The notes under the pieces are model-generated. The model searched no databases. It worked only from the letters and a program-made list of their open reading frames with translations, and had not been told where the DNA came from. 64,000 bases of DNA from Tagaea sp. GTDB taxonomy: Bacteria > Pseudomonadota > Alphaproteobacteria > CACIAM-22H2. Each line of letters begins with the position of its first letter. Positions within the stretch are counted from its first letter, which is position 1. Shown here piece by piece: positions 1 to 64,000 of this stretch. Position numbers and translations under genes: made by a program. The stretch is taken from NCBI GenBank assembly GCA_965279525.1, contig CBDIIB010000003.1, positions 320,001 through 384,000 of the forward strand. Reading direction: 5' to 3'.

Positions 1-534
1 CGCTTCTTCATCAAGCGGCTCGTGAATATCGGGGCCACCGGCTACAAGCGCAGCTGGATCGACAACATCCTGTGGCACCATTTCTGCCACTTCGTCGATC
101 TCGGCATGTACCTGTTCGACGGCGCGCCGATCCGCCGCATCCAGAGCCACATGGGCGCCCTGCACCCGACAACCGGCATCCCGATGGAATGCACGGTGCT
201 GGTCGAGACCGAGGCCGACCAGACGATGCTGGTCCACGGCTCGTACCACGCGACGTTCCGGCTCTACGACAAGCTGATCGTCACCGACAAGGAGACGTAC
301 AATTACGACATCCTGGCCGGCACGCTGAAGACCGAGGCGGGCTCCGTGCCCATCGAGGCCGAGCAGAAGAACTGCGCGCGGGTCATCGTCGATTTCCTCG
401 CCGCCGTGCGCGAGGGGCGTCCGCCCGTCACCCACGGCCCGACCGTGCTGCCGGCCATGCGCGTGCTGCAGGCCGTGCAGGACGAGTGGGACAAGCGCTA
501 CGGCGTGCAGGCGATCCCGGGCCGGCCGCTCTGA
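1..534 (+). CDS. Gfo/Idh/MocA-family oxidoreductase, C-terminal part (5' truncated by window)
   Basis: Frame open from base 1; 'SWIDNILWHHFCHFVD' and 'DFLAAVREGRPP...VLPAMRVLQAV' resemble the Gfo/Idh/MocA C-terminal domain. Confidence 0.7.
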   Translation, partial: RFFIKRLVNIGATGYKRSWIDNILWHHFCHFVDLGMYLFDGAPIRRIQSHMGALHPTTGIPMECTVLVETEADQTMLVHGSYHATFRLYDKLIVTDKETYNYDILAGTLKTEAGSVPIEAEQKNCARVIVDFLAAVREGRPPVTHGPTVLPAMRVLQAVQDEWDKRYGVQAIPGRPL

Positions 535-1131
535 CTAGACCAGCCGGCTCCACATGCCGGTGTTGAGGTCGACGGGGACGAGCAGGCGGAATTTGTCCTT
601 CTCGCCCTTTTCCGGCAGCAGCAGCCCGTTGCCGGGACCGCCGCGGAAATACGAGGCGACCTGGTCTTGCGTGGCACCGAGGCCCGCGACGTAGCTTTCC
701 GCCGTCACCGAGATCGACGTCTTCTGGTAGCTGAACGAGAAGCTGCCGTCGGCACCGGCCGTGAAACTCATCCGCTCGATCTCGAGCGAGAAGGTGAATT
801 TCTGTCCGGCGACGAGGCTCTGCGGCACGCGGATCGCGTCGGGGCCTTGCGTGTCGAGATCCTTGAAGATCCGCTGCGACAGGTTTTTTGCCATCCAGGA
901 AAGCTGGTTCGTGCTGGCGCCGAAATCGGTGAGCATCTTGATCGTGCGCGCCGACGCCTCGTTGGCGGCCTGCCGCAGGCGGCGGCCATAAAGCTGCGCG
1001 TCGAACTGGCTGCGTTCGAGCCGGTCGATGACTTCGCGCATCTTCGCGAGATGTTCGTTGTCCAGCGCCGTCTTGACGGACGCGGACGGATTCATGGATA
1101 GCCCGGCTGTGCCGGAAAATGGGCCGATCAT
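535..1131 (-). CDS. Hypothetical protein (~198 aa)
   Basis: ORF with host-like codon usage starting MIGPFSG; stop abuts the convergent upstream gene; no family recognised. Confidence 0.6.
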   Translation of the reverse strand: MIGPFSGTAGLSMNPSASVKTALDNEHLAKMREVIDRLERSQFDAQLYGRRLRQAANEASARTIKMLTDFGASTNQLSWMAKNLSQRIFKDLDTQGPDAIRVPQSLVAGQKFTFSLEIERMSFTAGADGSFSFSYQKTSISVTAESYVAGLGATQDQVASYFRGGPGNGLLLPEKGEKDKFRLLVPVDLNTGMWSRLV

Positions 1132-1338
1132 CGCGGTTCTCCGCAGGGTTTCGGGCCGGCAGTTCTGTCCGCCCCGGGTTAATTTAAGAATTGAGTATAG
1201 CACGGAAGGCGGCGGGCTCGTCGAAGGATATGATTGCAAAGTTACCTATAATAGGCTATATATCGTAAATCTTGCTGGAGAGCTGCCCGATGCCGTCCTC
1301 GACCGTCCTACATGAGACACGGAAAATACCGGTCGCCT

Positions 1339-1430
1339 GTCACCTTCTTGGAGTTTTATTTATAAACTCCAATGAGTTGATCAGGTGACGGTCAAGAGAC
1401 GGTCAAGCGACCGTCAACTGCCGTCAACTA
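1339..1430. repeat. AT-rich palindrome plus four imperfect ~11-bp tandem/inverted repeats
   Basis: TTGGAGTTT(1348-1356)/AAACTCCAA(1364-1372), flanked by GTCACCT/AGGTGAC; repeats gacggtcaaga, gacggtcaagc, gaccgtcaact, gccgtcaacta at 1387-1430. Confidence 0.7.
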
Positions 1431-1447
1431 AGCTTTGCGGCAGGAAA

Positions 1448-2431
1448 TCAGCCCCAGAGGGCGGCGGCCGGCGGGCTCACGGTGCTGCCGTCGAAGGCAA
1501 GGCCCGGCACGCGGTCGCGGTCGAGCAGCAGCGGCCCGTCGATGTCGGTCCACGCGCAGCCTTGCGCCACCAGATGGGCCGGCGCCATGCCCAGCGACGT
1601 GCCGACCATGCAGCCGACCATGATCTTGAAGCCCGCGACCATCGCCGCGTTGCGCAGCGCAAGCGCCTCGGTGAGGCCGCCGGTCTTGTCGAGCTTGATG
1701 TTCACCGCCTCGTAGCGGCCGGCGAGATGGGGCAGGGAATGGCGGTCGTGGCAGCTTTCGTCCGCGCACAGCGCCACCGGATGCGAAAGCCCCACGAGGG
1801 CCGCGTCGCGCTCGGCGTGCAGCGGCTGCTCGATGAGGTCGACGCCGAGCTTGCCCAGTGCCGGCGCATAGCGCGCGAAGGCGCCGATGTCCCACGCCTC
1901 GTTGGCATCGACGACGAGGCGCGAATTGGGCGCGGCCTTGCGCACCGCCGCCACGCGTTCGAGATCGCCTTCGCCGGTGAGCTTTACTTTCAGGAGCGGC
2001 CTTGCGCGCGCGGCCTCGGCCGCCAGCGCCATGTTGGCCGGCGTGTCGACCGACAGCGTGAAGGCGGTCACGACTGCCTTGGGTTCCGGCAGGCCCGCAA
2101 GCTGCCACACGCGCTTGCCGGCGCGCTTGGCCTCCAGGTCCCACAACGCGCAGTCGAGCGCGTTGCGCGCGGCACCCGCAGGCAGTGCGGTGCCAAGCTC
2201 GGCGCGCGTGCAGCCGCGTTCGATCAGCGCGCGGGCACCTTCGATCTGCGCCATCACGCTTTCCACGCTCTCGCCATAGCGCGCGTAGGGCACGCATTCG
2301 CCGGCACCGGCAGCGCCATCGTGCGTGATGCGCGCGACGACGACGACCGCTTCGGTGCGCGAGCCGCGCGAAATGCGGAACGTGCCGCGGATCGGCCAGA
2401 CTTCGCGCGCGACGGCGAGCGTGCGGGTCAC
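1448..2431 (-). CDS. dgcA: N-acetyl-D-glutamate racemase / L-Ala-D/L-Glu epimerase family (enolase superfamily)
   Basis: KVK, DANE, EQP, ADES, NIKLDKTGG, GCM and DIDG motifs; GTG start overlaps the stop of the dgcN-like gene (GTGA). Confidence 0.85.
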   Translation of the reverse strand: MTRTLAVAREVWPIRGTFRISRGSRTEAVVVVARITHDGAAGAGECVPYARYGESVESVMAQIEGARALIERGCTRAELGTALPAGAARNALDCALWDLEAKRAGKRVWQLAGLPEPKAVVTAFTLSVDTPANMALAAEAARARPLLKVKLTGEGDLERVAAVRKAAPNSRLVVDANEAWDIGAFARYAPALGKLGVDLIEQPLHAERDAALVGLSHPVALCADESCHDRHSLPHLAGRYEAVNIKLDKTGGLTEALALRNAAMVAGFKIMVGCMVGTSLGMAPAHLVAQGCAWTDIDGPLLLDRDRVPGLAFDGSTVSPPAAALWG

Positions 2432-3435
2432 TTGATCTTCGCCAGCTTCTTGACGAGCGGGGCCACGCCCGTGCGGCTGGGATCGCACACCGGCATGCCG
2501 AGCCGGTCGGCGAGCGACTTCAGCGCGCGCTCGGCGGCCTTGGCCGTCATCTTCGACGTGTTGAGGCTGACGCCCACGCACTTGACCTTGGGGTTCGTGA
2601 GCCGCGCATGCTGAAGGTTGAGCGCGATGCAGTCCTCGATCTTCGGCAGCTTGTAATGCGGCAGGCCGCGCATGTGCGGGCGGCCCATCTCGTGGCACAT
2701 CACGAGCGCATCGGCCTGGGCACCGTGGATCAGCGCCAGCGTCACGCCGGCATAGCTTGCGTGGAACAGCGAGCCCTGGCCCTCGATCACGTCCCAATGG
2801 TCGGGCGCGTTGGCGGGCGACAGCGTTTCGACGGCACCCGCGACGAAATCCGACACGATCGCGTCGATCGACCAGCCGGACCCGGCGATCAGGATGCCGG
2901 TCTGGCCAGTGGCGCGGAACGTCGCCTTCAGGCCCTGCGCCTTCATCTCTTTTTCAAGCGCCAGCGACGTGTACATCTTGCCGATCGAGCAGTCGGTGCC
3001 GACGGTCAGCACGCGCTTGCCCGCGCGCTTTGCCCCCGTCGCGATCGGGAATTCGCGGTCGGGATGGCGCACGTCGAACAGCGTGCGGCCGTACTTCTTC
3101 GCCGCCGCCGCGATTTCCGGAACGTCGGCCAGCTTGTTGTGCAGGCCGCTGGCGAGATCCATGCCGGCGGCAAGCGCCCCGATCAGCGCATCGCCCCACG
3201 CCTTGGAAATCACGCCGCCGCGATTGACCACGCCGACGATCATCGTTTTGGCGCCTGCGCGCGCCGCGGCGGCCACGTCCATGTCGGGGAAACCCGCGGT
3301 GGTCTTGCAGCCGGGCAGGCGCAGCTGGCCGATGCATTTCTCCGGGCGCCACTGGCCCACGCCGATCGAGGTCTTGGCCGCGAGCGCGTCGGATGCCTCG
3401 CCGAGGAAAAGCAGGTAAGGGGCCTTGATCTGCAC
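2428..3435 (-). CDS. dgcN: DUF1611-family N-acetyltransferase (DgcN-like)
   Basis: 'PYLLFLG', 'LASGLH', 'VGTDCSIGKMYT', 'ATGQTGILI', 'EGQGSLFH' motifs; GGAG RBS before GTG. Confidence 0.88.
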   Translation of the reverse strand: MQIKAPYLLFLGEASDALAAKTSIGVGQWRPEKCIGQLRLPGCKTTAGFPDMDVAAAARAGAKTMIVGVVNRGGVISKAWGDALIGALAAGMDLASGLHNKLADVPEIAAAAKKYGRTLFDVRHPDREFPIATGAKRAGKRVLTVGTDCSIGKMYTSLALEKEMKAQGLKATFRATGQTGILIAGSGWSIDAIVSDFVAGAVETLSPANAPDHWDVIEGQGSLFHASYAGVTLALIHGAQADALVMCHEMGRPHMRGLPHYKLPKIEDCIALNLQHARLTNPKVKCVGVSLNTSKMTAKAAERALKSLADRLGMPVCDPSRTGVAPLVKKLAKIK

Positions 3436-3509
3436 GTGTCGTGCTCCCGGGTTGTTGCGCGATGCCTTGGTCCGCATGCTAGGGTTTCCGCCAATCCGGG
3501 GGAAGCCTG

Positions 3510-4967
3510 ATGCGCTGCGAGACCATACTTTCCGGCGGCCTTGTCGTCGACGGCACGGGAGCGGCCCCGTCGCGCGGCGATGTCGGCATTTCCGGCGGTC
3601 GCATCGTGGCGGTCGGCGACCTTGCGAAGGCCGAAGCGGGCAGCCGCATCGACTGCGCGGGGCGCGTCGTCGCCCCCGGTTTCATCGACGCGCACACGCA
3701 CGACGACGCGGCCCTGCTCGAATTCCCCGACATGCCGATGAAGACGAGCCAGGGTGTCACCACCGTCGTCGCGGGGAACTGCGGCGTGTCGGTCGCCCCC
3801 GTCGATCTGCCGGGCGATCCGCCGCCGCCGCTCGACCTGCTGGGCAGCCGCGCCACCTACCGCTTCCCGCGCTTCGCCGACTGGCGCAAGGCGCTGTCGG
3901 ATGCACCTGCGGCCGTCAATTCGATCGGCATGGTCGGCCACTCGGCCCTGCGCGTGCAGGTCATGTCCGACCTGCGCCGGCCGGCCGACGCGAAGGAAGA
4001 AGCGAAGATGGCCCGGCTCGTCGAAGGGGCGATGGCGGATGGTGCGCTCGGGCTGTCGACCGGCCTCTACTACGAGCCGGCACGCTTCGCGCCCACGCGC
4101 GAACTCACGGCGCTCGCGAAGGTCGCCGGTGCGGCCGGCGGCATCTACGCCACGCACCTACGCAACGAAGGCGAGTTCCTCGAAGAGTCGATCGAGGAGG
4201 CGCTGACGATCGGGCGCGAGGCGCATCTGCCGGTCGTGCTGTCGCACCACAAGGCGGCGGGCGTGCCCAATCACGGCAAGACCGCGCGCACGATCCCCCT
4301 GATCGAAGCCGCGCGGGCGAACCAGCGCATCGCGCTCGACGTCTATCCCTATGTCGCCTCGTCGACGGTGCTGAACGCCGAACGCCTCGCTGCGGCGACG
4401 AAGGTGCTCATCACCTGGTCGAAGGCAATCCCGACGGCGCAGGGCCGCGATCTGGCCGAACTCGCGGCCGAGCACGGGCTCGACATCACCGCGATGGCCG
4501 CCAAGCTCCAGCCGGCCGGCGCCATCTATTTCGCGATGTCGGAAGACGACGTGCGCCGCGTGCTGTCGTGGCCCGAGGCGATGATCGGCTCGGACGGCCT
4601 GCCGCACGACGCCCACCCGCACCCGCGCCTGTGGGGCACGTTCCCGCGCGTGCTGGGGCACTATTCGCGCGACCTCAAGCTCTTCCCGCTGGAAGAGGCG
4701 GTCCGCCGGATGACCTCGCTGCCGGCAAAACGCTTCGGGCTGGCGGGGCGGGGGACCTTGCGCGCCGGGGCGGCGGCCGACATCGCGGTCTTCGACGCCG
4801 GCACCGTGCTCGACCGGGCGACCTTCGCCGAGCCGGCGCGCGCGGCCGTCGGCATCGATCGGGTGTTCGTCAACGGGGCCTGCGTGTGGGAAGATGGCGC
4901 ACCCACGGGCCGGCGGCCGGGCAAGTGCCTCGCCCTCGATGCCGGGGCGCTCGACTATGCAAGCTGA
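3510..4967 (+). CDS. N-acyl-D-amino-acid deacylase (D-aminoacylase) family amidohydrolase
   Basis: 'PGFIDAHTHDD', 'QGVTTVVAGNCG', 'HPRLWGTFPRVLG' motifs. Confidence 0.9.
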   Translation: MRCETILSGGLVVDGTGAAPSRGDVGISGGRIVAVGDLAKAEAGSRIDCAGRVVAPGFIDAHTHDDAALLEFPDMPMKTSQGVTTVVAGNCGVSVAPVDLPGDPPPPLDLLGSRATYRFPRFADWRKALSDAPAAVNSIGMVGHSALRVQVMSDLRRPADAKEEAKMARLVEGAMADGALGLSTGLYYEPARFAPTRELTALAKVAGAAGGIYATHLRNEGEFLEESIEEALTIGREAHLPVVLSHHKAAGVPNHGKTARTIPLIEAARANQRIALDVYPYVASSTVLNAERLAAATKVLITWSKAIPTAQGRDLAELAAEHGLDITAMAAKLQPAGAIYFAMSEDDVRRVLSWPEAMIGSDGLPHDAHPHPRLWGTFPRVLGHYSRDLKLFPLEEAVRRMTSLPAKRFGLAGRGTLRAGAAADIAVFDAGTVLDRATFAEPARAAVGIDRVFVNGACVWEDGAPTGRRPGKCLALDAGALDYAS

Positions 4968-4986
4968 ACCCGGGGGGACGACACGC

Positions 4987-6540
4987 ATGCGGACGATGGC
5001 GAAACGGGCGATCTTAGCGGGACTGCTGGCGTTCGCCGCCCCGGTCCACGCGCAGGACCTGACGCTCGGCACCAAGCTCGAGCTCAACACGCTCGATCCG
5101 CATTTCTTCAACGGCTTCCCGCCGGCGTCGAGCCACGCCTATATCTGGGAAAGTCTGGTCTATCTCGATTCCAAGCTCGCCCCGCAGCCGGGCCTCGCGA
5201 CCGCGTGGCGCAATGTCGACGACACGACGTGGGAGTTCGACCTGCGCCGCGGCGTCGAGTTCCACGACGGCACGCCGTTCGGCGCCGACGACGTGATCGC
5301 CACGCTGCTGCGCATCCCCACCGTGCCCAACAGCCCGGCGAGCTTCTCCACCTTCACGCGCTCGATCGTCGAGACGACCAAGATCGACGACCACAAGCTG
5401 CGCTTCCGCACGCGCGAACCCAACCCGACGCTGCCGCAGGAACTGGCGCGCGTGTTCGTCATCAAGCGCGAGCATGCCGGCGGCACGACGGCGGAGTTCA
5501 ATTCGGGCCGGCTCGCCGTCGGGACCGGTCCCTACCGCCATGTCGAATGGTCGAACGGCGAGCGGCTCGTCGTCGCGCGCAACGAGCGCTACTGGGGGCC
5601 GAAGCCGGCGTGGGCGAAGGTCACCGAGCGCGTCATCGCGTCGGACGCCGCGCGCGTGGCCGCATTGCTGTCGGGTGCCGTCGACGCGATCGACCTGCCG
5701 CCCATTGCCGACCAGCCGCGCATCAAAGGCGACAAGCGGTTCACGCTTTCCAGCGGGCCCGCCGCCGTCGTCCACTACATCGCGATGGACAGCGTGCGCG
5801 ATACGTCGCCCTTCGCCAGTTCGGCCGCGGGCGGCAATCCGCTGCGCGACCGGCGCGTGCGCAAGGCGCTGTCGCATGCCCTCGACCGCAACGCGATCTG
5901 TTCGCGCCTGATGGAGGGCACCTGCGTGCCCGCCAGCCAGTTCCTGCCGGCAAGTTTCGCTGGCACCAGCCAGAAGCTGAAGGCCGACGCGTTCGACGCC
6001 AACCGCGCGCGCGCCCTGCTGAAGGAAGCGGGCGTGACGGGCATGAAGCTGACGCTGCATGCCACCAACGACCGCTACCCCAAGGACCGCGATATCGCGC
6101 AGGCAGTGGCGCAGATGTGGACGCGCGTGGGCATCGAGACGGCGATCGAGGGCGTGCCGGGTGCGGTCTTCTTCGGCCAGGCCAGCCGGCAGGCCTATTC
6201 GGCCTTCATCGCCCAGTACGGCACCGACGAAGCGCTGCAGCCGCTGCGCGCCCTCGTCGCGACCTACGACGCCGACAAGGGCTACGGTTCGGCCAACCGC
6301 ACGCGCTTCACCAACCCGGCCTTCGACGCGATGCTGACGCGTGCGGCCACCACGATGGATCTGGCGCGCCGCGCCGCCCTGCTGGCGGAATCGGTCGAGG
6401 CGGCGATGGCCGAGCAGGCGGTCATCCCGGTCTTCTTCCCGACCTTCGATTTCGCGGCGAAGGCCAACCTCGCCGTCACGCCGCGCCCCGACCGGCGCTT
6501 CAACGCGATGATGATCGCGGCAAGGCGGGCTTCGCCATGA
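4987..6540 (+). CDS. ABC transporter substrate-binding protein, family 5 (peptide/nickel/opine)
   Basis: Signal peptide; 'WEFDLRRGVEFHDGTPF', 'GTGPY', 'NPLRDRRVRKALS'. Confidence 0.9.
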   Translation: MRTMAKRAILAGLLAFAAPVHAQDLTLGTKLELNTLDPHFFNGFPPASSHAYIWESLVYLDSKLAPQPGLATAWRNVDDTTWEFDLRRGVEFHDGTPFGADDVIATLLRIPTVPNSPASFSTFTRSIVETTKIDDHKLRFRTREPNPTLPQELARVFVIKREHAGGTTAEFNSGRLAVGTGPYRHVEWSNGERLVVARNERYWGPKPAWAKVTERVIASDAARVAALLSGAVDAIDLPPIADQPRIKGDKRFTLSSGPAAVVHYIAMDSVRDTSPFASSAAGGNPLRDRRVRKALSHALDRNAICSRLMEGTCVPASQFLPASFAGTSQKLKADAFDANRARALLKEAGVTGMKLTLHATNDRYPKDRDIAQAVAQMWTRVGIETAIEGVPGAVFFGQASRQAYSAFIAQYGTDEALQPLRALVATYDADKGYGSANRTRFTNPAFDAMLTRAATTMDLARRAALLAESVEAAMAEQAVIPVFFPTFDFAAKANLAVTPRPDRRFNAMMIAARRASP

Positions 6541-7163
6541 CCGACCTGCCGCCCCATGCGTCCATCGCGCGCGTGCGTGCCTTCCTCGACGACATCGAGG
6601 CGACGGACGTGGACAAGGCGCGCGAACACGTGGCGCGCAACGCGCGCTTCGTGTTCCCGGGCGGCACCGAGACCTCCTCGCTCGACGACATCGTGCGGTT
6701 CCTCGGCCAGCGCTATCGCACGGTCACCAAGCGCTACGAGCGGTTCGACCGCATCGAGATGGACGGCGACGACATCGTCTTCTGCACCGGCACGCTGTCG
6801 GGGGCGTGGGAGGACGGCGTGCCGTTCGACGGCGTGCGCTTCGTCGACCGCTTCGTGCTGCGCGCCGACCGCATCATCCTGCACGAGGTGTGGAACGACG
6901 CGGGCGAGGCGCGCGCGCGCCGGCCCGTGGGCCCGGGCAGCGGCGGCGACCGCGCCGTGCTGGCGATGGCCTCGGAGATCGAGCGCCTGCGCGACCGGCT
7001 CGGCAAGCTCGAGCGGCTGCTCGCCGCCAAGGGCCTGCTCAGCCAGGTCGAGATCGAGGCGCACGGCATCGACGACGACGAGCGCATCCCCGACGAGGAC
7101 CCGCTGGGCCAGATGGGCGATTTCCTGGGTGCCGACGAGGACGACCTGCGCCAGCAGCGCTGA
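6537..7163 (+). CDS. NTF2/SnoaL-like protein with C-terminal coiled-coil/acidic extension
   Basis: ATGA overlap with the SBP stop; 'GTLSGAWEDGVPFDGVRFVDRF...HEVWND' typical of SnoaL-like proteins. Confidence 0.75.
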   Translation: MTDLPPHASIARVRAFLDDIEATDVDKAREHVARNARFVFPGGTETSSLDDIVRFLGQRYRTVTKRYERFDRIEMDGDDIVFCTGTLSGAWEDGVPFDGVRFVDRFVLRADRIILHEVWNDAGEARARRPVGPGSGGDRAVLAMASEIERLRDRLGKLERLLAAKGLLSQVEIEAHGIDDDERIPDEDPLGQMGDFLGADEDDLRQQR

Positions 7164-7164
7164 T

Positions 7165-7785
7165 CTAGTAAAGACTCGAAACGATCCAGACCGCGAAGGC
7201 CGCCAGCAGCAACGCGGCCCCGCGGTTGATCGCGACCATCGCCGCGGCCCCGAGCTTCTCGCGCACGGCGACCACCAGCGTCGACAGCACGATCCACCAC
7301 AGCAGCGAGCCTGCGAACACGCCGGCGACGAGGGCCACGCCCGCATCCGTCGAACCGCCGGTATCGCCAAGGCCCAGCGCCAGGAACAGGCCGGCGAACG
7401 TCACGATGGTGGCGGGGTTGGCGAGCGTGAGTGCGAACGTCGCCGCGAACGTGCCGATCAGCGTGCGCGCGTCGACCTTGGCTTCGCGCGTCGCGGGGCC
7501 TGCGTTCCACGTCGTCCAGGCAAGCCACAGCAGGAACGCGGCCCCGCCAAGGCGGAACCACGAATTGCCGGCGATCAGGTCGCCGAGCAATGCGGCAAAG
7601 CCGAACGCGGCGAGGGCGGCATAGACCGCATCGGCAAGGGCGGTACCCAGCCCGCCCGCGAAGCCGGCGAAGAAGCCGTAGGCGATCGTGCGCCGGATGC
7701 ACAGCACGCCGATCGGCCCGACCGGGGCGGCGATGGAAAGGCCGAGCAGCACGCCCTTCAGGGCGAAGGTCCAGGTTTCGGTCAT
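7165..7785 (-). CDS. LysE-family amino acid exporter
   Basis: 'GLSIAAPVGPIGVLCIRRT' and 'LTLANPATI' motifs; hydrophobic. Confidence 0.9.
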   Translation of the reverse strand: MTETWTFALKGVLLGLSIAAPVGPIGVLCIRRTIAYGFFAGFAGGLGTALADAVYAALAAFGFAALLGDLIAGNSWFRLGGAAFLLWLAWTTWNAGPATREAKVDARTLIGTFAATFALTLANPATIVTFAGLFLALGLGDTGGSTDAGVALVAGVFAGSLLWWIVLSTLVVAVREKLGAAAMVAINRGAALLLAAFAVWIVSSLY

Positions 7786-7867
7786 GGCGTTCGAGTCGCG
7801 ATCATCCGGCGAATATCGGCTGCGGAACGCTGGCGCGTCAAACGCCGGACGGCCTAGTCTGGCGGTC

Positions 7868-8110
7868 ATGGACGACCTGATGGACTGGATCGGCGGGCAG
7901 GGGTGGGTGGCGGTCGTCGTGGCCGTGCTCGTCGTCTATCTGTTCTCGATGGCCCGCATGGCCCGGGACGAGCCGCGCGACACCCCGCCAAAGCCCGAGA
8001 ACCTCGCCGGATTCGACGTCGAATGGTGCCATTCCTGCTCGATCTGGGTGGCCGCCAAGACCCCGTGGTGCGGCGTCAAAGGCTGCCCCCGGCCGCACCG
8101 CTCGCTCTAG
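7868..8110 (+). CDS. Small membrane-anchored protein with a Cys4 motif
   Basis: N-terminal hydrophobic helix followed by 'WCHSC...WCGVKGCP'. Confidence 0.6.
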
Positions 8111-8120
8111 GATTCCGTCG

Positions 8121-8149
8121 TTGCCGCAGGGGGGTGTGGCGGTTATGTT
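8121..8149 (+). promoter_or_regulatory. Putative sigma70 promoter for glyQS
   Basis: TTGCCG-N17-TATGTT about 45 bp upstream of the glyQ ATG. Confidence 0.4.
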
Positions 8150-8193
8150 GCGCCGCCACAAACCCACCCCGGAACCCCCGAGTCGAAGCGCGC

Positions 8194-9057
8194 ATGAAGG
8201 GTCTCAGTTTCCAGAACCTGATCCTCAAGCTCCACGACTATTGGTCGCGGCAGGGCTGCCTGATCCTTCAGCCCTACGACATGGAGATGGGGGCCGGCAC
8301 CTTCCACCCGGCGACGACGCTGCGTGCCCTCGGCCCCAAGCCGTGGAAGGCCGCCTATGTGCAGCCCTCGCGCCGCCCGTCCGACGGGCGCTACGGCGAG
8401 AACCCGAACCGGCTGCAGCACTATTACCAGTATCAGGTGATCCTTAAGCCATCGCCGGCCGACAGCCAGGAGCTCTATCTCGGCTCCTTGCGCGAGATCG
8501 GCCTCGACCCGGCGCTGCACGACATCCGCTTCGTCGAGGACGACTGGGAAAGCCCGACGCTGGGCGCCTGGGGTCTCGGCTGGGAAGTGTGGTGCGACGG
8601 CATGGAAGTCACGCAGTACACCTATTTCCAGCAGGTCGGCGGCATCGAGTGCGACCCGGTGGCGGTCGAGTTCACCTACGGGCTCGAACGCCTCGCGATG
8701 TACATCCAGGGTGTCGAGAACGTCTACGACCTCGCCTTCAACGACGAGGGCGTCAGGTACGGCGAAGTGTTCCTGCGCGCAGAGCGCGAATTCTCGGCGC
8801 ATAATTTCGAGCACGCGAACACCAAGCTGCTGTTCGACCAGTTCGCCCAAGCCGAGACCGAGTGCCGCTCGCTGCTGGAAGCGAAGCTCGCCTTGCCGGC
8901 CTACGACCAGTGCATCAAGGCCTCGCACCGCTTCAACCTGCTCGACGCGCGCGGCGTGATCTCGGTCACCGAGCGCCAGGCCTATATCGGCCGCGTGCGC
9001 GACCTCGCCAAGGAATGCTGCAAGGCATGGCTGGCGGGCGAGGGCGCCAATGTCTGA
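8194..9057 (+). CDS. glyQ: Glycine--tRNA ligase alpha subunit
   Basis: 'GAGTFHPAT', '[12 protein letters not shown]', '[16 protein letters not shown]'. Confidence 0.98.
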
Positions 9058-11122
9058 ACTGCTGCTCGAAATCCTGTCCGAGGAAATCCCGGCGCGCATG
9101 CAGGCGCGTGCGGCGGACGACCTCAAGCGCCTCGTCACCGAGAAGCTGACGGCCGCCGGGCTGACCTTCACGGCCGCGCGCGCGTTCGTGACGCCGCGCC
9201 GCCTCGCGCTCGTCGTTGACGGGCTGCCTGAACGCCAGCCGGACCTGAAGGAAGAAAAGAAGGGCCCGCGCGTCGGCTCGCCCGAGCAGGCCATTCAGGG
9301 TTTCCTGAAGGGTGCAGGGCTCGCCAGCCTCGATGCCTGCGAAAAGCGCGTCGTCGGCAAGGCGGAATTCTGGTTCGCGGTCGTCGAGCGCAAGGGTTCG
9401 GCCACGCGCGATGTGCTTCCCGGCGTCGTCATCGAGGCGATGAAGGCGCTGCCGTGGCCCAAATCGATGCGCGCGGGCACGGCCCGCTTCGCGTGGGTCC
9501 GTCCGATGCAGAGCATCGTGGCGCTGTTCGCCGGCAAGGCGCTGGACGGTGCCTTCGATCTCGGTGGTGCCACCATCCCGTTCGGCGACACGACCGTCGG
9601 CCACCGCTTCATGGCGCCCGCGCGCTTTGCCGTTTCGGATTTCGCCGACTATGCCGCCAAACTGAAAGCCGCCAAGGTCCTCCTCGATCCGGCCGAACGG
9701 CGCGCGAAGATCCTGGCGGACGCGACGGCCGCCGCGACGAAGCTGGGTGTTGCGCTGCGCGACGATCCGGGCCTGCTCGACGAGGTGACCGGGCTGGTCG
9801 AATGGCCGGTCGTCTACGCCGGCGCCATCGACGCAAAATTCATGGACGTGCCCGCTGAAGTGCTCGTCACGTCGATGCGCGCGCACCAGAAGTATTTCGC
9901 CACGCTCAACGCGGACGGTTCGCTCGCCCGCCACTTCGTCGTCGTCGCCAACATGGAAACGTCCGACGGCGGCAAGCTCGTCGTCGCCGGCAACGAGCGC
10001 GTGCTGCGCGCGCGCCTGTCCGACGCCAAGTTCTTCTGGGACCAGGACCGGAAGACCCGGCTCGAAGCGCGGCTGCCGTCGCTCGTGCAGCGCGTGTTCC
10101 ACGCCAAGCTCGGCACGATGGCCGACAAGGTCGCGCGTCTCGAAGCGCTTGCCGAGATCGTTGCACCTTCCGTTGGTGCATCGACGGCCGATGCCGTGCG
10201 CGCGGCAAAGCTCGCCAAGGCCGATCTGTCGTCCGGCATGGTCGGCGAGTTCCCCGAATTGCAGGGCGTGATGGGTCGCTACTACGCGCGCCACGCCGGC
10301 GAGAACGAGGATGTGGCGAACGCGATCCGCGCGCACTACCAGCCGCTCGGCCCCAACGACGATTGCCCGTCCGCACCCGTATCTGTTGCCGTGGCGTTGG
10401 CCGAGAAGATCGACACGCTCGCCGGTTTCTGGAAGATCGACGAAAAACCGACCGGCTCGAAGGATCCGTTCGCGTTGCGCCGTGCGGCCCTCGGCGCCAT
10501 CCGGCTCGTCGTCGAGAACGGGTTGCGCGTAAAGCTGCTCCCGGTCTTTGCCAAGGCGCTTTCGTTCCACGGCTCGGACAAGGAAGCAGCACTCAGCACG
10601 GATCTGCTCGCCTTCTTCGCCGACCGCCTGAAGGTCACGCTCAAGGAAAAGGGCGTGCGCCACGATCTGATCGACGCGGTGTTCGCACTCGGCGGCGAGG
10701 ACGATCTGGTGCGCCTGCTGGCGCGCGTGGAAGCACTCGGTTCGTTCCTCAAGACCGACGATGGCGCCAACCTCCAGGCTGCGTCCAAGCGTGCCTCGAA
10801 CATCCTCGCCATCGAGACCAAGAAGGACGGGCACGGCTACGACGAAGCGCCCGATGCCGGCCGGCTTGTCGAGGCGGAAGAAAAGACGCTTGCCGCGCGT
10901 TTGTCCGCCGTGGAGGCAAGCGTCGCTGCCGCGTTGGCCAAGGAAGATTTCGTCGCGGCAATGGCCGCACTTGCGAGCCTGCGCGCACCGGTCGACGCGT
11001 TCTTCGACAAGGTGACGGTGAACGCCGAGGATCGCGACCTGCGCGCCAACCGTCTCAAGCTGCTTTCGCAGATCCGCCGCACGCTGTCGCAGGTGGCGGA
11101 TTTCGCGCGTATCGAAGGGTAA
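9050..11122 (+). CDS. glyS: Glycine--tRNA ligase beta subunit
   Basis: '[16 protein letters not shown]', 'EFPELQG', '[14 protein letters not shown]'. Confidence 0.98.
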
Positions 11123-11134
11123 GGGAACCGGACC

Positions 11135-14107
11135 ATGGCCAAGTGGGTTTACACGTTCGGAAACGGCAAGGCCGAAGGCAAGTCGGAGATGCGCAATCTC
11201 CTCGGCGGCAAGGGCGCCAATCTCGCCGAGATGAGCAATCTGGGCCTGCCCGTCCCGCCCGGCTTCACGGTCACGACCGAGGTCTGCACCTGGTATTACG
11301 CGAACGGTCGCAGCTATCCGGCCGACCTCAAGGCGCAGGTCGCCACGGCATTGGGCCAGGTCGAGAAGATCGTCGGCCGCCGCTTCGGCGATCCGGCAAA
11401 GCCGCTGCTCGTGTCGGTGCGCTCGGGTGCGCGTGCGTCGATGCCGGGCATGATGGATACCGTCCTCAATCTCGGCCTCAACGACGCGACGGTCGAGGGG
11501 CTGGCGAAGGAAAGCGGCGACGCGCGCTTTGCCTACGATTCCTATCGCCGCTTCATCCAGATGTACGGCGACGTCGTGCTCGAGGTCGACCACCACCATT
11601 TCGAGGACCTGCTCGAGACCGCCAAGTCCGATCGTGGCTTCACGCTCGATACCGAGATGTCGGCCAATGACTGGAAGGCGCTGGTCGCCGATTACATGGC
11701 GATGGTCGAGCGCGAGATCGGCAAGCCCTTCCCGCAGGACCCGCACGAGCAGCTCTGGGGGGCCGTGGGTGCGGTGTTCGCGAGCTGGATGAACCAGCGC
11801 GCCAATACCTACCGCCGCCTGCATCAGATCCCCGAGGAGTGGGGAACGGCCGTCAACGTGCAGGCGATGGTCTTCGGCAACATGGGCGAGGACTGCGCGA
11901 CCGGTGTCGCCTTCACGCGCGATCCGTCGACCGGCGAGAACGCGTTCTACGGCGAGTTCCTGATCAACGCGCAGGGCGAGGACGTCGTCGCGGGCATCCG
12001 CACGCCGCAGCAGCTGACTGTCGCGGGCCGCCAGAAGCAGGGTGCGAGGCTTCCTTCGATGGAAGAGGCGATGCCCGAGACCTACGGCCAGCTCTGCCTG
12101 ATCCGCGACCGGCTGGAGCGCCACTACCGCGAGATCCAGGACATCGAGTTCACGGTCGAGAAGGGCAAGCTGTGGATGCTGCAGACGCGCAACGGCAAGC
12201 GCACCGCTGCCGCCGCCCTGCGCATCGCCGTCGAGATGGCCGAGGAAGGCCTGATCGACCACAAGACCGCCGTGGGCCGGATTGATCCGGCCTCGCTCGA
12301 CCAACTCCTCCATCCCACGCTCGATCCCAAGGCGCCGCGCACGCGCCTGACGCGCGCGTTGCCGGCGTCGCCCGGTGCGGCATCCGGCATCGTGTCGTTC
12401 TCGGCCGACGAGGCCGAGCAGCTTGCCGCCACCGGCAAGTCGATCATCCTCGTGCGCATCGAGACGAGCCCGGAAGACATCCACGGCATGCATGCCGCGC
12501 GCGGCATCCTGACGACGCGTGGCGGCATGACGAGCCATGCCGCCGTCGTGGCGCGCGGCATGGGCCGCGCGTGCGTGGCCGGTGCCGGCGAGATCCGCGT
12601 CGATTATGCGCAGCGCACGATGACCGTGAAGGGCCAGACCATCAAGGCCGGCGAGTTCCTGACCATCGATGGCGGGACGGGCGAAGTGTTCCTGGGCGAA
12701 GTGCCCACCGTGCAGCCCGAACTGTCGGGCCATTTCGCGCGCATCATGGAATGGGCCGACGGTTTCCGGCGCATGAAGGTGCGCACGAATGCCGAAACGC
12801 CGCTCGACGCGCGCACCGCGCGCCGCTTCGGCGCCGAGGGTATCGGCCTGTGCCGGACCGAGCACATGTTCTTCGAGCCTTCGCGCATCCTTGCCGTGCG
12901 CGAGATGATCGTCGCCGACGACGCGGCGGCGCGTGCGGCGGCACTCGCCAAGATCATGCCGTTCCAGCGCGCGGATTTCGTCGAGCTGTTCGCCATCATG
13001 GCGGGCCTGCCCGTGACGATCCGCCTGCTCGATCCGCCGCTGCACGAGTTCCTGCCGCATGCCGAGGCGGACTTCGCCGAGCTGGCGCGCGTGACCGGCA
13101 AGAGCGTGGCCGAGGTCCGCGCGCGCGCCGAGAAGCTGACCGAAAGCAACCCGATGCTCGGCCATCGCGGCTGCCGACTGGCGGTCACGTATCCCGAGAT
13201 CTACATGATGCAGGCGCGCGCGATCTTCGAGGCGGCTGTGCTCGTCGCCAAGGAAAAGGGCGAGACGGTCGAGCCGGAAATCATGATCCCGCTCGTCGCG
13301 ATGAAGCGCGAGCTCGACGTGATGCGCGACCACATCGCCAAGGTCCATGCCGAGGTCGAGGCGGCCACGGGGGCGAAGATCCATTATTCGCTCGGCACGA
13401 TGATCGAGCTGCCGCGCGCGGCGTTGCGCGCAGCCGAGATTGCCGAGACGGCCGAGTTCTTCTCGTTCGGCACCAACGACCTCACGCAGACCACGTTCGG
13501 CCTGTCGCGCGACGACGCGTCCAACTTCCTGGGCGCCTACGAGACGCAGAAGATCCTCGCGCGCGATCCGTTCGTCACGCTCGATCAGGACGGCGTGGGC
13601 GAACTCGTCAAGATCGCGTGCGAGCGCGGCCGGGCGACGCGCGCCGACATCAAGCTCGGCATCTGCGGCGAGCATGGCGGCGATCCGGCCTCGATCCATT
13701 TCTGCGAGGGCGCCGGCCTCGACTATGTCTCGTGCTCGCCCTACCGCGTGCCGATCGCGCGTCTGGCGGCAGCACAAGCCGCCCTTGCCGCCGATGCGGC
13801 CCCGGCCAAGGCGAAGCCGCATGTCAAGAAATCGGCCGGCGTTCCCGACCGCCATGCGCGCGTGCGCCTGGGTTCCGGGCGAAGGGCCGCTGCCGCGCGC
13901 GTCTCGGTCGGGCGCGGCTTCTCGGCGCCGGCGGCCCGCATGGGCGTGAAGAAGGCATCCAAGCCCGTTGCCGCGAAGAAGCCGGTCGCGAAGAAGGCGA
14001 AGCCTGTCGCCAAGAAGAAGCCGGCCATCAAGAAGGTCGCGGTGAAGAAGTCCGTGCGCAAGCCGGTGCCCAAGAAGAAGGGTGCCAAGAAGGGCAAGCG
14101 CAAGTGA
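11135..14107 (+). CDS. ppdK: Pyruvate, phosphate dikinase with a Lys/Ala-rich C-terminal extension
   Basis: 'LLGGKGANLAEM', 'GGMTSHAAVVARG', 'GICGEHGG', 'SCSPYRVP'; about 105 extra basic residues after the usual end. Confidence 0.97.
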   Translation: MAKWVYTFGNGKAEGKSEMRNLLGGKGANLAEMSNLGLPVPPGFTVTTEVCTWYYANGRSYPADLKAQVATALGQVEKIVGRRFGDPAKPLLVSVRSGARASMPGMMDTVLNLGLNDATVEGLAKESGDARFAYDSYRRFIQMYGDVVLEVDHHHFEDLLETAKSDRGFTLDTEMSANDWKALVADYMAMVEREIGKPFPQDPHEQLWGAVGAVFASWMNQRANTYRRLHQIPEEWGTAVNVQAMVFGNMGEDCATGVAFTRDPSTGENAFYGEFLINAQGEDVVAGIRTPQQLTVAGRQKQGARLPSMEEAMPETYGQLCLIRDRLERHYREIQDIEFTVEKGKLWMLQTRNGKRTAAAALRIAVEMAEEGLIDHKTAVGRIDPASLDQLLHPTLDPKAPRTRLTRALPASPGAASGIVSFSADEAEQLAATGKSIILVRIETSPEDIHGMHAARGILTTRGGMTSHAAVVARGMGRACVAGAGEIRVDYAQRTMTVKGQTIKAGEFLTIDGGTGEVFLGEVPTVQPELSGHFARIMEWADGFRRMKVRTNAETPLDARTARRFGAEGIGLCRTEHMFFEPSRILAVREMIVADDAAARAAALAKIMPFQRADFVELFAIMAGLPVTIRLLDPPLHEFLPHAEADFAELARVTGKSVAEVRARAEKLTESNPMLGHRGCRLAVTYPEIYMMQARAIFEAAVLVAKEKGETVEPEIMIPLVAMKRELDVMRDHIAKVHAEVEAATGAKIHYSLGTMIELPRAALRAAEIAETAEFFSFGTNDLTQTTFGLSRDDASNFLGAYETQKILARDPFVTLDQDGVGELVKIACERGRATRADIKLGICGEHGGDPASIHFCEGAGLDYVSCSPYRVPIARLAAAQAALAADAAPAKAKPHVKKSAGVPDRHARVRLGSGRRAAAARVSVGRGFSAPAARMGVKKASKPVAAKKPVAKKAKPVAKKKPAIKKVAVKKSVRKPVPKKKGAKKGKRK

Positions 14108-14523
14108 GCGCCGATCCTTCCTGCGTCTTCTGCAAGATCGTCGCGGGCGCCATCCCGAGCCACAGGATCTGTGAGGATGCGCGCAGCTTCGCGTTCCTCG
14201 ACATCAACCCCGCCAATCGCGGGCATGCGCTGGTGATCCCGAAGGCGCATGCGCCCGATCTCGTCGCCAGCGACGATGTCGATCTCGCCGCCGTGATGGC
14301 CACGGTCCGGCGCGTGGCCGCCGCCGTCGAGAAGGTCGTGAAGCCCGACGGCTTCAACCTGCTGCAGGCCAACGGGCCGGGTGCCGCACAGTCGGTGCTG
14401 CATTTCCACATGCACGTCGTGCCGCGCAAAATGAACGACGGCCTGATGATGAACTGGCCGCTGGTGCCCGGCGACCACAAGGAACTTGCGGCCCTCGCCG
14501 CCGAGATCCGCGCCGTCCTCTAG
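14104..14523 (+). CDS. HIT-family protein
   Basis: 'CVFCKI' and 'HFHMHVVPR' histidine triad; GTGA overlap with the ppdK stop. Confidence 0.93.
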   Translation: MSADPSCVFCKIVAGAIPSHRICEDARSFAFLDINPANRGHALVIPKAHAPDLVASDDVDLAAVMATVRRVAAAVEKVVKPDGFNLLQANGPGAAQSVLHFHMHVVPRKMNDGLMMNWPLVPGDHKELAALAAEIRAVL

Positions 14524-15416
14524 AAATTCGCCCAGCCGGGCTTGTGCGGCGTGAGCTTCGCGTCGCCCGCGACGAGTGTGGCGCCGTCCGCCGCCGCTTT
14601 CTCGACCGCTTCGATGCGCAGCAAGGCGAGCCCGAGATTGCCGGCGGCCGAGCGCATCTCGCCGGCTTCCGCGTCGCCCAGCATCACGCGTGTCCCGAAG
14701 GGCGGAGCGGGGCCGTCGATGCGCACGGGCATCAGTCGCTTGCGGATGAGGGCGCGGTACTTCATCCGCGCGGTCACTTCCTGGCCGACATAGCAGCCCT
14801 TCTTCCAGTCCACGCCGCCCAGTTCGTCGAAGCCGTTTTCCAGCAGCAGCGCGTCTTCCACGCCAAGGTCGCGGCTGCCGTCGGGCACGCCGTGCGCGAG
14901 GCGCAAGGCGTCGTAGGCGCCGGCATCCACAGTCGCGAAGCCATGTGCGGCGGCAAGCTCGCCGATTGCCGCAGGCGGCACCAGGGCACGCACGCCGAGG
15001 GCCGGCAGGCGCGGATCGACATAGACGGCACCGCCGGCCAGCTCTTTCGCGGCCCCGGCCTCTTCGGCCAAGCCGAACGTGGCTGCCGCATTTTCGCCCC
15101 AGAAGGCCGCCACAACGAGGCCGGCAGAGGGGGCGAGCGAGACCTTGGCGCGCAGCTTGTACAGCTTCAGGCGACGGGCGAGATCGTCGAGGCGGGCCGC
15201 CTCGGCATCGAGCTGGATCGTCTCGCCGACGGCAAGCATGAAGAACTCGTGCAGGAAGCGCCCCTGTGCGGTCAGGAAGCCCGCATGGCGCGCGTGCCCG
15301 CCATCGACCTTCGTGGCATCGCTCGACACGAGGCCCTGCAGGAAGGTCTGGCGGTCGTCGCCGGCCACGCCAAGGGCGGCGCGGGCGGGCAGCAGGGCAT
15401 GGAAGCGTTCGGTCAT
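14520..15416 (-). CDS. ygfZ: Folate-binding protein YgfZ/Iba57 family
   Basis: Signature 'KGCYVGQE'. Confidence 0.92.
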   Translation of the reverse strand: MTERFHALLPARAALGVAGDDRQTFLQGLVSSDATKVDGGHARHAGFLTAQGRFLHEFFMLAVGETIQLDAEAARLDDLARRLKLYKLRAKVSLAPSAGLVVAAFWGENAAATFGLAEEAGAAKELAGGAVYVDPRLPALGVRALVPPAAIGELAAAHGFATVDAGAYDALRLAHGVPDGSRDLGVEDALLLENGFDELGGVDWKKGCYVGQEVTARMKYRALIRKRLMPVRIDGPAPPFGTRVMLGDAEAGEMRSAAGNLGLALLRIEAVEKAAADGATLVAGDAKLTPHKPGWANF

Positions 15417-15509
15417 GGTCCGGTCCGGGGGGAAAATCGGCGTCAGGACAGCAGTTAAGCACCCCGCCCGCGCTTGGCAAGGGCCGGGGCGGGGCCTATA
15501 AGGCCAGAT

Positions 15510-16541
15510 ATGACAAAGCGCATCTGCTTCATCGAAGATTCGATCGAATTCGACGGCTACAGCCCGACCAGCCGCCCGCTGGACGGGCCGCAGAAGGCGT
15601 TGGCCTACCTGTCCGGGGCGCTCGCCCAGCGCGGGCACCAGGTGACCGTCATCAACCGGGCCTACATGCCGCTGACCTGTGACGGCGTGTCGTGGCCGGG
15701 CTGGTCGGGCGAGAAGCCGGCCTCCACGGACCTGCTGGTCGCGGTCGGCGATGCGGCCCTGTTCGATCTCGTGCCGGCCGCCGAGCGCCGCCTGCTGTGG
15801 GTGCCCGGTGATCCGGCCGAGATCTTGCTGCCCGCGCGCGCGGCCGCGATCGCGCGCATCCGGCCCGATCTCGTCTTCCACACGCATTCGCAGCGCGAGC
15901 GCTGGACGAATCTCGAAGGCCTCGCCACGCACATCGTCGGCCCGGGGATCGCGTCCTCGTATCTCGAGGACCTGACGGCCGTGCCGTCGAACCCGCCGCG
16001 CGCGATCGTGGTGTGCCATCCGCTCGCCGGGCTCGAACGGCTCGTGCGGCTGTGGACCGATCGCGTGCGCGTCACGCTTCCGACGGCGGAGCTGCATGTC
16101 TATTCCGCCCGCCTCGACAAGGCGATCCTGGGCGGCGACGTGCCGGGCGACTTGAAGGCGATCCACGATCTGGTCCGAGCGTCGGGTGGCGTCGAGGTCC
16201 AGCGCCCGCTGCCCGATCCGCAGCTTGCCGACGCCTATCGTGCCGCACGCCTGTTCCTGCATCCGGGCCTGCTGGACGAAGTGCTGGCCTTCAACCTGAT
16301 GGAAGCCCAGGCGGCGGGCCTGCCGGCCGTATCGTTCGCCAGCGGGGCGCTCGCGCGCGAGCGCATCATCGACGGGCAGACCGGGCGCATCTGCGACGAC
16401 GACGCGGCGTTCGCGGTCGCATGCGTCGAACTGATGACACAGGAGGAATCCTGGCGCGCGATGGCCGACAAGGCGCGCGAACTCCAGCGCGGCCGGAGCT
16501 GGGCGGTCGTCGCCGCCGAATGGGAAGAGAAATTCGCGTGA
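15510..16541 (+). CDS. Glycosyltransferase family 4-like
   Basis: GT-B C-terminal 'EVLAFNLMEAQAAGLPAV' motif. Confidence 0.8.
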   Translation: MTKRICFIEDSIEFDGYSPTSRPLDGPQKALAYLSGALAQRGHQVTVINRAYMPLTCDGVSWPGWSGEKPASTDLLVAVGDAALFDLVPAAERRLLWVPGDPAEILLPARAAAIARIRPDLVFHTHSQRERWTNLEGLATHIVGPGIASSYLEDLTAVPSNPPRAIVVCHPLAGLERLVRLWTDRVRVTLPTAELHVYSARLDKAILGGDVPGDLKAIHDLVRASGGVEVQRPLPDPQLADAYRAARLFLHPGLLDEVLAFNLMEAQAAGLPAVSFASGALARERIIDGQTGRICDDDAAFAVACVELMTQEESWRAMADKARELQRGRSWAVVAAEWEEKFA

Positions 16542-17494
16542 AGGTGCTGTTCGTCACATCCAACCGGATTGGCGACGCGATGCTGACGACGGGCGTGCTC
16601 GCCCACCTCGTCGATACGATGCCCGAGGCGCGCTTCACGGTCGCCTGCGGCCCGCTGGCGGCCCCGCTTTTCGTGTCCCTGCCGCGGCTCGACGCGACGA
16701 TCGGACTGCACAAGGGGCCGGGGAAGCTTCACTGGCTGTCGCTCTGGGCACAGACGGTCGCCACGTACTGGGATCTCGTCGTCGACATGCGCGGTTCGGG
16801 CCTTGCCTGGCTGCTCGCGGCCCGGCGCCGCGCGGTCCTGGGTGCCCGCGATCCGTCGCTCCATCGCGTCGAATCCGCCGCCAAGGTCCTCGGCATTTCG
16901 CCTGCACCCTCGCCGCGCCTGTGGCTAGACGATACGGCACGGTCGGCCGCACGCGGGATTCTCGGCGACGGCCAGATCCTCGTGCTGGGGGCGACCGCGA
17001 ACTGGGGCGGCAAGATCTGGCCAGCCGACCGCTTCGCCGCGCTTGCCGAGACGCTGGTCGCACCGGGCGGTGCGCTCGCCGGTGCGCGCGTCGCGGTCGT
17101 CGGCGGCCCGGGCGAACGCGAGATCGCGGTGCCGCTGCTGGCCCGCCTGGGGCCTTCGTGCATCGATCTGGTCGGCACGCAGCCGCTCGGCATCGTCGCC
17201 GCAGCCATCGCACAGGCCTCGCTCTATGTCGGCAACGATTCCGGCCTCATGCATGTCGCGGCGGCATCGGGCGTGCCCACGCTCGGCCTGTTCGGCCCGT
17301 CGGACGACCGGCACTTCCGTCCGTGGGGAGAAAACGCCGCCTTCCTGCGTACTGTCGAAAGCAAGGACGAACTGTTCGCGCGCATCGAGTACCAGCCGCG
17401 TGGCGCGTCTTCGCTTATGGAGTCGATCTCGGTCGACGCGGCGACGGAAGCGGCCGGCGAACTCTACGCACGCTGCACGAGGCAGGCAGCATGA
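16538..17494 (+). CDS. Glycosyltransferase family 9 (heptosyltransferase-like)
   Basis: 'RIGDAML' and 'GNDSGLMHVAAASGVPTLGLFGP'. Confidence 0.9.
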   Translation: MKVLFVTSNRIGDAMLTTGVLAHLVDTMPEARFTVACGPLAAPLFVSLPRLDATIGLHKGPGKLHWLSLWAQTVATYWDLVVDMRGSGLAWLLAARRRAVLGARDPSLHRVESAAKVLGISPAPSPRLWLDDTARSAARGILGDGQILVLGATANWGGKIWPADRFAALAETLVAPGGALAGARVAVVGGPGEREIAVPLLARLGPSCIDLVGTQPLGIVAAAIAQASLYVGNDSGLMHVAAASGVPTLGLFGPSDDRHFRPWGENAAFLRTVESKDELFARIEYQPRGASSLMESISVDAATEAAGELYARCTRQAA

Positions 17495-18258
17495 CGGCAC
17501 CCCGCCTGTCCGCCCTGATCGTCGCGCGCAACGAGGAAGGGCGGCTGCCCAGGTGCCTGTCGGCACTCGCCTTCGCCGACGAGATCGTCGTGGTGCTCGA
17601 CCGCACGACCGACGCGAGCCGTTCGATCGCCGAGAATGCCGGCGCACGCGTGCTTGAAGGCGGCTGGGAGCGCGAGGGCGACCGGCGCAACGCGGGCATC
17701 GGGTTCTGCGGCGGCGACTGGATCCTCGAAGTGGATGCCGACGAGCATGTCAGCCCCGAGCTGGCCGCCGAGATCCGAGCCACGGTCGCGTCAAGCACGG
17801 CGGCCCGCCATTCGATCCCGGTCGACAACCATATCGGCACGCGGCTCGTGCGCTACGGTTGGGGTGCTTCGTTCGGCAAGTCGGCCTATTGGGGCCTGTT
17901 CCGCAAGGGGACCAAGACCTGGGGCCGCGAGCGCGTGCATCCCAAGCTGACCTTGTCCGGCGAGGCGGGCGCAGCCCTGTCCGCACCCCTGCAGCACGAA
18001 GTCGACCGCAACCTCTCCGAAACGATCCGCCGGCTCGACCGTTACAGCTCGGCACGCGCGGCCGACCTGCGCGAGCACGGCGATCCCGATCCCACGTCGC
18101 GCTACGTGCGCCGCTTCTTCTCGCGCTTCTGGAAATGCTACGTCGCGCGCCGAGGCTATCGCGAGGGCGGCTACGGCCTCGTCATCGCCGCTCTCGCCGG
18201 ACTGTTCCCGCTCGTGTCGCACCTGAAGGCGCGATACGAATCCGACGGGCAGGGCTGA
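17491..18258 (+). CDS. Glycosyltransferase family 2 (WaaE/LgtF-like)
   Basis: 'IVARNEE', 'DEIVVVLD', 'WILEVDADE'. Confidence 0.88.
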   Translation: MTAPRLSALIVARNEEGRLPRCLSALAFADEIVVVLDRTTDASRSIAENAGARVLEGGWEREGDRRNAGIGFCGGDWILEVDADEHVSPELAAEIRATVASSTAARHSIPVDNHIGTRLVRYGWGASFGKSAYWGLFRKGTKTWGRERVHPKLTLSGEAGAALSAPLQHEVDRNLSETIRRLDRYSSARAADLREHGDPDPTSRYVRRFFSRFWKCYVARRGYREGGYGLVIAALAGLFPLVSHLKARYESDGQG

Positions 18259-18262
18259 GGAG

Positions 18263-19294
18263 ATGGCCCGGATCGTCCTTGCCGACGACGGCATCGCGTT
18301 CGACGGACGGTCGGCCGAAACGGGTGCGGCGGGCGGCGCCGAGACCGCCTTCGTGAAACTCGCCGAGGGGCTGGCGCGCAACCACGCCGTAAGCGCCTTC
18401 ACGCGCGGGGGCGGCACGTTCTCCCATCGCGGTGTCGCGTGGGCCGATTTCGCGGCAGGCGTGCCGGACGACGCGGACCTCTACATCGCCAATCGCGGCC
18501 ACAGGCTGCTCGACCTCGTGCCCAAGGCACGGCGCACGCTTTTCTGGCTGCACAACGACGCGCGCTATCTCCTCAAGTACCGCTATCTGTCTCGTCTGTG
18601 GCGCCGGCGGCCGGGCCTGGTTTTCGTCAGCAAGTCCCACGCCGCATCCGCCCCGCGCTGGGTTCCCGACGGCGGCCGCCACGTGATTCCGCTCGGCCTC
18701 GACGACATGTTCCGCGGCGAAGCCGAGCGCGCGGCACCGCCGCGCACGGCGCTCTATGCGGCAAACCCGCTGCGCGGCCTCGACGAACTCGTCCAGCTCT
18801 GGTCGCGCCATGTGGCGCAGGCCGTACCCGACGCGCGCCTCGACGTGCTCAGCGGTGACGGACTCTATGGCGGGGCGGGCAAGGCGCCCGCGATCGCACG
18901 CATGGAATCGGTCCTGGGCGTGGCGCGTGCCGCGGCGGGACGGCAACTCGGGCTGGGCGGCTTCGTGCCACGTGCCGATCTGCCCGACCGGTTGCGCCGC
19001 ACGCGGGTCTATCTCTATCCGGGCGATCAGACCGAGACGTTCTGCCTGTCGGTCGCCGAGGCGCAGGCCATGGGCGTGCCGTGCGTCGTGCGCGCGCGCG
19101 GCGCACTTGCCGAGCGTGTGATCGACGGCAAGACCGGCTTCGTGGCGCGCAACGAGGCGGAGTTCGGTGCCGCCGCCATCCGCCTGCTCGTCGACGACGG
19201 CCTGTGGCTTGCCCAGCACCGCGCATGCCTCGCCACGCAGCGTTCGCGCGGCTGGACCGACATGGCCGACGATTTCGACGCGCTGCTCGCATGA
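18263..19294 (+). CDS. Glycosyltransferase family 4
   Basis: 'GGAE' and 'ETFCLSVAEAQAMGVP'. Confidence 0.88.
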   Translation: MARIVLADDGIAFDGRSAETGAAGGAETAFVKLAEGLARNHAVSAFTRGGGTFSHRGVAWADFAAGVPDDADLYIANRGHRLLDLVPKARRTLFWLHNDARYLLKYRYLSRLWRRRPGLVFVSKSHAASAPRWVPDGGRHVIPLGLDDMFRGEAERAAPPRTALYAANPLRGLDELVQLWSRHVAQAVPDARLDVLSGDGLYGGAGKAPAIARMESVLGVARAAAGRQLGLGGFVPRADLPDRLRRTRVYLYPGDQTETFCLSVAEAQAMGVPCVVRARGALAERVIDGKTGFVARNEAEFGAAAIRLLVDDGLWLAQHRACLATQRSRGWTDMADDFDALLA

Positions 19295-20331
19295 CGCGCG
19301 TGCTTCATCTGATGGCCGGTGCCGCGCACGGCGGGGCGGAGGCGTTCTTCGAGCGTCTCGTCGTGGCGCTTGCGAAGGCCGGGCTCGACCAGCGCGTTGC
19401 CATCCGTCGCGATGGTCCGCGCGCGCAGCGCCTGCGCGCCAGCGGCATCGATCCCGTCGAGCTTTCCTTCGGCGGGCCGCTCGATCTGCTGACACCGCTC
19501 GCGTTGGCTTCGCGGATGCGCGAATTCGTTCCTGATGTGGCGCTCGCCTTCATGAGCCGGGCGGCGGCGAAACTGCCACCACGTTGGTTGGCGGGGCAGC
19601 ACACCGTGCGCGTGGGCCGGCTCGGCGGATACTACGATCTCAAATACTACCGGCAGTGCGACCGGCTGGTGGCCAATACGCACGACATCCGGGACTGGAT
19701 CGTGCGTCAGGGCTGGCCGGCCGCGAAGGTCGACTATCTGCCGAATTTCGTCGATGCCGCGCGCGCGGCGCCGGTCGCGCGCGCCGATCTCGCCACGCCG
19801 GCCGACGCACGGATTCTGCTGTCATTGGGGCGTCTGCATCCCAACAAGGGCTTCGACGTGCTGCTTGAAGCGCTCGCACACCTGCCGCAGGCCCATCTGT
19901 GGATCGCCGGGACGGGCGAACTGGACACCGACCTCAAGGCGCAGGCCGCCCGCCTTGGCATCGCCGCGCGCGTGCACTTCCTGGGCTGGCGCCAGGACGT
20001 GGCGGCACTGATCGCGGCGTGTGACGTGCTCGTCTGTCCGTCGCGCCACGAGCCCTTGGGCAATGTCGTGATCGAGGGCTGGGCGCACGGCCGGCCGGTC
20101 GTCGCGGCGGCAAGTGCGGGCCCCGCGGCCCTGATCCGCCACGGCGAGAACGGGATGCTTGCACCCGTCGACGATGCGACGGCATTGGCCGCCTGCATCC
20201 GCGACGTGCTTGCCGACGACGGTCTTGCAAGCCGCCTTGCGCTGGCGGGCGAAGCCGCGTACCAAGCCGGCTTCACCCAAGAGGCCGTCGTGCGCCGCTA
20301 TCTCGACTATTTCAACGCCGTGAAGGCCTGA
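19291..20331 (+). CDS. Glycosyltransferase family 4 (LpsE-like)
   Basis: 'GGAEAFF', 'GRLHPNKGFD', 'PSRHEPLGNVVIE'. Confidence 0.9.
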   Translation: MTRVLHLMAGAAHGGAEAFFERLVVALAKAGLDQRVAIRRDGPRAQRLRASGIDPVELSFGGPLDLLTPLALASRMREFVPDVALAFMSRAAAKLPPRWLAGQHTVRVGRLGGYYDLKYYRQCDRLVANTHDIRDWIVRQGWPAAKVDYLPNFVDAARAAPVARADLATPADARILLSLGRLHPNKGFDVLLEALAHLPQAHLWIAGTGELDTDLKAQAARLGIAARVHFLGWRQDVAALIAACDVLVCPSRHEPLGNVVIEGWAHGRPVVAAASAGPAALIRHGENGMLAPVDDATALAACIRDVLADDGLASRLALAGEAAYQAGFTQEAVVRRYLDYFNAVKA

Positions 20332-20332
20332 C

Positions 20333-22108
20333 ATGTGCGGGATCGCCGGCATGATGGCGACGGTAGCGGGCGGGCCGTCCGCCTCGATCCTTGAACGGAT
20401 GGGCGAGGCGATCGCGCATCGCGGACCGGACGGGACGGGCACCTATCGCGAGGCCGACGTCGCGTTCGTGCACAACCGCCTTGCGATCATCGACCTCGTC
20501 ACCGGCGACCAGCCGCTGCGCGAGGGCGGCGGAGCTGTCCTCGTCGCCAATGGCGAGATCTACAATCATGTCGAGCTGCGCACCGCTCTGGGAGATTTTC
20601 CGTTCCGCACGCAGTCGGACTGCGAGCCGCCGCTCGCCCTCTATCGCCGCGAGGGGCTGGCGTTCGCCGAGAAGCTGCGCGGCATGTACGCCGTGGCGAT
20701 CCACGATCCGCGCGCCAAGCGGCTGGTGCTGGCGCGCGATCCGTTCGGCATCAAGCCGCTCTACTATGCGCAAGGCGCCGAAGGTCTCGCCTTCGCGTCG
20801 GAAGCGCAGGCGCTGCGCGCGGCCGGCTTCGGCACCGGGAAGTTGCGCGCCGACAAGCGGGCCGAACTTCTCGAAATGCAGTTCCAGACCGGTGACGCGA
20901 CGATCTTCGAGGGGATCATGCGCCTCATGCCTGGCGACACGATCGTCGTCGGTGGCGGCCGGGTGATCGAGCGGCGCAACCGCGCGGCATTGCCCGCCGG
21001 GCGCCCGACGGCACGCGGGCACGAGGATGCGCTTCTCGAGTTCGACCGCGTCTTCCAGGACAGCGTGGCCATTCACCAGCGCGCCGACGTGCCCTACGGC
21101 ATGTTCCTGTCCGGTGGTGTCGACTCGTCGGCCGTGCTGGCGATGATGGCGCGCCTCAACGAGCGTCCGGTGCGCGCCTTCACGGCGCATTTCCCGGATA
21201 CCGATGCCGCCGACGAGCGCTCGACCGCACGGCGTGTGGCCGAGGCGTGCCGGGCCGAACTTGCCGAAGTGCCCGTGACCGCGGCGGATTTCTGGGCGCA
21301 TCTGCCAGCGATCGCCGCCGCGATGGACGATCCGGCAGCAGACTATGCCTGCGTGCCCACCTGGCTGCTCGCGCGCGCGGCACATGCCGACGGGCTGAAG
21401 GTCGTGCTGTCGGGCGAGGGCGGGGACGAACTGTTCGCCGGCTACGGGCGCTATCGCAGCACGCTGAAGCCCTGGTGGCTGGGCGGGCGGGCGATGCGCC
21501 GGCGCGGCACGTTCGAGAACATGGGCGTGCTGCGCGCCGATACGCGAGGCTGGCGCGATGGCATCGGGGCGGCGGAGACGATGGCGCGGACCGCCGAACG
21601 CACGCGCCTGCAGGTCGCCCAGGCGGTCGACGTGGCCGACTGGCTGCCCAACGACCTGCTCGCCAAGCTCGACCGGTGCCTGATGGCGCATGGCGTGGAG
21701 GGGCGCACGCCGTTCCTCGACAGCCAGGTGGCCGACTTCGCCTTCCGCCTGCCGGACGCGATGAAGGTGCACAAGCGCTGGGGCAAGTGGCTCCTGCGCG
21801 GCTGGCTCGAGCGCACGATGCCCGCGGCGCATGCCTTCGCGCCCAAGCAGGGTTTCACCGTGCCCGTCCAGCGCTGGATCGCCGGGCAGGGGGCGCGTCT
21901 GGGCCCGCTCGTCGCCGCATCCGCGGGTGTCGGCGAGATCGCCGATCCGGCCTCGGTCGTCCGCCTGTTCGAGAAGGCCGAGGACAAGCGTGCCGGCTTC
22001 GCGGCATGGACATTGCTTTTCTACGCGCTCTGGCACCGGCGGCATGCGCAGGGCTTGGCGCCGGCAGGCGACGTCTTCCACGCCCTCGATACGGCGCGCG
22101 CGGCGTGA
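20333..22108 (+). CDS. asnB: Asparagine synthase (glutamine-hydrolysing) family amidotransferase
   Basis: N-terminal MCGIAG; 'HRGPD', 'NGEIYNH', 'LSGGVDSS', 'SGEGGDE'. Confidence 0.92.
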   Translation: MCGIAGMMATVAGGPSASILERMGEAIAHRGPDGTGTYREADVAFVHNRLAIIDLVTGDQPLREGGGAVLVANGEIYNHVELRTALGDFPFRTQSDCEPPLALYRREGLAFAEKLRGMYAVAIHDPRAKRLVLARDPFGIKPLYYAQGAEGLAFASEAQALRAAGFGTGKLRADKRAELLEMQFQTGDATIFEGIMRLMPGDTIVVGGGRVIERRNRAALPAGRPTARGHEDALLEFDRVFQDSVAIHQRADVPYGMFLSGGVDSSAVLAMMARLNERPVRAFTAHFPDTDAADERSTARRVAEACRAELAEVPVTAADFWAHLPAIAAAMDDPAADYACVPTWLLARAAHADGLKVVLSGEGGDELFAGYGRYRSTLKPWWLGGRAMRRRGTFENMGVLRADTRGWRDGIGAAETMARTAERTRLQVAQAVDVADWLPNDLLAKLDRCLMAHGVEGRTPFLDSQVADFAFRLPDAMKVHKRWGKWLLRGWLERTMPAAHAFAPKQGFTVPVQRWIAGQGARLGPLVAASAGVGEIADPASVVRLFEKAEDKRAGFAAWTLLFYALWHRRHAQGLAPAGDVFHALDTARAA

Positions 22109-22143
22109 CCTGATTTCGACGTCTCCGACCGACGGATTTCCCC

Positions 22144-22974
22144 ATGTCGCCTTTCGATATCGACGCATCCCTGGCGGCAACGCTGGTCGCCTTCTGCATC
22201 GCCACCGGTGCCGTCGCCGGCCTGCTTGCGGGCCTGCTCGGCGTGGGCGGCGGCATCGTCGTGGTGCCGGCACTCTATTTCGTGCTCGGCCATCTCGGCG
22301 TCGACGAGGCCGTTCGAATGCAGGTCGCCGTGGCCACGTCGCTTGCGACTATCGTGCCGACCTCCATCCTGTCGGCACGGGCGCACCGGCAGCGCGGCTC
22401 GCTCGATGCGGTCCTGCTTCGCGCATGGGTTCCGCCCGCACTCGTCGGCGCGATTTTCGGCACGCTGTTCGCGGCCAGCGTGAAGGGCACGCTGCTGGCT
22501 GGCATCTTCGGCGCGATCGCAATGCTCGTCGCTTTCCAGATGGTTGCCTTTCCAGGCGGTCTGGCTCTCCGCCCGGCACTTCCCGGCCGCCCGGCAAGCG
22601 CCGCGATGGCGGCCCTGATCGGCGGGTTTTCGGCCATCATGGGGATCGGTGGCGGCACGCTCGCCGTCCCGGTCCTGTCGCTGTTCAGCTATCCGATCCG
22701 TCTTGCGGTGGGGACGGCGGCCTCGCTCGGCCTCTATGTCGCGATCCCGGCGACCGTCGGCCTCGTGATCGGCGGCTGGTCGGTGCCCGGCCTGCCGCCG
22801 CTTTCGCTGGGCTACGTCAATCTCGTCGGTTTCGCGGCCGTGCTTCCGGCGATGCTGCTTTGCGTGAAGGCCGGGGCCCGCATCGCGCATGCGATTTCGC
22901 AACCGGCCCTGCGTCGGGTCTTCGGCATCGTGCTTGCGGCGGTGGGCCTTCGCATGCTGTCTTCCCTCTTCTGA
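22144..22974 (+). CDS. TauE/SafE-family sulfite exporter
   Basis: 'AGLLGVGGG' and 'GIGGG' repeated motifs; multiple TM segments. Confidence 0.88.
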   Translation: MSPFDIDASLAATLVAFCIATGAVAGLLAGLLGVGGGIVVVPALYFVLGHLGVDEAVRMQVAVATSLATIVPTSILSARAHRQRGSLDAVLLRAWVPPALVGAIFGTLFAASVKGTLLAGIFGAIAMLVAFQMVAFPGGLALRPALPGRPASAAMAALIGGFSAIMGIGGGTLAVPVLSLFSYPIRLAVGTAASLGLYVAIPATVGLVIGGWSVPGLPPLSLGYVNLVGFAAVLPAMLLCVKAGARIAHAISQPALRRVFGIVLAAVGLRMLSSLF

Positions 22975-22987
22975 AAGGGAGGACGAT

Positions 22988-24028
22988 TTGACCGACCGCC
23001 TCGTGATCCGCCGGCCCGACGACTGGCACGTGCATCTGCGCGACGGCGCCATGCTGGAAGCGGTGGCCCCGCATACCGCCCGCCAGTTCGCGCGCGCCAT
23101 CGTGATGCCCAATCTCGTGCCGCCCGCTTCGAGTGTTTCGGCCGTGCGCGAATACGCCGCGCGCATCCGAAAAGCTGCCGGTCCCGGCTTCGAGCCGCTG
23201 ATGACGTGCTATTTGACGGACGGGATCTCGCCCGACGAGATCGAGCGCGGCCATGCCGAAGGCGTGTGGGTGGCGGCCAAGCTCTATCCCGCGCACGCGA
23301 CGACCAATTCGGCCCACGGCGTGACCGACATCGCGAAGATAGCACCCGCACTCGAACGCATGCAGCGCATCGGCATGAAGCTGCTCGTGCACGGCGAAGT
23401 CACGGACAAGGCGGTCGACATCTTCGACCGCGAGGCCGTGTTCATCGAGCGCACGCTGTCGCGTCTGGTGCACGATTTTCCCGGCCTGAAGATCGTCTTC
23501 GAGCATATCACGACGAAGGAGGCGGCCGATTTCGTGACGGCCGGCCCCGCCACGCTCGCCGCGACGATCACGCCGCACCATCTGGCGATCGACCGCAACG
23601 CCATTTTCGAAGGCGGCATCCGGCCGCATCTCTACTGCCTGCCGATCGCCAAGCGCTCGATCCACCGCACGGCCCTGCGCAAGGCAGCCGTTTCGGGATC
23701 GCCGAAGTTCTTCCTCGGCACAGACACGGCACCGCACGCCGTACACACCAAGGAAGCCGCCTGCGGCTGTGCCGGCATCTTCAACGCGCCCGTGGCGCTG
23801 GAAGCCTATATCCGCGTGTTCGACGAGGAGGGCGCACTCGACCGGTTCGAGGGTTTCGCCAGCGAGTACGGCCCGGCGTTCTACGGGCTGCCGCTCAATG
23901 CGGGCCGTATCGCGTTGACGCGCGCGAGCGTGAAGGCACCCGAGCGCGTTCCCGCCACCCCCGGCGACGTCGTGTGTTATCTCGGCGGACAGGATCTTGG
24001 CTGGCGCTTCGAGGGGATCGTCGGCTAG
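22988..24028 (+). CDS. pyrC: Dihydroorotase
   Basis: 'RPDDWHVHLRDG', 'KLYPAHATTNS', 'FLGTDTAPH'; TTG start after GGAGG. Confidence 0.97.
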   Translation: MTDRLVIRRPDDWHVHLRDGAMLEAVAPHTARQFARAIVMPNLVPPASSVSAVREYAARIRKAAGPGFEPLMTCYLTDGISPDEIERGHAEGVWVAAKLYPAHATTNSAHGVTDIAKIAPALERMQRIGMKLLVHGEVTDKAVDIFDREAVFIERTLSRLVHDFPGLKIVFEHITTKEAADFVTAGPATLAATITPHHLAIDRNAIFEGGIRPHLYCLPIAKRSIHRTALRKAAVSGSPKFFLGTDTAPHAVHTKEAACGCAGIFNAPVALEAYIRVFDEEGALDRFEGFASEYGPAFYGLPLNAGRIALTRASVKAPERVPATPGDVVCYLGGQDLGWRFEGIVG

Positions 24029-24522
24029 TCCCCGGTTGCCGCAAGGCGCGCACGCGGCACCGCGATTTCACGAAGGTCGAGTTTCAGACGGGTGAGCGCG
24101 TCGAGCGTACGGTCGATCTGGCCGGCGCAGTGCTGCGCGTCTTCGGGCGTGACGTCGCGTTCGGCAAGCGCCGAGCTTATCGCTGCAGCGACCGAACCCA
24201 GATCGCGCACGATTTCGATCATGCGCGCGCGCGGATCGAGTGCCCGGTGCGGCCCGGGCCCGCCGAGTGCCGCGACCCGTGCATCCAGCGCCTGACGGTA
24301 GGCATCGAAAATCTGCGGGCGTTCGCCGGCGACGACGCACGCGGCGTCGAGCGCCAGCGCATCTTCCGCCTGAAGGCGGTGGCGCGGATTATCCGGGTCC
24401 GCGCACTTGCGGAACAGGGACGCGGACTTGCCGGTCGCGGTTGCGATGCGCGCCTCGTCGAGGATGCCCAACGTGCGATGAAGCCCGGCGCGGATCGAAC
24501 AGATGTCGCGAGGTTTGGTCAT
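24025..24522 (-). CDS. Phage CII-like regulatory protein
   Basis: N-terminal HTH-like 'IATATGKSASLFRKCADPD' followed by a helical region 'EIVRDLGSVAAAISSALAERDVTPED'. Confidence 0.55.
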   Translation of the reverse strand: MTKPRDICSIRAGLHRTLGILDEARIATATGKSASLFRKCADPDNPRHRLQAEDALALDAACVVAGERPQIFDAYRQALDARVAALGGPGPHRALDPRARMIEIVRDLGSVAAAISSALAERDVTPEDAQHCAGQIDRTLDALTRLKLDLREIAVPRARLAATGD

Positions 24523-24651
24523 GTGGAAACGCCCCCTTGACGCAACATATGCCGGGCGCCCCTGCGTGGATTTGATGCAGGTCAAACGCGGTTTGCCGCG
24601 GACCATAAGGCTTGGTAACGTAAAGACATATTCCAGCACCGGAGAGGACAG

Positions 24652-25821
24652 ATGAGCGGTTGCATCGTCGGGTGGGCACACGGGAAATTCGGCAAACGCG
24701 AGGGACTCGACCTCGAAGCGCTGCTTGCCGAAGTGTGCGTGGGCGCCCTTGCCGATGCCGGTCTGGCACCGGAAGACGTCGACGAGATCTATGTCGGGCA
24801 TTTCGGCGGCGGCTTCGTGAAGCAGGATTTTCCGGCGTCCCTGGTGCTGCAGACGGCCGACGGCTTCCGTTTCAAGCCTTCGACGCGTGTCGAGAATGCC
24901 TGCGCGACCGGGTCGGCAGCCGTCCATATGGGCCTCAACGCCATCGCGGCGAAGAAGGCGCGCATCGTGCTTGTCGCGGGTGTCGAGAAGATGACCGAGA
25001 CGCCGGGCGACATCGTCGGCGGCATCCTGATGAAGGCCTCCTACGTCAAGGAGGAGGACCGCCCGGGCATGAGCTTCGCCGGCGTGTTCGGCCAGATCGC
25101 CCAGCTCTACGCCCAGCGCTTCGGCGATCCGTCGGACGCGATGGCGAGGATCGCGGCGAAGAACCACAAGAACGGCTGCGCCAATCCGAACGCGCAGCTG
25201 CGCAAGGATCTCGGCTACGAATTCTGCAGCACGGTTTCCGACAAGAACCCGCTGGTGGCCGGACCGCTGCGGCGCACCGACTGCAGCCTCGTGTCGGACG
25301 GGGCGGCGGCTCTGGTTCTTGCCGATTTCGGCACGGCGCTCTCGATGAAGAAGGCCGTGGCTTTCCGCGCGACCGCCCAGGTCAACGACTACCTGCCGAT
25401 GAGCCGGCGCGACATCGTCGCGTTCGAGGGATGTGCCGCCGCCTGGAAGAAGGCCTATGCCGAGGCGCGCATTACGGTCGACGACCTGAAGCTCGTCGAG
25501 ACGCATGACTGCTTCACGATCGCCGAACTCATCCAGTACGAGGCGATGGGGCTCGCGGCACCGGGGCAGGGCGGGCGTGCCGCACTGGAAGGTGTCACCG
25601 AGAAGACCGGCCGGTTGCCGGTCAACGCGTCGGGCGGGCTGAAGGCCAAGGGCCATCCGATCGGGGCAACGGGCGTTTCGATGCACATCATGGCCGCGAT
25701 GCAGGCCACGGGTCTTGCCGGCGACATGCAGGTGCCCAGGCCCGGGCTTGCCGGCGTGTTCAACATGGGCGGGGCAGCGGTCGCCAACTACGTCTCGATC
25801 CTGGAGCCGCTTCGCGCATGA
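24652..25821 (+). CDS. Thiolase-domain protein (SCP-x type acetyl-CoA acetyltransferase)
   Basis: 'ENACATGS', 'ETHDCF', 'GHPIGATG'. Confidence 0.9.
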   Translation: MSGCIVGWAHGKFGKREGLDLEALLAEVCVGALADAGLAPEDVDEIYVGHFGGGFVKQDFPASLVLQTADGFRFKPSTRVENACATGSAAVHMGLNAIAAKKARIVLVAGVEKMTETPGDIVGGILMKASYVKEEDRPGMSFAGVFGQIAQLYAQRFGDPSDAMARIAAKNHKNGCANPNAQLRKDLGYEFCSTVSDKNPLVAGPLRRTDCSLVSDGAAALVLADFGTALSMKKAVAFRATAQVNDYLPMSRRDIVAFEGCAAAWKKAYAEARITVDDLKLVETHDCFTIAELIQYEAMGLAAPGQGGRAALEGVTEKTGRLPVNASGGLKAKGHPIGATGVSMHIMAAMQATGLAGDMQVPRPGLAGVFNMGGAAVANYVSILEPLRA

Positions 25822-25834
25822 AAACGAGGGGCGC

Positions 25835-26023
25835 ATGAACAAGGGCAAGGTCATCGAGAATTTCGAGATCGAGGCGGACCAGCTTGCCTGGCTCAAGGAC
25901 ATGGCCGCCACCTACGGCCTTGCGGACGCGAGCAAGGCGCTGCGCGTGGCGCTCGATCACGCGATGATGGATGCCGACGAGGAGAAGATCTTCATGTCGA
26001 TCCGCTGCCGGCGGTGCGGATGA
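25835..26023 (+). CDS. Small ribbon-helix-helix-like protein with C-terminal CxxC
   Basis: GAGG RBS; strand-helix-helix pattern 'FEIEADQLAWL...SKALRVALD'; ends 'RCRRCG'. Confidence 0.6.
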   Translation: MNKGKVIENFEIEADQLAWLKDMAATYGLADASKALRVALDHAMMDADEEKIFMSIRCRRCG

Positions 26024-26301
26024 CGGCCGCGCCGACATTCGAGGCCTTCGAGGCCGCTGCCCGTGTGGAGGGCTGCGACGAGATCCTCGTGCGCGAATGG
26101 GCCGCCGATGCCCGCACGGGCGACCACACGCACCCGTTCGATGCGAGCCTTCAGGTCGCGCGGGGTGCATTCGAGCTGACGATGGACGGGGCGACCCGCC
26201 GGCTCGTTGCCGGCGACACCTGCAAGGTGCCGCGGGACACGGTGCATGCCGAGACCTACGGCCCGGAGGGGGCGACGATCTGGGTCGGACGGACGAATTG
26301 A
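26020..26301 (+). CDS. Cupin-domain protein
   Basis: 'HTHPFD...G.F.L...GD...VP...HAE.YG'. Confidence 0.85.
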   Translation: MTAAPTFEAFEAAARVEGCDEILVREWAADARTGDHTHPFDASLQVARGAFELTMDGATRRLVAGDTCKVPRDTVHAETYGPEGATIWVGRTN

Positions 26302-26320
26302 AAACGGAAGATTTCGACGC

Positions 26321-26395
<75 letters not shown>

Positions 26396-26507
26396 CCAGC
26401 GTGGAAATCGGCCCGCTTGATGCCACAGACCGCCCGAACGCGCAACTTGCTTGGTTTGGGGGCCTGTTTTGGGCAAAATGCCGGCCATGCCGCCGCCCGC
26501 CAGAGCC

Positions 26508-28431
<1,924 letters not shown>

Positions 28432-28499
28432 CTAAGTCGCGGGGCGGGACGAGGCGGGATCATGTGGAAGGTTCCGGACTGGAAGGCTGGGACGACACG

Positions 28500-28581
28500 A
28501 CAAAACGACCGCTGGGGCGCCCTTCGCGAGGAAGGGGGCCGCGGCTCAAATAAGTCGAAGGTCGTCGATCCGGCGGAACAT
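28500..28581 (-). promoter_or_regulatory. Putative leucine attenuator (leader peptide MFRRIDDLRLI*, 28546-28581, plus hairpin)
   Basis: 12-codon ORF with two CTT Leu codons before the stop; hairpin CCCTTC/GAAGGG (28520-28536) and a short T run, upstream of leuA. Confidence 0.55.
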
Positions 28582-28693
28582 GGCACCTTTCTAGCGGGCA
28601 TGGCCGGGGGCGTCAACCGGTCCGGGCGGGCATGGCACGGATATTGAACCTTTTTGCCGTCCTTTCCGCCCCCCTCCAACAGGAGATACCTGC

Positions 28694-29728
28694 ATGTCGA
28701 AGTCCTTGACCGCATTCGCTTTGGCCGCCGCACTGGCAGCCGTTGCGGTGCCGGCCGTCGCCCAGACGCCCACCACGATCAAGTTCACGCTTGGTTGGAA
28801 GACCCAGGGCAGCGACGCGGCGTTTTTCGTCGCGCGCGACAAGGGCTATTTCCAGCGTGAGGGCCTCAATGTCGTCATCGACCAGGGCGAAGGCTCCGGC
28901 GCCACGGTCACGCGTATCATGGGTGGAGCCTACGAAGCCGGCTTCGGCGACATCAACGCGATCATCCAGAACGCGGCGGCCAATCCGGGCCAGCAGCCCA
29001 TCATGGTCTACCAGATGTGGAACCAGCCGCCCTTCGCGATCGTCGCGCGCAATCCCGCCGGCATCAAGACGATCAAGGATTTCGAGGGCAAGACACTGGG
29101 CGGCGCGCAGGGCACGCCGACCACGCGGCTGATGCCGGTGTTCGCTTCGGTCAACAAGCTCGACCTTTCCAAGATCAAGTTCACCAACATGGCGCCCAAC
29201 CTGCAGGAGCCGCTGCTGATCCAGGGCCACATGGACGCCGCGATGGTGTTCAACATCACCAGCTACTTCAACCTGATCGGTCTCGGCCAGGACCCGGACA
29301 AGGACTATACGTGGTTCCAGTTCGCGGACTACGGCATGGACCTCTACTCCAACGGCATGATGGTCTCGCAGAAGCTGATCAAGGAAAACCCGAAGGCGGT
29401 CGCGGGTCTCGTGCGTGCGGTCAACCAGGCCACGCTCGACGTGGGCAAGGACATCGCCGGTGCCATGAACTCGGTCATGAAGTTCGACGCGCTCGTCGAC
29501 CGCGGCGTCGAGCAGCGCCGCCTCAAGTTCGCCTACGAGAAGCTGATGCTTTCGGCCGAGGCGAAGGAGATCGGCGCCGGCGACGTCAAGGACGACCGCC
29601 TGAAGCGCTCGATCGGCATGGTGGTTTCGGGTTACGGTCTGACCCGTACGCCGGAAACCAGCGAGATCTACTCGCGCCAGTTCCTGCCGCCGCGCGGCGA
29701 GCGCGAACTGGTCTACATGGGAAACTGA
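28694..29728 (+). CDS. ABC transporter substrate-binding protein, NMT1/THI5-like
   Basis: Signal peptide; 'IKFTLGWK', 'DKGYFQREGLNV', 'YSNG'. Confidence 0.85.
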   Translation: MSKSLTAFALAAALAAVAVPAVAQTPTTIKFTLGWKTQGSDAAFFVARDKGYFQREGLNVVIDQGEGSGATVTRIMGGAYEAGFGDINAIIQNAAANPGQQPIMVYQMWNQPPFAIVARNPAGIKTIKDFEGKTLGGAQGTPTTRLMPVFASVNKLDLSKIKFTNMAPNLQEPLLIQGHMDAAMVFNITSYFNLIGLGQDPDKDYTWFQFADYGMDLYSNGMMVSQKLIKENPKAVAGLVRAVNQATLDVGKDIAGAMNSVMKFDALVDRGVEQRRLKFAYEKLMLSAEAKEIGAGDVKDDRLKRSIGMVVSGYGLTRTPETSEIYSRQFLPPRGERELVYMGN

Positions 29729-29729
29729 T

Positions 29730-31238
29730 TTGACCGATGCGCCTGCGTCCGTCCTTCGCGGCGGACGGATACTCGATCCGGCGACGGATCGCGCGGAGCC
29801 GGCGGACATTCTCGTGTCCGCCGGCTTCGTCGCGTCGGTGGGCCCGCCCGGCTCGATCGACCCGCCGGGTGCGCGGATCATCGATGCGTCTGACCGGCTG
29901 CTCGTCCCCGGCCTCGTCAACGCGCACACGCACGCCCACGGCGGGCTCGGGCGCGGGGCGGTGGGCGACCAGGCACCGCTCGAGCTGTTCCTCAACGCGG
30001 CGGGCGCCATCAACGGCCAGCGTACGCTCGACGACAAGTATCTGAGTGCGGCCCTGTCGGCGGCCGAGATGGTGCGGCGCGGCTGCACGGCAAGCTTCGA
30101 CCTGTTCGTCGAATTTCCGGCCCCCTCGGCCGAGGCGATGCGCGCGGTCGGGCAGGCGTATATGGACGTTGGCATGCGCGCGGTCGTGGCCCCCATGCTG
30201 GCCGACCGCACGCTCTACCAGGCGCTGCCGGGCCTGCTCGACGCGATCCCCGAGCCGATGCGCAGCCAGGTCGCGAAGATCGCATTGGCGCCCTACGAGA
30301 CGAGCCTCGCGAACCTGAAGCCGGTCTTCGCCGACTGGCCATTCGACCGCGATTTCATCCGGCCGGGAATCGCGCCGACGATCCCGCTGCACTGCTCGGA
30401 CGATTTCATCGTCGCGTGTGCGCGCATGGCCAAGGAATACGGCCTGCCGTTCCAGACGCACCTGGCCGAAACCAAGGTGCAGGCCGTGCTGGCGCGGGCA
30501 AAGTACGGCAAGAGCATGACGGCGCATCTCGACGATCTCGGCGCACTCGGCCCGAATTTCAGCGGCGCCCATGGCATCTGGATCGACCGTGCGGAGATGG
30601 ACCTGATCGCCAAGCGCGGCGGCCGCATCGCGCACAATCCCGGCAGCAACCTGCGCCTCGGCTCCGGTGTTGCGGCCGTGCGCGAGATGATGGATGCCGG
30701 CATCGAAGTCGGCATCGGCACCGACGGATCGAATACCGGCGACGGGCAGAACATCTTCGAGGCGGCGCGGCTCGCAGCCTACCTCTCGCGCCTGCAGGGT
30801 CCCGAGTACGACAAGTGGGTGACCGCACGCGAGGCCTTCGCCGCGGCAACGCTCGGCAGTGCGCGGTTGCTGGGATTCGAGAAGATGGGGCGGATCGCGC
30901 CTGGCTTCGTCGCCGACATCGTTTTCCTGCGCCTCGACCAGCCGCACTACGTGCCGCTGCGCAGCCCGCTGATGCAGATGGTGTTTGCCGAATCGGGATC
31001 GGCCATCGACCGCGTGATGATTGGCGGGCGCATCGTGTTCGAGGGGGGAAGGCTAACGACGGTCGACGAGGCGAAACTTCGTCGACAGGCGGAAGAGGCG
31101 GCCGCACGTCTGGATACAGCCAATGCGGGTGCCAAACACATGGCCGCGTCGATCCATGACTTCGTCGGCACGTTCTGCGTTGCGCACGGGCGCGCGGACT
31201 GTCACATAAGGCGACGCTTGGACTGCCTGCCCGCCTGA
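29730..31238 (+). CDS. Amidohydrolase, Atz/Trz/MTA-SAH deaminase-like
   Basis: 'PGLVNAHTH', 'HLAET', 'HNPGSNLRLGSG', 'GTDG'. Confidence 0.88.
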   Translation: MTDAPASVLRGGRILDPATDRAEPADILVSAGFVASVGPPGSIDPPGARIIDASDRLLVPGLVNAHTHAHGGLGRGAVGDQAPLELFLNAAGAINGQRTLDDKYLSAALSAAEMVRRGCTASFDLFVEFPAPSAEAMRAVGQAYMDVGMRAVVAPMLADRTLYQALPGLLDAIPEPMRSQVAKIALAPYETSLANLKPVFADWPFDRDFIRPGIAPTIPLHCSDDFIVACARMAKEYGLPFQTHLAETKVQAVLARAKYGKSMTAHLDDLGALGPNFSGAHGIWIDRAEMDLIAKRGGRIAHNPGSNLRLGSGVAAVREMMDAGIEVGIGTDGSNTGDGQNIFEAARLAAYLSRLQGPEYDKWVTAREAFAAATLGSARLLGFEKMGRIAPGFVADIVFLRLDQPHYVPLRSPLMQMVFAESGSAIDRVMIGGRIVFEGGRLTTVDEAKLRRQAEEAAARLDTANAGAKHMAASIHDFVGTFCVAHGRADCHIRRRLDCLPA

Positions 31239-31251
31239 CCGGAGACGGAGA

Positions 31252-31884
31252 ATGCCGACAACCACGACACTGATCGCCTTTGCCGCCGTGTGTCTCGGCA
31301 TGGTGCTCACGCCAGGCCCCAACATGGTCTATCTGATTTCGCGTTCGCTCAGCCAGGGGCCGATGGCTGGCGTCATCTCGCTGGGCGGCGTCATCCTCGG
31401 CTTCGTCTTCTACGTCTTGAGCGCGGCGCTCGGATTCTCGGCACTCATCCTGACCGTGCCGATCGCCTATGACGTGCTGCGCTTCGGCGGCGCCATCTAC
31501 CTCCTCTGGCTGGCATGGCAGTCGCTGAAGCCCGGCGGGAGATCGCCGTTCCAGGTGCAGACGCTTCCCTACGATCCGCCACGCAAGCTGTTCGCGATGG
31601 GCTTCCTGACCAACCTGCTCAATCCCAAGGTAGCGATGCTCTATCTGTCGCTGTTTCCGCAATTCATCGACACGACGCGCGACGACGTGCTGGTGCAGTC
31701 GCTCGTGCTTGGCGGCCTGCATATGTGCGTCAGCTTCGTCGGCAATCTGACATTCGCGCTGACCGCCGGCGCCCTGTCCGTCTTCCTCGCCAGACGGCCA
31801 ACATGGCTGCTCGTCCAGCGCTGGCTGATGGGGCTCGTGCTGGGCGGACTTGCCATCCGGATGGCAATGGAAAGCCGCCGCTAG
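31252..31884 (+). CDS. LysE/RhtB-family exporter
   Basis: 'LTPGPNM' and 'NLLNPK'. Confidence 0.92.
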   Translation: MPTTTTLIAFAAVCLGMVLTPGPNMVYLISRSLSQGPMAGVISLGGVILGFVFYVLSAALGFSALILTVPIAYDVLRFGGAIYLLWLAWQSLKPGGRSPFQVQTLPYDPPRKLFAMGFLTNLLNPKVAMLYLSLFPQFIDTTRDDVLVQSLVLGGLHMCVSFVGNLTFALTAGALSVFLARRPTWLLVQRWLMGLVLGGLAIRMAMESRR

Positions 31885-32828
31885 ACCTCGGAACTGCCGT
31901 AATAGAGCGTCACCGCATGCTTCGCTTCGGCGAAGAACAGCCAGCGTTCGACCAGCGTACCCGCGATGCCGAAGATCGCCGCCATTGCCGCCGCGAACGC
32001 GGCTGCGGGTCCTGCGAGCAGCAAGGCCGCCGCCGTCAGCAGGAACGGCAGGTGAAAGCCCGAATGGCGCGCGATGGCGCGCAGCTTCACCGCGTGCTTG
32101 CGCGCGATGCTGAAGCCCATTTCCTTCTGCAGGTAGTTCTCTTCCGTATGTGGCGAGTCAAGGAACCGTACCTTGCCGATTGCACCCAGCCCGGTCGCGC
32201 TTTCCGGCGTCGAAGCCGACTTCGTCCGGTCGATGAAGCTCCAGTAGCAGTGCTTCAGGTAGGCGGCGGCAATCACGAAGACCAGTGCGGCAATTCCGAC
32301 GACCGGCTGCGGGCGTCCCCAAGCCTGCGCGATCGCATGCAGCAGCAGCCCGCCGGTCGCGAGCGACAGCGCCAGGTAGTTCGGGACGGTCCAGCGATTG
32401 TGCCACTGGTGGATCGGCTTCAGCGACCGGTAGATCATCGCGGTCGCGAACACGGTGATGGCGGCGCATAGCGCTGCAAGCAGGCCAACCAGCGCGTAGA
32501 TCCCGTCGCTGCGTCCGAAGAACGCCCATGCGATGCCGAAAACCGCCAGCGGCACGAACGTGACGATGGCGGCAACGCCTTCGCGGCTCAGCCACGAGCT
32601 GCGGAACTGGGAAAACGCACGCCACGCGCGTTCCGGATGGCCGAGATGGAAGGTCGAGGCGAGCAGACCCGTGACGACAAGCACCGTGGCGGGGCCAAGC
32701 GTCGCGACGGCGAACCAGCCGGACGCGGGCACGAAGCCCAGCGCGCTGGCGATGGCGACGAGGGCGACGAGGCCGTAGCCCGCACCGGATGACGTCGTAA
32801 AGAAGATGACCGAGAAGGCGGGATGCAT
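31881..32828 (-). CDS. soeC: Sulfite dehydrogenase membrane anchor (DmsC family)
   Basis: 'MHPAFSVIFFTTSSGAGYG', 'HLGHPERAWRAFSQFRSSWLSRE', 'ERWLFFAEAKH'. Confidence 0.85.
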   Translation of the reverse strand: MHPAFSVIFFTTSSGAGYGLVALVAIASALGFVPASGWFAVATLGPATVLVVTGLLASTFHLGHPERAWRAFSQFRSSWLSREGVAAIVTFVPLAVFGIAWAFFGRSDGIYALVGLLAALCAAITVFATAMIYRSLKPIHQWHNRWTVPNYLALSLATGGLLLHAIAQAWGRPQPVVGIAALVFVIAAAYLKHCYWSFIDRTKSASTPESATGLGAIGKVRFLDSPHTEENYLQKEMGFSIARKHAVKLRAIARHSGFHLPFLLTAAALLLAGPAAAFAAAMAAIFGIAGTLVERWLFFAEAKHAVTLYYGSSEV

Positions 32829-32838
32829 CGTCTGGCTT

Positions 32839-33591
32839 TCAGCGCGAGAGGACCTTGTCCATCCAGCGCAGCAGCGGATGGAGACCGGCGGTGTCGGCCG
32901 GCTTCTCGAGTTCGGCTTTCGCACCCGTGCAGCCGACGGACGTCTTCGCCGCACGCGGCGGCAAATAGCGGTTGACGGGTGCGTAGTCCATCTCCGGCAT
33001 CAGCGCATAGCCGCCGCGATCGGCGACGAGAAGCGAGACATCCGACTGCGGATCGCCGAGATCGCCGAAATGACGTGCGCTTGCAGGGCAGGTCGAGACG
33101 CACGCCGGGACGCGTTCGTCCTCGGCGAGGTTCTCGTTGTAGATGCGGTCGATGCACAACGTGCACTTCTTCATCACGCCTTCATCGGAGTCGAACTCGC
33201 GCGCCCCGTAGGGGCATGCCCACGAGCACAGCTTGCAGCCGATGCATGTGTCCGGATTGACGAGAACGATGCCGTCTTCGGCCCGCTTGAAACTGGCGCC
33301 CGTCGGGCAGACGGTGACGCAGGCCGGCGTCTCGCAGTGCAGGCATGATTTGGGGAAATGGACGGTGCGGCTCGCATCGCCTTCGCCCGCCTCGAAGGTG
33401 TGGATCCGGTTGAACCAGACACCAGACACGTTGGCACCATACGGATCGAAGTCCGGCAGCGGTGCCGAATGGCCGCCGGTGTTCCATTCCTTGCAGTTGA
33501 CCGCGCACGCGTGGCATCCGACGCAAGTATCGAGATCGATGACGAGGCCGAGCTTTTTTGCACCCGGTTGCGGAGAGGGCAGGCTGGTCAT
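32839..33591 (-). CDS. soeB: Sulfite dehydrogenase 4Fe-4S subunit
   Basis: Four Cys clusters: 'IDLDTCVGCHAC', 'SCLHCETPACVTVCP', 'CIGCKLCSWACP', 'KCTLC'. Confidence 0.87.
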   Translation of the reverse strand: MTSLPSPQPGAKKLGLVIDLDTCVGCHACAVNCKEWNTGGHSAPLPDFDPYGANVSGVWFNRIHTFEAGEGDASRTVHFPKSCLHCETPACVTVCPTGASFKRAEDGIVLVNPDTCIGCKLCSWACPYGAREFDSDEGVMKKCTLCIDRIYNENLAEDERVPACVSTCPASARHFGDLGDPQSDVSLLVADRGGYALMPEMDYAPVNRYLPPRAAKTSVGCTGAKAELEKPADTAGLHPLLRWMDKVLSR

Positions 33592-36434
33592 GGCTTTTTC
33601 CACTGCGCGCCGTATCGCAGGATCGCGGGCGGGGCCGCCATGCCCGGCGGACGATGGACGGCGGGCAACTGCGGCGAGGTTTCGCCTTGCTCGGCCTGAT
33701 CGGCCTTTTCGACGCGCACGCGCAGATCGTACCAGGCGGCCTGGCCCGTGACGGGATCGGAGTTGGAATAGCGGTAGCCGTTCTTGTCCGGCAACAGCTC
33801 CGAGATCAGGTGGTTGAGCAAGAAGCCCTTGGTCGCTTCGGGCGCGTCCACATCGAGGTTCCAGGCGCCGGCACGCTTGCCGATCGCGTTCCATGTCCAC
33901 ACGGTGTCGGGATTTACGCCCTCCATCGTGCGGATCTGCGCCTTGACCCGGCCATGATGTGATGTGATCCAGGCCCAGTCGTCGTCCGCAAGGCCGAGCT
34001 TCGCTGCCGTGCGCACGTTCATGTAGAGGCGGTTATGGCTGATGATCTGCCGCAGCCATGCGTTCTGCGAGCCCCACGAATGGTACATCGGCATCGGGCG
34101 CTGCGTCACCGCGTGCAGCGGGAACTCGCCCGTGTCGATCTGTGCGCCTTCGAAGGTCGGATACCAGATCGGCAACGGATCGAAATGCGCTTCGATGCGC
34201 GCGCGGTGCTCTGCCGGCGCCTGGATCGGGCCGATCCCGCGCGCCGCATTGCGGAACTTCTGCAAGGGTTCCGAATAGAGGTGCAGCACGATCTGCTCGG
34301 CCTTGTCGATCAGGCCGAGCTTCACCGCCGCCTCGAGATAACCCTTGTTCGCATGCTTGAAGTAAAGCTGGTCCGGCTCGAAATGGTGCCGCCAGAAGGC
34401 GCCGTTTTCGATATAGCGGTCGAGCTGGTTCGGGTTGGGTTCGCCGACGCCGGACTTCGTGCCGTCGATGCCGCGGAATCCGGCAAGTGGGCCCACGCCG
34501 GGCTTGCGCTCATGGTTGACGATATAGTCCGCGTAGCCGCCGGGGAACTTCGCGCCACCGTCGGCATTGGTGAAGCCCGGCAGCTTCAGGCGCACGGCGA
34601 GGTCGATCAGGACATCCTGGAACGGGCGCACGTCGCGGTCGGGTGCGACGACCGGCTGGCGGATCGCATCACCCGGTCCTTCGGCCGAGCAGATCGGCCG
34701 GTCGAGCAGCGAGATGCAGTCCCAGCGCTCCAGATACGTCGTGTCGGGCAGGATCAGGTCGGAATACGCGACCGTTTCGGAATAGAACGCGTCCGAATAG
34801 ATGATGTGCGGGATGCGGTAGTTGCCGTCCGCGTCCTTGTCGGTCAGCATGCGCGCGGTCTCGGCCGAGTTCATCGACGAGTTCCACGCCATGTTCGCCA
34901 TGTACATGAACAGCGTGTCGATCTTGTAGGGATCGCCCTTCCACGCGTTGGCGATCACCATGTGCATCAGGCCGTGCGCGGCGATCGGCGCTTCCCACGA
35001 ATAGGCCTTGTCGATGCGCATCGGATTGCCGGCATCGTCGAGCAGCAGGTCCTCCGGCCCGAGCGTGAAGCCGAGCGGCATGCCGCCCATCGGCTTGCCG
35101 GGATTGACCTGGGCAGGCTTGCCGGTCGGCTTCGGCCCGGGCGGGCACGGGCGCGGGAAGGGGGCCTTGTAGCGCCATGCCCCCGGCGTATCGATGGCGC
35201 CCAGCAGCATCTGCAGCAGATGGATTGCCCGGCACGTATGGAAGCCGTTGGAATGCGCCGAGATGCCGCGCATCGCGTGCATCGAGACCGGTCGGCCGAT
35301 CATCTTTTCGTGCCGGCGCCCGGCCCAGTCGGTCCAGGGCTGGTCGATGACGACCTGCTGCTCGAACGCGGCGTGCGCGATTTCGGCGGCGATACGCTTG
35401 ATGGTGGCGGCCGGGATGCCGCAGCGTTCGGCGACCGCTTCGGGCGCGTAATCGGGCGAGAGGTAACGCAGCGCCATCAGTTCGAAGACAGGCGTGGCCT
35501 TGCGCCCGTCGGCCAGCGTCACTTCGCCGACCAGCTTGGGCGAGACGTCGGCCGAGAGGGCGCTCGCTGCGGCGTCGGTCTTCGTGTCCCAGCACAGCGG
35601 ATTGCCGGCGCCGTCGCGCGCGAACAGGCCGTCGTCCTTCAGCACCAGCCACGGCGCGTTGGTGTAGCGCACGAGGAATTCGAGATCGATCTTGTCGGCC
35701 TTTAGCAGTTCGTGAATCAGCGCCATCACGAACAGGCCGTCGGTACCGGGGGCGATGCCCAGCCACTCGTCGGCGACGGCCTGGTATCCGGTCTTGACCG
35801 GGTTGACCGACACGTATTTCGCACCGCGCGCTTTCAACTTCGCGAGGCCGGCCTTTATCGGGTTGCTGTCATGATCTTCGGCGACGCCGAAAAGCATGAA
35901 ATAGCGCGCGTGCTCCCAATCGGGCTCGCCGAACTCCCAGAACGAGCCCCCGATCGTGTAGAGGCCGGCAGCCGCCATGTTGACCGAGCAGAAGCCGCCA
36001 TGCGCCGCGAAATTCGGCGTGCCGAACTGGTTGGCCCACCAGCCGGTAAGCGACTGGCTCTGGTCGCGACCGGTGAAGAAAGCGAGCTTCTTGGGATCGT
36101 CGACGCGGATATCGCCCAGCCACTTGGCAGCGAGCCCCAGCGCCTCGTCCCACTCGATTTCCTTGAAGTCGCCCGCACCGCGCTCGCCGATGCGCAACAG
36201 CGGCTTGGACAGCCGGGCGGGGCTGTAGTGATTCATGATCCCGGCCGAACCCTTGGCGCACAGCACGCCGCGGTTCACCGGATGATCCTTGTTGCCCTCG
36301 ATATAGCGGATGCGCCCGTCGCGAAGATGGACCCGGATGCCGCAGCGGCAGGCGCACATGTAGCAGGTCGTGCACTTGACCTCGTCCGAGACCTTTGGCG
36401 ACGTGTCGACCGTCCCGCCCGTACTCCCGTCCAT
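33588..36434 (-). CDS. soeA: Cytoplasm-facing molybdopterin sulfite dehydrogenase catalytic subunit
   Basis: 'TSPKVSDEVKCTTCYMCACRCGI', 'AAHGGFCS', 'YHSWGSQN'; no Tat signal; A-B-C operon order. Confidence 0.87.
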   Translation of the reverse strand: MDGSTGGTVDTSPKVSDEVKCTTCYMCACRCGIRVHLRDGRIRYIEGNKDHPVNRGVLCAKGSAGIMNHYSPARLSKPLLRIGERGAGDFKEIEWDEALGLAAKWLGDIRVDDPKKLAFFTGRDQSQSLTGWWANQFGTPNFAAHGGFCSVNMAAAGLYTIGGSFWEFGEPDWEHARYFMLFGVAEDHDSNPIKAGLAKLKARGAKYVSVNPVKTGYQAVADEWLGIAPGTDGLFVMALIHELLKADKIDLEFLVRYTNAPWLVLKDDGLFARDGAGNPLCWDTKTDAAASALSADVSPKLVGEVTLADGRKATPVFELMALRYLSPDYAPEAVAERCGIPAATIKRIAAEIAHAAFEQQVVIDQPWTDWAGRRHEKMIGRPVSMHAMRGISAHSNGFHTCRAIHLLQMLLGAIDTPGAWRYKAPFPRPCPPGPKPTGKPAQVNPGKPMGGMPLGFTLGPEDLLLDDAGNPMRIDKAYSWEAPIAAHGLMHMVIANAWKGDPYKIDTLFMYMANMAWNSSMNSAETARMLTDKDADGNYRIPHIIYSDAFYSETVAYSDLILPDTTYLERWDCISLLDRPICSAEGPGDAIRQPVVAPDRDVRPFQDVLIDLAVRLKLPGFTNADGGAKFPGGYADYIVNHERKPGVGPLAGFRGIDGTKSGVGEPNPNQLDRYIENGAFWRHHFEPDQLYFKHANKGYLEAAVKLGLIDKAEQIVLHLYSEPLQKFRNAARGIGPIQAPAEHRARIEAHFDPLPIWYPTFEGAQIDTGEFPLHAVTQRPMPMYHSWGSQNAWLRQIISHNRLYMNVRTAAKLGLADDDWAWITSHHGRVKAQIRTMEGVNPDTVWTWNAIGKRAGAWNLDVDAPEATKGFLLNHLISELLPDKNGYRYSNSDPVTGQAAWYDLRVRVEKADQAEQGETSPQLPAVHRPPGMAAPPAILRYGAQWKKP

Positions 36435-36603
36435 CGGCATTTCGCGGCAATTCCCTCGGAAATCGGGTGTATTGACCTTCAGGCGGCACCCTAAGCCTTT
36501 GTAGGTGCACGTCCGGCGATAGTCAAACCGGTCAGAGGGTTGCGTCCTGCGGTCGCCGGGTGCATCCTGCCTACGACGCTGCAAGGAGTGTGCGTGTAGG
36601 CGA

Positions 36604-37722
36604 ATGGCCGATCTGTCGAAAGAGGATATCGAGCGTCTGGCCGCCGACCATTCCGCGGTCGCACGGGTCGCGACGGCCGGAAAGGTCGCGCAGACTTGGA
36701 AGGCCGGCACGCTGACCGATTCGGCCCGCATCGAGGCCGAGAAGCTTCTGCGGCTCCTTGCCGAGGATGCGATCGCGACCGTGCGTCGGGCGCTGACCGA
36801 CCACCTCAAGGACGCAAGCCAGCTCCCGCAGGGGCTTGCGATGATTCTCGCCAAGGACATCGATGCGGTCGCGCTGCCGCTGCTGATCGAAAGCCGGGCC
36901 TTCACGGACGAAGACCTGATCGAGATCGTGGCTTCCCAAGGTCGCGAGAAGCAGGTTGCGGTCGCCCGCAGGGCCGAGGTTTCGGACGCGGTTGCGATCA
37001 AGCTTGTGGATCATGGCGACGATCGCGTCGCCGCGGCACTCGCGGCCAACGAAGGTGCGCGCATGTCCGACTCGACGGTCGAACGCCTCGTCGACCGTCA
37101 CGGCAAGTCGGGTGTGGTCCAGGAGAAACTCGTGGCGCGCAAGCACGTGCCGTTGCGCGTGCTCGAGAAGCTCTACAACCTTGCTTCCGAGAGCATCCGC
37201 GACCAGTTGCTCGAACGTCCGGACATGACGAACGAGATGGCGACCGAGCTTGCCATGCACGCGCGCGAGATCGCGACGGTCGGTTCGTCGCTGACATCGC
37301 AGGAAGAAGACGTGGCCCGTCTCGCCGGCCATCTGCACACGACCGGCCGGCTGGATCCGGGGCTCGTGATCCGTGCGCTTTGCATGGGCGACCTTTTCCT
37401 GTTCGAGCATGGTCTGGCGAAGCGCGCGAATGTGCCGGTCGAGCGCGCGCGCCAGCTGATTTACGATCCGGTGGGCGGGCTCAAGTACGTCTACGAGCGC
37501 GCCTATATGCCGCTCGACCTCTATCCGGCCGTACGTGCGGCCCTCGAAGTGGCGCAGGAAACCAGCTACGATGGCGGCCCTTCCGACCGTGAGCGTTACC
37601 GTCGCCGGATGATCGAGCGCGTGCTGACCAAGGTCGAAGACGCCGATCCCGGCACGGCCGACTATCTGTTGGCGCGGCTTTCGACCTTGACCCGGTCTCT
37701 GGCGCCCCAGCCGGTCGCCTGA
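36604..37722 (+). CDS. DUF2336-family protein
   Basis: 'LAKDIDAVALPLL', 'DEDLIEIV', 'AVARR', 'RALCMGDL'. Confidence 0.85.
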   Translation: MADLSKEDIERLAADHSAVARVATAGKVAQTWKAGTLTDSARIEAEKLLRLLAEDAIATVRRALTDHLKDASQLPQGLAMILAKDIDAVALPLLIESRAFTDEDLIEIVASQGREKQVAVARRAEVSDAVAIKLVDHGDDRVAAALAANEGARMSDSTVERLVDRHGKSGVVQEKLVARKHVPLRVLEKLYNLASESIRDQLLERPDMTNEMATELAMHAREIATVGSSLTSQEEDVARLAGHLHTTGRLDPGLVIRALCMGDLFLFEHGLAKRANVPVERARQLIYDPVGGLKYVYERAYMPLDLYPAVRAALEVAQETSYDGGPSDRERYRRRMIERVLTKVEDADPGTADYLLARLSTLTRSLAPQPVA

Positions 37723-37735
37723 TCGACGAAGCACA

Positions 37736-38383
37736 GTGCCGCCGCAGCTACCCGCATCGACCGAAGCACGGGCAAAGCGCGCCATCGCCCGTTCGTTGTC
37801 CGCCCTCGCGGCCAAGGACGAAGCCGTGGCCGAGTGGGTGTCGAAGATCGGGCTGCCGGCACCACGTATCCGGACGCGCGGATTCGAGGGGTTCATGCGC
37901 GCGATCGTGGCCCAGCAGGTCTCGGTGGCGGCGGCGAACGGGATCTGGCGCAAGCTGGAAGAAGGGCTGGGCGGAATCGAGCCGGACGCCATTCTCGCCT
38001 GCGACGACGGCCGGCTTCGAGGCCTTGGACTGTCGCGGCAGAAGACGTCCTATGTGCGCGGCCTCGCCGAGGCGGTCGTCACCGGTTCCCTCGACTTCGA
38101 CGCGCTCCACAAGATGCCGGACGAGGAGGCCATCGAGGAGATCACGCGCCTCAAGGGGCTCGGGCGGTGGAGTGCGGAGATCTATCTGCTGTTCGCCATG
38201 CAGCGGCCCGACGTGTGGCCGGCAAACGACCTGGCGCTTCAGGAGGCGATGCGCGTCCTGAAGAACCTGCGCTCGCGTCCCGACGAGAAGCGCCTGCGCA
38301 AGCTCGGCGAGACCTGGCGGCCGCACCGGTCGGCCGGCGCGCTCTTCCTGTGGCACGTCTATCACCATGTGAAGGGACGATGA
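37736..38383 (+). CDS. DNA-3-methyladenine glycosylase II (AlkA family, HhH-GPD)
   Basis: 'IVAQQVS', 'LKGLGRWSAEIYLLF', 'WPANDLAL', 'WRPHRS'. Confidence 0.9.
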   Translation: MPPQLPASTEARAKRAIARSLSALAAKDEAVAEWVSKIGLPAPRIRTRGFEGFMRAIVAQQVSVAAANGIWRKLEEGLGGIEPDAILACDDGRLRGLGLSRQKTSYVRGLAEAVVTGSLDFDALHKMPDEEAIEEITRLKGLGRWSAEIYLLFAMQRPDVWPANDLALQEAMRVLKNLRSRPDEKRLRKLGETWRPHRSAGALFLWHVYHHVKGR

Positions 38384-38772
38384 GGGCGACGGCCCTGGCA
38401 TTGGCGCTGCTGGCCGTGCCCGCGTCGGCCCAGACGCCCGAACAGCGCCCTCAAGTCGACCTGCGGGCGGAATTCGAGCGTCTTGTCTCGCAGGCCGAGC
38501 AGTTGCTCGACCGCGTCCTCGAACCGGAAATGCGTGACCAGCTGCGTGCGCGTCTGGCTCCGCTCGTCAGCAGGCTCGAGGCGGGGACCGACGACGATCG
38601 CGCGAGCGAGAATTCCAGGCTGGAACGCCGTCTGGCCCGCCTGCGTGAAAACCGGCGCGGAACGTTCGACAACATCCCGCCCGCGCTCTTCGAGGCCTAC
38701 CAGCGCGTGCTTGACGACGAGGAGCGGCGCCTGGTCGAGGAGCTTCGCGCGCGGGGCCGCCGGGTCGATTAG
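38380..38772 (+). CDS. Hypothetical exported protein
   Basis: Signal peptide 'MRATALALALLAVPASA'; ATGA overlap with the upstream stop. Confidence 0.65.
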   Translation: MRATALALALLAVPASAQTPEQRPQVDLRAEFERLVSQAEQLLDRVLEPEMRDQLRARLAPLVSRLEAGTDDDRASENSRLERRLARLRENRRGTFDNIPPALFEAYQRVLDDEERRLVEELRARGRRVD

Positions 38773-39290
38773 ACCCGGTTGTACGGAAGGTGGGCGAGTA
38801 CGGCCGCCATTCCGCAGAATCCGGTGGCGCCGGCGAAGACAAGGCCGGCGCCGACGGCAGCCGACATCGCGTAGAATCCCGGATGGACGAAGGTGCCGAG
38901 CGCCGCTCCGGCCAACACGAGGCTGCCGGCGACGATTTGGACCTGGCGCATGATCGGTATCGGTGCGTTTCGGTTCTCAACGACCGGCAACCCGGCCTGT
39001 ATCCAGCTCGGCAGGCCGCCGGCCAGATGTGCCACGTCGAGCCCGGCGGCAGCCAGTCTGGCCGCCCCGCGCGCCGAGCGGCTTCCGGACGCGCAATGCA
39101 GGACGATACGGCGCACCGGCGCGTCTGCGAGCTTCGCCGGATCCAGGCTTGCGAGCGGAACCAGCCGCGCACCCGCGATGTGTTCGCGGGCATGCTCGCC
39201 CGGCTCGCGGACATCGACGAGCACGCACTCGCCGCGGTCGAGTTGGCCCTTCAGGGTCAACGCGTCGATTTCCTTGATTGCGATCGTCAT
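38769..39290 (-). CDS. Rhodanese-domain protein with DUF2892 (YgaP-like)
   Basis: 'LVDVREPGE', active-site loop 'HCASGSRS', 'RQVQIVAG...GFCGM'. Confidence 0.9.
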   Translation of the reverse strand: MTIAIKEIDALTLKGQLDRGECVLVDVREPGEHAREHIAGARLVPLASLDPAKLADAPVRRIVLHCASGSRSARGAARLAAAGLDVAHLAGGLPSWIQAGLPVVENRNAPIPIMRQVQIVAGSLVLAGAALGTFVHPGFYAMSAAVGAGLVFAGATGFCGMAAVLAHLPYNRV

Positions 39291-39368
39291 GCTTGCCACC
39301 ATGGTTGTGCCGCTCGTGCAGCAATGGATATATATTAGTGGAAACTGAAATATTCAAGGATCGAGCGG

Positions 39369-40247
39369 ATGGGCGAGCAGGAGCCTGAGGTTACGGGGTT
39401 TTTCGATCCGGCGACGAGTACCGTCAGCTATCTCGTCGCCGATCCGGCTGGCGACCGTGCGATGGTGGTCGATCCCGTTCTCGACTTTGACTGGAAGGCC
39501 GGGCGCGTTTCAACGCGATCGGTGGAAGCGATCGCCCGGGCGGCGGCCGGCAAACGGGTCGATTGGATCGTCGAGACGCATCCGCACGCCGACCATCTTT
39601 CCGGCGCCCAGTGGCTGCGCGAGCGCCTGGGCGCCAAAGTCGCCATCGGTGCCGGCATCGTGGATGTCCAGAAGGCGTGGGCGCCGATCTTCGGCGTCGA
39701 GACCGGGTTCGCGCGCGATGGTTCGCAGTTCGACCGGTTGCTGCACGATGGCGATGTCTTCGATGTCGGGAGCCTTCGCGTGAGCGTGCTCAATACGCCC
39801 GGCCATACGCCCGCCTGCACCACCTTGATCGTCGAGGGCAGGGGCGGTCGCAAGCACGCATTCGTGGGCGACACGCTGTTCATGCCGGACTACGGCACCG
39901 CGCGAACGGATTTCCCCGGGGGTTCGGCACGCACGCTCTACCGGTCGATCCGGAAGATCCTGGCGCTGCCGGCCGATACGCGGCTCTTCACCGCGCACGA
40001 CTACCAGCCCGGTGGGCGTGAGGTGGCTTACGAAACGAGCGTCGGCGACCAGCGCACGGGCAACGTCCATGTGCGGGACGGCATCGGCGAGGATGATTTC
40101 GTCGCCCTGCGTGAGGCGCGCGATCGCAAGCTGGAGGCGCCGAACCTGCTTCTGCCTTCGATCCAGGTGAACATCCGCGCCGGCCATCTTCCGCCGGAGG
40201 CTGAAAACGGCACGCGATATCTGAAAATCCCGCTGGATCGGATCTGA
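39369..40247 (+). CDS. Persulfide dioxygenase-like MBL-fold hydrolase (Blh/PDO)
   Basis: 'ETHPHADHLS', 'TPGHTPAC', 'GDTLFMPDYGTARTDFPGG', 'HDY', 'NIRAG', 'YLKIP'. Confidence 0.9.
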   Translation: MGEQEPEVTGFFDPATSTVSYLVADPAGDRAMVVDPVLDFDWKAGRVSTRSVEAIARAAAGKRVDWIVETHPHADHLSGAQWLRERLGAKVAIGAGIVDVQKAWAPIFGVETGFARDGSQFDRLLHDGDVFDVGSLRVSVLNTPGHTPACTTLIVEGRGGRKHAFVGDTLFMPDYGTARTDFPGGSARTLYRSIRKILALPADTRLFTAHDYQPGGREVAYETSVGDQRTGNVHVRDGIGEDDFVALREARDRKLEAPNLLLPSIQVNIRAGHLPPEAENGTRYLKIPLDRI

Positions 40248-40951
40248 TGACGTCGCAAAAGGGTCCCCAGGCGCTGGCCGCCGAGGCGCGTCGCAAGGAA
40301 AGCGAAGCAATTGCCCTGCGCGAGAACCTCAAACGGCGCAAGGCGCAGGCGCGCGGCCGGCAGGCGATGGAGGACGAGGCGGCGATCCAGTCCGTGCTGG
40401 ATTTCTGGTTCGCCCCGGAGGGCGATGCCGAGCACGGTACTTTCCGCAGCACCTGGTTCGAAAAGCAGCCGGCGTTCGACGGCACCTGCCGGACGCATTT
40501 CACGGCATTGCTGCACGAGGCGCGCCGGGGATCGCTCGACCGATGGGCGGAGACGGCCGAGGGCGCGCTTGCACTGGTCGTCCTGCTCGACCAGCTTTCG
40601 CGGAACATCCACCGTGGCACGCCGGAAGCTTTTGCGGCCGATCCGCAGGCACTGGCCATCGCCCGGCGCATGCTTGCCCGGGGCTTTGACCGGGTTCTCG
40701 AGCCGGTGATGCGGATCTTCGTCTATCTGCCGTTCGAGCACGCCGAGGATCCGGTCCTTCAGGACGAGGCGGTCCGCCTGATGGAAACGCTGCCCGAGGC
40801 GCCCTGGCGGCCCGAGGTGGTCCGTTTCGCGCATGCCCATCGCGACGTGATCGCCCGATATGGGCGATTTCCGCACCGCAACGCCATCCTCGACCGCGCC
40901 AGCACGCCCGCGGAGACCGAATATCTTTCCCAGCCCGGCGCAGGCTTCTAG
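40247..40951 (+). CDS. DUF924-family protein with a basic N-terminal extension
   Basis: 'VLDFWF', 'LLDQLSRNIHRG', 'YLPFEHAE', 'GRFPHRN'; alternative start at 40367. Confidence 0.85.
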   Translation: MTSQKGPQALAAEARRKESEAIALRENLKRRKAQARGRQAMEDEAAIQSVLDFWFAPEGDAEHGTFRSTWFEKQPAFDGTCRTHFTALLHEARRGSLDRWAETAEGALALVVLLDQLSRNIHRGTPEAFAADPQALAIARRMLARGFDRVLEPVMRIFVYLPFEHAEDPVLQDEAVRLMETLPEAPWRPEVVRFAHAHRDVIARYGRFPHRNAILDRASTPAETEYLSQPGAGF

Positions 40952-41010
40952 CCGCGATCCTGCCGCCATCGCGTCTGGATTTTGCCATCCGGGCGGAGTA
41001 ATGGAGGGCG

Positions 41011-42303
41011 ATGGACAAAATCCGAATCCGCGGCGGCCGACCGCTCCAGGGCATCATCCCGGTCGGCGGCGCCAAGAACGCCGCCTTGCCGCTGATGGCG
41101 GCAAGCCTGCTCACCGACCAGACGCTCACGCTGGTCAACATCCCGCATCTGGCAGACATCACGACCCTGGCCAATCTGCTGGGCACGCTGGGGGTCGAGA
41201 TCGCGCTTGACGGGCATGCGCCCAATGGTGGCCACGCAGGGCGAGCACTCGCGCTTACGGCCCGCAAGCTCACCAGCACGACCGCCGAATACGAACTGGT
41301 GCGCAAGATGCGCGCCTCCGTGCTCGTGCTGGGACCTGTGCTGGCGCGCGAAGGTCGCGCACGGGTTTCGCTGCCGGGTGGCTGCGCCATCGGCGCCCGC
41401 CCGGTCGACCTGCATCTGAAGGGGCTCGAGCAGCTCGGCGCCACGATCGATCTGGCCGAGGGCTATGTCGACGCGCGCGCACCAAACGGACTCAACGGGG
41501 CACGGATCGTCTTCCCGTTCGTCTCTGTGGGTGCGACCGAGAACCTCATGATGGCAGCCACGCTGGCCCGCGGCCAGACGATGCTCGTCAATGCCGCGCG
41601 TGAACCCGAAGTCGGCGACCTTGCGCGCTGCCTCGTGGCGATGGGGGCTTCGATTTCCGGAATCGATTCCGACACGCTGACTATCGACGGCGGAAAGCCT
41701 CTGCATGGCGCGCGCCATACGATCCTGCCGGACCGGATCGAGATGGGCACCTACGCGATGGCAGCTGCCGCGACCGGCGGCGATGTCGAACTGGTGGGCG
41801 GACGGATCGAGCTGATCCAGGCCGCGGCCGACATCCTGCGCGGTGCGGGCGTTTCCTTCACGCAGACCGAAAGGGGTGTGCGCGTGAGCCGCGCGAATTC
41901 CGCCCTGACGGGCGTGGACGTCATGACCGAGCCCTATCCCGGCTTCCCGACCGACCTGCAGGCGCAGATGATGGCATTGCTGGTGCAGGCCGAGGGTGCC
42001 TCGATGATCACGGAGACGATCTTCGAGAACAGGTTCATGCACGTGCCGGAACTTCGCCGCATGGGCGCCAACATCAACCTGCACGGCGGCTCGGCGATGG
42101 TGCGCGGCGTGGCGCAGCTCACCGGCGCACCCGTCATGGCGACCGATCTTCGCGCGTCCGTGTCGCTCGTCATCGCCGGTCTTGCGGCGAAGGGCGAGAC
42201 GACGGTCGCGCGCGTCTACCATCTCGACCGCGGCTACGAGCGGCTCGAAGAAAAGCTGTCGGCCTGCGGCGCCGATATCGAGCGATTGAAGGACGCCGCA
42301 TGA
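41011..42303 (+). CDS. murA: UDP-N-acetylglucosamine 1-carboxyvinyltransferase
   Basis: 'GAKNAALP', '[13 protein letters not shown]', '[10 protein letters not shown]', 'DLRA'. Confidence 0.98.
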
Positions 42304-42716
42304 CCGCGGCTGGCGCCAATCTCCGGCTGCGGGCGGAGGATGCGGACGATTTCCGCGTCATCGCCGCCTGCCTTCAGGATGCGTTGGTGCCGCTCGGCGA
42401 CATGATGTTCGACGGCGATCTCAACGAGTTCGTCCTCGTCGCAAACCGTTTCCGGTGGGAGTCGTCGCCCGGCGAGCGCGTCCACTGCGCGGTCCATTTC
42501 ACCGGCGTGGCGGCCGTACGCCGGCGCGGCATCGAGCTTCGCGAGCGGAGCCGGATCCTCGACCTTCTGACCATCGAGGCCGAACCCGGTGCGGTCGTTC
42601 TTCTTTTTGCAGGCGATGTCGCCGTCCGGCTCGAAGGGGAGCGGATCGGTTGCCGGCTGCGCGATCTGGGCGAGTCCTGGCCGGCGGCCGGCACGCCACG
42701 ACATCCGGACGCCTGA
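42300..42716 (+). CDS. DUF2948-family protein
   Basis: '[19 protein letters not shown]', 'NRFRWE'; usual murA neighbour. Confidence 0.88.
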
Positions 42717-42815
42717 CTTTCCGGCCCCTCACGCGGGCCACATTTCTCTGCTATGAGAAGGATGGCGACCCCTCCCGGGGGGCGCGTCTTCGCGGCAAAT
42801 CTGAAAGACAAGCCT

Positions 42816-43478
42816 TTGACTGCAAACGATAAAATAATCTTGGCCCTGCCCAACGGCCGGATCCTCGACGAGGCGATGCCGCTGCTGCGCAAGGCCGGCA
42901 TCCGGCCCGAACCGGAGTTCGACAATCCCGGTACCCGCCTGCTGCGCTTCCGCACCGACGATCCCGGTCTCGACATCGTCCGGGGGCGCGCGTTCGACGT
43001 CGCCACGCTGGTGGCCTTCGGAGCGGCACATCTGGGCGTGGTCGGCAACGACGTGATCGTCGAGTTCGACTATCCGGAAATCTATGCCCCGCTCGATCTT
43101 GGCATCGGCAAGTGCCGCTTGTCCGTCGCCGAGCCCGCCGAGCTTGCCGGCAAGGACGACCCGCGCAAGTGGAGTCACGTGCGCGTGGCGACCAAGTATC
43201 CGAACGTCACCCGCAAGCACTTCGCCAAGCGCGGCGTGCAGGCCGAGTGCATCAAGATGAATGGTGCCATCGAGTTGGCGCCGTCGCTGGGCCTCGCCCG
43301 CCGCATCGTCGATCTCGTATCGAGTGGCGCCACGCTGAAGGCCAACGGCCTCGTCGAGGTCGAACACATCGCCGACGTGACCTCGAAGCTGATCGTCAAC
43401 CGCGCAGCGCTCAAGACACGTCACGGCGAGGTACAGGGAATCGTGGACCGCCTCGCGGAGGTCGCCCGTGCCGCTTGA
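42816..43478 (+). CDS. hisG: ATP phosphoribosyltransferase (short form)
   Basis: 'VATKYP', 'GAIELAP', '[16 protein letters not shown]'; start codon uncertain (TTG 42816). Confidence 0.93.
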
Positions 43479-44769
43479 ATTGGATGCACGCGCACCGGGC
43501 TTCGCGGCGAAGTTCGAGCGCCTGATGAAGGCGCGCGCCCGTGAAGCCGGGTCTGCGGACGCTGTCGCCGCCCGGATCGTCGCCGACGTGCGCAAGCGCG
43601 GCGACGCGGCACTCGTCGCCTATACCAACCGCTTCGACCGCGTGCGCCTGACCGCGACCAGGCTTCGCGTCACGCCGCGCGAGATCGCCGCCGCGCTGAA
43701 GGCATGCGACCGGGAGACGGTCCGGGCGCTCGAACTTGCGGCTTCGCGCATCGCCGCTTTCCATGCCCGCCAGTGGCCGAAGGACGAAGTGTGGAAGGAC
43801 AGTGCGGGCCTTCTGCTCGGCTGGCGCTGGACGGCGCTGGATTCCGTCGGCCTCTACGTGCCTGGCGGGCTTGCGGCCTACCCTTCGTCGGTGCTGATGA
43901 ACGCCGTGCCGGCCAAAGTCGCCGGCGTGAAGCGTCTTGTCGTCGTGGTGCCGGCACCCGATGGACGCCTCAACCCGCTGGTGCTTGCGGCCTGCAAGAT
44001 CGCGGGTGTCGACGAGATCTACCGCGTTGGCGGCGCGCAGGCGGTCGCCGCACTTGCCTACGGCACGAAGACGATCGCGGCGGTCGACAAGATCACGGGG
44101 CCCGGCAATGCCTACGTGACGGCGGCCAAGCGGCTGGTGTTCGGCACGGTCGGCATCGATCTGATCGCCGGCCCGTCCGAGGTCGTCATCGTCGCGGATG
44201 CCGCAAACGATCCGCGCTGGATCGCGGTCGATCTGCTGGCGCAGGCCGAACACGACGGCGACGCGCAATCGATCCTGATCACCGACGATGCGGCATTCGC
44301 CAAGGCTGTCCGCGCCGCGGTCGCCGTCGAGCTGCGTGCCCATCCGCGCCGGGCGATCGCCGGCGCTTCGTGGCGGGATCATGGGGCGACGATCGTCGTT
44401 CGCAAGCTCGACGACAGCGTGGCGCTCATCGATGCGCTGGCGCCCGAGCATCTCCAGTTGGCCGTGGCGCGGCCCGAACGGCTTGCCGCGCGCGTGCGGC
44501 ACGCCGGCGCGATCTTCCTCGGCCGCTACACGCCCGAAGCCCTCGGCGACTATCTTGCCGGCCCGAACCATGTGTTGCCGACATCCAGAGCGGCGCGTTT
44601 CTCGTCGGGGCTGGGGCTCGACGCGTTTCTCAAGCGGACGACGCTGATCGGTGCCGACGCGGCCGGCCTCGCCCGCCTGGCGCCGGCCGGCACCGCACTT
44701 GCCCGTGCCGAAGGACTCGTCAGCCATGCGCAATCGATGGCGCTCAGAACCGCGCGCCGGAAGGGGTAG
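43468..44769 (+). CDS. hisD: Histidinol dehydrogenase
   Basis: 'GLYVPGG', 'GPGNAYV', 'IAGPSE', 'QAEH', 'APEHL', 'GPNHVLPT'. Confidence 0.97.
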
Positions 44770-44772
44770 CCA

Positions 44773-45258
44773 ATGGACGGATCGTCCGAACGGCGCAACC
44801 GCATCTGCAAGATCGATCTGGACGAGCAGCTGCGCATCCGCCGGAACGCCGACATCGAGCACGAGCGGACGGTCGCCATCTTCGACCTGCTCGAGGAGAA
44901 CCTGTTCGAGCTTTCCGGCGACCTGCAGGGCCCGTACCACCTGACGCTCTCGATCGAGGATACGCGCCTCGCGTTCGACGTGCGCTCCGAAACGGGCGAT
45001 CCGCTCGACCGGACCGTGCTGCCGCTTTCGCCGTTCCGCGGCGTCATCAAGGACTATTTCACGGTCTGCGAGAGCTACTATGACGCGATCAAGCGGCTCT
45101 CGCCCTCGCAGATCGAAGCGCTCGACATGGGGCGGCGTGCCGTCCACAACGAAGGTTCCCAGCTTCTGCGCGAGCGGCTCGAAGGCAAGATCACGATGGA
45201 TCTCAACACCGCGCGGCGGCTGTTCACGCTGATCTGCGTCCTCCATATCCGGGCATAG
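44773..45258 (+). CDS. UPF0262-family protein
   Basis: 'EHERTVAIFDLLEEN', 'EALDMGRRAVHNEG', 'TARRLFTL'. Confidence 0.92.
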   Translation: MDGSSERRNRICKIDLDEQLRIRRNADIEHERTVAIFDLLEENLFELSGDLQGPYHLTLSIEDTRLAFDVRSETGDPLDRTVLPLSPFRGVIKDYFTVCESYYDAIKRLSPSQIEALDMGRRAVHNEGSQLLRERLEGKITMDLNTARRLFTLICVLHIRA

Positions 45259-45268
45259 CCGCACGGGG

Positions 45269-45730
45269 ATGACCGGCAAGGTCGGCAGCATCCTGTTCTG
45301 TTGCACGCTGAACGCGGTCCGTTCGCCGATGGCCGAGGGGCTGGCGAAGCGGCTGCTGGGCACGCGCGTCTATGTCGACTCGGCCGGGGTCAAGCGCGAC
45401 AGCGTCGACCCGTTCGTGATCGCGGCCCTCGACGAGATCGGGGTCGACATCCACCGCCACAAGGCCAAGACGATCGACGAGCTGCACGACAGCTCGTTCG
45501 ACGTGATCGTTTCCCTCAGCCCCGAGGCGCACCACAAGGCGCTGGAGCTGACGCGCATCATGGCCTGCGAGGTCGAATACTGGCCGACATTCGACCCCGC
45601 CTTGATACAGGAAGGCAGCCGGGAGGCGCGCATGGAGGGCTATCGCCAGCTGCGCGACCAGCTCAAAGCCCGCATTTTGAAGCGCTTCCCGGACGTCGCG
45701 GAGGACTTCCCGGTCTCCGAAGGCGCTTAA
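45269..45730 (+). CDS. Low-molecular-weight phosphatase/ArsC-family protein
   Basis: 'LFCCTLNAVRSPMAE' P-loop. Confidence 0.88.
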   Translation: MTGKVGSILFCCTLNAVRSPMAEGLAKRLLGTRVYVDSAGVKRDSVDPFVIAALDEIGVDIHRHKAKTIDELHDSSFDVIVSLSPEAHHKALELTRIMACEVEYWPTFDPALIQEGSREARMEGYRQLRDQLKARILKRFPDVAEDFPVSEGA

Positions 45731-45831
45731 GTGCTTGACCCGGAGGCCGTTCGGGGCCAATTTCCCGCCACTTTTCCAGCTTTCCGGGCCGCTTGGCGTG
45801 CCCGTCGGGCGGCGATCCCCAACGGAGGCCC

Positions 45832-46050
45832 ATGGCGAAAGAAGGTCTGATCGAGTTCTCGGGCGTAGTGCAGGAACTGCTGCCCAACGCGATGTTCCGC
45901 GTGAAGCTCGACAACAATCACGAAGTGCTTGCGCACACGTCCGGCAAGATGCGCAAGAACCGTATCCGCGTTCTGGCCGGCGACCGCGTCAATGTCGAGA
46001 TGACGCCGTACGATCTGACCAAGGGTCGGATCACCTTCCGCTTCAAATAG
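45832..46050 (+). CDS. infA: Translation initiation factor IF-1
   Basis: [24 protein letters not shown]...GRITFRFK; GGAGG RBS. Confidence 0.98.
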
Positions 46051-46057
46051 GTCCGGC

Positions 46058-46630
46058 ATGTCGCCGCCGCTCGTCCTGGCATCGGCGAGTCCGCGTCGGC
46101 GCGAGCTGCTGGCCCAGATCGGCGTGGTTCCGGCGGCAATCGTGCCGGCGGAACTCGACGAGACGCCTGAACGCGGCGAAACCGGACCCGAGCTTGCCCG
46201 GCGCCTGGCACTTGCCAAAGCGCAGGCGGTTGCCGCCACGCATGCGACATCGCGCGTTCTGGCAGCCGATACGGTCGTCGCGTGCGGGCGGCGCATCCTT
46301 CCCAAGGCGGAGACGCGCGACGAGGCCAAGGCCTGCCTCGATCTGCTCGGCGGACGGCGTCATCGCGTGCTCGGCGGGATCTGTCTGATCGTGCCGGGCC
46401 GGCGGCCCGTCTTGCGTCTGTCGGCCTCCGTCGTCGCGTTCAAGCGGCTGACGGCCTCGGAAATCGAGGCCTATCTCGCGAGCGGCGAATGGCAGGGCAA
46501 GGCCGGCGGCTATGCGATCCAGGGGCGCGCGGCGGCTTTCATCCGCTTCATCTCGGGAAGCTATTCGAACATCGTCGGTCTCGACCTCTTCGCCGTGGCG
46601 CAGATGCTGGGCGGCACGGAGCGCACATGA
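46058..46630 (+). CDS. maf: Maf-family nucleotide pyrophosphatase
   Basis: 'LASASPRRRELL', 'ADTVV', 'GKAGGYAIQG'. Confidence 0.95.
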   Translation: MSPPLVLASASPRRRELLAQIGVVPAAIVPAELDETPERGETGPELARRLALAKAQAVAATHATSRVLAADTVVACGRRILPKAETRDEAKACLDLLGGRRHRVLGGICLIVPGRRPVLRLSASVVAFKRLTASEIEAYLASGEWQGKAGGYAIQGRAAAFIRFISGSYSNIVGLDLFAVAQMLGGTERT

Positions 46631-47736
46631 AGGCAGCCATCGACGAAATCCTGATCGAGAGCGATACGTCCGAATATCGGGCGGTCGCGGTGGCTGACGG
46701 CAAGCTCGTCGACCTGGCGCGTGAGCCGGTCGACCGGCGCCTGGTTCCCGGCACCATCCATCTCGCGCGCGTCGGGCGGGTCGTGCCGCAGGTCGGCGCT
46801 TTCCTCGACCTCGCCGACGGCCTCAAGGCGCTTCTCGACGTCTCCGGTGCCCGCGTGCCGGCCCAGGGCGACCTGCTGCGCGTGCAGATCGTCGAGGCGC
46901 CGTCCGGCGACAAGCTCGCCCGGGCCGGGACCCGCATCACGCTTGCCGGCCGTCATGCCGTGCTCGTGCCCGGCGGAAAGGGCGCAAGCGTTTCCAAGCG
47001 GGCCGCCGCCCCCAAGCGGGAGGCCCTGCAGGCGCTCGCCGGTACCCTCCACCGCGAAGGGGAGGGGTTGGTCCTGCGTGCCGGCGCCGGATACGCCGAT
47101 GCCGGCGCCGTCGCGGACGAACTCGAGCGGCTGCGCGCACAGGCCGGCGAACTTGCCACCGGTGGCGACGTGCCGCGCATGCTGCTGGCAGACGATCCTT
47201 TCGCCACGCTGCTACGCACGCTCGCTCCGCAGGACGTGCCGGACTTCTTCTGCGACCGTGCCGAAACAGCGCTGGCCGCCCGCCTCGGGCTGAAGACCCT
47301 TTTTCCGGAAGTTTCCGGGCGTGTCGCCCATCTGCGCGACGGCGGGGCGATCTTCGAGCGGCACGGTGTGGCCGACATCCTCGTCACGCTCGGTTCGACG
47401 CGCGTCAATCTCGACAATGGCGCCTGGCTGTCGATCGAGTCGACCGCCGCACTCGTCGCGATCGACGTCAATCTCGGACGCGCGACGGCCGAGCCCGTCA
47501 GCGTGGACATGGCGGCGGCGCGCGAAATCGCACGCCAGATCCGGCTGCGCGATCTTGGCGGGCTCGTCGTCATCGATTTCCTGCGCCTGTCGAAGCCCGG
47601 CGAGCGCGCCCGCCTGATCGAGACCCTGAAACGTGCGACCGTGTCGGACCGCAAGCGGATCGACGTGCTCGGGTACACGGCCGGCGGCACCATCGAACTC
47701 ACCCGCGCGCGCGCGCGCGGCGGCTCGCTGGATTGA
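46627..47736 (+). CDS. Ribonuclease E/G-family protein
   Basis: S1-like N-terminus; 'ALVAIDVN', 'RQIRLRDLGGLVVIDF'. Confidence 0.88.
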   Translation: MKAAIDEILIESDTSEYRAVAVADGKLVDLAREPVDRRLVPGTIHLARVGRVVPQVGAFLDLADGLKALLDVSGARVPAQGDLLRVQIVEAPSGDKLARAGTRITLAGRHAVLVPGGKGASVSKRAAAPKREALQALAGTLHREGEGLVLRAGAGYADAGAVADELERLRAQAGELATGGDVPRMLLADDPFATLLRTLAPQDVPDFFCDRAETALAARLGLKTLFPEVSGRVAHLRDGGAIFERHGVADILVTLGSTRVNLDNGAWLSIESTAALVAIDVNLGRATAEPVSVDMAAAREIARQIRLRDLGGLVVIDFLRLSKPGERARLIETLKRATVSDRKRIDVLGYTAGGTIELTRARARGGSLD

Positions 47737-47747
47737 GCGGGGGCACG

Positions 47748-47939
47748 ATGTCGCAGGTCGTCCCCCTCAAACGCAAGCCGCCAAAGGCACATTGCCCGAT
47801 GTGCCGGCGCGCCATCGTGCAGGAATTCCGCCCCTTCTGTTCGCGCCGATGCAAGGACGACGACATGCGGCGCTGGATCGAGGGCAGCTACCGCATTCCG
47901 ACACCGGAAACTCCCGGGGAGGGCGAGGACGGGGCGTGA
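47748..47939 (+). CDS. yacG: DNA gyrase inhibitor YacG
   Basis: 'CPMC...RPFCSRRCK..D...W..GSYRIP'. Confidence 0.92.
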   Translation: MSQVVPLKRKPPKAHCPMCRRAIVQEFRPFCSRRCKDDDMRRWIEGSYRIPTPETPGEGEDGA

Positions 47940-48349
47940 AGCCGATCCCCGAGATCGTGCATCACTGTCTGGACCTGCTGCGCAGTGTCGGTCCGGTCGC
48001 GCCGCGCCGGATGTTCAGCAGCTGGGGGATCTTCGTCCAGGGCCGGATGTTCGCGATCGTGTTCGACGAGACGCTCTATCTTAAGGTGGACGCGCACAAC
48101 CGCGCCGCGTTCGAGGCCGAGGGACTTGCGCCGTTCACCTACGAGGGAAGGAAAGGCCGGATGGTCGAGCTTCCCTATCGGCAGGCGCCGCCCGACGCGA
48201 TGGAAGACCCCGCCGCGATGCGTCCATGGGCGCAAGGGGCGGTCGACGCCGCCCTTCGCGCCGCGGCGCCGAGCGCCGTGCGATCCGGGCGCAAGACACT
48301 GGAAACAAACACCAAGAAGCGTCCAAGCCGTGCAGTGCCGAAGCGTTGA
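47936..48349 (+). CDS. TfoX/Sxy N-terminal-domain protein
   Basis: 'RRMFSSWGIF', 'MFAIV', 'LYLKVD', 'PFTY'. Confidence 0.88.
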   Translation: MKPIPEIVHHCLDLLRSVGPVAPRRMFSSWGIFVQGRMFAIVFDETLYLKVDAHNRAAFEAEGLAPFTYEGRKGRMVELPYRQAPPDAMEDPAAMRPWAQGAVDAALRAAAPSAVRSGRKTLETNTKKRPSRAVPKR

Positions 48350-48374
48350 CACATGCTTTGAGCCTCTCTATAAG
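48346..48374 (+). promoter_or_regulatory. sigma70 promoter of tRNA-Phe
   Basis: TTGACA-N17-TATAAG, 24 bp upstream of the tRNA. Confidence 0.8.
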
Positions 48375-48398
48375 CGCGGGTCTATCGCATTACCCGGT

Positions 48399-48474
48399 GC
48401 CCAGGTAGCTCAGTTGGTAGAGCATGCGATTGAAAATTGCAGTGTCGTTGGTTCGATTCCGACCCTGGGCACCA
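48399..48474 (+). tRNA. tRNA-Phe(GAA), integration site of the island
   Basis: GCCCAGGTAGCTCAGTTGGTAGAGCATGCGATT-GAA-AATTGCAGTGTCGTTGGTTCGATTCCGACCCTGGGCACCA cloverleaf. Confidence 0.96.
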
Positions 48475-49618
48475 TCTTCTTTTCAGTCTCATTGAAATCA
48501 ATGACTTGTGGGGTGGATTTGTCCCACTTTCCGTTCGCGATCTTTCGGTGGGACATTTTTTTGGTTCCAGCGGCAAGCTTTTTCATTCCGGATTTCGCCA
48601 TGGCTCGCTGATCAGCGGCCTTTGTGTAGCGATCGACTTCCTTGAGTGTTGTGTGGCCGGTAATTGCCTTGATCTCGTGCCCGGTTGCACCGAGTTCGGC
48701 GAGCCGCGCGCTCGCCGCTTTTCGAAGGCCGTGCGGACTAATGCCACCAAGCCCTGCTGCTTGAACCCATCTGCGGAAGGCGTTGCCGAAGCCATCACCG
48801 GTAAACGCACCACCGCGCGCACTTTGAAGAAAGGTCTCGCCGCCAGAGGTCGGCGTCCTTTTGATGATATGAGCCAATTCCGGAATAACAGGCAGGGTAA
48901 GTGTTACGGGCTTCTTCTTAGCGTTTTTGACCTGTGTGAAGGTAAGGCACCCATCCGCCATTTGCTGATGGCCGAGCCGGATGACATCCGACCGCCGCTG
49001 GCCCGTGTAGAGCAGAAGCGCGAGGGCCAAGCGCTGCTTTGTGCCGACAGGCCACTGTGTCTCGAACTTTCTTACTTCCTCGATCGTCCATTGCCGGAAG
49101 CCGTCAGGACTTGATGGTGGGAAGTAAGGCACCCTGCAGATGGGGTCGTCTTTGACCAGTTCGAGCGGCTTGCCGACCTTCCATACCTGGCGCAGATATT
49201 TGAGCAGGCTATTCGCTGCTGCAGGCGTATCGGCAAGGCTATCGCGGATCTGGATAACGTGCCGTTCACGCAGCATTTCAACGCGTTTGTCGCCATGTTC
49301 TTCACGGAATCGATCCAGAACTCGACGCCGTACGTTGCGGGTGCGTTCGTCGAGATGTTTGTAAGCGGCGCTGGAATAATACGCTGAGATGAGCTCGCTC
49401 ACCGACCCAGGCTTAGAGTTTTTCTGTAAAGAACTGGGCCGGGAGTCGGCGATGCGGCCTTCGATCGCTCTGCCAAAAGCCAGGTCGAAGCCCGGTGCGT
49501 CAGGTCCGAAGGGTAGTCGGATCTTGCGAGCACCCTTTCTGCGAACATACCAGCGAATGTTTCCATGTCGGTCTATATCGCGAACGAGATAGCGGTAACG
49601 GCGAACAATGCTGATCAT
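48410..49618 (-). CDS. Tyrosine recombinase/integrase
   Basis: Catalytic set R (YTGQRRSD), HxxR (HGLRK), H (TGH), Y (RYT); N-terminal arm-binding 'DRHGNIRWYVR'. Confidence 0.95.
   Translation of the reverse strand: MISIVRRYRYLVRDIDRHGNIRWYVRRKGARKIRLPFGPDAPGFDLAFGRAIEGRIADSRPSSLQKNSKPGSVSELISAYYSSAAYKHLDERTRNVRRRVLDRFREEHGDKRVEMLRERHVIQIRDSLADTPAAANSLLKYLRQVWKVGKPLELVKDDPICRVPYFPPSSPDGFRQWTIEEVRKFETQWPVGTKQRLALALLLYTGQRRSDVIRLGHQQMADGCLTFTQVKNAKKKPVTLTLPVIPELAHIIKRTPTSGGETFLQSARGGAFTGDGFGNAFRRWVQAAGLGGISPHGLRKAASARLAELGATGHEIKAITGHTTLKEVDRYTKAADQRAMAKSGMKKLAAGTKKMSHRKIANGKWDKSTPQVIDFNETEKKMVPRVGIEPTTLQFSIACSTN
48496..48555. promoter_or_regulatory. att-arm region: IHF site plus inverted arm-type repeats
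   Basis: AATCAATGACTTG (48496-48508) matches IHF consensus WATCAANNNNTTR; TGTCCCAC(48520-48527)/GTGGGACA(48548-48555). Confidence 0.65.
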
Positions 49619-49866
49619 CGCGGACCACCGAAGTCATCCCATTCGTTGCCGTCGCTGCTTGTCGCCTTTGCACGCTGTTCATCGAGCCACGCGTCGAGAT
49701 CTTCCCTGTACCAAACCTTCAGATTTCCGACGGTGGGAATGGGCTTGGGAAGCTCGCCCGCACTGACTTTAGCGTCGAAGATGCTGCGGCTCATTCCGAC
49801 ATAGAACGCGGCGAATTCCGCTCGCATCCCTCTCGGCCACCCCGGCATTGTCGATGCATCGCGCAT
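49615..49866 (-). CDS. AlpA/excisionase-like HTH protein
   Basis: 'PRGMRAEFAAFYVGMSRSIFD..V..GELPKP.......WYREDLDAW'; stop overlaps the integrase ATG (ATGA). Confidence 0.85.
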   Translation of the reverse strand: MRDASTMPGWPRGMRAEFAAFYVGMSRSIFDAKVSAGELPKPIPTVGNLKVWYREDLDAWLDEQRAKATSSDGNEWDDFGGPR

Positions 49867-50347
49867 CAGGCATCGCTCGCGTTCGAAAATCGGGACCAAT
49901 ATCCGGGGAGCGCAGCTGACATCAAGGTCGCCAGCCCGCCGCTCAGCGACGTGGAACGGTCGGAACTAAGTATCGTCTGCGGAAAGGAGGAAAATTGCAT
50001 GCCGTTGGCTCCTCCCTTCAACATGTGAAATCGATCTTGGAAAGGCAAGGAAACCGCCGGCGATCCTTCCCAACCCTTGTCGGATCGCTCGGATAGCGGA
50101 CGGACTTCCCGTGCATAACGGTGTTTCTTGCACCATGTGATTTCCCGACGGTAGGGCAAGAAAGAAAAAATGCAGATTGCCGAAGGACGCGGAGGAGGCC
50201 GCGGAACTGCGGATAGCTACGACGGTATGTGAAAATTCAAAAGCACATCGCAGGTTCGACTCATTAACTTGTGAAATCGAGTTCGAAGAAGCAAGGAACC
50301 TACGGGGCGGTCGGACTTGGGCGGGCTTCAGGAGGTTGATTGTTCGT

Positions 50348-50596
50348 CTATTTCTTTTCGACGACATTTCTCAGGCGAACGCCGGGACCAGCTTCGATAG
50401 TAGGCGGGATAAATTCAACACCAAGCGCTTCGAACAATTTCTGAAGCTTCTCGACCGTCGAAAGTCGTGGGTCCGCTTGACCGTTCTCGATCGCCGATAG
50501 GGCTCCTTTGGATATTCCGGTCCGCGCATGGATGTCGGCGAGAGTGAGGCCAACCATTGCGCGAGCGGCGCGTATTTGAGGAAGAGAGATCGTCAT
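50348..50596 (-). CDS. XRE-family HTH transcriptional regulator
   Basis: 'QIRAARAMVGLT...GIS...LSAIENG...GVEFI...GPGVRL'. Confidence 0.9.
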   Translation of the reverse strand: MTISLPQIRAARAMVGLTLADIHARTGISKGALSAIENGQADPRLSTVEKLQKLFEALGVEFIPPTIEAGPGVRLRNVVEKK

Positions 50597-50636
50597 TAGC
50601 GTCAGATACATTTTTTTCCGATAACAGACAAATTTT

Positions 50637-50660
50637 TCTTGTTTTTAGTTTTAAACAAGA
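50637..50660. promoter_or_regulatory. Candidate operator in the divergent promoter region
   Basis: TCTTGTTT-N8-AAACAAGA palindrome in the AT-rich gap between the XRE gene and the DCL gene. Confidence 0.55.
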
Positions 50661-50696
50661 TTATTATACTTGTATAGCGAACAAAGGAGCATAGAA

Positions 50697-51440
50697 ATGA
50701 ACAGTCAACCGATTACCGTCGCCGGCCATACATTTTCAGGAAAGGGGGATTTGCGGAAGACCCTCACGGCAACCTTGAAGGAACAGAGGCCTGGCGTCCC
50801 GCTGTCTCCGCCGGCTGCGGCTCTCTTCCTGGCGGTCCTCCCGTCGCATCCGGCGGCCGCTGAAAAGATCGGCCCCGGTATTCGCTCCCTTCGGGTCGAA
50901 CTGCACCCTGTATATCGAACGCCGGTCCTCCTGATCGAGCGCAATGACGGCTCCGAAACCGACGTCTCCTACATTGCTGCTATCGCCCGCATTGGGCGTC
51001 CAGCGAACGACGACGAGCCCGAGACCCCGGAGACGGGTTCCGCCGACTTCGTCCGTGCCGCGCGTGAGGCGGTCCGGCCACAGATCGAGGCGTTCCGCAG
51101 GGAAGCACAGGCCCGTGCCGCCGATCCGCAGGGGAGGGTGCACTGCGGAATCACCGGTGATCTGCTGCCGCTGTGCGCATGTGATGTCGACCACGAGTTG
51201 CCATGGGATTTCTCCTCCATCCTGGAAGCCTTCGTGCACGAGCGGCAGCTCGTGACCTCGGACGTCGAGATCCACGGCTTCGAGGACGGGGCGGCCGGAC
51301 GACGCTTTGCGGATCCGGCGATGGTCGCGGATTTCGCGGACTACCATTTCGCGCGGGCAACCTTGCGGATCGTCGAGCGAAAGCTCCACCGCCGAATAAC
51401 CGCCGAGGCCCGCCGCGGTTTGGCGCCGAAGCGCGCCTGA
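50697..51440 (+). CDS. DCL (DUF3223)-family protein with a C-terminal His-Me-finger-like region
   Basis: 'HP...EKIG.GI....V..HP.......IERNDGSETDVSY' DCL pattern; 'CGITG....CDVDH...DYH...LR'; AAGGAG RBS. Confidence 0.7.
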   Translation: MNSQPITVAGHTFSGKGDLRKTLTATLKEQRPGVPLSPPAAALFLAVLPSHPAAAEKIGPGIRSLRVELHPVYRTPVLLIERNDGSETDVSYIAAIARIGRPANDDEPETPETGSADFVRAAREAVRPQIEAFRREAQARAADPQGRVHCGITGDLLPLCACDVDHELPWDFSSILEAFVHERQLVTSDVEIHGFEDGAAGRRFADPAMVADFADYHFARATLRIVERKLHRRITAEARRGLAPKRA

Positions 51441-51615
51441 CATGCCGAGCCTCCGAACACGGCACCTGACCCGGCGGGATGTCAGGCACTCGTGCAATTC
51501 GGTAGGTGGCCGATCGATTCTGCCGATTTCGGCTCCGGTCATCGGACTGCCACCACAAAGATTCTTTCTCAAATAGCGGCGGCGAGATCTGGCTCGCCGC
51601 AGAAGGCGGCGTGCT

Positions 51616-53004
51616 GTGATCAGTCTCGACAACCTGGAAACCTTGTGGACGCGCATTCGCCCGTGGGCCCTGCGACAGGAACAGCGCCTGGAGCTCGTGG
51701 CCCAGCTCGAACTCCGCCTGGTGGACGAAAGCGTTCGAAAGCTTACCTCCGGCTGGCCGCACAGGGCGACCTTCTACTGGCTGTCTGCCGAACGAAAATT
51801 CAATCTCCGTGAATCCATGATCTGGCTCGCTCTGGCCGCGTCGGAATCGGACCTGGCCGCGAAGTTTCTGGTTACACGGCTCGTCGCACGCGCCCGAAGG
51901 GACGAGAAGAGATCTCGAAATCTGCTGCTCCGTGCCGCGTTGATTACCGAAATGAGCATGACCGTTGCCGGCATCGAGCGTGAATTCGAGCAAAACAGGA
52001 CTGACGCGGAAAATGTCGCGAGCGGCCTTGAAGAAGAAAGGAATCGTAGGCTTGAAAAAGCGCATGCAGACGGTCCTGATGTCGCCAGGGTGTCAACCGA
52101 TGGCGACGATGTCCCGGTCGAGCCTTCGATCCCGCAGTTCAAAGTTCCAGTTCTATTGGGTCGACTGACGCTGTCAGGGGACCGTGAGACCGTTTCAAAA
52201 CTGAGGGAGTACCGCAAGCTGGAGGATCCGACCGCTCGTGTCGTGGTTGATCCAGGCTGGCGTCGTCGACTCGTGGAGCCGCGTTGGTTCAAGCCTGTCA
52301 TCGATCTGGTGGACCGGCGCCTCATGGCGCTTCGGAACCGTCCTTTTCGGCTCTCGCCGCTGCTGATCGTAGGGCCGCCGGGCATCGGCAAAAGTCGATT
52401 CATCGCGGATCTCGCAAATGTTCTCGGCGTACCGCTGCTGCCGCTCTGCTTTGCAGGACAGAGCGACGCGCGGGCGCTTCTCGGCACCGCTCGCGGGTGG
52501 TCGACTGCCAACCCGACGGTGGTCGTCGACTTGATCCTGCGGCACAAGCGGGCAAACCCCATCGTCTTTATCGACGAGATTGAGAAGTCCACGGTCAGCC
52601 ACAACGGCGATCCGATCGCAGCGATCTTGACGATGCTGGAGCCCGAGACGGCGCGTAGATTCCACGATCCACTTTTGCAGGTCGAGGTCGATCTCAGCCA
52701 CGTCAGCTGGATCGCCGGTGCAAACTCGCTGAAGGGGCTACCGGCACCCTTGCTCTCGAGATTTCATGTGGTCGAAGTCGAGCGTCCGGATGGCAGAGAC
52801 TGGAGCCTGGTTCGAGAGACGCTACTGCATGAAATTGCGAGTTCGTATCAAATGCCTTTCGTCGCCCTCCCGACCCTGAACCCACTGGTCGACGACATGA
52901 TGCGCGCACTACTTGACCGACGCCGGGACCTGCGCGTTGTCCGGCGCGTGTTCGAAGAGGTGTTGGGCGTCTCTTTGGAAGAGCGCGAATTGTTGAGAAA
53001 TTAG
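51616..53004 (+). CDS. Lon-type AAA+ ATPase without a protease domain
   Basis: Walker A GPPGIGKS, Walker B VFIDEIEK, 'ANPIV', 'GDP...LTMLEPE...FHD...VDLSHV.WIAGAN', Arg finger 'LLSRF'. Confidence 0.85.
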   Translation: MISLDNLETLWTRIRPWALRQEQRLELVAQLELRLVDESVRKLTSGWPHRATFYWLSAERKFNLRESMIWLALAASESDLAAKFLVTRLVARARRDEKRSRNLLLRAALITEMSMTVAGIEREFEQNRTDAENVASGLEEERNRRLEKAHADGPDVARVSTDGDDVPVEPSIPQFKVPVLLGRLTLSGDRETVSKLREYRKLEDPTARVVVDPGWRRRLVEPRWFKPVIDLVDRRLMALRNRPFRLSPLLIVGPPGIGKSRFIADLANVLGVPLLPLCFAGQSDARALLGTARGWSTANPTVVVDLILRHKRANPIVFIDEIEKSTVSHNGDPIAAILTMLEPETARRFHDPLLQVEVDLSHVSWIAGANSLKGLPAPLLSRFHVVEVERPDGRDWSLVRETLLHEIASSYQMPFVALPTLNPLVDDMMRALLDRRRDLRVVRRVFEEVLGVSLEERELLRN

Positions 53005-53126
53005 CCAGCAACAGGGCTTGGAACGTACCCGGCGATAACTGGTGACTTTAGTTGTCTTGGCCCCGTCCCGTCGGGAATATCAGAAGCCTGTGGCCAACCG
53101 CCCGTCCCGGCGTTCGGTCTTACCTC

Positions 53127-54458
53127 TCATGGCCGAAACAGAATTCTCGGCGTTTCACTTGCCACCGACGGGACGGGCATCAAGTGCTCGGTCGGCTCCA
53201 GCGATCGAATGCGCTTCCAGATCGGGTTATCTGCGGCCATTCGGACAACATCACTTAAACCCAGTCGATCGAACGATGCTTCGAGCTTGGATACTTGCCG
53301 TTTCATTTCGACCGCAACCCAGCGCCAGATCTGAATTCCGTATTTGCCCTGCAGTGCGCTTCGGCGAGCAGCAGGGATATTCGACTTGATTGTCCACTGT
53401 CCCGGCTTCGGGAGCGGAAAGGCTTGGCTGTCCATCCACGCGTCGACACCCAACTGGATGGCTACCAGGCGTTCATTGGTTTCCCGTTCCGCTTCAGCGA
53501 TCTTGGCCTCGCGCTCGCGTAGGGCCTGCTTTTCGAGCTTGGTAGCGTGCTCGGCTGCTTCTGCCCGTTTCTTTGCTTCCGCGGCGGCTGCTTCTGCCTC
53601 TCGTGCTCTTGCGATGTGCGATTCCGCTGCCGATAGGGCGAGGTTTGCCTCCGCCAATCGTTCGTTGGTCGCCAGCTCCAACTGCCGAACGCTATCGCTG
53701 AACCTGGCGTTCTGGATGTGGGCTGCTTCAACTTCGATACGCAGGGCATCGGCCATATCAAGCTTGTAGTCCGCAGCTGCGTCACGCCCCTCGATCGCGT
53801 GTTCCCATTCCTGAATTCGGCGAAACTCCCGCGGCGGAATATGCTTCCGGTCGGATGGGATGCCGCGGAACATTCCGAAATCTTGGAAGGTTTCGTGCGC
53901 GACATCTTGGATTTCCGACCCGCGCTGTTTCAAGGTGGTTTTGGAACATCCATGCAGGGCCCTTTTTGTCGATACAGCCCGCTTCACCTTGCCCGTCTTT
54001 GTCCGCGTTTCGGTCACCGGCACGACGAAGGCAGACCCATGCATGTTTCCATTCGGTTCGTCGTGGTCAATCCGGATCGCGGCGACGCTTCCCTCGCCGA
54101 AGAGGCGTTCGACCATCTTCTTAATTCTCTCGGAGAACACGGCTTGAAGTCGGTCGCCGCCCAATTCCCATGCCTCACGTGTCCCCCAGACCAGGAGTTC
54201 AAGTCCGACTGAGGCACCTTTCCTAAATGCCGCTCGCTGCTGGCGGGCACACGCCTTCATCTGGCTGACGAGAGCGAGCGGCGGGACATGAGGATCGCAC
54301 CCCCAGACCATATTCCGTTCGGTCAGCTCCCGTGCGACGTGCCGGAGATCGCCCATAGATCTCCTGCCATGGGCAGCAAGCCGACCGGCATCTGCGAATT
54401 GTGGAATACGATCGGCTCGTGCCGAGATAATTGGTAGGTTCCGCCGCTCCATCTGCAT
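53127..54458 (-). CDS. MobV/Pre-family relaxase (variant motif III) with coiled-coil tail
   Basis: Motif I 'HGRR', 'ELL', 'DHDE....MH....VVP', 'QD....GMFRG..SDRKH....F'; GGAAAGGA RBS before ATG 54458. Confidence 0.7.
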   Translation of the reverse strand: MQMERRNLPIISARADRIPQFADAGRLAAHGRRSMGDLRHVARELTERNMVWGCDPHVPPLALVSQMKACARQQRAAFRKGASVGLELLVWGTREAWELGGDRLQAVFSERIKKMVERLFGEGSVAAIRIDHDEPNGNMHGSAFVVPVTETRTKTGKVKRAVSTKRALHGCSKTTLKQRGSEIQDVAHETFQDFGMFRGIPSDRKHIPPREFRRIQEWEHAIEGRDAAADYKLDMADALRIEVEAAHIQNARFSDSVRQLELATNERLAEANLALSAAESHIARAREAEAAAAEAKKRAEAAEHATKLEKQALREREAKIAEAERETNERLVAIQLGVDAWMDSQAFPLPKPGQWTIKSNIPAARRSALQGKYGIQIWRWVAVEMKRQVSKLEASFDRLGLSDVVRMAADNPIWKRIRSLEPTEHLMPVPSVASETPRILFRP

Positions 54459-54577
54459 TTCCTTTCCACTACGAAGATACGGAGCGTTGTCGGGAATGGG
54501 AAAAATTCGAGAACCCACTTCCCGAATATTGGCGGTATCTGAATACGCCATGCGGAGCGAGGTGGTTTCAAAAGAAG

Positions 54578-54720
54578 GCCGGGGCGCCGCAAAGGCCAGC
54601 TTGTGCCATCCAGAGGCCAGCTTGTGCCATCCAGAGGCCCGGCTTTTCTAAAAGCATAGATAGCCGGGGCGCCGCAGAGGCCAGCTTGTGCCATCCAGAG
54701 GCCCGGCTTTTCTAAAAGCA
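54578..54720. repeat. Nested direct-repeat block (3 x 21 bp inside a duplicated ~58-bp unit)
   Basis: AGGCCAGCTTGTGCCATCCAG at 54593, 54614 and 54678; AGGCCCGGCTTTTCTAAAAGCA at 54635 and 54699; GCCGGGGCGCCGCA at 54578 and 54663. Confidence 0.92.
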
Positions 54721-54834
54721 CGGAAAGCAGCTTCTCTCTGAACCAGCGAAAGTTCTCTGACTGACGCGAACTGATCTCTGCAGCACTCGAACTCTCGGAC
54801 TGTTTCCTTGGGCGTCAAATCCTGGGTGCGGCCA

Positions 54835-55235
54835 AAGCGACGAAAAACGACCTTCAGGGGCAGGCTACGGCTCGAAGCGGTGAGGCGGGCTCCATACGCC
54901 AGCAGTCCGCCCGTTGGGAGGAGGCCCGAACAACAGGAGATCGAGCGGCTACCCCGTGAGGTCACGACGCTGAATGCAGAGGCGATAGTCCAAAAAATGT
55001 CGCGGACTACTTCACGAGGGAGTCTACCTGAAGTTCGGCTTTGTGGCGAAGAACGGAGCGATCTGGCCGGTGCGGCGAATGTGCGGGGCGCGCCGAGTGT
55101 CTCCCACAGCAGGTTTCATGTCTGTCGGGGCGGCCCGCCGAGTGACGGGGCCGTCTATGGCGGTGTGCTGGACCGCGAAGTTCGATCGAGTTTCCTGAGC
55201 AGCGATCCGACCTACAACGCCCGGCGGGTCTGGAC
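54835..55235 (+). pseudogene. Degenerate IS3-family transposase fragment (orfA end and orfB start)
   Basis: Fragments 'LEAVR', 'PEQQEIERL.REV..L.AE', 'KFGFVAK', 'IWPV', 'SFLSSDPTYNARRVW' spread over frameshifts. Confidence 0.75.
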
Positions 55236-55471
55236 TGCTGCCGGCATCAAATCGGGCAGAAAGCCCCGATAACACTGCTTGGTCGTGATGGCGCTGCCGG
55301 CCAGCCATCGTGACAGACGCCGAAAACTCTAACCATCGGCGGTCCGAAGTTCGGTCTCATAGCAGTCTGTTTGCCGTAATGCGCATTCCACCCCTCAGAC
55401 CATTGAAGTCGTTCCCTCTACTGAAGTCGAGGCGTCGAGATTGGCGCTTTAAATTCAGTCACCGACTGCCG

Positions 55472-56317
55472 CTAACGCACAGTCTTCAGTACAGTCGTTC
55501 CCACAAGAGCAACCGCGATCGAGATGGCGCGCGCAAGGCGGACGCGTTCCTTGAAGAAGACGATCCCGATCACCACGGCAAAGATCACGCTGGTCTCCCG
55601 CAGGGCGGCAACAAGCGGCAGCGGCGCCTGGGTCATCGCCCAGACAACCGTCCAGGCCCCGCCAAAACCGAGAAGGCCCGCCGCGGCGGCCATCAGGCGC
55701 GCCCGACCGGGGACGGGGGCTACCGGTCCCGGCCGCAGCGCGCGCGTCGCAGCCGTGACCAGCACGGCACCGATTACGGTCTGCCATACGACGTATCCGT
55801 GGACGGAGCCTGATAGCCGAGCGCCGAGCCCGTCGATGACTGTGTAGCTGGCAATGAAGCAACTCGTCCCCAGCGCCCAGACGACAGGACGCATGTCGCG
55901 CAGTCCGTCCGTTCCGCGTGACAGGGAGAGACTGACGATCCCTGCGGAGATGAGAAGGACTGCGAACTGCGCCGTCGCGTCAAGTTCTTCTCCGAGAACC
56001 AAGATCGAGATCGCGGCGACAAGGATGGGCACGACACCGCGCGCGAGTGGGTAGACGTGGCTGAACTCACCGACCCGGTAGGCGCGCTGCAGGAACTCCA
56101 TGTAGGCAACGCCGAGGGCAGAACTCGCGATCATGTAGCCGAAGCTTTCGGCCGACGGCATCGGGAAGATCGGCAGCAAGAACGATGCAACGATGCCTTG
56201 GGCGGCAAACATCGTCTCGACCGCGGCCGCCCGGTCCGATCCGGCCTTGAGAATCGCATTCCAGATCGCATGGACCACGGCTGCGCCGAGGATCATCAGG
56301 AAGACGGAGGTTTCCAT
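55472..56317 (-). CDS. EamA/DMT-family transporter
   Basis: 'AAVVHAIWNAILK', 'YPLARG', 'YTVIDG', 'ALRETSVIF'. Confidence 0.92.
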   Translation of the reverse strand: METSVFLMILGAAVVHAIWNAILKAGSDRAAAVETMFAAQGIVASFLLPIFPMPSAESFGYMIASSALGVAYMEFLQRAYRVGEFSHVYPLARGVVPILVAAISILVLGEELDATAQFAVLLISAGIVSLSLSRGTDGLRDMRPVVWALGTSCFIASYTVIDGLGARLSGSVHGYVVWQTVIGAVLVTAATRALRPGPVAPVPGRARLMAAAAGLLGFGGAWTVVWAMTQAPLPLVAALRETSVIFAVVIGIVFFKERVRLARAISIAVALVGTTVLKTVR

Positions 56318-56689
56318 CGCGCGTACTCCGATCGTGCCGTCAGGTCCGGAACACCGCGAAGAGTCTGCCGCTGGCGGGCCGCATCATCCTCGTCGTTCGG
56401 AATTTCTGCTCTGCCGTACGATTCACAGAGGTCTTCTTCATCAGTCCCATTCTTGCCCTGCTACAGGATGACAATGTCCTGAAATCATTCTGCTCCGCAA
56501 ATATCTCGATGAGTCGCACGGATCCGACAGGAGACGGAAAGGAATATGGGAGCTCCCGGCCACCGCCGACGGCACCGTCCTGACCATTCTGTTGTTCGCG
56601 GGGTGGGTCGTGGATTCGAGCGTACTTCTGGAAGAACGCCGTGGGCATCCGGCGCCTGTCCGCAATAATGCGTAGCCCCAAGTCAGGGC

Positions 56690-56718
56690 TTGACAGTGAT
56701 CTAAAACGATCACAGACT
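56690..56718 (+). promoter_or_regulatory. sigma70 promoter with an embedded palindromic operator
   Basis: TTGACA-N17-CAGACT; GTGATC-N6-GATCAC (56696-56713) fills the spacer. Confidence 0.6.
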
Positions 56719-56756
56719 GCTCGTTAACAATCATAATATTGAGAAAATAATCAAAA

Positions 56757-57554
56757 ATGTTCGACGAACGGGGAGAATCTGAGCGATATCGGTCGGTGCC
56801 GCAGCGTCAAGCGCGGCTGCTTGATCTACTTCGTTCGAACCTGTTCACAGACGTACAACTCCTGCGCGAGCACCTCGGCGTATCGATCGCGACAATCCGC
56901 CGGGACCTCAGTGAGCTTGAAAGCCGTGGGCTGTTGAAGCGCACCCATGGCGGGGCAACGGTCATCAACCAAGTGACCCGCGACGCAGTCGCAGCGGTTC
57001 GCGAGACTTCCTACGCAGCAGAGAAATCGCGCATCGGGAAGGCGGCCGCCGAACTGATCGTTGAAGGCGATGCGGTCGTCCTCGACAGCGGCACGACGTC
57101 GCTGGCCGTAGCGCGCGAACTTGCCTCGAACAGGTCCCTCACATTCGTGACCAATGGCACCGACGTCCTGGCGGCTCTGGTTGCCGGCGGCGCGCGCAAT
57201 GTCCATTTCATCGGTGGCGAATACGTGGAGATCAACCACTCGACCGGCGGGCCGATGGCTTGCGAGATGGTCCGCCGCTTCAACGTCGACAAAGCCATTC
57301 TGAGCGTCTCGTCGGTCGACCTCAACCGCGGGCTTCTATGTACGTTGCTGCCGCAGGTTTCTTCCGTCCAGCAGGCGATGATCGAAATATCGCAGACGGT
57401 GATCGTGGTGGCCGACAACTCGAAGTTCGATCGCACGGCGTTGTGCGTGATCGCCCCGCTCTCGGACGTCGACTACATCGTGACCGACGCGGGCACCGCG
57501 CCCGCGACTGAAAACCTCGCCGACGACATCAAGCAGAAATTCGTTTTCGCCTGA
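56757..57554 (+). CDS. DeoR/GlpR-family transcriptional regulator
   Basis: 'VSIATIRRDL', 'RTHGGA', 'LDSGTT', 'ADNSKF'. Confidence 0.95.
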   Translation: MFDERGESERYRSVPQRQARLLDLLRSNLFTDVQLLREHLGVSIATIRRDLSELESRGLLKRTHGGATVINQVTRDAVAAVRETSYAAEKSRIGKAAAELIVEGDAVVLDSGTTSLAVARELASNRSLTFVTNGTDVLAALVAGGARNVHFIGGEYVEINHSTGGPMACEMVRRFNVDKAILSVSSVDLNRGLLCTLLPQVSSVQQAMIEISQTVIVVADNSKFDRTALCVIAPLSDVDYIVTDAGTAPATENLADDIKQKFVFA

Positions 57555-57578
57555 GCGCGGAAACACGGAGGGAGCAGC

Positions 57579-58610
57579 GTGGCGCGAATTCGCGTACAAA
57601 ATCTGGCGAAGGCATGGGGCGACTTCCGCGCCGTCGACAATATCGACTTCGAAACGAACGATTCAGAGTTCGTCGCGTTGCTGGGACCAAGCGGGTGCGG
57701 GAAGTCGACGACGTTGCGACTGATCGCGGGGCTCGACGAGGCGACTTCAGGCCAGATTTTCATCGATGATAGGGACGTCACGAATTTGGCGGCCGCAAAG
57801 CGCAATCTTGCTCTGGTTTTCCAATCCTACGCGCTGTTCCCGCACCTCAACGTCGCCGAAAACATCACTTTCGGCCTGTCGGTCCGCGGCGTACCTCGTG
57901 CCGAGCGGGAACGGCGGCTTGAGAAAACCGCCGCGCTGCTGGGCGTCGGCATGTTGCTCGATCGGAAACCCAACCAGTTGTCGGGCGGGCAGCAGCAACG
58001 CGTCGCGCTGGGCCGAGCGCTGATCTCGGAAGCGCCGGTCTGCCTTCTCGACGAACCACTGTCGAACCTCGACGCCAAGCTGCGCGCCGAAATGCGCAAC
58101 GAGATCCGCATGCTGCAGCGCCGATTGGGCATCACGATGGTGTTCGTGACGCACGATCAGACCGAGGCGATGAGTATGGCGGACCGCGTGATCCTTATGC
58201 GGAACGGCAAGGTCGAGCAATGCGGCACGCCGGCCGAGCTGTACGAGAAGCCGGCCTCGACGTTTGTGGCTGGCTTCATCGGGACACCGCCGATGAATCT
58301 CGTCACGGCGCTTCCGAAGGGCGAGCGGCTTGCGGTCGCTGCGGGATCGAGTCCCTCCGGCGGGATCGTGCTCGGCATCAGGCCGGAGCACATCGCGCTC
58401 GCCGACGATGGCCAAGAAGCTGTCGTGGCCGGCAGCGAATACTTCGGTGCCGACACGGTCGTCACCTGCCTGGTGGGCGAGCAGAAGCTGATGGTCCGCG
58501 TCCCCGGACGTCCCGGCCTCGGCGACGGTGCGCGGGTGCATCTCGCGTGGCCGGCGTCGTCGGAACATCTCTTCGATGCAAAAAGCGGATCCCGTCAGAA
58601 ATCGCACTGA
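57579..58610 (+). CDS. Sugar/sn-glycerol-3-phosphate ABC transporter ATP-binding protein
   Basis: GPSGCGKS, LSGGQQQR, LLDEPLSNLD. Confidence 0.95.
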   Translation: MARIRVQNLAKAWGDFRAVDNIDFETNDSEFVALLGPSGCGKSTTLRLIAGLDEATSGQIFIDDRDVTNLAAAKRNLALVFQSYALFPHLNVAENITFGLSVRGVPRAERERRLEKTAALLGVGMLLDRKPNQLSGGQQQRVALGRALISEAPVCLLDEPLSNLDAKLRAEMRNEIRMLQRRLGITMVFVTHDQTEAMSMADRVILMRNGKVEQCGTPAELYEKPASTFVAGFIGTPPMNLVTALPKGERLAVAAGSSPSGGIVLGIRPEHIALADDGQEAVVAGSEYFGADTVVTCLVGEQKLMVRVPGRPGLGDGARVHLAWPASSEHLFDAKSGSRQKSH

Positions 58611-58653
58611 CGGAAACGGTCGAAACGAAAACAAAAATCCAAAGGAGGAAACA

Positions 58654-59955
58654 ATGAGCACGATAACAATGAAACGCAGGACGGCGCTGTTGGGTGCGGC
58701 GATGCTGGGGGTCCTTGCGGCTGCGCCGACCCGCGCCCAGACCGCGATCGACTTCTACTACCCCATTCAGGTTGGCGGGCCTCTCACGAAAGTCATCGAC
58801 GGATACATTGCCAAGTTCACCGAGGCGAATCCCGGCATCAAGGTGAATGCTGTCTATTCGGGCAACTATACCGACACGACGACAAAAGCATCGACTGCGG
58901 CAAAGAGCGGAGCACCACCGGCCGTGGCCGTGCTCCTTGCGACCGACATCTTCTCGTTGATCGATGAAGACATCGTCGAACCTGTCGGCACCTTCATCAA
59001 GACCGACGCTGACAAGGCCTGGCTTGCCGGCTTCATGCCCGCCTATCTCAAGAGTGCGCAGGTCGGGGGGAAACTTTGGTCGATCCCGTTCCAGCGTTCG
59101 ACAGCCGTGCTCTACTACAACAAGGATGCTTTCGCGGCGGCAGGCCTCGACCCCAACAAGCCGCCGAAGACCTGGGCAGAAATGGTCACTGCGGGGAAGG
59201 CCGTGCTGCAGAAGGACGCGTCCGGAAAAGTCACGCGCTGGGGCGTCGGCATTCCTGGCAACATCGGCTCTTCGCAATGGATGTTCGGCGCGCTGGTGGC
59301 GCAGAACGGGGGGCGTCTGATGAACGACGAAGGCACGGAAACTTACCTGACCGACCAGAAGGTCGTCGACGCGCTCCAGTTCTGGGTCGATCTCAGCGTT
59401 AAGGAAGGCGTGCATCCTCCGGGCATCCAGGAATGGGGCACGACGCCGCAGGACTTCCTCGAGCAGCGCATCGCCATGATCTGGACGACGACGGGCAATC
59501 TAACCAACATCGCCCGCAACGCTTCGTTCAAGTTCGGACTCGCGCCGTATCCCGGCAATCCGAAACCCGCGTCTGTGCTTGGTGGCGGAAACTTCTACAT
59601 CTTCAAGAAAGCGCCCGAAGCGCAGAAGGAAGCCGCCTTCAAACTCGTCAAGTTCCTCACGACGGATGAACTCCAGGCGGACTGGGCGATCCAGACCGGT
59701 TACGTGGCGCCTCGCGACGGTGCGTGGGCAGTGCCGATCCTCAAGGAGTATACGGCCAAGCTTCCGGATGCCCTGGTGGCCAAGAACCAGATTCCGGATT
59801 CGGTGCCGGAGTTCTCGACCTACGAGAGCGCACGCACGACACGCGTCTTGAATGATGCGATCTCGGCTGCCTTGACCGGCAGCAAGACACCGCGGCAGGC
59901 GCTCACCGAGGCGCAGGTCGCGATCGAACGGATCCTTCGGCCGTATCGTCGCTGA
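58654..59955 (+). CDS. ABC substrate-binding protein (UgpB-like)
   Basis: Signal peptide; 'IPFQRSTAVLYYNKD', 'PPKTW', 'TGYV'. Confidence 0.88.
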   Translation: MSTITMKRRTALLGAAMLGVLAAAPTRAQTAIDFYYPIQVGGPLTKVIDGYIAKFTEANPGIKVNAVYSGNYTDTTTKASTAAKSGAPPAVAVLLATDIFSLIDEDIVEPVGTFIKTDADKAWLAGFMPAYLKSAQVGGKLWSIPFQRSTAVLYYNKDAFAAAGLDPNKPPKTWAEMVTAGKAVLQKDASGKVTRWGVGIPGNIGSSQWMFGALVAQNGGRLMNDEGTETYLTDQKVVDALQFWVDLSVKEGVHPPGIQEWGTTPQDFLEQRIAMIWTTTGNLTNIARNASFKFGLAPYPGNPKPASVLGGGNFYIFKKAPEAQKEAAFKLVKFLTTDELQADWAIQTGYVAPRDGAWAVPILKEYTAKLPDALVAKNQIPDSVPEFSTYESARTTRVLNDAISAALTGSKTPRQALTEAQVAIERILRPYRR

Positions 59956-59971
59956 AGTTCATCCGGATACG

Positions 59972-60865
59972 ATGAGGTCGAACATGTCCATGGCAGGACC
60001 CCGCACGATGCTGTACAGCGCCTTGCTGCTGCTGCCGGCGACGGCCCTGCTATGGGTGTTCACCTACCAGCCGATCGTTACCACCATCGTCAACAGCCTC
60101 TACACGACGCCTCGCGGCCGACGTCCCTCCGTCTTCGCCGGTCTCGAGAACTACGAGACGATGATCGCCGATCCGATTTTCTGGAAGGCGATGACCAACA
60201 ACCTGATCTACGCGTTGACGACGATCCCGATTTCCATCGTGTTGGCGCTCGCGATGGCCCTGTTGGTCAGCAGCAGCCTGCGCGGCCAGGGATTGGTGCG
60301 GATGGCGTTCTTCACGCCAACCGTGCTGCCCATGGTGGCTGTCGCGAATATCTGGCTGTTCTTCTATGCGCCGGATTACGGGTTGATCGATAAGTTCCTT
60401 GGCCTTTTCGGCATGGGCGGTACCAACATCCTGGGCTCGTCGGAGACGGCGCTTGCGGCGATCATCACGATCACGGTGTGGAAGGAGGCCGGCTTCTTCA
60501 TGATCTTCTATCTCGCGGGCCTGCAGCAGATATCTCCAACCTTGCTGGAAGCCGCGCGCCTCGAAGGAGCGGGATTCTGGCAGACGCTGTGGCGCGTGCA
60601 GATCCCGTTGCTGATGCCGACCACGCTTTTCATCTCCATCAATGCGGTCATCGGCGCCTTTCGCCTGGTGGATCATGTCGTCGCGATGACCAAGGGCGGG
60701 CCCGACAACACGACGATGCTGCTGCTGTTCTACATCTATCAGACAGGTTTCGCATTCTGGGACACGGCCTACGCCGCAGCGCTTACGGTGGTGCTGCTCG
60801 CGATCCTCGCCACAATCGCGCTGTTCCAGTTCGGCTACGCGGACAAGCGGGTGCATTACAGATGA
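59972..60865 (+). CDS. Carbohydrate ABC permease (UgpA-like)
   Basis: 'GLENY', EAA loop 'LEAARLEGA'. Confidence 0.92.
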   Translation: MRSNMSMAGPRTMLYSALLLLPATALLWVFTYQPIVTTIVNSLYTTPRGRRPSVFAGLENYETMIADPIFWKAMTNNLIYALTTIPISIVLALAMALLVSSSLRGQGLVRMAFFTPTVLPMVAVANIWLFFYAPDYGLIDKFLGLFGMGGTNILGSSETALAAIITITVWKEAGFFMIFYLAGLQQISPTLLEAARLEGAGFWQTLWRVQIPLLMPTTLFISINAVIGAFRLVDHVVAMTKGGPDNTTMLLLFYIYQTGFAFWDTAYAAALTVVLLAILATIALFQFGYADKRVHYR

Positions 60866-61683
60866 GCACGCGTCCGACCACGACCGCCGGCACGTTGGTC
60901 GCGGTGGGCGGCTGGCTATTGGCCCTGATCTGGGTTTCGCCATTGCTCTACGCGTTCTGGACGGCATTCCATCCGCCAGCCTACGCCGTGCGCTTCGACC
61001 TATTTGCACCCTGGACGCTGGAGAACTTCGAGCGCGTCTGGCATGCCGCTCCGTTCCCCCGATACTTCTTCAATACGTTCCTGCTGGTGACGCTGATCCT
61101 GTGCTGCCAGTTCGTGATCTGCACCTTGGCGGCGTACGCCTTCGTCTGCCTGCCGTTCAAGGGCTCGGATATTCTGTTCATGTTCGTGTTGTTGCAGATG
61201 ATGATCATGCCCGAAGCGCTGCTGGTCGAGAACTACAAGACCCTCGGACGGCTGGGCCTATTGGACACTGTTGTGGCGATGGGGTTGCCGTATCTGGCAT
61301 CCGCCTTTGGAATCTTCCTGTTCCGACAGACATTCAAGAGCGTGCCTAAGGAACTTGAGGAGGCGGCCCGCCTGGAGGGCGCAAACATCTTCCAGATTCT
61401 GGTGCGTGTCTTCGTGCCGTTGGCCAAGCCCATCTACGTCGCCTATGGACTTGTGACCGTCAGCTATCACTGGAACAACTTCTTATGGCCGCTGGTAGTG
61501 ACGAACTCGGTCGAGACGCGACCCATCACCGTTGGACTTCAGATTTTCGCGACAATCGAGCAGGGCGTCGACTGGAGCCTGATCACCGCTGCGACGATAC
61601 TGTCGGTTTCTCCGTTGCTGATCGCGTTTCTGCTGTTCCAGCGCCAGTTCGTGCAGAGCTTCATGCGCGCCGGCATCCGCTGA
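60862..61683 (+). CDS. Carbohydrate ABC permease (UgpE-like)
   Basis: 'ELEEAARLEGA', 'WNNFLWPL'. Confidence 0.92.
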   Translation: MSTRPTTTAGTLVAVGGWLLALIWVSPLLYAFWTAFHPPAYAVRFDLFAPWTLENFERVWHAAPFPRYFFNTFLLVTLILCCQFVICTLAAYAFVCLPFKGSDILFMFVLLQMMIMPEALLVENYKTLGRLGLLDTVVAMGLPYLASAFGIFLFRQTFKSVPKELEEAARLEGANIFQILVRVFVPLAKPIYVAYGLVTVSYHWNNFLWPLVVTNSVETRPITVGLQIFATIEQGVDWSLITAATILSVSPLLIAFLLFQRQFVQSFMRAGIR

Positions 61684-61697
61684 CCTGAAGTGATGAC

Positions 61698-62483
61698 ATG
61701 CTCGAAGTGATAGAAAGCATTGTACGCGAAGCGGGCGCATTGGCGGCCGACTATTCCGACCGGCTTTCAGCTCTGACTGTCGAATCGAAAAGCCATCTCG
61801 ATCTGGTGTCGGAGGCAGATCGTGCCGTCGAAAGTCTGATCAGTGAAAGATTGCGCGCTGTCTTTCCGGACGATGGTGTGTTCGGCGAGGAGGGGATGTC
61901 GCAGCCCTCGCGCACGGGCCGTGAATGGATCGTCGATCCGATCGACGGTACGTTCAATTTCCTGCGGGGTAGCGATCACTGGGCGGTGTCGATTGGTCTG
62001 CGCGAGCGCGGTCAGCCACGCTTCGGTGTCGTTTTTGCGCCCAAGCTTGGCCAGCTGCTTGTCGGCGGCGCGGGGAGGGGAGCCGTTTTGAATGGCAGGC
62101 CGCTTCCAAAGCGTATCGGACTCGATCGTGCCAAGGCGGCATGCGGTATCGGATTTCACCCCTCGGTTCAGGTCGCCGATCAGACAGAGGCACTACGCTT
62201 CATTCTCGAAGAGGCACGGATGACGTTCCGGAATTCTGGCTCAGCCGTCACCGGCCTGATCGACGTCGCTACCGGTGCGGTCGACGGGTACTTCGGCCTC
62301 GGGATCTCGACCTGGGATTTGATGGCAATGGTGCCAATTCTTGACGAACTCGGCGTCCGCACCACAATTGATTGGGCCGCGGTCACGCTGGATCAGAAGC
62401 TCCGTTTTGCGTGCGGAACGCCGGAGTTCCTGGCTGTCTTTGCTCCGATCGCGATGGCCGAATCGCCACGTCGGATGCCATAG
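61698..62483 (+). CDS. Inositol monophosphatase-family protein
   Basis: 'DLVSEAD', 'GEE', 'WIVDPIDGTFNF', 'WD'. Confidence 0.92.
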   Translation: MLEVIESIVREAGALAADYSDRLSALTVESKSHLDLVSEADRAVESLISERLRAVFPDDGVFGEEGMSQPSRTGREWIVDPIDGTFNFLRGSDHWAVSIGLRERGQPRFGVVFAPKLGQLLVGGAGRGAVLNGRPLPKRIGLDRAKAACGIGFHPSVQVADQTEALRFILEEARMTFRNSGSAVTGLIDVATGAVDGYFGLGISTWDLMAMVPILDELGVRTTIDWAAVTLDQKLRFACGTPEFLAVFAPIAMAESPRRMP

Positions 62484-63242
62484 ATGCCGGCACTGTATCC
62501 AGATCTTGCCGGGAAGTTCGTCGTCGTCACTGGCGGCGCATCCGGAATTGGCGAAGCGATCGTTCGCGCGTTTGCGGGGCAGAAATCTGTCGTGGCGTTT
62601 CTCGACATCCAGAAGGAGCGCGGGCATGCGCTCGCTGCTGAACTTTCCGGCCAAGGCGTTTCTGTGCATTTCAGGTTGACCGACGTCACCGATACGGCGG
62701 CACTAAGCTCGACGATCGGCGATCTCGCCGCGTCGATCGGGCCGGTCAAAGTTCTGATCAACAACGCCGCTCACGATGAGCGCCACGCCACAGAGGCAGT
62801 GACTTCGGATTACTGGGACGAGCGGATCGCGATTAACTTGAAGCACCAATTCTTTGCCGCACAGGCCGTGCTGCCCGGCATGAAGGCGGCCGGGGGCGGG
62901 TCGATCATCAATTTCGGCTCCACCTCTTGGATGATCGGCCAAGGCGGCATGGTCGCCTATACGGCAGCAAAGTCGGCAGTGTTGGGCCTGACGCGCTCGC
63001 TGGCGCGCGACTACGGCCCGTTCAACATCCGGGTGAACACGCTCGCCCCTGGATGGATCCTGACCGAGCGTCAGATCGAGAAGTGGTTGACGCCTGAAGG
63101 TGAGGCGGAGCTGCTGCGCCGCCAATGTCTGAAACGCCGCCTGCAGCCCTCCGAAGTCGCAAGGTTCACGCTATTCTTGGCATCCGAAGAAGCATCCGCG
63201 TGCACAAATCAAGGCTACATTGTCGATGGCGGTTGGGTGTGA
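62484..63242 (+). CDS. SDR oxidoreductase, D-xylose/galactose 1-dehydrogenase-like
   Basis: 'YPDL', 'TGGASGIG', 'NNAAHDERH', 'YTAAK', 'PGWILTERQ'. Confidence 0.85.
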   Translation: MPALYPDLAGKFVVVTGGASGIGEAIVRAFAGQKSVVAFLDIQKERGHALAAELSGQGVSVHFRLTDVTDTAALSSTIGDLAASIGPVKVLINNAAHDERHATEAVTSDYWDERIAINLKHQFFAAQAVLPGMKAAGGGSIINFGSTSWMIGQGGMVAYTAAKSAVLGLTRSLARDYGPFNIRVNTLAPGWILTERQIEKWLTPEGEAELLRRQCLKRRLQPSEVARFTLFLASEEASACTNQGYIVDGGWV

Positions 63243-63343
63243 GAAGCGGGGCGTACCCCTATTGAGTTCCGCGTGACAGGGACGAGAGCTCAAGTGGGCC
63301 AATAGTCGGTTTCCATTGGAGTCGTTTCCCTCCGAGTGCAGGC

Positions 63344-63371
63344 CCCGCCGACGTCCGTGAACGCCGGCGGG
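63344..63371. terminator. GC-rich hairpin between convergent genes
   Basis: CCCGCCG...CGGCGGG with inner imperfect pairing; no clear U tract. Confidence 0.4.
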
Positions 63372-63387
63372 AGTCGCTTTCCGGGAC

Positions 63388-64000
63388 TTAACGTGTTGCC
63401 GCCACTGCAGCGCTCCATTCTGCGAGGAAGTCGTTGCGCTTGGTTGCGGCATCCTCCTCGTCGAGTGGGAAGACCTTGATCGAGGCGATGTTCGGCAGGT
63501 CGGCATGGCGGCTGACGTCGATATCGCCACGGCTCGGGCGTCGGAACGCGTTCTCCAGCAACGCGATCTGGACATCGCGGGAGATGATGTGGTCGAAAGC
63601 GGCGCGTGCCGTCGCCCCGTTCGGCGCGTTCTTCGCGAGCACGAGGAACTCCGGCGTCGTGAACGTGCCATCTTCGGGGTAGACCAGCTTGATCTCGCGC
63701 TGCCCGCCCGCGACATAGGCATAGCCGTTCGATTCGAACGTGAGCCCGATCGAGTATTCGCCCTGTGCCACCGAACGCAGCACAGTCGCCGCGGCACTGG
63801 TGACGACGACGTTGGCGGCGAGACGGCGCAGCGCGTCGGCGCCGAGCATCTGACGCACACCCCACAGGATCGTGTAGGCGGTCGAGCTGTTGGCCGGATC
63901 GGCGATGATCAGCTTGCCCTTCCAGCGCGGGTCAAGGATGTCGCTCCATACCTTCGGTTCGGCATTGCCGCCCAGATGATTCCGATTCGTCATCAGCGTC
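63388..64000 (-). CDS. Extracellular solute-binding protein (Fe3+/polyamine/phosphonate-type), C-terminal part
   Basis: 'WSDILDPRWKGKLIIADPANSSTAY', 'VYPEDGT'; frame runs off the window end. Confidence 0.85.
   Translation of the reverse strand, partial: TLMTNRNHLGGNAEPKVWSDILDPRWKGKLIIADPANSSTAYTILWGVRQMLGADALRRLAANVVVTSAAATVLRSVAQGEYSIGLTFESNGYAYVAGGQREIKLVYPEDGTFTTPEFLVLAKNAPNGATARAAFDHIISRDVQIALLENAFRRPSRGDIDVSRHADLPNIASIKVFPLDEEDAATKRNDFLAEWSAAVAATR

Follow-up and report, generated by a model that had tools for sequence, protein, structure and literature searches.

The locus lies at positions 50348-53004 of the window, the whole 64-kb stretch of DNA that was analyzed, and consists of an XRE gene on the minus strand followed by a DUF3223 gene and an AAA+ gene on the plus strand. 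Open reading frame (ORF) coordinates and Pfam matches agree with the preliminary description of this DNA, according to which two co-oriented genes are transcribed divergently from an XRE repressor between an integrase and a relaxase. The three genes are hereafter called the cassette, and the DUF3223 and AAA+ genes the pair. The features of the locus and of the surrounding island are as follows.

48399..48474, plus strand: tRNA-Phe (GAA), found by ARAGORN, the likely attachment site of the island
48410..49618, minus strand: tyrosine integrase, 402 aa (Pfam Phage_integrase, E 7.8e-19)
49615..49899, minus strand: small ORF, 94 aa, possibly AlpA/excisionase-like (PrtN/PyocinActivator match at E 0.058, below the cut-off)
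50348..50611, minus strand: XRE-family HTH repressor, 87 aa (Pfam HTH_3, E 6.4e-11)
50612..50696, no strand: AT-rich divergent control region, read from the sequence
50697..51440, plus strand: HamC-family protein, 247 aa (Pfam DUF3223; PADLOC HamC PDLC00202)
51616..53004, plus strand: protease-less LonA-type AAA+ ATPase, 462 aa (Pfam, NCBIfam, PDB profile and fold matches)
53127..54551, minus strand: MobV/Mob_Pre-like relaxase, 474 aa (Pfam Mob_Pre, E 5.9e-5; NCBIfam MobV, E 2.4e-6)

The island and the control region

From tRNA-Phe onward, the GC content falls from about 0.67-0.70 to 0.55-0.62 in the composition profile, and the 3′ end of the integrase gene overlaps the tRNA gene. As no second copy of the tRNA-Phe 3′ end was found within the 64-kb window, the far end of the island is undefined. 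The position of the 94-aa ORF hints at an AlpA/excisionase-like role. The relaxase reached neither of its curated cut-offs (23.4 bits where 25.5 is required, and 27.8 where 100 is) and belongs to the island backbone rather than to the cassette; it has no match in five congeneric or metagenome loci that carry the cassette (L052, L053 and L101-L103) or in L100, while in L099 just a 3′-terminal remnant of it is left. The Pfam, PADLOC and NCBIfam scans of the island proteins yielded no recognisable Rep gene, in line with the preliminary description.

The XRE protein carries an HTH_3 domain (42.6 bits against a Pfam cut-off of 23), and its gene is transcribed divergently from the two-gene hamC-like/AAA+ operon. 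Two palindromes are present in the control region, namely IR1 at 50636-50661, with the form TTCTTG-N14-CAAGA(A/T) and the arms CTTGTTT/AAACAAG in the window, and IR2 at 50665-50676, with the form TATAC-TT-GTATA. Judging by sequence, both are candidate XRE operators. An AAAGGAG ribosome-binding site is located 3′ of the palindromes, before the ATG at 50697. The mean column identity of the control region was 89% across four loci, three of which are near-identical to each other, while the proteins are only about 55% identical. A consensus sigma-70 scan of this region revealed no promoter.

The HamC-like and AAA+ proteins

The ORF of the first gene has possible starts at 50670 and 50697, the upstream one giving a 256-aa ORF. 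The ATG at 50697 is the likely start, since it is preceded by AAAGGAG and gives the length of 247 aa found in all nine database homologues. The domains of the two proteins are given below.

50697-51011, plus strand: DUF3223/DeCL N-terminal domain of the HamC-like protein, aa 1-105 (Pfam, 2K0M match)
51033-51422, plus strand: HNH-like C-terminal domain of the HamC-like protein, aa about 113-242 (fold matches)
51634-52068, plus strand: all-alpha N-domain of the AAA+ protein, aa 7-151, without family match
Plus strand, aa 152-187 of the AAA+ protein: disordered linker
52177-52983, plus strand: LonA-like 3-helix bundle, AAA+ alpha/beta core and lid of the AAA+ protein, aa about 188-456 (fold matches)

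The DCL-like N-terminus proposed earlier for the first protein was recovered as DUF3223 (PF11523; 45.6 bits against a cut-off of 21) over residues 36-105 of the 256-aa ORF. The AF2 model of the protein has a pLDDT of 93.5, and structure 2K0M was matched both by sequence (E 2.2e-13) and by fold (Z 14.3, rmsd 2.3 over 96 residues). In addition, the PADLOC HamC model PDLC00202 was matched at E 8.7e-26, residues 63-245 aligning with positions 59-233 of 245 and covering both domains, and three more PADLOC HamC models also match. In PADLOC, HamC is the third gene of Hachiman type II. It was connected with 379 Hachiman systems by Payne et al. (2021; PMC8565338), without an assigned function since 2021. 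Given the PADLOC match and that report, one half of the presumed new system is a known defence-associated family. The domain had been called best known from plants; DeCL does occur in plant Pol IV/V, but DUF3223 is also present in the PADLOC HamC family, beside Hachiman.

Regarding the C-terminal domain, the C..TG...VDH...YH region that had been pointed out is well conserved, with C150, H166 and H217 invariant and D165 nearly so among 100 family members (247-aa numbering). Its top fold match is the HNH enzyme SciA (9qgx; Z 6.5, rmsd 3.3 over 94 residues), a modest score below Z 8 that falls in the range where chance matches are common. Further matches were low and comprised Gme HNH (Z 4.5-4.7), GVE2 HNH (Z 4.5), ZRANB3 HNH (Z 3.9) and EndoVII (Z 3.6), and the viral fold matches formed a weak tail rich in proteins named HNH endonuclease. 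No Pfam HNH model matched the HamC-like query, weak HNH-type Pfam matches were sporadic (only four among the 100 family members), and a Foldseek search with the model returned nothing significant beyond 2K0M. The suspected nuclease fold agrees with the identity of the best matches, all of modest score; the domain is a putative HNH-like nuclease domain, and the protein is likely to cut DNA.

The second protein matched Pfam AAA over residues 249-385 (44.5 bits against a cut-off of 21.2) and NCBIfam lon (TIGR00763) over residues 249-388 only (E 9.7e-30; 103.7 bits against a cut-off of 608.05). In the PDB profile search, Lon chains were retrieved at E 1.5e-39 to 6.7e-33; the next non-Lon match, midasin (5e-24), covered only about 45 residues round the P-loop, and other AAA proteins came at 4e-10 or worse. 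LonA chains were also the top five fold matches (Z 18.9-14.9). The AAA+ core is specifically Lon-like and constitutes a LonA-type module. There is no protease domain, since nothing follows the lid helices and residue 462 is the last; Pfam gave no match to Lon_C, and no Lon alignment extends beyond the AAA+ module. The preliminary description of a Lon-like core lacking the protease was therefore accurate, while its N-terminus of about 200 unrecognised residues has to be shortened: about 60 of them match the LonA 3-helix bundle (residues about 180-240; 4ypn, Z 14.9, model residues 126-390), whereas residues 1-151 and the linker are indeed without a match, and the LonA N-terminal domain was not recognised in the protein. 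The conserved motifs include Walker A (G253-K259), Walker B (D320-E321), sensor-1 (N370), the Arg finger (R382) and R440, and the ATPase looks intact by sequence. The pore-loop residue W295 is likewise conserved and aligns with the Lon tyrosine in the PDB profile alignment. Pore loops of the Lon type grip polypeptide. To our knowledge, the AAA+ module does not belong to a known replicative-helicase family.

Conservation of the pair and its relatives

Homologues of the two genes, which had been regarded as one module, do co-occur. The AAA+ gene is located directly downstream of the HamC-like gene, with an XRE-like gene upstream of the pair, in all nine loci of this HamC-like clade with visible gene context, i.e., three of three metagenome loci (L051-L053, one cut by a contig end), five of five congeneric genomes (L099-L103) and the window. 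In tblastx comparisons, L051-L053 share homology with the window only within 50348-53004. Three island backbones were encountered, one consisting of tRNA-Phe, the integrase and the MobV-like relaxase (the window), another of tRNA-Pro, a 410-aa integrase and a MobA/MobL relaxase (L099, L100), and the last being a low-GC mini-island of about 5.5 kb with a 561-aa tyrosine-recombinase-like gene (L101-L103), the whole of which consists of the XRE gene, the pair, the recombinase-like gene and three small ORFs. As homology stops at its edges and the backbones differ, the cassette is modular. It is the only non-mobility content on all three backbones, and it is a self-contained three-gene cargo of small integrative (mobilizable) islands.

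The distribution of the cassette is patchy, since five of 20 other congeneric species carry it and none of 29 genomes of the family's other genera does. The XRE protein is about 67-69% identical to the window copy in L051-L053 and L101-L103, while L099 and L100 carry a more distant homologue at the same position (42-47% over about 60 aa). Both large genes are under purifying selection, with dN/dS against relatives ranging from 0.16 to 0.30 in the hamC-like gene and from 0.11 to 0.22 in the AAA+ gene; the existence of homologues together with these ratios indicates that the genes are real. The pairing is confined to one narrow clade (one genus and metagenome relatives), and the nine of nine loci therefore represent far fewer than nine independent events. 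None of about 26 more distant loci of the AAA+ family has a DUF3223 neighbour, nor does this AAA+ family occur beside any of nine other HamC-like loci.

Concerning the company kept by each family, HamA and/or HamB adjoin HamC-like genes in five of nine other genomes examined. An SMC_N/AAA_23 ATPase of 812-827 aa lies directly upstream of the HamC-like gene in L079 and in the Bradyrhizobium plasmid p195_2; in the plasmid, this ATPase is located between MmeI, AbiE and SbcCD-like genes. The AAA+ family branches as a single clade, separate from 18 canonical Lon proteins, has four copies in this genome and is represented in 29 plasmid records, in which it is annotated only as 'AAA family ATPase'. 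Among 25 other chromosomal loci, an effector-type enzyme was present within two genes of the family member in eight, the types being metallophosphoesterase, patatin, PLD, SNase, HD, DEDDh-like, GIY-YIG (PADLOC PDC-S14, E 5e-125) and HAD; restriction-modification genes adjoin two of the 25, and integrase, transposase or relaxase genes adjoin five. An HTH regulator adjoins the AAA+ gene in all three plasmid loci examined. Most neighbours in the wider family have no Pfam match whatsoever, and the 'variable effector' pattern is thus that of a minority of loci.

Proposed function, alternatives and comparison with known systems

The cassette is probably an undescribed defence or addiction module. 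More specifically, it may be a module under XRE control in which the ATPase gates a nuclease and which acts in defence, abortive infection or addiction; to this reading we give about an even chance. The AAA+ protein is not represented by a model in PADLOC v2, the best match being BrxF at E 0.0022, and the defence reading is therefore one of guilt by association. In such a module, XRE would bind the palindromes of the shared 85-bp control region and would keep the hamC-like/AAA+ operon, and probably its own gene too, at a low level. By homology to Lon, the AAA+ protein may form a Lon-like ring, with its clade-specific alpha-helical N-domain as a sensor or docking surface, and ATP hydrolysis would operate via the conserved Lon-type pore loop, with W295 in place of the Lon tyrosine. 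The ring might either restrain the HamC-like nuclease or release or load it on a trigger; the HNH-like domain would then nick or cut nucleic acid, and DUF3223 would bind nucleic acid or the partner. Abortive infection and island addiction would be close variants of this ATPase-gated defence logic.

The main rival, which we consider unlikely, is that the cassette serves the island itself, with XRE as the master repressor of the element. The HamC-like protein as a nickase and the AAA+ ring as a translocase or loader could act on the excised circle in replication initiation or processing, or the pair could act as an anti-repressor switch, eliminating XRE and thereby inducing excision and transfer. 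The cassette does have the integrase/AlpA-like genes on one side and the relaxase on the other, with the pair divergent from the XRE gene, and such a layout is that of the master-repressor modules of SaPI/PICI-type and ICE elements. Moreover, the cassette, one recombinase-like gene and three small ORFs fill the mini-island of L101-L103, and relatives of the AAA+ protein occur beside integrases (L050, L063) and TnsA/Mu-type transposases (L058, L064). T5 SciA and Gme HNH, which head the C-domain fold matches, are small HNH enzymes that act by nicking, and in the Sinorhizobium phage AP-16-3 the HamC-like gene is directly upstream of a Prim-Pol/DUF3987 primase gene, a replication-type context. The lack of a recognised Rep gene on the island points the same way, but an integrative mobilizable element can generally do without its own replication module. 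That the cassette is the only non-mobility content on three backbones fits service to the island equally well; however, these backbones are unrelated, with different integrases and with a MobV-like relaxase, a MobA/MobL one or none, so that the cassette does not depend on any single oriT, relaxase or attachment site. The Lon-type pore loop of the AAA+ module also argues against island service, as do the Hachiman or SMC-type ATPase partners that HamC-like proteins have elsewhere in defence-island settings.

A toxin-antitoxin-like role appears less probable still. The HamC-like nuclease would be the toxin, neutralised by XRE and/or the AAA+ protein, and the cassette would stabilise the island rather than defend against phages. 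The XRE protein weakly resembles antitoxins of the HipB/Y4mF type (TIGR03070, E 2e-7, under the cut-off) as well as the CapH- and RmrA-type regulators of PADLOC, the cassette is the sole cargo of very small islands with a patchy occurrence within one genus, and an AAA+ family member of plasmid pMARC5 is near DarT/macro-type genes. Yet no known toxin-antitoxin family matched either large protein in Pfam, PADLOC or NCBIfam, and as an antitoxin a 462-aa ATP-driven motor would come at an unusual cost. One module may serve both addiction and abortive infection, and so this rival overlaps the preferred reading. It is very improbable that the two genes are functionally uncoupled and mere neighbours on one young island lineage. 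All nine instances do come from one genus and metagenome relatives, and distant members of the two families are not paired with each other; nevertheless, adjacency has been kept while protein identity fell to about 54% and synonymous sites became saturated (dS about 2), across three backbones with homology ending at the cassette borders, and in L099 and L100 despite the exchange of XRE for a distant homologue.

If the preferred reading of a gated nuclease holds and the pair defends, a protease-less Lon-lineage AAA+ motor would join the NTPases that gate nucleases, and this would hint at a larger family of plasmid- and island-borne ATPases of this kind. Two linked generalisations are tentative and on balance doubtful: protease-less Lon-type AAA+ proteins could be the motors of a new widespread defence class on mobile elements, with variable N-domains, HTH control and swappable effectors (HamC-type HNH, metallophosphoesterase, DEDDh and possibly others), and HamC-type proteins could be plug-in nucleases serving three unrelated motors, i.e., HamB SF2 helicase, SMC/ABC-type ATPases and Lon-like AAA+ rings. 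The DUF3223/DeCL domain, also present at the C-terminus of plant Pol IV/V, would then be a motor-docking or nucleic-acid-sensing module, which is testable. Should the cassette instead serve the island, very small integrative elements would have in it a new module for their control or maintenance. The cassette is a minimal setting for a test of HamC function, with two genes and a repressor and HamAB absent, and it offers a bacterial handle on the DeCL domain common to plant Pol IV/V and DCL proteins.

Among the named systems of PADLOC v2, none corresponds to the pair, as the preliminary description had supposed, but the first of the two proteins does match HamC models. HamA (PF08878, DUF1837) was not found in this genome (97% complete) or in two other cassette-bearing genomes (G817, G809), while the same search detected it in three of three control genomes; with no HamA in this genome, Hachiman type II was rejected. 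PADLOC matched HamB to none of the four cassette and relaxase proteins, and Pfam revealed no helicase among six island ORFs. The two-domain build of the HamC-like protein is that of the HamC beside HamA and HamB in L078, whereas the partner here is a Lon-type AAA+ protein instead of an SF2 helicase and a DUF1837 nuclease. In the portion of the literature covered by our search, BrxL of BREX is the sole 'Lon-like' protein tied to phage defence; neither BrxL (PADLOC, E <= 0.1, cassette and relaxase proteins) nor other BREX components (PADLOC, four proteins; Pfam, six island ORFs) were matched.

Septu resembles the cassette in being a two-gene combination of an NTPase and a small HNH nuclease on mobile DNA (the ABC-type ATPase PtuA and the HNH protein PtuB), and the HamC-like genes of L079 and p195_2 are directly downstream of ATPases with PtuA/LmuB/GajA-like N-termini. 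However, the cassette ATPase is of the ring-forming Lon AAA+ lineage rather than ABC/SMC-type, the nuclease has DUF3223, and neither protein matched PtuA or PtuB in PADLOC at E <= 0.1. With the LonA proteases the AAA+ protein shares the 3-helix bundle, the AAA+ alpha/beta domain, the lid, the motifs and the aromatic pore loop, but it differs in lacking the protease domain, in its helical residues 1-151 and in forming a separate clade. Finally, the concept of the cassette is like that of McrBC, in which a ring-shaped AAA+ NTPase, bearing a recognition domain at its N-terminus, is encoded beside a separate endonuclease subunit, although McrB is of a different AAA+ lineage and uses GTP, and McrC is a PD-(D/E)xK nuclease.

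Gene content and island setting

Our analysis confirmed open reading frames for the XRE, DUF3223 and AAA+ genes at the positions that the preliminary description had claimed for them. The respective features are as follows.

Cassette genes and island edge (window positions)
48399-48474: tRNA-Phe, probable island edge
50348-50611, minus strand: XRE gene (Pfam HTH_3, E 6.4e-11)
50670/50697-51440, plus strand: DUF3223 (HamC-like) gene (Pfam DUF3223, 45.6 bits against a cut-off of 21)
51616-53004, plus strand: AAA+ gene (Pfam AAA, 44.5 bits against a cut-off of 21.2)

Judging from the sequence, the HamC-like gene most likely starts at ATG 50697, which follows AAAGGAG and gives a protein of 247 aa, the same length as all nine of the nine database homologues. 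At the tRNA-Phe the GC content falls from ~0.67-0.70 to 0.55-0.62. A tyrosine integrase and a small ORF, possibly AlpA-like, are located upstream of the cassette, while a MobV/Mob_Pre-like relaxase, scoring under the curated cut-offs, is located downstream. The integrase ORF overlaps the tRNA-Phe by ~65 nt on the opposite strand (48410-48474), so that its final residues are the translated tRNA complement. A second copy of the tRNA-Phe 3' end (attR) was not found within the window, nor did any direct repeat of the tRNA-Phe turn up. In addition, ~21-nt direct repeats (CAGAGGCCAGCTTGTGCCATC-like) form a cluster of at least five copies in two blocks (54590-54728) immediately upstream of the MobV-like relaxase gene, and could serve the island as an oriT- or iteron-type site.

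The 85-bp control region carries two palindromes, TTCTTG-N14-CAAGA(A/T) at 50636-50661 and TATAC-TT-GTATA at 50665-50676. Its column identity in four loci is 89%, compared to ~55% for the proteins, but three of these four loci are near-identical and the conservation is therefore weak evidence. Scanning of 49800-53300 yielded no sigma-70-like promoter and a single terminator-like site, below chance expectation. Hairpins in the 175-nt intergenic gap (51441-51615) did not surpass shuffled sequences (z -1.4 to -1.8; z +0.2 in one relative) and were dropped.

The two cassette proteins

The N-domain of the HamC-like protein (residues 1-105) matches the solved DUF3223 protein 2K0M both by sequence (E 2.2e-13) and by fold (Z 14.3, rmsd 2.3, 96 residues), as well as the DeCL domain at the C-terminus of the largest subunits of plant Pol IV/V (E 3e-8 to 3e-7). 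PADLOC HamC models match the whole protein, the best being PDLC00202 (E 8.7e-26, residues 63-245), a link that had been missed in the preliminary description; one uncharacterised PHROG was matched as well. In the passages on this gene, HamC is presented as a DUF3223 gene adjoining hamAB in 379 systems, i.e., 3.8% of Hachiman, the combination of hamAB and HamC is named Hachiman type II, and the function of HamC is given as unknown (Payne et al. 2021, PMC8565338). The corresponding passages of two later Hachiman papers merely repeat this statement (PMC11914072, PMC13064477). The two-domain build is widespread: when all 1.84 billion representatives were scanned, 1354 clusters reached E <= 1e-3 and 397 of them E <= 1e-10, while the single cluster at E <= 1e-30 indicates that the HamC-like clade studied here is divergent. 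Longer forms were also observed, namely P0093 (502 aa), P0072 (345 aa) and the 545-aa representative P0063, in which four separate stretches match the HamC-like query and which is perhaps a protein with repeated DUF3223 domains.

Catalytic-type residues are conserved in the family. In a 100-member alignment H51, S91, R123, C150, H166 and H217 are invariant, and D165, P169, F172 and R224 nearly so. The AlphaFold2 model has a mean pLDDT of 93.5, and the best solved fold matches of its C-domain (~113-242) are HNH nucleases, at Z values for which chance matches are frequent.

Fold matches of the HamC-like C-domain
T5 SciA: Z 6.5, rmsd 3.3, 94 residues
Gme HNH nicking enzyme: Z 4.5-4.7
GVE2 HNH: Z 4.5
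ZRANB3 HNH: Z 3.9
T4 endonuclease VII: Z 3.6
McrA: Z 3.1

Foldseek with the same model gave nothing significant except 2K0M, and the Pfam HNH models did not match the query. Across the 100 family members no HNH family emerged at E <= 1, with only four sporadic HNH-type matches (GH-E two, GmrSD_C one, HNH_4 one). A viral structure library contained full-length look-alikes in cyanophages (E 1.7e-10, 3e-9 and 8.9e-7), followed by a weak tail of matches, many of them named HNH endonuclease. Given the chance-range Z values and the Foldseek and Pfam results, we consider the modelled C-domain a likely, not an established, HNH-like nuclease.

Concerning the AAA+ protein, residues ~245-456 are Lon-like and no other family is close. 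The NCBIfam lon model matches residues 249-388 only (E 9.7e-30, 103.7 bits against a cut-off of 608). The family profile matches Lon chains with E 1.5e-39 to 6.7e-33; midasin comes next at 5e-24 over just ~45 residues round the P-loop, and other AAA proteins at 4e-10 or worse. In the AlphaFold2 model (mean pLDDT 71), an all-alpha N-domain (7-151), a disordered linker (152-187) and helices (190-237) precede an alpha/beta core and lid, after which the protein ends and thus lacks a protease domain. LonA occupies the first five places among the fold matches (Z 18.9, 18.1, 17.8, 16.6 and 14.9), one of them being 4ypn, a LonA fragment with a 3-helix bundle, over model residues 126-390; ClpA comes next (Z 14.6). 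Walker A (G253, G256, G258, K259), Walker B (D320, E321), N370, R382 and R440 are invariant across 23 members. W295, conserved in at least 90% of them, aligns with the tyrosine in the GHRRTY loop of Lon, the pore loop that grips the substrate. The N-domain had no match, with the best ESM Atlas score for residues 1-240 (0.81) at noise level. A quick FastTree of the AAA core groups the protease-less proteins in a single long-branch clade, separate from 18 canonical Lon proteins taken from the same class. Complex prediction with the AAA+ and HamC-like alignments scored 0.01 against a mark of 0.32, which speaks neither for nor against binding.

Pairing, transfer and genomic company

The pairing of the two genes is strict. 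The genome holding the window has a single DUF3223 gene. A metagenome scan with the HamC-like alignment recovered three loci at 55% identity, all three with the AAA+ gene directly downstream (one at a contig end). Among 50 genomes of the window's own order, the HamC-like clade was present in five of the 20 other species of the genus and in none of the 29 genomes of other genera, and in all five congeneric loci the AAA+ gene directly follows. Adjacency thus holds in nine of nine loci, window included, which are close kin, some seemingly near-identical, and not nine independent events. Among the database homologues, equal contig sizes suggest three possible further co-occurrences, of P0054 with P0005 (10532), P0058 with P0012 (8159) and P0210 with P0010 (2869).

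The cassette is also transferred as a module. The tblastx homology of cassette-bearing loci L051-L053 to the window is confined to 50348-53004, and three backbones were distinguished.

Backbones carrying the cassette
Backbone 1, window: tRNA-Phe, integrase and MobV-like relaxase
Backbone 2, L099 and L100: tRNA-Pro, 410-aa integrase and MobA/MobL relaxase
Backbone 3, L101-L103: ~5.5-kb low-GC mini-island with XRE, the pair, a 561-aa gene and three small ORFs

The mini-islands are flanked by host genes of high GC3, and their 561-aa gene has a weak tyrosine-recombinase match. L099 and L100 carry a distant XRE homologue instead (42-47% over ~60 aa), and their AAA+ protein is 93-97% identical. Nucleotide identity of these two loci to the window (90-93%, span 50865-53529) begins abruptly at 50865, inside the hamC-like gene, with far stronger divergence across the XRE gene and the 5' portion of hamC; in L099 it reaches the 3' end of the relaxase gene, of which only a remnant is left before host genes. 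This sequence pattern suggests that the L099/L100 cassette is a mosaic made by recombination. Purifying selection acts on both cassette genes: the hamC-like gene has dN/dS values of 0.28-0.30 and 0.16, the AAA+ gene values of 0.11-0.17 and 0.22.

Elsewhere, HamC-like genes keep defence-type company. Of the 401 genomes sampled across the phylum, 10 gave a match, this one included, and in five of the nine others HamA and/or HamB is adjacent (L078, L081, L082 with HamB fragments, L083, L084). In L079 an 812-aa SMC_N/AAA_23 ATPase with LmuB/PtuA/GajA-like matches lies directly upstream; L080 is a short contig, L085 a short fragment beside fatty-acid genes, and the neighbourhood of L086 was left out as gene calling gave no resolution. 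Bradyrhizobium plasmid p195_2 encodes an 827-aa SMC-type ATPase and, after it, a 'DCL family protein', both flanked by MmeI, AbiE and SbcCD-like genes. The partner on an Azospirillum plasmid is a 498-aa protein without a Pfam match, and in Sinorhizobium phage AP-16-3 the HamC-like gene precedes a Prim-Pol/DUF3987 gene. The Lon-like AAA+ gene is absent from all these loci (nine other genomes and three annotated records). The combination of an SMC_N/AAA_23 ATPase (812-827 aa) with a full-length HamC-like gene immediately behind it recurs in L079 (G744:C42) and plasmid NZ_CP082163.1 (L091), and resembles a Septu-like variant whose nuclease is of the DUF3223-HNH type.

The AAA+ family has four members in the genome holding the window. 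Two genomes flagged as unpublished (G040, G240) were counted in one overall tally only and underlie none of the conclusions. At L048 (G000:C5:1158000-1174000), a 537-aa paralogue lies near a comM-like (Mg-chelatase) gene apparently cut at 301 aa. The low-GC3 block there comprises a 622-aa unknown, the AAA+ gene, a 217-aa unknown, a DEDDh-like gene two genes downstream of the AAA+ and a transposase remnant, and looks like an island inserted in comM; a homologue of the 217-aa gene likewise follows the AAA+ gene in L008, another compared locus. At L049 (G000:C5:681000-697000), a 457-aa paralogue is two genes from a GIY-YIG/DUF4357 gene matching the PADLOC single-gene candidate PDC-S14 (E 5e-125), and the third paralogue adjoins an integrase and an IS481 element.

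None of 25 chromosomal loci of more distant members has a DUF3223 neighbour. An effector-type enzyme occurs within two genes in eight of them, RM genes are near two, integrase, transposase or relaxase genes near five and an XRE-type HTH gene near three; most neighbours had no Pfam match. Relatives were found in 29 plasmid records, every one below 60% identity, and an HTH regulator adjoins the AAA+ gene in all three plasmid loci examined. In L005 and plasmid NZ_CP035709.1 (L089), a Lon-like AAA+ gene (~600 aa) is directly followed by one or two metallophosphoesterase genes; upstream are type I RM methylase and specificity genes in the former and an HTH gene in the latter. Furthermore, protease-less Lon-like AAA+ genes in L058 and L064 adjoin TnsA-like and Mu-type (TnsB-like) transposase genes, that of L064 also an MmeI-type RM enzyme, and may represent terminal cargo of Tn7-like elements.

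Proposed function and comparison with known systems

On the sequence data, we give about an even chance to the cassette being an XRE-controlled module for defence or addiction. The XRE protein would repress through the control-region palindromes. The AAA+ proteins would form a hexamer with the N-domain responsible for sensing, and this Lon-like ring could thread protein or translocate DNA, thereby gating or loading the HamC-like protein, which would have nuclease activity. The module would be directed against phages or other mobile DNA, or would make the host dependent on the island (addiction).

The main alternative, which we regard as rather unlikely, is that the cassette serves the island itself, either by replicating or processing the circle after excision or by acting as an anti-repressor switch. 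Such a role would agree with three very small islands in which the cassette is the sole non-mobility content, with nicking-type enzymes being the best HNH matches of the C-domain, and with the replication context of the phage HamC-like gene. However, the cassette is tied to no single integrase, relaxase or attachment site, and HamC-like genes elsewhere are found in defence-island company, both of which argue against such a role.

Literature searching, judged by titles and abstract openings, yielded no description of a HamC-like/AAA+ pairing. The system is not Hachiman: the first protein belongs to the HamC and DUF3223 families, but HamA was not found in this or two other cassette-bearing genomes (positive controls three of three), nor was HamB among the island proteins scanned (PADLOC, Pfam). 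The ATPase shares the LonA-type AAA+ module of Lon protease, from which it is set apart by the missing protease domain and a score far under the equivalog cut-off, and it had no BrxL profile match in PADLOC. The cassette would work in the manner of ATPase-plus-HNH pairs, Septu among them, but PADLOC's PtuA and PtuB profiles matched neither protein. As regards the combination of an AAA+ motor with a nuclease, McrBC may be an analogue.
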